From an uncultured bacterium (GTDB taxonomy: Bacteria; GCA-001730085), in the NCBI GenBank assembly GCA_964565945.1, contig CAZMGY010000013.1, forward strand, positions 1 through 9,869: a stretch of 9,869 nt of DNA, in the 5' to 3' direction. The number at the start of each line of letters is the position of its first letter. Within the stretch, counting starts at the first letter, position 1. A program made the translations under genes and the position numbers. The notes under the pieces were generated by a model. The model searched no databases and was not told the origin of the DNA. It saw only the letters and a program-made list of their open reading frames with translations. Positions 1 through 9,869 of the stretch are shown piece after piece.

Positions 1-545
1 GCCAAGGATCAAGAGTATCAACGTTTGCAAGAGTCGTATGAAGAGCATCTGAAAAATCGGAAAGCTATGGAGCAAACAGCTAAGCGTTTGCAGGAAGAGA
101 TGCAAAGCCAAGATGAAAAATTTGTAGCTCAAAGGCAGGCATACACAAAGTTGCAACAGTTGCATGAGACTAAGCTTAAAGAACAGCATGGTTTAGAGCA
201 GAATTTGGAATATTTAGAGAAAAAATTACAGTCTCAGCAACGTGAACTTATGGCTAAGGATCAAGAGTATCAACGTTTGCAAGAGTCGTATGAAGAGCAT
301 CTGAAAAATCGGAAAGCTATGGAGCAAACAGCTAAGCGTTTGCAGGAAGAGATGCAAAGCCAAGATGAAAAATTTGTAGCTCAAAGACAGGCATACACAA
401 AGTTGCAACAGTTGCATGAGACTAAGCTTAAAGAACAGCGTGGTTTAGAGCAGAATTTGGAGTATTTAGAGAAAAAATTACAGTCTCAGCAACGTGAACT
501 TACGGCTAAGGATCAAGAGTATCAACGTTTGCAACAGTCGTATGA
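1..545 (+). repeat. In-frame 252-nt (84-aa) tandem repeat inside the coiled-coil CDS: two full copies plus ~41 nt of a third, running off the left edge
   Basis: Copy starts are at 1, 253 and 505 (GCyAAGGATCAAGAGTATCAACGTTTGCAA). Copies 1 and 2 differ at about five positions by hand comparison (e.g. CAT/CGT giving H->R, GAA/GAG, ATG/ACG giving M->T). Copy 3 diverges after ~545 (TCGTATGA|TGATGAATG versus TCGTATGA|AGAGCATCT). Confidence 0.95.
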
Positions 546-3500
546 TGATGAATGTAAAAAACGTCGCGGGGTTCATCAAAACTATGAGCGTTTAGAAAAA
601 GAGTTGACTCAGGTGCAAAAAGAGAACGATCATTTAGAAGATGATCTAGAGGCCAGTCAACAGGATGTCGATCAAGCGCGTAAGAAGTCTTTGAACCTAG
701 AAAAGGTTGCTAGGGATATGCTCAAAGTGCTGCGCCAATTGGAAAGCGAGTTTAGTCATCTTAAGAACCACCTGAAACAGAAAGATGAGATTTTGGTTGG
801 CTCTCAAAATCAGCTAACGAAACAAGATAAGCAGCTCGGTGCATATCGCAAGAATGTTGGAGAGTTGGAAGCCAAGCTGAAAGAGTTGGATTATCAGGCA
901 AGAGAGTTTAAAGTTGAGAAGGACACCCTTGAGGAGCAATATCAGCAAATCAAACGTCGTTCGCAGCGACAGGTAGAACAAAGCACTAAAGCCACGAAGC
1001 ACATAGAGGCTTTGGTGATGCGGTTGAAGTTGCAAGAGAATGATTTGAAAACGTCTCAAAAGGTGATCCAGGATTTGCAGGAGAAACTTAAGGCTCAAGT
1101 GGATGCATTGACGGCGAAAGAACAAGAACTGGCTAAGAGCAAAGAGAAGGTAGAGCAGGTGACGCGCCAATCCTTAGTGGAAATCGAAAGCTTAATCAAT
1201 CACTTGGAAGACAATCGTCGTACTGCGGATAAGGCTAAACTTGAATGGAATGAGCAATTTAAAGTTGAGCAACAGCTTGTTCAAAAACAAAAAGAACAAC
1301 TTAATCAGCAAGCCTCTTTATTGCAACAATGGTCTCAAAGATACGAAAACCTTGCGGCCAAGCTTGGAGGTGTTGAGCAAGAGAATCAGCAGCGCTTGGC
1401 TGAGGTGCAAAATGAGGCGAAGGTAGCGAAGGTGCAATTTGATCACTTGAATCAAGAGTATCAATCTCTGGTCGTCGAATTTCAGAATATGTCTCAGGCA
1501 AGAGAAACAATCGAAGCTCAGATGCGTTCTGCTCAACAAAAAGCGCAAACAAAGGACCTTAAAAACAAAGAGTTGCGTGAGGCGCTTAACCACAGTAAAG
1601 ATAATGCGGTGCAGCAAAACCTGAAGCTCAAGGAACTTGTGCAAAGTAGAGCCGATATTAAAGCCAAAGCAGAGTCAGAAATTCAAAACTTGCAAGAAAA
1701 ACTGCAAAACACCCGTTTGGAAGCCAGTGAGTTATCTCAGGCTCTTAAATTGCTTAAGCAAAATAAATCACTGTTGGATCAGCGTGTTGCCAGAGCCGAA
1801 AAAACTGTATCCTTTCAAGAAAAAAAACTGGAGCGTCTGCATGAAGATCGTCGCAACTTAATTCATAAGGGAGATCAGTTGCTTAAGGATAAGCTAGGCT
1901 TGACCGATAAATTGAGCGCTTCAAAAGAGGAGCTGTTCAAAAAAGAGGGGCAATTGAAAGAAAAAAGTTACTTGCGTCAAAAGCTTCATGAAAAAATCGA
2001 TCGCCTTCATCAGGATTTAAAGGAATTGGCGCAAGCAAGGGACGCTTTGAAGTTCGAATTAAGCCAGGTGCAAAAAACTAAAAGAGAGGTTGAAGTAGTT
2101 CAAGGTCAGTTGGTTCAAAAAAGTAAATTTTTGGAGCAAGAAAAATCTACTCTTGATCAAGAACTTAAGTGCGTGATTGCCGAAAAAATAACAATTAAAC
2201 AAAGAAATAAGGAACTAAGGGGCAAATTGGAGGTTTTTGAGAAAAAAGTCCTTGAGAGAGATACAGCGTTGGCTAGAGCGCAAAAAGATAATGGTTTTGT
2301 TCAAGCATCCTTGCAAAAACTTCAAAATCAATGGAGTGTTTTGAATCAAAAATGGAATGGTCTGCAAGCATGCTACCAGACTGAGACGGAATTACACAAT
2401 AAACTTAAGTCGTTGCACAACGAAACACTGCAGGAGCAGGAAAAACTTGTTGCCGATCTTGATCAAACACGGTCTGAACGGGAGCAAAGTTTGGCCCAAC
2501 TGGACAAGATTAAAGATCATAACGCTCAGTCGAAAGACTATTATGAATCGGTGATTAACCGTTTGAGTGCTGATTTAAGCACTCAGGAAAAGGAAATGAA
2601 AGACTTGGCGGGTGTTCTCGACAAGGAACGTCAGCAAGCCCTGCTTGTTGATCAAAAACTCGAAGCCGCTTCGGCCGAGGTGAATCAGTTAAGAACACAG
2701 GTTATAGTTCAAAAAAATGCCGAAAAAACTTTGCAGAAATCTTTAAGTGATGTAAAAGCTGATTTGGGACAAAAAAAAGAAACGGCTCTTAAGTTGTCTG
2801 GAGAGGTGCAGCAAAGAGATCAAAATTTAGCTCAGCTCGAAAAACAGATTTTGGTGACTGAGCAACAGTTCGATAGTTTAAAGGATCAGTACAGTATGCG
2901 TCTCAAAGATATTGAGCAGCTAGAGGAGGAGTTGGGAAGCACTCAAAGCAATTTTGAAGGATTAAAATCTAAACAAGACCAAATAGAGCAACGCAGCTTA
3001 AGTTTTGAATCGAGCAATATGAAAGTTCAAGAGCAAAATGTGGTATACAAAAAACAAATTCGTCAGCTCGAGAAAGATAAAAAACAATTCGAAAACGAGA
3101 TACGTCAGTACATTCGCAAAATAGAAGATGATTTGCTCAAGATTCAGGAAGAAAACCTGAGTCTTAAGCAAGGCATGAAGGAACTTAAGAATAAGCATTT
3201 AGACTATATCGGTAAGGATGACCATGACCAACGGGTTAAAGAGATCAAAAAGCGGTTGCAGATGATGCAGTTTAAACTAACACGTAGCGAGGATATGCGT
3301 AAGTCGATTGAGGATAATCAGCAACAAGCCAAATCGAAGATTAGCCTTTTGCAAGATAAATTGGCCGACAAGACCAAACAGTACGATGAGCTGAACAATA
3401 AGCTTAAAAAGAAATTTAAAGAGTTTTCGAAGGCGCTTAAAAGCAAGCGTCGCAAAGGTCAAGATCAGGCAATTCTTTTATTGATCGAAGAGTCCGAACG

Positions 3501-3912
3501 GATAAAAGTCGATTATGAGCAAGGTTTAAAGTCTTTGCGGAATGATTTATCCCGCATTCAGAACGAAACAAAAGATAAGGAGCAATATTATTTTTCGTTG
3601 GAAAATCAGTTGAGTGAAACGCAAGAATGTGTGAAACAATTGATCGACGAGAAAAAAGTGTGGATCAAAAAGCGCGTTCAGGCATTGAGCAACAACGGGG
3701 GAAATCCCCAAGTTGTGTCTTTGGCTCGTTTGTTGGATAATATCAAAACAGGCACCGATGATCAAAAAGCAGAGGCCTTGGTGATGTTAGGAAATATTGG
3801 AGACAGTCGTGCGACGCACGAGGTACAATCCTTTTTGCAAGGTGATTCTTCTGGATGGCTCAAACAGTTAGCGAAAGAAGCTTTGGATCTTATTGAAAGG
3901 AAAGTGGCTTAA
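1..3912 (+). CDS. Giant coiled-coil protein, 5'-partial (1303 codons visible), with a C-terminal HEAT-like repeat
   Basis: Frame 1 is open from nt 1. Codons 1-24 (AKDQEYQR) contain no stop and match the sequence at 253-276, so the TTG at 25 used by the ORF track is not the real start and the gene continues upstream. Stop TAA is at 3910-3912. The translation is E/K/Q/L-rich with heptad-like character throughout. No Walker A (GxxxxGK[ST]) is visible. The last ~65 aa (about nt 3712-3909), LARLLDNIKTGTDDQKAEALVMLGNIGDSRATHEVQSFLQGDSSGWLKQLAKEALDLI, fit the HEAT / PBS-lyase HEAT-like pattern (..A..aLG.IGD..a...L...L.d......a..AL). Confidence 0.9.
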   Translation, partial: AKDQEYQRLQESYEEHLKNRKAMEQTAKRLQEEMQSQDEKFVAQRQAYTKLQQLHETKLKEQHGLEQNLEYLEKKLQSQQRELMAKDQEYQRLQESYEEHLKNRKAMEQTAKRLQEEMQSQDEKFVAQRQAYTKLQQLHETKLKEQRGLEQNLEYLEKKLQSQQRELTAKDQEYQRLQQSYDDECKKRRGVHQNYERLEKELTQVQKENDHLEDDLEASQQDVDQARKKSLNLEKVARDMLKVLRQLESEFSHLKNHLKQKDEILVGSQNQLTKQDKQLGAYRKNVGELEAKLKELDYQAREFKVEKDTLEEQYQQIKRRSQRQVEQSTKATKHIEALVMRLKLQENDLKTSQKVIQDLQEKLKAQVDALTAKEQELAKSKEKVEQVTRQSLVEIESLINHLEDNRRTADKAKLEWNEQFKVEQQLVQKQKEQLNQQASLLQQWSQRYENLAAKLGGVEQENQQRLAEVQNEAKVAKVQFDHLNQEYQSLVVEFQNMSQARETIEAQMRSAQQKAQTKDLKNKELREALNHSKDNAVQQNLKLKELVQSRADIKAKAESEIQNLQEKLQNTRLEASELSQALKLLKQNKSLLDQRVARAEKTVSFQEKKLERLHEDRRNLIHKGDQLLKDKLGLTDKLSASKEELFKKEGQLKEKSYLRQKLHEKIDRLHQDLKELAQARDALKFELSQVQKTKREVEVVQGQLVQKSKFLEQEKSTLDQELKCVIAEKITIKQRNKELRGKLEVFEKKVLERDTALARAQKDNGFVQASLQKLQNQWSVLNQKWNGLQACYQTETELHNKLKSLHNETLQEQEKLVADLDQTRSEREQSLAQLDKIKDHNAQSKDYYESVINRLSADLSTQEKEMKDLAGVLDKERQQALLVDQKLEAASAEVNQLRTQVIVQKNAEKTLQKSLSDVKADLGQKKETALKLSGEVQQRDQNLAQLEKQILVTEQQFDSLKDQYSMRLKDIEQLEEELGSTQSNFEGLKSKQDQIEQRSLSFESSNMKVQEQNVVYKKQIRQLEKDKKQFENEIRQYIRKIEDDLLKIQEENLSLKQGMKELKNKHLDYIGKDDHDQRVKEIKKRLQMMQFKLTRSEDMRKSIEDNQQQAKSKISLLQDKLADKTKQYDELNNKLKKKFKEFSKALKSKRRKGQDQAILLLIEESERIKVDYEQGLKSLRNDLSRIQNETKDKEQYYFSLENQLSETQECVKQLIDEKKVWIKKRVQALSNNGGNPQVVSLARLLDNIKTGTDDQKAEALVMLGNIGDSRATHEVQSFLQGDSSGWLKQLAKEALDLIERKVA

Positions 3913-4592
3913 TGCTAAAAGATTCGCGTACACCTAAGAAAAAGACAGATGTGCGGACTTTACTCTATAAAGATATCGAGGGGGACTTTTCTTCGACGAT
4001 GGCGGAAGCATCAACAGAGGAGAAAGTTCTGGGGCGCAAAAGTAGCTCGGTTTTGGAGCAAGAGTTAACTTTGGCTCGTAAGGATATCGACAAATGCTCT
4101 CGTCTCGCCGATAAGTACTATAAAGAGAAACACTTTCTTATGCGTCGTCTTAAGATGAATAAGTCTCAGCTTTTGCGTGAACTTTGGAGCTTTCAGATAC
4201 TTATTCAGACCATGAAAATTGTTCGGTTACCTGGTTTTATTGGAACCGTTTTAACTTTGAATCTTATGTTACTGGTGTACATTATTTTTCAGTCAGGGAT
4301 TGCTCAGCCACAAAAAAAACCTCAGGAACTGGTGAGTTTGAGTCATAGTTTGGAAAAGCCCTACACCATTCAAGTGGATGCTTTTGAATCTTTGGAGCAA
4401 GCGAAAGGGATGGTGGTCGATCTAAAAGGTTTGGGCTATCAGGCTTATATTGGTAAAATGTTTCAAAATAAGAAAGATGTGTATCGTGTGTATGTGGATG
4501 AATTTGCTCATCTGAAGGATGTGCGAAAGGTGATGAAAAAACTCAAAAAAATATCTGCTTATGAAAAAAGTTTTGTGCGCAGAAAGTATTAG
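3912..4592 (+). CDS. Coiled-coil / single-TM / C-terminal SPOR-domain protein (peptidoglycan-binding, septal-type)
   Basis: ATG 3912-3914 overlaps the upstream stop by 1 nt (TAATG). AGGA at 3898-3901 lies 10 nt upstream. There is a hydrophobic helix IVRLPGFIGTVLTLNLMLLVYIIFQSGIA (about nt 4218-4305). The C-terminal sequence YTIQVDAFESLEQAKGMVVDLKGLGYQAYIGKMFQNKKDVYRVYVDEFAHLKDVRKVMKKLKK (about nt 4359-4557) matches the SPOR pattern (Y.vQ.gaF....A......L...G..a.i......YRV.vG.F....a......L). Stop TAG is at 4590-4592. Confidence 0.8.
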   Translation: MLKDSRTPKKKTDVRTLLYKDIEGDFSSTMAEASTEEKVLGRKSSSVLEQELTLARKDIDKCSRLADKYYKEKHFLMRRLKMNKSQLLRELWSFQILIQTMKIVRLPGFIGTVLTLNLMLLVYIIFQSGIAQPQKKPQELVSLSHSLEKPYTIQVDAFESLEQAKGMVVDLKGLGYQAYIGKMFQNKKDVYRVYVDEFAHLKDVRKVMKKLKKISAYEKSFVRRKY

Positions 4593-4594
4593 GT

Positions 4595-5569
4595 GTGATG
4601 ATTCGTTGGTGTGGGGCTATTTGGGGGATTGGGCTAAGCTTAGGGTTGCCTCTCCTTTGGGCCGATACAATTTACTTAAAAAATGGGAAAATTTATCTTG
4701 GGCAGGTGGAAGAGCTTTACGAAGATCGTATTGTTTTGGCCGAAGTGAGTGGAAAACTCACCCTTCAACGTTCCAGCATTCGTAAAATTGTCTATGATGC
4801 CGAAGATAAAAACCTTTTGGCGATGGGCAATCGTTATTTTAAAAAAGATCGTTTTCAAGAAGCTCTCTCCTATTACGAAAAAGCGCTGAAGGTGAATCCT
4901 CAATCCAACGAGGTCAAAGAGGGCATTCTTAAAGTGCGTGGTGTTTTGTTTCGCAAGCGGGAAAAACAGCAATCTAAACAGGTCAACCAACGACGCAATA
5001 TTGACAAATGGAGTGAAACCACCCGCAAGCACTATGTGGCACCTAAAGAAAGTGATCGTGATCCCACAGGTTATGTGGAGCAATTTTTGGGCTTGGCCGT
5101 TACGTGTAAGGATGCGAGTTTTGTTGTTTCGGATGTTGTGCCCGAATCGCCTGCTCAAAAATTACATATCTTTCGTGGTGACACGGTTTACGCTGTGAAT
5201 GGGCAAAAAGTGGGACGGATGTCGATAGATGCACTTTATGGCTTTCTGGCAGGAAATAGAAAGGGCGATTTGAAGCTAACGATTGAGCGCAAAGTTGTTA
5301 TATTACGTGGCAGTCGGAGTTTTTATCAAGGTCCATGGGCTTGGATAGACGCAAAAGTGAGGAAAATCGACAAAGGCTTTCGTGTTCTCTCTGTTAAGAG
5401 CAATGGTAGAGCTGACTTGGCAGGTCTTCGTATTCATGATATAATAACAAACGTTGAAGGAGAACCCTCATTATTTATGTCTATAGAGAGCTTTCAACGC
5501 AAGATTAAGGGTGAGCAAGGATCGCGATTGGTGATGAGAATTATTCGCCAGTTAAAGATTAAGCGGTAA
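4595..5569 (+). CDS. Secreted/periplasmic TPR + tandem PDZ domain protein
   Basis: The start is GTG 4595 or ATG 4598, 2 nt after the upstream stop. The N-terminal signal-like segment is MMIRWCGAIWGIGLSLGLPLLWA|DT. The TPR motif is LLAMGNRYFKKDRFQEALSYYEKALKVNPQSNEV. PDZ-1 (about nt 5084-5302) reads GLAVTCKDASFVVSDVVPESPAQKLHIFRGDTVYAVNGQKV...GDLKLTIERK. PDZ-2 (about nt 5342-5548) reads GFRVLSVKSNGRADLAGLRIHDIITNVEGEP...GSRLVMRIIR. Stop TAA is at 5567-5569. Confidence 0.85.
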   Translation: MMIRWCGAIWGIGLSLGLPLLWADTIYLKNGKIYLGQVEELYEDRIVLAEVSGKLTLQRSSIRKIVYDAEDKNLLAMGNRYFKKDRFQEALSYYEKALKVNPQSNEVKEGILKVRGVLFRKREKQQSKQVNQRRNIDKWSETTRKHYVAPKESDRDPTGYVEQFLGLAVTCKDASFVVSDVVPESPAQKLHIFRGDTVYAVNGQKVGRMSIDALYGFLAGNRKGDLKLTIERKVVILRGSRSFYQGPWAWIDAKVRKIDKGFRVLSVKSNGRADLAGLRIHDIITNVEGEPSLFMSIESFQRKIKGEQGSRLVMRIIRQLKIKR

Positions 5570-5623
5570 TAAGGCTGTGAGGCCCTTAATGTTAAACAAT
5601 AGGTGTATGAGGAGAGTGTTATA

Positions 5624-6160
5624 ATGCGTAAGAAAAAACAAGTTACCAACGAATCCCGCATTTTAGACATTAATACGGATATGCAGGGGACTTTGACTTT
5701 TAAAGAGCCTATGCATTTAACCATTCAAGGCACGTTTGAGGGCTTTTTGGATACCAAAGGATATTTGGAAATTGGGAAAAAAGCACGTATAAAAGGCGAT
5801 ATTCAGGGTGAAGAAATTGTTGTGTCGGGTCATATTGAAGGCAACATTTTTGCCGACAAATTATTGAGAGTGACGGCCACGGGTTCTGTGAAAGGCGATT
5901 TGAACGTCAAAAGCCTTAATTTAGATTTAGGTGCTGTGTTTGAAGGTGTGTGTCGGATGAACAATCTGGAAAATTACGTCCCGGGGCCTGATCAGATGTC
6001 AATTGAAGATGTTGCTCAATACCTAAATGTGGATTCCCAAAAAGTCAAAAAATGGATCGAAGATGGATTATTACCGAGCGAAAATATTGATAATCATTAC
6101 ATTATTTGTCGTTCTGATGTGGATATTTGGGTGAACGATCAAAAAATGCGTATGAGCTAG
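5624..6160 (+). CDS. Bactofilin (polymer-forming cytoskeletal beta-helix) fused to a C-terminal excisionase/MerR-type helix-turn-helix
   Basis: I prefer ATG 5624 (MRKKKQ...), with GAGGAG at 5609-5614 nine nt upstream. The track's GTG 5603 is the longest alternative. The bactofilin-type repeat region (about nt 5663-5960) reads LTFKEPMHLTIQGTFEGFLDTKGYLEIGKKARIKGDIQGEEIVVSGHIEGNIFADKLLRVTATGSVKGDLNVKSLNLDLGAVFEGVCRM, including the typical terminal L.L..GA.FeG.c.M. The HTH_17-like tail (about nt 5996-6134) reads MSIEDVAQYLNVDSQKVKKWIEDGLLPSENIDNHYIICRSDVDIWV. Stop TAG is at 6158-6160. Confidence 0.8.
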   Translation: MRKKKQVTNESRILDINTDMQGTLTFKEPMHLTIQGTFEGFLDTKGYLEIGKKARIKGDIQGEEIVVSGHIEGNIFADKLLRVTATGSVKGDLNVKSLNLDLGAVFEGVCRMNNLENYVPGPDQMSIEDVAQYLNVDSQKVKKWIEDGLLPSENIDNHYIICRSDVDIWVNDQKMRMS

Positions 6161-6171
6161 GGGGGGGGGGG
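6160..6171 (+). repeat. G12 homopolymer bridging the bactofilin stop codon and the next gene's GTG start
   Basis: The sequence reads ...ATGAGCTA[GGGGGGGGGGGG]TGGAAACG. The first G is the last base of stop TAG (6158-6160). The last G is the first base of start GTG (6171-6173). It is the only long G run in an otherwise AT-rich window. Confidence 0.95.
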
Positions 6172-6464
6172 TGGAAACGTTTTTAACCATTCGGGAGGTT
6201 GCAAGAGAGCTGAATGTGAGTGAGGATAACGTGCTCAGCTTGGTCAAAAAAGAGCGTGTGTCGGCGTATCGCATTGGGGGTGAATACATTCGTTTGCGTC
6301 GTGAGGATGTTTTGCAGCTTAAGGATGCTTTTTGGACGGAGCCCTTACCCAAAGAAAAAAAAGGTCGGGGTTTGTGGCAATGGGTCAAAAATAGCAGTAT
6401 TTTTTTTCTTTTGACAGCTGTATGCTTAGGATTAGGTTACTACATTCTTCAGTATCTTCTTTAA
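6171..6464 (+). CDS. Small excisionase/MerR-type HTH protein with a C-terminal transmembrane anchor
   Basis: GTG 6171 is the first possible start after the in-frame TGA at 6153, and it is needed to include the HTH. The poly-G upstream can act as a Shine-Dalgarno-like element. The HTH_17-like sequence is LTIREVARELNVSEDNVLSLVKKERVSAYRIGGEYIRLRREDVLQL. The C-terminal hydrophobic helix is NSSIFFLLTAVCLGLGYYILQYLL. Stop TAA is at 6462-6464. Confidence 0.75.
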   Translation: METFLTIREVARELNVSEDNVLSLVKKERVSAYRIGGEYIRLRREDVLQLKDAFWTEPLPKEKKGRGLWQWVKNSSIFFLLTAVCLGLGYYILQYLL

Positions 6465-6478
6465 ACTAGCCCAACTTT

Positions 6479-6506
6479 TTGAAAATTCATCCTTAGGGAT
6501 TATAAT
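6479..6506 (+). promoter_or_regulatory. Sigma70-like promoter candidate (TTGAAA - 16 nt - TATAAT)
   Basis: TTGAAA lies at 6479-6484, a 16-nt spacer at 6485-6500, and a perfect TATAAT at 6501-6506. The site sits in the AT-rich gap just after the 6464 stop, ~80 nt upstream of the signal-peptide ATG at 6587. This is a motif match only. Confidence 0.35.
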
Positions 6507-6586
6507 AGATAATAGTTATTATTAAATTTTTTTTGTTGAATTAAGTAATAATGAGGTAAAGAAATATGAAATAAGGAAAAGTATTT

Positions 6587-7100
6587 ATGAGGTTATGGGC
6601 AATGTTTTTAGTATTTGCTATAATCACAGTGGCGTCAAGAGAGGCATGGGCTCTGGCCATATCTACGAAATTGGGTGGTTTGGATCAAATGCTTGAAAGG
6701 TAAAGGGCAACGTCAGCTATCATCAACCCCCACTGAGGTAAATGCTTTGGACGCGGTGATGGAAATGTTGTCTGACACTGTTCCTCTAACACAAGAACTT
6801 CGTGAGAAAATTAAACAAGATATTAAGAAACTGCTTAGAGGTGAGACAGACTATCTTGCGCTGGCCTAGGGTTTTGCCAGGGTTAAAGCGGGTCTTTCCT
6901 ATATATCATTGGAGCAAACAGATAGTCCTGGAACATTTCACGTTTCAAGCTCAGAAAAAACCAGGGTTTTTTCTGAACAAATCACAAAGCTTCTAGGCTC
7001 CTACGTAGATGAGGCAGATTACGAGGCCTTTTTAAATTCCAAAAGATATCAAAAGAAAGTCGGTAGTTACTTAGCCTTAGATTTGAGGGGGAATTGGTAA
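6587..7100 (+). pseudogene. Decayed paralog of the secreted modular repeat protein encoded at 8179-9869
   Basis: The stretch 6587-6700 (frame 2) encodes MRLWAMFLVFAIITVASREAWALAISTKLGGLDQMLER. By hand count it is ~85% nt-identical to 8191-8294 (MRLWATFFLFAMITVVSTEAWSLAPSTKLWGLDQTLED), but it hits TAA at 6701-6703. Homology resumes in frame 3 as TPTEVNALDAVMEMLSDTVPLTQELREKIKQDIKKLLRGETDYLALA. This matches the module-A start of the intact gene (ANTLDAVMEMLSESVLLTQELREQIKQYMGSLVGADKDYLMAV). An in-frame TAG follows at 6867-6869, then GFARVKAGLS...DYEAFLNSKRYQKKVG (compare FAFARVKAGFS...YRAFLDANAKDQQQG), ending at TAA 7098-7100. Relative to the intact gene, ~65 nt after the signal peptide and the 60/61-nt coiled-coil insert are both missing. 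Confidence 0.7.
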
Positions 7101-7875
7101 TCCTAGAAGTTGCTAGTCGTGTTCAAGGATTTAAAGGTCAAGCTAATCCTTTTGATACTGGCGCTCGCGGTATAACTCAAAAAGAAGTTCAGTTTAGAGA
7201 AACGGATGCTGGTGAGCTTAAAACAGAAAGAGTTTATCTTAACTGATAAATCAGAAGATAGTCTGTTTGCGGGTGTTACTCGCTGGAGTGCCAAAAATCG
7301 TCGTTGGGTTAGAATTATTCGAGTTAAAAAGAGCTTTTCTTCGGAGTCTGTGTTTAAGTACACGGCTTTGTTTGAAGCTATCAAAGCTTCGATGATGAAA
7401 GAAGCGGAGGTTGCCTCAGAAGCAAAAATGCTTACCAAATATGGTTTAAGTTCTGAGGCTATTACGGCGGACACTCAAGAGTATATTATGGTTCTTGGAT
7501 GCTTCAATGCTAAAGTTCATGCTTTAGCATGGGCTAACATGAAGGTGCCCGACTTGTACGCTTTTGGTGGAAGGATTAACAGAGTACCAGGATTCTCTTG
7601 AGGAGCTTAAAGATCTAGGTTTAAAGATGCTGGCTGTTCCTAGTGATTCGGTAATAGCTTTGGGTGAGGCTATTAAGCAGGCTCAAGCTATTGGTAAGGA
7701 AGATCTTCAAAGACTTCTTCAGAAACTACTCTTATTGATTAATATGGCTCAAAACACGTTAGATGCTAAGATGAGAGGAGCGTCTTTCTCTGCTGTTATT
7801 GAGGGAACATGGGTCGTTAAAGGAGTAAGCTTAGCTCGGACGTTTGAATGGAACTCGACCTTATATAGTGCCTAA
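7067..7875 (+). pseudogene. Chain of three overlapping + strand reading frames (2 -> 3 -> 1) of unknown function: a frameshift-disrupted gene, or the C-terminal part of the decayed paralog
   Basis: Frame 2 is open 7067-7246 with no ATG (..LEVASRVQGFKGQANPFDTGARGITQKEVQFRETDAGELKTERVYLN*). Frame 3 is open 7176-7601 (track ORF 7206..7601). Frame 1 is open 7543-7875 (track ORF 7564..7875, TTG start). Each segment overlaps the next by 40-70 nt, all have protein-like composition, and the last ends 31 nt before a terminator hairpin. I recognised no homolog. Confidence 0.4.
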
Positions 7876-7905
7876 AAGCAATGGGCTACAGAATAAGTTT
7901 CTGAA

Positions 7906-7941
7906 AACCTCATGATGAAAACCATGGGGTTCTTCTTTTTT
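7906..7941 (+). terminator. Rho-independent terminator
   Basis: The stem AACCTCATG (7906-7914) pairs with CATGGGGTT (7923-7931): 9 bp including one G-U pair. The loop is 8 nt (ATGAAAAC). It is followed by CTTCTTTTTT (7932-7941), 31 nt downstream of the TAA at 7873-7875. Confidence 0.65.
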
Positions 7942-8083
7942 ATATTACTATTTCATTTTGCGGATGTTACTTTCTGGAGGGGCCAAAAAGGGGGATTGAT
8001 CTCTATGAACCTTCTATTTTTGTGTTAAGCCTTGTGTTGAGCATAAGCTTTGAAAATCATTATTATGCTATTTAAAAAAAAAT

Positions 8084-8112
8084 TTGATAAATATCGAATG
8101 AGAGATCATAAT
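8084..8112 (+). promoter_or_regulatory. Sigma70-like promoter candidate (TTGATA - 17 nt - CATAAT)
   Basis: TTGATA lies at 8084-8089, a 17-nt spacer at 8090-8106, and CATAAT at 8107-8112. The site is ~65 nt upstream of the proposed ATG at 8179, after an A9 tract. This is a motif match only. Confidence 0.3.
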
Positions 8113-8178
8113 AACTGGCAGTTAGAATTGAATTATGTTTGTTGCGCAAATAATAATAGGGTGAGGAGATGGGAGATA

Positions 8179-9869
8179 ATGAAAAATACTATGAGGTTAT
8201 GGGCAACGTTTTTCTTATTTGCTATGATCACAGTTGTGTCAACAGAGGCATGGTCTTTGGCCCCATCTACGAAATTGTGGGGTTTGGATCAGACGCTTGA
8301 AGATATGGTCGATTGGGGTGAGCAATTGAAGCCACAAGGTATTCTTCAAGCTACGCCACAGCAGCTTAAAGGGGAACAGCAGTTATCACTAGCAGAACAG
8401 CCTGGTTTAGAGCAGAATTTGGAGTATTTAGAGAAAAAATTACAGTCTCAGCAACGTGAACTTCCCACTGCTGAGGCAAACACTTTGGACGCGATGATGG
8501 AAATGTTGTCTGAAAGTATTCCTCTAACACAAGAACTTCGTGATCAAATTGAACAATACATGGGGAGCCTAGTTGGAGCTGAAAAAGACTATCTTATGGC
8601 GCTTTTTGCTTTTGCCAGGGTTAAAGCAGGTTTTTCCGATATAAAATTGCAGCTAACAAGTGCTGGAACAGTTGAAGCTTCAATATCAGAAGAAAGTAAG
8701 TCTCTTTATCAACAAGTCCTACGGGCTCTACTCAGCGGCTTGGGAAATGGTGAGCTCGAAACCTTTTATGATCGTTACAGGGCCTTTTTAGATGCCAACG
8801 CAAAAGATCAGCAGCAAGGCACGATGTCAATTTTGGAGCAAGAGAGTGTCTCAGATGAACAGACACCTCCAACTGAGGTAAATACTTTGGAGCAAGAGAC
8901 TGTCTCAGATGAACAATTATCCCTCATGGTGGCAAACACTTTGGAGCAAGAGACTGTCTCAGATGAACAGACACCTCCCACTGAGGTAAATACTTTGGAG
9001 CAAGAGACTGTCTCAGATGAACAGACACCCCGCGCTGAGGAAAAAATTTGGGAAGAGGCGGTGGAAGGGTTGATTGCAACTACTAAAGTGAAAAAAAGAC
9101 TTCGTGGTCAAATTACAAAAGAGCTTGAGAGCCTGGTTGGATCCGAGAAAGATACGCTTGCGGCGGTCTATGCTGTGGTCATGGCTAAAGCTGGTCTTTC
9201 CGATCAAAAATTGAATCGAACAGATAGTGATAAAACAGTTGAAGTTTCAAGCAAAAGTACCAAGTTGCGTTGTAATCAAATGGCAAAGGCTCTAGAGCCC
9301 TACATAACCGATTTGCGTTACAAGGCCTTTTTAGAAATCAACCAAGAAGATCAGCAGCAAGGTGCGATATCAACTTTGGAGCAAGAGACTGTATCAGATA
9401 AACAATTACCCCTTATGGTGGCAAACACTTTGGACGCGGTGATGGAAATGTTGTCTGAAAGTGTTCTTCTAACACAAGAACTTCGTGAGCAAATTAAACA
9501 ATATATGGGGAGCCTGGTTGGCGCTGACAAAGACTATCTTATGGCGGTCTTTGCTTTTGCTGGGGTTAAAGCAGGTTTTTTTGATAAAAAACTGCAGCTA
9601 ACAAGTGGTGGAACAGTTGAAGTTTCAACATCAGAAGAAAGTAAGTCTCTTTATCAAAAAATTGTAAAGACTTTACTCCGGGGTCTTGAAGAAACTGTCG
9701 CTGACGTCTTTACTGAGCGTTATATGGCCTTTTTAGAGATCAACCAAGAAGATCAGCAACAAGGCGCGACGTCAACTTTGGAGCAAGAGACTGTCTCAGA
9801 TGAACAGACACCCCGCGCTGAGGAAAAAACTTGGGAAGAGGTGGTGGAAGGATTGTCTGTAAGTCCTGA
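8179..9869 (+). CDS. Secreted modular repeat protein, 3'-partial (563 codons, no stop before the window end); absent from the supplied ORF track
   Basis: I translated frame 1 codon by codon from 8179 to 9867 and found no stop. The final bases are CCT GA, so the terminal TGA is out of frame. Start ATG 8179 has GAGGAG at 8163-8168; ATG 8191 is an alternative. The signal peptide is MKNTMRLWATFFLFAMITVVSTEAWSLA|PS. The body is A-type modules (ANTLDAxMEMLSES..LTQELRxQIxQYMGSLVGAxKDYLMAxFAFAxVKAGF.D.KLQLTS.GTVE.S.SEESKSLYQ...FL....DQQQG). These alternate with a diverged B-type module (EEKIWEEAVEGL...VKKRLRGQITKELESLVGSEKDTLAAVYAVVMAKAGLSDQKLNRTDSDKTVEVSSKSTKL...YKAFLEINQEDQQQG). The modules are joined by TLEQETVSDEQ linkers. 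Confidence 0.85.
   Translation, partial: MKNTMRLWATFFLFAMITVVSTEAWSLAPSTKLWGLDQTLEDMVDWGEQLKPQGILQATPQQLKGEQQLSLAEQPGLEQNLEYLEKKLQSQQRELPTAEANTLDAMMEMLSESIPLTQELRDQIEQYMGSLVGAEKDYLMALFAFARVKAGFSDIKLQLTSAGTVEASISEESKSLYQQVLRALLSGLGNGELETFYDRYRAFLDANAKDQQQGTMSILEQESVSDEQTPPTEVNTLEQETVSDEQLSLMVANTLEQETVSDEQTPPTEVNTLEQETVSDEQTPRAEEKIWEEAVEGLIATTKVKKRLRGQITKELESLVGSEKDTLAAVYAVVMAKAGLSDQKLNRTDSDKTVEVSSKSTKLRCNQMAKALEPYITDLRYKAFLEINQEDQQQGAISTLEQETVSDKQLPLMVANTLDAVMEMLSESVLLTQELREQIKQYMGSLVGADKDYLMAVFAFAGVKAGFFDKKLQLTSGGTVEVSTSEESKSLYQKIVKTLLRGLEETVADVFTERYMAFLEINQEDQQQGATSTLEQETVSDEQTPRAEEKTWEEVVEGLSVSP
8403..8463 (+). repeat. 61-nt segment identical to nt 441-501 of the coiled-coil gene's tandem repeat (dispersed repeat, in frame in both genes)
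   Basis: TGGTTTAGAGCAGAATTTGGAGTATTTAGAGAAAAAATTACAGTCTCAGCAACGTGAACTT occurs at both 441-501 and 8403-8463, read by eye with no mismatch. It encodes GLEQNLEYLEKKLQSQQREL in both genes. It matches the copy-2 variant (GGAGTAT) and not copy 1 (GGAATAT at ~207). Confidence 0.9.
8476..9869 (+). repeat. Higher-order module repeat: A-type module at 8476-8829 and 9421-9774 (offset 945 nt); a 783-nt A+B super-unit (9001-9783) restarts at 9784
   Basis: GCAAACACTTTGGACGCG occurs at 8476 and 9421. CAAGAGACTGTCTCAGATGAACAGACACCCCGCGCTGAGGAAAAA occurs at 9001 and 9784 (783 nt = 261 codons). The offset 945 equals 783 + 3x54, so it is explained by the three extra linker copies. The repeat is still running at the window edge. 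Confidence 0.85.
8830..9045 (+). repeat. 54-nt (18-aa) in-frame tandem repeat x4 (acidic linker ..NTLEQETVSDEQ..)
   Basis: TTGGAGCAAGAG starts at 8833, 8887, 8941 and 8995, exactly 54 nt apart. The conserved core is TTGGAGCAAGAGACTGTCTCAGATGAACA. The variable 3' third reads ACACCTCCAACTGAGGTAAAT, TTATCCCTCATGGTGGCAAAC, ACACCTCCCACTGAGGTAAAT and ACACCCCGCGCTGAGGAAAAA. Single dispersed copies lie at ~9375 and ~9778. Confidence 0.9.

What the first reader, a model, noticed from the sequence alone, without database searches (positions are those of the whole stretch)
1..6464. Five-gene same-strand cluster that looks like an uncharacterised cytoskeletal / division / envelope scaffold module
The gene order is: giant coiled-coil + HEAT protein; coiled-coil-TM-SPOR; signal peptide-TPR-PDZ-PDZ; bactofilin-HTH; HTH-TM.
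- The junctions are a 1-nt overlap (TAATG at 3910-3914), a 2-nt gap, a 54-nt gap and a 10-nt poly-G bridge, with no convincing internal terminator. This fits an operon with translational coupling.
- From established knowledge, SPOR domains bind denuded septal glycan (FtsN, DamX, DedD and RlpA types).
- Bactofilins form nucleotide-independent polymers that position enzymes or chromosome-segregation machinery (Caulobacter BacA/B, Myxococcus BacNOP, Helicobacter CcmA).
- PDZ/TPR proteins are periplasmic scaffolds or protease adaptors.
- Very long coiled-coil proteins act as filaments or rulers.
I do not recognise this combination in one unit as a described system. The inference is a filament (giant coiled coil plus bactofilin) tethered to septal or polar peptidoglycan (SPOR), to the membrane (TM proteins) and possibly to DNA (two HTHs).
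Basis: partly seen in the sequence, partly recalled or inferred. Interest (0 to 1): 0.7.

Follow-up and report, generated by a model that had tools for sequence, protein, structure and literature searches.

The report
Conserved bactofilin, SPOR and coiled-coil envelope operon
This is a real five-gene operon-like cluster, conserved in an uncultured PVC-group bacterial lineage, that combines a phylum-wide but undescribed pair (a filament-forming bactofilin fused to a DNA-binding-type fold, plus a membrane-anchored partner) with three cell-envelope proteins, and it probably builds a scaffold spanning the cell envelope.

Summary

Synteny is also real, in pieces:
- Relatives with 41-66% identical proteins keep g1-g2, g1-g2-g3-g4 and g3-g4-g5 in the same order.
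- The pair g4-g5 (bactofilin fused to a winged HTH, plus an HTH protein with a C-terminal membrane anchor) is adjacent in 78 of 80 Candidatus Omnitrophota species genomes fetched.

Two parts of the interpretation need correcting:
- Complete g1 homologues begin with a Sec-type signal or anchor. The giant coiled coil is therefore probably periplasmic or exported, not a cytoplasmic filament alongside bactofilin.
- The two HTHs are of the RacA/BldC/Xis type, but g4's is acidic. In 78 of 80 relatives it carries Glu or Asp where RacA has its key DNA-reading arginine. DNA binding is plausible only for g5-type proteins.

Bactofilins that have a g5 partner lack the usual N-terminal membrane-targeting phenylalanine. 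A sister subfamily without the partner has it. This suggests g5 is the membrane anchor.

Best reading: a trans-envelope scaffold made of a cytoplasmic bactofilin polymer, membrane adaptors, SPOR binding to peptidoglycan, and a periplasmic PDZ adaptor with a coiled-coil fibre. No function was tested. I rate it a new variant of a known kind, interest about 0.6.

The parts
1..3912 (+). g1: giant coiled-coil protein. The 5' end is missing and 1303 aa are visible. Homologues are up to 2553 aa and carry an N-terminal Sec-type signal or anchor.
   Evidence: ORF. Composition and heptad periodicity. The last 700 aa are 32% identical (E 1.6e-76) to the complete 2553-aa protein of L145. N-terminus of homologues.
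4..545 (+). 252-nt (84-aa) tandem repeat inside g1: 2.2 copies at 98% identity, lying at the contig end.
3706..3909 (+). C-terminal HEAT-like (PBS-lyase/alphaRep-type) cap of g1, about 2 repeats, ending in the non-polar tail ...RKVA.
   Evidence: PDB alphaRep 6ft5 E 1.9e-14. HEAT_2 E 0.058 in the window, 2.3e-4 in L145 and 0.012 in L147. Conserved C-termini RKVA, RAAA, KKAA and QDAV.
3912..4592 (+). g2: bitopic SPOR protein. Conserved cytoplasmic helix (aa 45-104, nt 4044-4223), TM helix (aa 107-127, nt 4230-4292), SPOR domain (aa 149-224, nt 4356-4583).
   Evidence: Pfam SPOR E 2.8e-13. AF2 model. Alignment of four homologues with invariant LGRKSxSVLE, ELWSF and SFVRRKY motifs.
4595..5569 (+). 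g3: signal peptide, conserved N-domain (ADTxxLKxG...), one TPR (nt 4814-4903) and two PDZ domains (nt 5081-5293 and about 5345-5551). It has no protease domain.
   Evidence: Pfam. NCBIfam shows Prc/Ctp-type PDZ similarity and the Lepto_7_Nterm domain at E 1.2e-7. Family alignment A8.
5417..5445 (+). Promoter-like site TTGGCA-17-TATAAT with an upstream TG (11 of 12 matches), inside the 3' end of g3. It could be a separate promoter for g4-g5.
   Evidence: The total count of such sites in the window does not exceed that in shuffled sequence, so this is only a lead.
5624..6160 (+). g4: bactofilin beta-helix (aa 12-112, nt 5657-5959), a ~12-residue low-confidence linker, and an acidic winged HTH (aa 125-177, nt 5996-6154).
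   Evidence: Pfam. AF2 mean pLDDT 88.9. Foldseek matches TtBac 6rib and BacA 2n3d for the beta-helix, and RacA 5i44, BldC 6ama and Xis 4j2n for the HTH. Charge.
6160..6171 (+). G12 homopolymer bridging the g4 stop and the g5 GTG start. Its length differs between samples.
6171..6464 (+). g5: tail-anchored membrane protein. Cytoplasmic winged HTH (aa 4-50, nt 6180-6320), basic linker, C-terminal TM segment (aa 75-97, nt 6393-6461).
   Evidence: Pfam HTH_17 E 1.1e-7 and TIGR01764 E 6e-10. Hydropathy. A homologue lies directly downstream of g4 homologues in 78 of 80 loci.

Best explanation
The five genes form a conserved, probably co-transcribed cluster in an uncultured PVC-group bacterium. Its relatives are the 'PVC group bacterium ex Bugula neritina AB1' and Candidatus Omnitrophota. 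The cluster is built from two older units that together most likely make a trans-envelope scaffold.

Unit B (g4-g5), shown:
- g4 has a canonical bactofilin beta-helix.
- g4 carries a RacA/BldC/Xis-type winged HTH on a flexible linker.
- g5 is a ~100-aa protein with the same HTH type, a basic linker and a C-terminal TM segment.
- The two genes are adjacent in nearly every genome that has this bactofilin subfamily.

Unit B, inferred:
- g4 polymerises under the inner membrane.
- Because g4 lacks the N-terminal Phe of the usual bactofilin membrane-targeting sequence, g5 holds it on the membrane. The contact would be either HTH to HTH (wing or alpha1 contacts, as between RacA and BldC domains) or HTH to beta-helix (as modelled for BacR).
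- g5-type HTHs may additionally touch DNA.

Unit A (g1-g2-g3), shown:
- g2 is bitopic, with a periplasmic SPOR domain and a cytoplasmic helix as conserved as the SPOR domain.
- g3 is a secreted TPR-PDZ-PDZ protein without a protease domain.
- g1 homologues have a Sec-type N-terminus, more than 1200 aa of heptad repeats and a HEAT-like cap ending in small non-polar residues.

Unit A, inferred:
- g2's cytoplasmic tail is the bactofilin client peptide, in the way PbpC uses its tail with BacA.
- Its SPOR domain fixes the complex to denuded (septal or remodelling) glycan.
- g3's Prc-like PDZ domains hold the non-polar C-terminus of the periplasmic g1 fibre.

The likely role is positioning of envelope growth or division.
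For: Domains and junctions.

Synteny within the window's clade:
- L145: a 2553-aa g1 homologue, then g2 at a TAAATG junction.
- L147/L148: g1-like ORFs, g2 with an 11-nt overlap, g3 at 52% identity, then a g4 start 'MRKKKKKASVETKILEINADMQGTL'.
- L150: the g1 end, g2 at 61%, g3 at 66%, then a g4 start.
- L151: g3 at 31%, g4 at 41%, then g5 with an 11-nt overlap.

The g4-g5 pair:
- 392 species genomes encode a relative of the fusion, and nearly all of the 80 fetched loci are labelled Omnitrophota.
- 78 of the 80 loci have an HTH_17 plus TM ORF of 91-115 aa directly downstream on the same strand, while the flanking genes vary.

g3 also sits next to g4-g5, in the order g4-g5-g3, in 5 of 80 genome loci and 1 metagenome locus. 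It sits immediately upstream of mraZ-rsmH-ftsI in two further loci.

Membrane anchoring:
- The canonical bactofilin membrane-targeting sequence is MFSKKKK, and Phe2 is essential (PMC12448750).
- 75 of 80 partnered g4 homologues have no F, W, Y, L or I at positions 2-4; they start MAKK or MANN.
- The window g4 starts MRKKKQ.
- Eight of the nine sister-subfamily proteins read start MxFF..KRKK (the ninth has an N-terminal extension before an internal FFF), and none of the contexts seen has a g5 partner.

Precedents:
- An HTH protein that binds bactofilins and is held at the membrane by them: BacR (PMC13649987).
- A bactofilin that recruits a bitopic envelope protein by its cytoplasmic tail: PbpC (PMC12448750).

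g2's cytoplasmic motifs are invariant across homologues of 41-61% identity. g1 C-termini are RKVA, RAAA, KKAA and QDAV, and g3's PDZ domains score best against Prc/Ctp PDZ models.
Against: - No interaction, localisation or transcript was tested.
- g1 and g2 homologues were never found within 10 kb of g4-g5 in 80 Omnitrophota loci. The two units may simply be neighbours in one clade.
- The acidic HTH is kept in the sister subfamily that has no g5 partner, so binding g5 cannot be its only role.
- g1's rod evolves fast and carries near-identical tandem repeats. It also shares 70 nt at 99% identity with a neighbouring secreted-protein gene. This pattern is more typical of surface or secreted proteins than of a structural ruler.
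- The periplasmic location of g1 rests on two homologous N-termini and on the positive-inside rule, not on a trained signal-peptide predictor.
- Conserved gene order among related MAGs can partly reflect shared ancestry rather than function.
Confidence: 0.5

Rival explanations
1. There are two unrelated modules that merely lie side by side. One is an envelope or surface triad (g1-g2-g3). The other is a separate bactofilin-HTH/HTH-TM pair (g4-g5) with its own promoter. They have no physical coupling.
For: - g4-g5 occurs without g1-g3 in most Omnitrophota, flanked by housekeeping genes such as TsaD, MgtC, AcpS and SurE.
- The largest gap in the cluster (54 nt) and an 11-of-12 promoter-like site (5417-5445) precede g4.
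- g1 and g2 were never seen near g4-g5 outside the window's clade.
Against: - g3 lies next to g4-g5 in two different gene orders: g3-g4-g5 in the window, L148, L150 and L151, and g4-g5-g3 in L056, L074, L080, L082 and L087. L095 keeps the g4-g5 then g3 order, but with another reading frame in between. Recurrence after rearrangement argues for linkage.
- The g3-g4 spacing (27-56 nt) and the strand are kept across relatives with 31-66% identity.
Confidence: 0.25
2. g4-g5 is a DNA-membrane tether, working like RacA-DivIVA or BacNOP-PadC-ParB. The winged HTHs bind the chromosome, and the bactofilin polymer plus the TM anchor fix it to the membrane or a cell pole for segregation.
For: - The best structural and sequence matches of both HTHs are the RacA DNA-binding domain, BldC and Xis.
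- The g5 family keeps the equivalents of RacA's DNA contacts: K or R at Arg19 in 54 of 78, K or R at Arg30 in 74 of 78, Gly34 in 78 of 78, Tyr36 in 72 of 78. The RacA contact residues are taken from PMC4914108.
- The window's g4 has Lys at the Arg19 position.
Against: - The g4 family has Glu or Asp at the Arg19 position in 78 of 80 members and a net negative HTH.
- The window's g5 has Ser at the Arg19 position and Asp at the Lys15 position. L151's g5 also has Ser at Arg19 (read directly from the sequence printed).
- No ParB, ParA or parS-like partner lies in the cluster.
Confidence: 0.2
3. g5 (and g4's HTH) form a BacR-like regulatory switch. g5 would be a membrane-sequestered transcription factor that autoregulates the operon, with its DNA binding blocked or released by the bactofilin.
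For: - BacR (YhbD) is encoded with bactofilins BacE and BacF, binds DNA, is bound by the bactofilins near its HTH, is held at the membrane by them, and affects only its own operon (PMC13649987).
- The HTH_17/MerR-like class usually contains regulators or excisionases.
Against: - g5 is permanently membrane-anchored by a TM segment and no release mechanism is evident.
- There is no DUF4004 domain.
- No operator-like repeats were sought or found.
- The window's g5 recognition helix lacks basic residues.
Confidence: 0.12
4. g1 is a secreted or surface-exposed host-interaction protein (adhesin or effector) of a host-associated PVC bacterium. It would not be a scaffold, and g2 and g3 would only help its export or anchoring.
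For: - g1 homologues have a Sec-type N-terminus.
- g1 has near-identical 84-aa tandem repeats, and only its last 700 aa align between relatives.
- 70 nt are shared at 99% identity with a neighbouring secreted repeat-protein gene, whose paralogue is decaying.
- The closest named relative comes from a bryozoan.
Against: - Start/stop coupling of g1 with the SPOR gene is kept in four lineages, ranging from an 11-nt overlap to a 2-nt gap.
- The N-terminal domain and the HEAT-like C-terminal cap are both conserved.
- No secretion-system gene or adhesin domain was detected.
Confidence: 0.2

Closest known systems
BacR (YhbD, DUF4004) with bactofilins BacE/BacF of Bacillus subtilis (PMC13649987)
   Same: A small HTH protein is encoded next to bactofilin genes. 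In that system the HTH protein binds the bactofilins near its HTH and is kept at the membrane with them.
   Different: Here one HTH is fused to the bactofilin itself, and the second HTH protein has its own TM anchor. Neither has a DUF4004 domain. The HTH class is HTH_17/excisionase-like. A regulatory role was not tested.
RacA-DivIVA chromosome anchor of B. subtilis (PMC4914108)
   Same: A RacA-type winged HTH joined by a flexible linker to a self-assembling domain, with tethering at the membrane. RacA is the best PDB sequence hit of g4's HTH (E 0.11) and a top Foldseek hit.
   Different: The assembling domain is a bactofilin beta-helix, not a coiled coil. Membrane attachment would come from a TM partner, not DivIVA. 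The key Arg19 is Glu or Asp in 78 of 80 g4 relatives.
Bactofilin-client modules: BacA-PbpC in Caulobacter (PMC12448750); BacA-LmdC in Hyphomonas and CcmA-Csd5 in Helicobacter (both recalled from memory)
   Same: A membrane-associated bactofilin polymer recruits a bitopic envelope protein through its cytoplasmic tail, and that protein's periplasmic domain acts on or binds peptidoglycan. g2 has this topology and a highly conserved cytoplasmic part.
   Different: The periplasmic domain is SPOR, not a PBP, LytM or SH3 domain. The bactofilin lacks the Phe of the membrane-targeting sequence and carries an HTH. No g2-g4 contact has been shown.
RodZ-MreB
   Same: g5 resembles RodZ in layout: a cytoplasmic HTH followed by a TM segment, encoded with a cytoskeletal polymer. 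In RodZ the HTH binds the polymer, not DNA (from memory: van den Ent et al. 2010).
   Different: g5 has an HTH_17 domain, not an XRE-type HTH. It has no periplasmic domain, being tail-anchored. Its partner is bactofilin, not MreB.
Bitopic SPOR division proteins FtsN, DedD and DamX
   Same: N-in bitopic topology with a C-terminal SPOR domain. DamX likewise has a sizeable cytoplasmic part.
   Different: NCBIfam scores are far below the family cut-offs: FtsN 20.8 bits against 107.65, DedD 14.1 against 150. The cytoplasmic helix and its motifs are specific to this clade.
BacNOP-PadC-ParAB of Myxococcus xanthus (PMC5703909)
   Same: A bactofilin scaffold linked to DNA-binding proteins.
   Different: There the link runs through the adaptor PadC and ParB. 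Here an HTH is fused directly, and no Par proteins are encoded in the cluster.

Membership tests
Bactofilin (PF04519 / DUF583) | Beta-helical DUF583 core | tested here: met
   Pfam E 1.4e-22, covering profile positions 3-97 of 98. The AF2 model has strands at 12-112 with pLDDT of 95 or more. Foldseek TM-scores normalised to the target are 0.72-0.80 against TtBac 6rib and BacA 2n3d.
Bactofilin (PF04519 / DUF583) | N-terminal membrane-targeting sequence (consensus MFSKKKK, Phe2 essential; PMC12448750) | tested here: not met
   The window g4 starts MRKKKQ. 75 of 80 partnered homologues have no F, W, Y, L or I at positions 2-4. The lysines are present but the hydrophobic residue is absent.
Bactofilin (PF04519 / DUF583) | Nucleotide-independent polymerisation | not testable with these tools
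   Would need purified protein and electron microscopy, or fluorescent fusions in vivo.
SPOR-domain proteins (PF05036) | SPOR fold at the periplasmic C-terminus of a bitopic protein | tested here: met
   Pfam E 2.8e-13, covering profile positions 3-76 of 76. The AF2 model shows a beta-alpha-beta-beta-alpha-beta fold at 151-224 with pLDDT near 89, and a TM helix at 107-127.
SPOR-domain proteins (PF05036) | Binding to denuded glycan strands and septal localisation | not testable with these tools
   Requires sacculus pull-down or localisation experiments.
FtsN / DedD / RlpA equivalogs (NCBIfam) | Score above the curated family cut-off | tested here: not met
   FtsN 20.8 bits against a cut-off of 107.65; DedD 14.1 against 150; RlpA 12.6 against 201.
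HTH_17 / excisionase-family winged HTH (PF12728, TIGR01764) | Domain match above the cut-off and a winged-HTH fold | tested here: met
   g4 scores 39.9 bits and g5 32.4 bits against a cut-off of 27. TIGR01764 gives 33.3 and 39.3 bits against 28.8. The fold matches RacA, BldC and Xis.
HTH_17 / excisionase-family winged HTH (PF12728, TIGR01764) | DNA binding through basic recognition-helix and wing residues (RacA Lys15, Arg19, Arg30, Tyr36; PMC4914108) | tested here: inconclusive
   g4 family: the Arg19 equivalent is Glu or Asp in 78 of 80; the window has Lys. g5 family: K or R in 54 of 78 at Arg19 and in 74 of 78 at Arg30, Gly34 in 78 of 78; the window has Ser at Arg19.
BacR / DUF4004 | DUF4004 domain following the HTH | tested here: not met
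   No DUF4004 hit for g4 or g5 in Pfam at E up to 0.1.
RodZ | XRE-type HTH, TM segment and periplasmic C-terminal domain | tested here: not met
   g5's HTH is HTH_17. Its TM segment ends at the C-terminus (residues 75-97 of 97), so there is no periplasmic domain.
C-terminal processing peptidases (Prc/Ctp, S41) and HtrA proteases | A protease domain alongside the PDZ domains | tested here: not met
   Only the PDZ stretches of g3 match. TIGR00225 scores 58.8 bits against a cut-off of 218.6, and there is no Peptidase_S41 or trypsin hit.
HEAT / PBS-lyase HEAT-like repeats (PF13646, PF03130) | Repeat match above the Pfam gathering score | tested here: inconclusive
   HEAT_2 scores 14.1 bits in the window, 21.8 in L145 and 16.3 in L147, against a cut-off of 27.7. 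However, the match to consensus-designed alphaRep repeats is clear (E 1.9e-14). Only about 2 repeats are present.
Anti-phage defence systems (PADLOC) | Any system-specific component | tested here: not met
   The only hits are HTH-level similarity to mad1, at 27.5 and 22 bits. Nothing matched g1, g2 or g3.

The most novel reading that the evidence does not exclude
In the window's clade, the cluster could encode the core of an FtsZ-independent, peptidoglycan-dependent division or septal scaffold. The closest named relative, the AB1_div bin, was reported to lack FtsZ but to keep peptidoglycan synthesis genes (PMC5041132). In this reading, a membrane-anchored bactofilin polymer (g4-g5) marks the site from inside. 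The bitopic SPOR protein (g2) reads denuded septal glycan. A periplasmic giant coiled coil (g1), held by a PDZ adaptor (g3), forms a structural ring or ruler outside the membrane.
Probability: 0.12. Interest if true: 0.9.

Novelty: new variant of a known kind. Interest (0 to 1): 0.6.

Why it matters
Bactofilins are widespread, but only a few client systems are understood.
- The work identifies a phylum-wide bactofilin subfamily in Candidatus Omnitrophota (relatives in 392 species genomes). It is fused to a winged HTH and paired with a tail-anchored HTH protein. The text search found no paper that mentions bactofilins and Omnitrophota together.
- The reciprocal pattern (partnered proteins have no membrane-targeting Phe; unpartnered proteins have an MxFF..KRKK start) gives a simple hypothesis about how bactofilins reach the membrane. 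It can be tested by heterologous expression.
- In one PVC clade the pair is joined to a SPOR protein, a PDZ adaptor and a probably periplasmic coiled coil of 1300 to more than 2500 aa. This is a candidate trans-envelope machine in a group whose division and shape control are poorly known, and where some members lack FtsZ.

Tried and rejected
- Word-index homology search with g4 alone found only the protein itself. The exhaustive HMMER search was needed to find the family.
A 4-sequence alignment worked, but it biased the 80 loci toward typical Omnitrophota.
- From those loci I first concluded that g1 and g2 are not syntenic anywhere: phmmer found no SPOR, g2 N-terminal or g1 C-terminal hit, and there was no coiled-coil-rich ORF of 600 aa or more. 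The last protein search, with g2, overturned that conclusion for the window's own clade.
- Giant ORFs upstream of g4 in L017, L038 and L084 are multi-domain enzymes, not g1 relatives.
- The Pfam scan of 110 neighbour representatives lists only the top 25 families, so it cannot exclude a single SPOR neighbour.
- Searching papers for the SRA run numbers found nothing.
- Rfam and tRNA scans of the window were empty.
- A defence-system reading was rejected.
- The last gene of L089 is not a g3 homologue, and the L152 contig is too short to inform.

Full report
**1. Observation**

The window is a complete 9869-bp contig that is also seen, in pieces, in at least eight public sequencing runs. Five + strand ORFs occupy 1-6464.

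- g1 (1-3912) runs off the left end, leaving 1303 aa visible. Q, K, L and E make up 51% of residues and there is one proline. Heptad periodicity is 3-11 times background up to about residue 1218. The last ~70 aa match consensus-designed HEAT-like alphaRep proteins (E 1.9e-14). Pfam HEAT_2 alone is below threshold (E 0.058).
- g2 has a SPOR domain (E 2.8e-13). The AF2 model shows a long helix at 45-104, a TM helix at 107-127, a disordered linker and a SPOR fold at 151-224.
- g3 has a hydrophobic N-terminus, one TPR and two PDZ domains. It has no protease domain.
- g4 most likely starts at ATG 5624, behind an AGGAG motif. It has Bactofilin (E 1.4e-22) plus HTH_17 (E 5.1e-10).
- g5 has HTH_17 (E 1.1e-7) plus a C-terminal hydrophobic segment at residues 75-97.

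No internal + strand terminator stands out.

**2. The g4-g5 pair is old and widespread**

- An exhaustive HMMER search found about 25 cluster representatives that match g4 over its full length at 33-43% identity, among 8134 bactofilin hits.
- A scan of one genome per GTDB species found 392 loci encoding a relative. Nearly all of the 80 fetched loci are labelled Candidatus Omnitrophota.
- In 78 of those 80 loci, an ORF of 91-115 aa homologous to g5 lies directly downstream on the same strand, with a gap of -1 to 339 nt. In 77 of the 78 it has a C-terminal hydrophobic segment.
- The flanking genes vary and are housekeeping: TsaD, MgtC and MnmA upstream; AcpS, a YdjC-like gene, SurE or LarB/LarC downstream.

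So bactofilin-HTH plus HTH-TM is a conserved two-gene unit. No paper in the searchable library mentions bactofilin together with Omnitrophota.

**3. What g4 and g5 look like**

The AF2 model of g4 has a mean pLDDT of 88.9. It shows a beta-helix at 12-112, a low-confidence linker and a winged HTH at 127-177. Foldseek matches the first part to Thermus and Caulobacter bactofilins. It matches the second part to the RacA DNA-binding domain, BldC, mycobacteriophage Xis and MerR-type N-domains. RacA is also the best PDB sequence hit.

RacA contacts DNA through Lys15, Arg19, Arg30 and Tyr36, and forms wing dimers through Gly34 (PMC4914108). I mapped these positions onto both families.

| RacA position | g4 family (n=80) | g5 family (n=78) | Window g4 | Window g5 |
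|---|---|---|---|---|
| Arg19 | Glu or Asp in 78 | K or R in 54 | Lys | Ser |
| Arg30 | not basic (mostly Phe or Gln) | K or R in 74 | Asn | Arg |
| Gly34 | Gly in 63 | Gly in 78 | Asn | Gly |
| Tyr36 | Trp in 77 | Tyr in 72 | Tyr | Tyr |

The g4 HTH has a net charge of -6 in the window, with a family median of -3. The g5 HTH is neutral and is followed by a basic juxtamembrane linker. DNA binding is therefore plausible for g5-type proteins, doubtful for g4-type HTHs, and unresolved for this particular pair.

**4. A clue to how the pair works**

The canonical bactofilin membrane-targeting sequence is MFSKKKK. Phe2 and the lysines are essential (PMC12448750).

- Partnered g4 homologues start MAKK, MANN or similar. 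75 of 80 have no F, W, Y, L or I at positions 2-4. The window has MRKKKQ.
- A sister subfamily of bactofilin-HTH proteins (26-28% identity) starts MKFF.., MRFFNFKRKK, MFFFKRRK and the like in eight of the nine members read; the ninth has an N-terminal extension before an internal FFF. In the contexts seen it has no g5-like neighbour. Instead it sits with Volactin, a ParA-like ATPase, two-component genes and a gas-vesicle gene.

This reciprocal pattern suggests, but does not show, that g5 supplies the membrane attachment that the fused-HTH bactofilins have lost. A precedent exists for an HTH protein that binds bactofilins and is kept with them at the membrane: BacR/YhbD of B. subtilis (PMC13649987). 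One caveat applies. The unpartnered subfamily keeps the acidic HTH, so that domain must have a role beyond binding g5.

**5. g1-g2-g3 and the whole order are conserved in the window's own clade**

The 80 Omnitrophota loci contain no g2 or g1 relatives. I nearly concluded that these genes were lineage-specific neighbours. A search with g2 then found three relatives, whose contexts settle the matter.

- P0271 (50% identity) comes from 'PVC group bacterium (ex Bugula neritina AB1)'. A complete 2553-aa protein with no Pfam domain sits immediately before g2, at a TAAATG junction. It is 32% identical to window g1 over the last 700 aa (E 1.6e-76). The contig then ends in an IS200-like transposase gene on the opposite strand.
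- P0272 (41% identity): two g1-like ORFs, then g2 with an 11-nt overlap, then a g3 homologue (52% identity, TPR plus two PDZ). A gene starting MRKKKKKASVETKILEINADMQGTL, which is a g4 homologue, begins 56 nt later.
- P0270 (61% identity): the end of g1, then g2, then g3 (66% identity), then a g4-like start MRKRKK.
- Separately, the contig of the closest g4 relative (P0004, 41% identity) reads g3 (31% identity), g4, then g5 with an 11-nt overlap.

In Omnitrophota, g3 homologues lie next to g4-g5 in the order g4-g5-g3 in 5 of 80 genome loci and one metagenome locus. There g3 is always followed by a small HAMP membrane protein. In two loci the dcw genes mraZ-rsmH-ftsI come next.

**6. Topology correction**

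The complete g1 homologues of L145 and L147 share a basic n-region, about 20 hydrophobic residues, a GFS(S/Q)E site and a conserved ~75-aa helical domain that is 51% identical between them. By the positive-inside rule this is a Sec signal peptide or a signal anchor. The rod is therefore most likely outside the cytoplasm.

- The visible part alone would span about 180 nm as a continuous coiled coil (1230 aa at 0.148 nm per residue, my calculation).
- g3 is also secreted, and g2's SPOR domain is periplasmic.
- g1's C-termini end RKVA, RAAA, KKAA and QDAV. g3's PDZ domains score best against the PDZ domains of Prc/Ctp tail-specific proteases, which recognise non-polar C-termini (established knowledge). 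A g3-g1 tail contact is thus a testable guess.
- g2's cytoplasmic part (invariant LGRKSxSVLE and ELWSF) is as conserved as its SPOR domain. It is the obvious candidate for a link to g4 or g5. This would resemble the way bitopic clients such as PbpC bind bactofilin through their cytoplasmic tails (PMC12448750).

**7. Best explanation and rivals**

I commit, at about 0.5 confidence, to a trans-envelope scaffold with the following components:
- a bactofilin polymer held on the inner membrane by g5;
- coupling through g2 to denuded peptidoglycan;
- a periplasmic g1 fibre organised by g3.

Its likely role is positioning envelope growth or division. The shown steps are the domains, the predicted folds, the topology signals and the synteny. 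Every contact and the cellular role are inferred.

The rivals are:
- two independent neighbouring modules (0.25);
- a RacA-like DNA-membrane tether (0.2, not exclusive of the main reading);
- a BacR-like regulatory switch (0.12);
- g1 as a secreted or surface host-interaction protein (0.2).

The last rival is favoured by g1's fast-evolving rod, its 98% identical tandem repeats, and the 70-nt segment it shares at 99% identity with a neighbouring secreted-protein gene. A defence-system reading is rejected.

**8. Comparison with known systems, and novelty**

The cluster works most like the bactofilin-client modules (BacA-PbpC; BacA-LmdC and CcmA-Csd5 from memory) and like BacR-BacEF. Its HTH fold resembles RacA. 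It is not a member of the FtsN, DedD, RodZ, BacR or Prc families, because each fails a tested defining feature. I rate it a new variant of a known kind: known domains, but an undescribed fusion, an undescribed obligate partner and an undescribed five-gene combination.

The AB1_div relative was reported to lack FtsZ while keeping peptidoglycan synthesis genes (PMC5041132). Omnitrophota, which have g4-g5 alone, keep the dcw genes (PMC12283558). This keeps open, at low probability (about 0.12), the reading that the full cluster is part of an FtsZ-independent division apparatus. It equally shows that g4-g5 by itself is not an FtsZ substitute.

**9. Limits**

- Gene calls in the fetched loci are simple ORF calls.
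- The 80 genome loci are biased toward typical Omnitrophota.
- The clade-level synteny rests on five short contigs.
- No signal-peptide predictor, multimer prediction, expression data or whole genome was available.

Noticed in passing
window 6160-6171: A G12 homopolymer bridges the g4 stop and the g5 GTG start. It is the only G or C run of 9 or more in the window. Its length differs between samples: G10 in L007, G12 in L001 and L003, at least G14 in L005. Five of eight other assemblies break in it. None of the 78 homologous g4-g5 spacers has a G or C run of 7 or more. It could be a slippage-prone tract that tunes g5 translation, or a sequencing or assembly artefact.
   Followed up: partly
window 432-501 and 8394-8463: A 70-nt segment of g1's tandem repeat, encoding GLEQNLEYLEKKLQSQQREL, recurs at 99% identity inside the downstream secreted repeat-protein gene. 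This suggests recent recombination between the two genes.
   Followed up: partly
window 6584-7875 and 8179-9869: Two paralogous genes for signal-peptide repeat proteins lie downstream. The first is broken by at least four frame changes or stops and is a likely pseudogene. The second is intact, runs off the right end, and carries 54-nt tandem repeats at 8832-9051. Neither has an informative family hit.
   Followed up: partly
window 4-545: A 252-nt (84-aa) tandem repeat, 2.2 copies at 98% identity, sits at the left contig end inside g1. It probably explains why assemblies stop here.
   Followed up: yes
window 5417-5445: A strong sigma-70-like match (TTGGCA, 17 nt, TATAAT with an upstream TG; 11 of 12) lies inside the 3' end of g3, 180 nt before g4. 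It could be an internal promoter for the conserved g4-g5 pair. Overall, such sites are not enriched over shuffled sequence.
   Followed up: no
L090, L142, L144 (and the P0166 context, for which no DNA was returned): A sister subfamily of bactofilin-HTH proteins has MxFF..KRKK N-termini. It sits in a different cytoskeletal-looking cluster: Volactin (PF25216), a ParA/MinD-like ATPase with an AMPK1_CBM domain, and unknown proteins upstream; PAS-HisKA, a sigma54 response regulator and a gas-vesicle protein gene downstream.
   Followed up: partly
L096 5923-10497; L098 163-4096; also L056, L074, L080, L082, L087, L093-L095, L097: In Omnitrophota-type contigs the g3-family gene is always followed by a 123-201-aa membrane protein; all four copies scanned with Pfam have a HAMP domain. 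In L096 and L098 mraZ-rsmH-(ftsL-like)-ftsI follow directly. That HAMP partner is absent from the window.
   Followed up: partly
L145 10700-10877 (- strand): The end of an IS200-like Y1 transposase gene (Pfam Y1_Tnp, E 4.5e-10) lies directly after the g2 homologue of the Bugula-associated PVC bacterium, at the contig end. It hides whatever follows g2 in that genome.
   Followed up: yes
window 4029-4058 (g2 residues 40-49) and homologues P0270-P0272: The cytoplasmic motif LGRKSxSVLE is invariant, and DVxxxLY and ELWSF are also conserved, across g2 homologues of 41-61% identity. These are candidate partner-binding or phosphorylation sites.
   Followed up: no
window 4655-4798 (g3 residues ~21-68): The N-terminal domain of g3 (ADTxxLKxG...IVL...G) resembles the Leptospira-specific 'LA_0442/LA_0875 N-terminal domain' (NF047433, E 1.2e-7, below the cut-off). 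It is conserved in all g3 homologues. Its function is unknown.
   Followed up: no

Follow-up and report, generated by a model that had tools for sequence, protein, structure and literature searches.

A 60-nt in-frame segment of a coiled-coil repeat gene within a secreted repeat gene: a probable templated insertion in an uncultured bacterium

A shared in-frame segment in two unrelated genes

A 60-nt segment of a gene for a long coiled-coil protein recurs, unchanged and in the same reading frame, within the N-terminal linker of a secreted repeat gene farther downstream in the window (the whole stretch of DNA analyzed, 9,869 nt). The segment probably reached the secreted gene from the coiled-coil gene in a single, fairly recent, non-reciprocal copy-paste event, as a templated insertion. 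Its footprint is that of a known kind of mutation, and the present evidence gives no new system.

Positions 441-501 and 8403-8463 of the window match exactly over 61 nt, and the match cannot be extended by one base on either side; both stretches are read in the same codon phase and encode the common peptide GLEQNLEYLEKKLQSQQREL, in agreement with the in-frame identity reported in the first-pass annotation. With one mismatch allowed (G440 versus C8402), the match grows to 70 nt (432-501 versus 8394-8463). All of the 14-mers shared between nt 1-3912 and nt 6500-9869 (n = 82) lie inside the 61-nt segment, and these two regions have no second shared stretch of 14 nt or more. An identity of 61 nt in 9.9 kb cannot be attributed to chance. 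The 9.9-kb window contains three copies of the segment, two of them from the tandem array of the coiled-coil gene, and no diverged copies elsewhere.

Because T8403 is common to both parent sequences, the identity reads 61 nt, and the insert proper is 60 nt: a cassette of 20 codons (GGT...CTT) at 8404-8463 on the forward strand, with 60 of 60 bases the same as in donor positions 442-501 and the donor intact in its tandem array. In the recipient's native motif, GAACAG(ACA)CCT|CCCACTGAGG, the insertion point falls after CCT and before CCC; this motif is uninterrupted both in the internal repeats of the recipient and in its decayed paralog. Excision of 8404-8463 yields AEQPPTAEANTLDAMM, in alignment with the DEQTPPTEVNTLEQ motif native to the gene, and the restored reading is GAA CAG CCT|CCC ACT GCT GAG (AEQPPTAEAN). 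The native motif is repeated at 8854 and 8962 as GAA CAG ACA CCT CCC ACT GAG (DEQTPPTEVN), and the uninterrupted target sequence ACACCTCCCACTGAGG is found on the forward strand in the 54-nt linker array of the recipient at 8971-8986, with a second copy at 8863-8878; these intact copies indicate that CCT and CCC are contiguous wherever no insertion happened. In the decayed paralog the site is likewise empty, with positions 6721-6738 running straight through as CATCAACCCCCACTGAGG, as had been noted from the sequence at first reading. The original description, a clean in-frame insertion, ~60 nt long, in the intact secreted gene, is supported.

The donor and recipient genes

The donor gene (1-3912, forward strand) encodes a coiled-coil protein of more than 1295 aa, the N-terminus of which lies off the contig. 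Its 252-nt tandem array (1-545, forward strand) comprises 2.2 copies that are 98% identical, with five differences between copy 1 and copy 2; because the contig starts inside this array, unseen copies exist, and the visible 2.2 copies are a lower bound. The donor-type copy (442-501, forward strand) closes copy 2 of the 252-nt unit and is identical to the insert. The equivalent segment of copy 1 (190-249, forward strand) is one base off the transplant (A210 versus G), and this is also the sole difference when 189-249 is compared with 8403-8463. The earlier assignment of the insert to the copy 2 variant rather than copy 1 stands insofar as there are no differences to copy 2, although the preference amounts to a single nucleotide in an array that is cut by the contig end.

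The coiled-coil gene is at the head of a cluster that also includes genes for SPOR-domain, TPR-PDZ, bactofilin-HTH, and HTH proteins, and the synteny of this cluster is kept in relatives L011-L014. The relatives identified via the PDZ neighbor (n = 3; 52-66% identity) keep the coiled-coil/SPOR/PDZ order at their loci, and neither the segment motif nor the secreted gene is present at these loci. No homologs of the coiled-coil protein were found in the protein search. A copy count of the 61-mer had been proposed in the first-pass annotation as a means of defining the donor; its core 36-mer was searched in genome, metagenome, and viral contig collections and is absent from all of these; for the genome itself, the count covers the 9.9-kb window. 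A conserved 29-mer of the secreted gene is also absent from metagenome contigs.

The recipient gene (8179-9869, forward strand) is an ORFan that runs to the end of the contig with no stop codon; its N-terminus resembles a signal peptide on inspection by eye, and a promoter-like site lies upstream (8084-8112). Its product is built of repeat units of ~115 aa with linkers (TLEQETVSDEQ...) between them. Searches of 5.8 billion clusters and 1.84 billion representatives returned no homologs of the secreted protein except for a fragment of its own pseudogene, and an ortholog search in GTDB representative genomes returned nothing. Relative L011 has highly dynamic repeat genes at the corresponding locus; kinship between the recipient repeat and the L011 secreted repeats was considered and rejected (BLASTP E = 0.31; hhalign probability 0.3%). 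An AlphaFold2 single-sequence model of the recipient N-terminus was unusable (pLDDT 38). The decayed paralog of the recipient (6587-7875, forward strand) has in-frame stops and a frameshift, and contains the empty site described above. The signal-peptide regions of recipient and paralog are 87% identical, close to the divergence of ~15% stated originally.

Junctions and proposed mechanism

The two junctions of the insert differ in kind. At the left junction (8394-8403, forward strand), the recipient sequence AGAACAGCCT matches the donor sequence AGAACAGCGT (432-441) at 9 of 10 positions, as eight contiguous matches, a mismatch, and the shared T; the probability of such homeology (AGAACAGC) is P = 1.2e-4 for random position pairs between the two genes, and 2.9e-4 if only pairs in the same codon phase are considered. 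At the right junction (8464-8473, forward strand), the native CCCACTGCTG and the donor continuation ACGGCTAAGG match at 4 of 10 positions, which is chance level; the donor end and the recipient sequence preceding the site also match at 4 of 10, and there is no microhomology at this second junction beyond the 1-nt ambiguity of the T. The view that the flanks are unrelated thus applies to the right side but not to the left. The predicted junction of the empty site is GAACAGCCT|CCCACTGCTG.

We infer that transfer proceeded from the coiled-coil gene to the secreted gene, because the segment is integral to the 252-nt unit in the former, yet interrupts a motif in the latter; this is consistent with the coiled-coil repeat having been named as the donor from the outset. 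In the proposed event, 60 nt from the end of the 252-nt unit would have been copied into the N-terminal linker of the recipient, 7.96 kb downstream on the same strand. The top strand of the recipient would have been broken, or a 3' end freed, just after ...AGAACAGCCT. The freed 3' end could then have annealed to the near-identical AGAACAGCGT of the coiled-coil repeat by way of the eight contiguous matches, and primed the synthesis of 60 nt on the bottom strand of the donor, with subsequent release and joining to the other end (CCCACTG...) without homology. With no right-side microhomology, the second join would have to have been blunt or nearly so. The mismatched base, C8402, lies in the recipient's native CCT (Pro) codon, which agrees with priming by the recipient strand. 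In both genes the priming homeology encodes E-Q, in one and the same phase; for this reason the copy would have begun in the donor frame, and the gene could survive as long as the copied length was a multiple of three. The setting may have been either a double-strand break or a stalled fork.

Among the routes offered in the first-pass annotation, microhomology-mediated templated repair provides the best fit; the alignment of junctions suggested there gave 9 of 10 matches on the left (P ~1e-4) and no microhomology on the right. The mechanism is drawn from one pair of junctions in a single event. RecA-type ectopic gene conversion, which calls for tens of bp of homology on either side of the converted tract, fits poorly, with 10 nt on the left, nothing on the right, and genes that are otherwise unrelated and share no other 14-mer. 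The region has a uniform GC content (39-42%) and positive GC skew, with donor and recipient in the same orientation, such that nothing hints at a foreign origin. The insert is a 20-residue heptad-patterned segment that is probably helical; lying in a linker, it was probably tolerated rather than selected for.

Alternative explanations

With the paralog as reference, the extra sequence may amount to 69 nt (GAACAGCCT...CTT), with the homeology then being part of the transferred tract and a substitution following later. This leads to a less likely origin in which a 69-70-nt tract (GAACAGCGT...CTT, 23 codons) was moved by illegitimate recombination or an ectopic conversion of short extent, with CCT arising afterwards through a G-to-C change. 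In comparison to the paralog (LSS-TPTEVN), the intact gene encodes LSLA[EQP+20 aa]PTAEAN, an excess of 23 codons, and the presence of three bases in three copies at one position (A188, G440, C8402) marks that position as a variable site. However, transfer of the longer tract requires that a single substitution among 70 nt hit the very edge of the perfect identity and by chance recreated a native codon, and GAACAG followed by CCT CCC recurs natively (8854, 8962), so that the import of EQP is unnecessary. The two readings differ in the allele that preceded the insertion, which would be ...CTAGCACCCACTG if the longer tract had moved (again the less likely case) and GCAGAACAGCCTCCCACTG if the recipient strand had acted as primer. 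A tandem unit reading CAGCCTGG, if present, would shift the boundary to 70 nt or more, and would remove the argument based on the primer mismatch.

It is improbable that a mis-assembly or an amplification chimera placed the segment in the secreted gene. The window is an entire draft contig that starts and ends in repeats, which makes the assembly clearly repeat-challenged; no independent contig over 8403-8463 was retrieved by look-ups of ORFs in 6700-8530, and the ORFs of the neighboring paralog come from this contig only. Against an artefact, a graph assembler would thread the left part of the secreted gene, the 61-mer, and the right part of the secreted gene only if both junction k-mers were present in the reads, whereas the product expected of a repeat mis-join is a fusion between the secreted gene and a flank of the coiled-coil gene, and the insert amounts to exactly 20 codons in the donor frame, with a codon of a native motif on each side. 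The remaining contig sequence (up to nt 6774) is also reproduced in ten Logan assemblies, nine at 100% identity to the window and the tenth at 99.97% (2 mismatches in 6298 nt). The ten Logan contigs (k = 31) all end at or before nt 6774, upstream of 8403-8463, and a k = 31 graph built from the window sequence predicts breaks at the contig ends, 505 and 6774. Of 20 candidate products sought as exact cluster entries, among them the truncated products predicted for the junctions, three were present, all of them ORFs of the pseudogene, and these decayed-paralog ORFs are recorded from this NCBI contig alone.

Short in-frame repeats within coding genes are known from Rickettsia palindromic elements and PARCEL repeats, and the 60-70-mer might by analogy be a small mobile coding element (MITE-, RPE-, or PARCEL-like) with both genes as hosts. 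We consider this highly improbable. The segment is neither palindromic nor bounded by terminal inverted repeats, with no inverted repeat in or around it, and any target-site duplication is limited to 1-2 nt; the 252-nt tandem duplication accounts for two of its three copies, and its core 36-mer is missing from the collections. The folding energy of the segment relative to shuffles is unremarkable (z = -0.67), with no hairpin or terminal inverted repeat; an RNA element or hairpin was also rejected (no Rfam match, no tRNA, and no excess folding).

There is equally little to recommend a dedicated diversification system (a diversity-generating retroelement [DGR], programmed segmental conversion, or a novel shuffler) that grafts repeatedly into secreted genes. 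The recipient is a fast-evolving, signal-peptide-bearing repeat ORFan beside a decayed paralog, the two bases that distinguish the transplant from copy 1 are both adenines in copy 1, and the L011 repeat genes at the locus are highly dynamic, all of which count in favor of such a system. On the other hand, there is one shared segment in the window and none in L011; only 2 of the 26 adenines of the segment differ from copy 1, and none differ within the 61 nt from copy 2, while elsewhere the tandem copies differ without any preference for adenines; the window contains no reverse transcriptase or recombinase; and, whereas pilS, vls, and MgPa cassettes are related to their recipients, the donor here is not. 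A DGR specifically was rejected on the absence of differences to copy 2, the 2 of 26 adenines relative to copy 1, and the absence of a reverse-transcriptase domain in the ORFs of the window. Finally, shared ancestry or convergence of a 20-residue coiled-coil motif can practically be dismissed, for although E, Q, L, and K abound in both regions, the nucleotide identity is 100%, including every synonymous site, as opposed to 87% between true paralogs, and neither the paralog nor any other unit contains the segment, of which the window has no diverged copies.

Age, recurrence, and significance

Sequence comparison supports the templated insertion being younger than the split between the recipient and its paralog, as first proposed: the segment is absent from the decayed paralog, and has zero divergence from the donor versus 87% identity between the paralogs. 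The stronger claim of a very recent event holds to the extent that there are no changes in 61 nt, but this bounds divergence only to less than ~5%, indistinguishable from the 2% between the tandem copies. Similarly, the claim that coding cassettes move between unrelated genes at this locus is upheld for one event and not as a general process, with no second shared segment either in the window or in L011, the only relative locus long enough for the comparison.

A broader possibility, which we regard as very doubtful, is that fast-evolving secreted repeat genes of this lineage are patched time and again with short in-frame pieces of unrelated, highly repetitive genes, by way of ~8 nt of in-phase homeology (e.g., at E-Q codons). 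If so, this would be an unrecognized source of protein novelty, a microhomology-guided, exon-like shuffling in bacteria, and other paralogs hinted at in shattered Logan assemblies would carry more patches. Even as a single event, and if its junctions hold up, the insertion offers an unusually legible bacterial example of a templated insertion that is long (60 nt) and has a distant donor, in which donor, empty site, priming homeology, and consequence for the reading frame are all within one 10-kb contig. It suggests that an 8-10-nt in-phase match between low-complexity E/Q-rich regions can supply an unrelated protein with a preformed helical segment and leave the frame intact, and thus provides a route to mosaic proteins.

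Comparison with known systems

Rickettsia palindromic elements and PARCEL repeats are palindromic, multi-copy sequences that reside in-frame inside unrelated protein genes. The present segment resembles these in being a short in-frame sequence in unrelated genes that adds a peptide segment, but it is non-palindromic and, in the window, is confined to the array copies plus one. Neisseria pilE/pilS, Borrelia vlsE, and Mycoplasma MgPa employ homologous silent cassettes with two-sided flanking homology and high recurrence. These share with the present case the non-reciprocal, in-frame transfer of a cassette into a gene for an exported protein; here, however, the donor is an unrelated functional gene, homeology is one-sided and spans 10 nt, and there is one event.

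In fork stalling and template switching (FoSTeS) and microhomology-mediated break-induced replication (MMBIR), a 3' end leaves its template, uses micro(home)ology to a distant template, copies, and returns, and the co-orientation of donor and recipient on one replichore is in keeping with this; these models have mainly been described for large human rearrangements, and the return junction in the secreted gene is without microhomology. Microhomology-primed templated insertions are an established repair outcome, with inserts mostly <25 bp and a template within tens of bases of the break (PMC12426944), and their bacterial analogue comprises the group-II-intron-like reverse transcriptase G2L4 and endogenous alternative end joining (bioRxiv 10.1101/2022.03.14.484287). 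Templated insertion of this type (polymerase-theta-type end joining or its G2L4 analogue) has in common with our case an identical stretch at the junction, an intact donor, one-sided microhomology priming, and rejoined ends (PMC12426944; 10.1101/2022.03.14.484287); the difference is one of scale, with an insert of 60 nt and a template 7962 nt away, as compared to <25 bp near the break.

Shared segment and insertion anatomy

Nucleotides 441–501 of the coiled-coil gene and 8403–8463 of the secreted repeat gene are identical over 61 nt, the match ending abruptly on both left and right; the segment encodes GLEQNLEYLEKKLQSQQREL in the same codon phase at both loci, as the first-pass annotation had reported. 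All 82 of the 14-mers shared between nt 1–3912 and nt 6500–9869 fall inside this segment, which is therefore the sole sequence common to both regions. A repeat finder placed it in a 70-nt family (180–249, 432–501, and 8394–8463), in which the third member differs from the second only at C8402 (G440, with A188 in the first member); the junction base across the three copies is thus A, G or C.

In the coiled-coil gene the segment forms the final 60 nt of the tandemly repeated unit. In the recipient, the native linker motif GAT GAA CAG ACA CCT CCC ACT GAG GTA AAT (DEQTPPTEVN) occurs at 8854 and 8962, with variants at 8908, 9016, 9397, and 9799, and the N-terminus reads GCA GAA CAG CCT [60 nt] CCC ACT GCT GAG GCA AAC. 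Removal of 8404–8463 restores AEQPPTAEANTLDAMM, so that the insert, exactly 20 codons long, falls precisely at the CCT|CCC codon boundary of the native motif. The decayed paralog is uninterrupted at this site (6721–6738, ...TCAACCCCCACTGAGG), and the absence of the segment from that copy was borne out. Because the segment ends the tandem unit in the one gene and interrupts a motif in the other, we infer transfer from the coiled-coil gene to the secreted gene.

Genomic context

The window is a complete NCBI draft contig (9869 nt) of uniform GC content (39–42%) and positive skew throughout; no tRNAs or Rfam families were found in it. It begins with the coiled-coil gene (>1295 aa), which carries the 252-nt tandem array at the contig start (2.2 copies, 98% identical), followed by genes for a SPOR-domain protein, a TPR-PDZ protein, a bactofilin-HTH fusion, and a small HTH protein, then the decayed paralog (6587–7875, with stops and a frameshift) and, as the last gene, the intact recipient (8179 to the contig end). 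Its two ends lie within the 252-nt array (nt 1) and the secreted-gene repeats (nt 9869), which leaves the coiled-coil and secreted genes incomplete. The PDZ neighbor has only three relatives (66, 60, and 52% identity), and the lineage is poorly sampled.

A 12-G homopolymer (6160–6171) covers both the TAG stop codon of bactofilin-HTH and the GTG start codon of the gene for the 97-aa HTH protein, and may be prone to slippage. Among Logan contigs from other samples, three terminate in or at it (6162, 6169, and 6171), pointing to variable tract length or reduced coverage.

Recipient gene and decayed paralog

The recipient has a promoter-like site (8084–8112), a putative signal peptide at its N-terminus (judged by eye), three ~115-aa repeat units, and a 54-nt tandem linker array (8832–9051; 4.1 copies, 82% identical) that encodes TLEQETVSDEQTPPTEVN-type linkers, with TPPTEVN and LSLMVAN variants in alternation. 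A word-indexed search yielded no homologs, and an exhaustive search of 1.84 billion representatives returned only a 58-aa fragment, its own pseudogene copy; the recipient is an ORFan.

A stretch of ~66 nt (DMVDWGEQLKPQGILQATPQQL, at about 8300–8365) is likewise present in the intact gene and missing from the decayed paralog, showing that the paralog indels go beyond the 60-nt transplant; no source for it was found within the window. The decayed-paralog ORFs (P0003, P0004, and P0009) were recorded from the NCBI contig alone, and adjoining genes on 9–24 contigs. At 6587–7875 the k=31 assemblies are probably fragmented, which hints at further paralogs of the recipient family elsewhere in the genome.

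Age and donor copy

The absence of differences over 61 nt bounds divergence only at <4.9% (95%), compared with 13% between the signal-peptide regions of the paralogs and ~2% (5/252 bases) between the tandem copies. These figures place the event after the paralog duplication but do not show that it postdates the tandem duplication, and the earlier description of it as very recent is overstated. The proposed match to copy 2 and not copy 1 depends on a single base within the 61 nt (A210 versus G), in an array that runs off the contig. Three of the five tandem-copy differences (188/440, 210/462, and 251/503) cluster in or beside the 70-nt shared segment.

Assembly support

An assembly artefact is an improbable source of the 60-nt insert. 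Of ten Logan assemblies, nine match the window at 100% and the tenth, L001, at 99.97% (two mismatches in 6298 nt). This agreement supports the contig in general, with Logan contigs that all stop short of the insertion site; their ends at 505 and 6774 coincide with predicted break points of a k=31 graph of the window sequence. A path from recipient-left through the repeat to recipient-right would need real junction k-mers on both sides, whereas a repeat mis-join would instead give a recipient/coiled-coil fusion; moreover, the insert is codon-exact inside a native motif. The event has the appearance of a real, cleanly resolved, single templated in-frame insertion.

Search for recurrence

The proposal that cassettes move between genes at this locus was not upheld, as a second event was found neither in the window nor in L011, the only long related locus (PDZ protein 60% identical). 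No further segments are shared between the coiled-coil and secreted gene regions of the window, a scan for older, diverged copies of the segment found none, and in L011 the coiled-coil gene has no 16-mer in common with the secreted repeat genes downstream of it. The L011 coiled-coil ortholog has a different 84-nt unit (at least 21 copies) and a downstream signal-peptide protein has a 357-nt x4 array, evidence that coiled-coil and secreted genes alike are highly dynamic in this lineage. More donor-derived patches in the gene family, if found, would sharply raise the significance of the insertion.

At L011 1–4177, the ~21-copy 84-nt array meets an array of ~28 copies in inverted orientation near nt 2388, probably a fold-back artefact in a 1.86x long-read contig. 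Signal-peptide repeat proteins (8246–12751; 357-nt x4, 98% identical) lie downstream of PDZ, replacing bactofilin-HTH, and have no detectable homology to the window secreted protein (hhalign probability 0.3%).

Junctions and mechanism

The flanks had been described as unrelated, and a search of the junctions for microhomology showed this to be true of the right side only. At the left junction, recipient AGAACAGCCT and donor AGAACAGCGT match at 9/10 positions, 8 contiguous (P=1.2e-4 from 2 million random position pairs between both genes; P=2.9e-4 with both positions in codon phase). The right junction (CCCACTGCTG versus ACGGCTAAGG) matches at 4/10, chance level, as does the donor end against the recipient pre-site sequence (4/10). 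The segment and its flanks showed no inverted repeats and no excess folding relative to shuffles (z=-0.67), and there was no target duplication beyond a 1–2-nt ambiguity. Eight contiguous bases is also the shortest match that RecA/Rad51 is reported to recognize when sampling microhomology. The one base that differs at the left junction lies at the second position of the recipient's native CCT codon, as expected if the recipient strand was the primer and copied bases start after T8403.

The simplest reading is primed copying in four steps, in either break repair or fork template switching: the top-strand 3' end ...AGAACAGCCT would pair with the donor bottom strand, be extended by 60 nt, be released, and, with no help from homology, be joined to CCCACTG.... 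Copying from an mRNA is unlikely, as the priming strand supported by the homeology would require an antisense template. Under primed copying, the reading frame would be inherited, since the two genes read the homeologous bases in the same phase, as Glu-Gln; only the length would be left to chance, a multiple of three being expected one time in three and open to filtering by selection.

Microhomology-primed templated insertions are an established repair signature, mostly <25 bp and derived from flanking sequence (PMC12426944), and in E. coli, Pol-theta-like end joining has been shown both for bacterial reverse transcriptases and for endogenous enzymes acting on 8–12-nt microhomologies (bioRxiv 10.1101/2022.03.14.484287). 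The insertion is a further example of this known kind of mutation, in an uncharacterized bacterial lineage.
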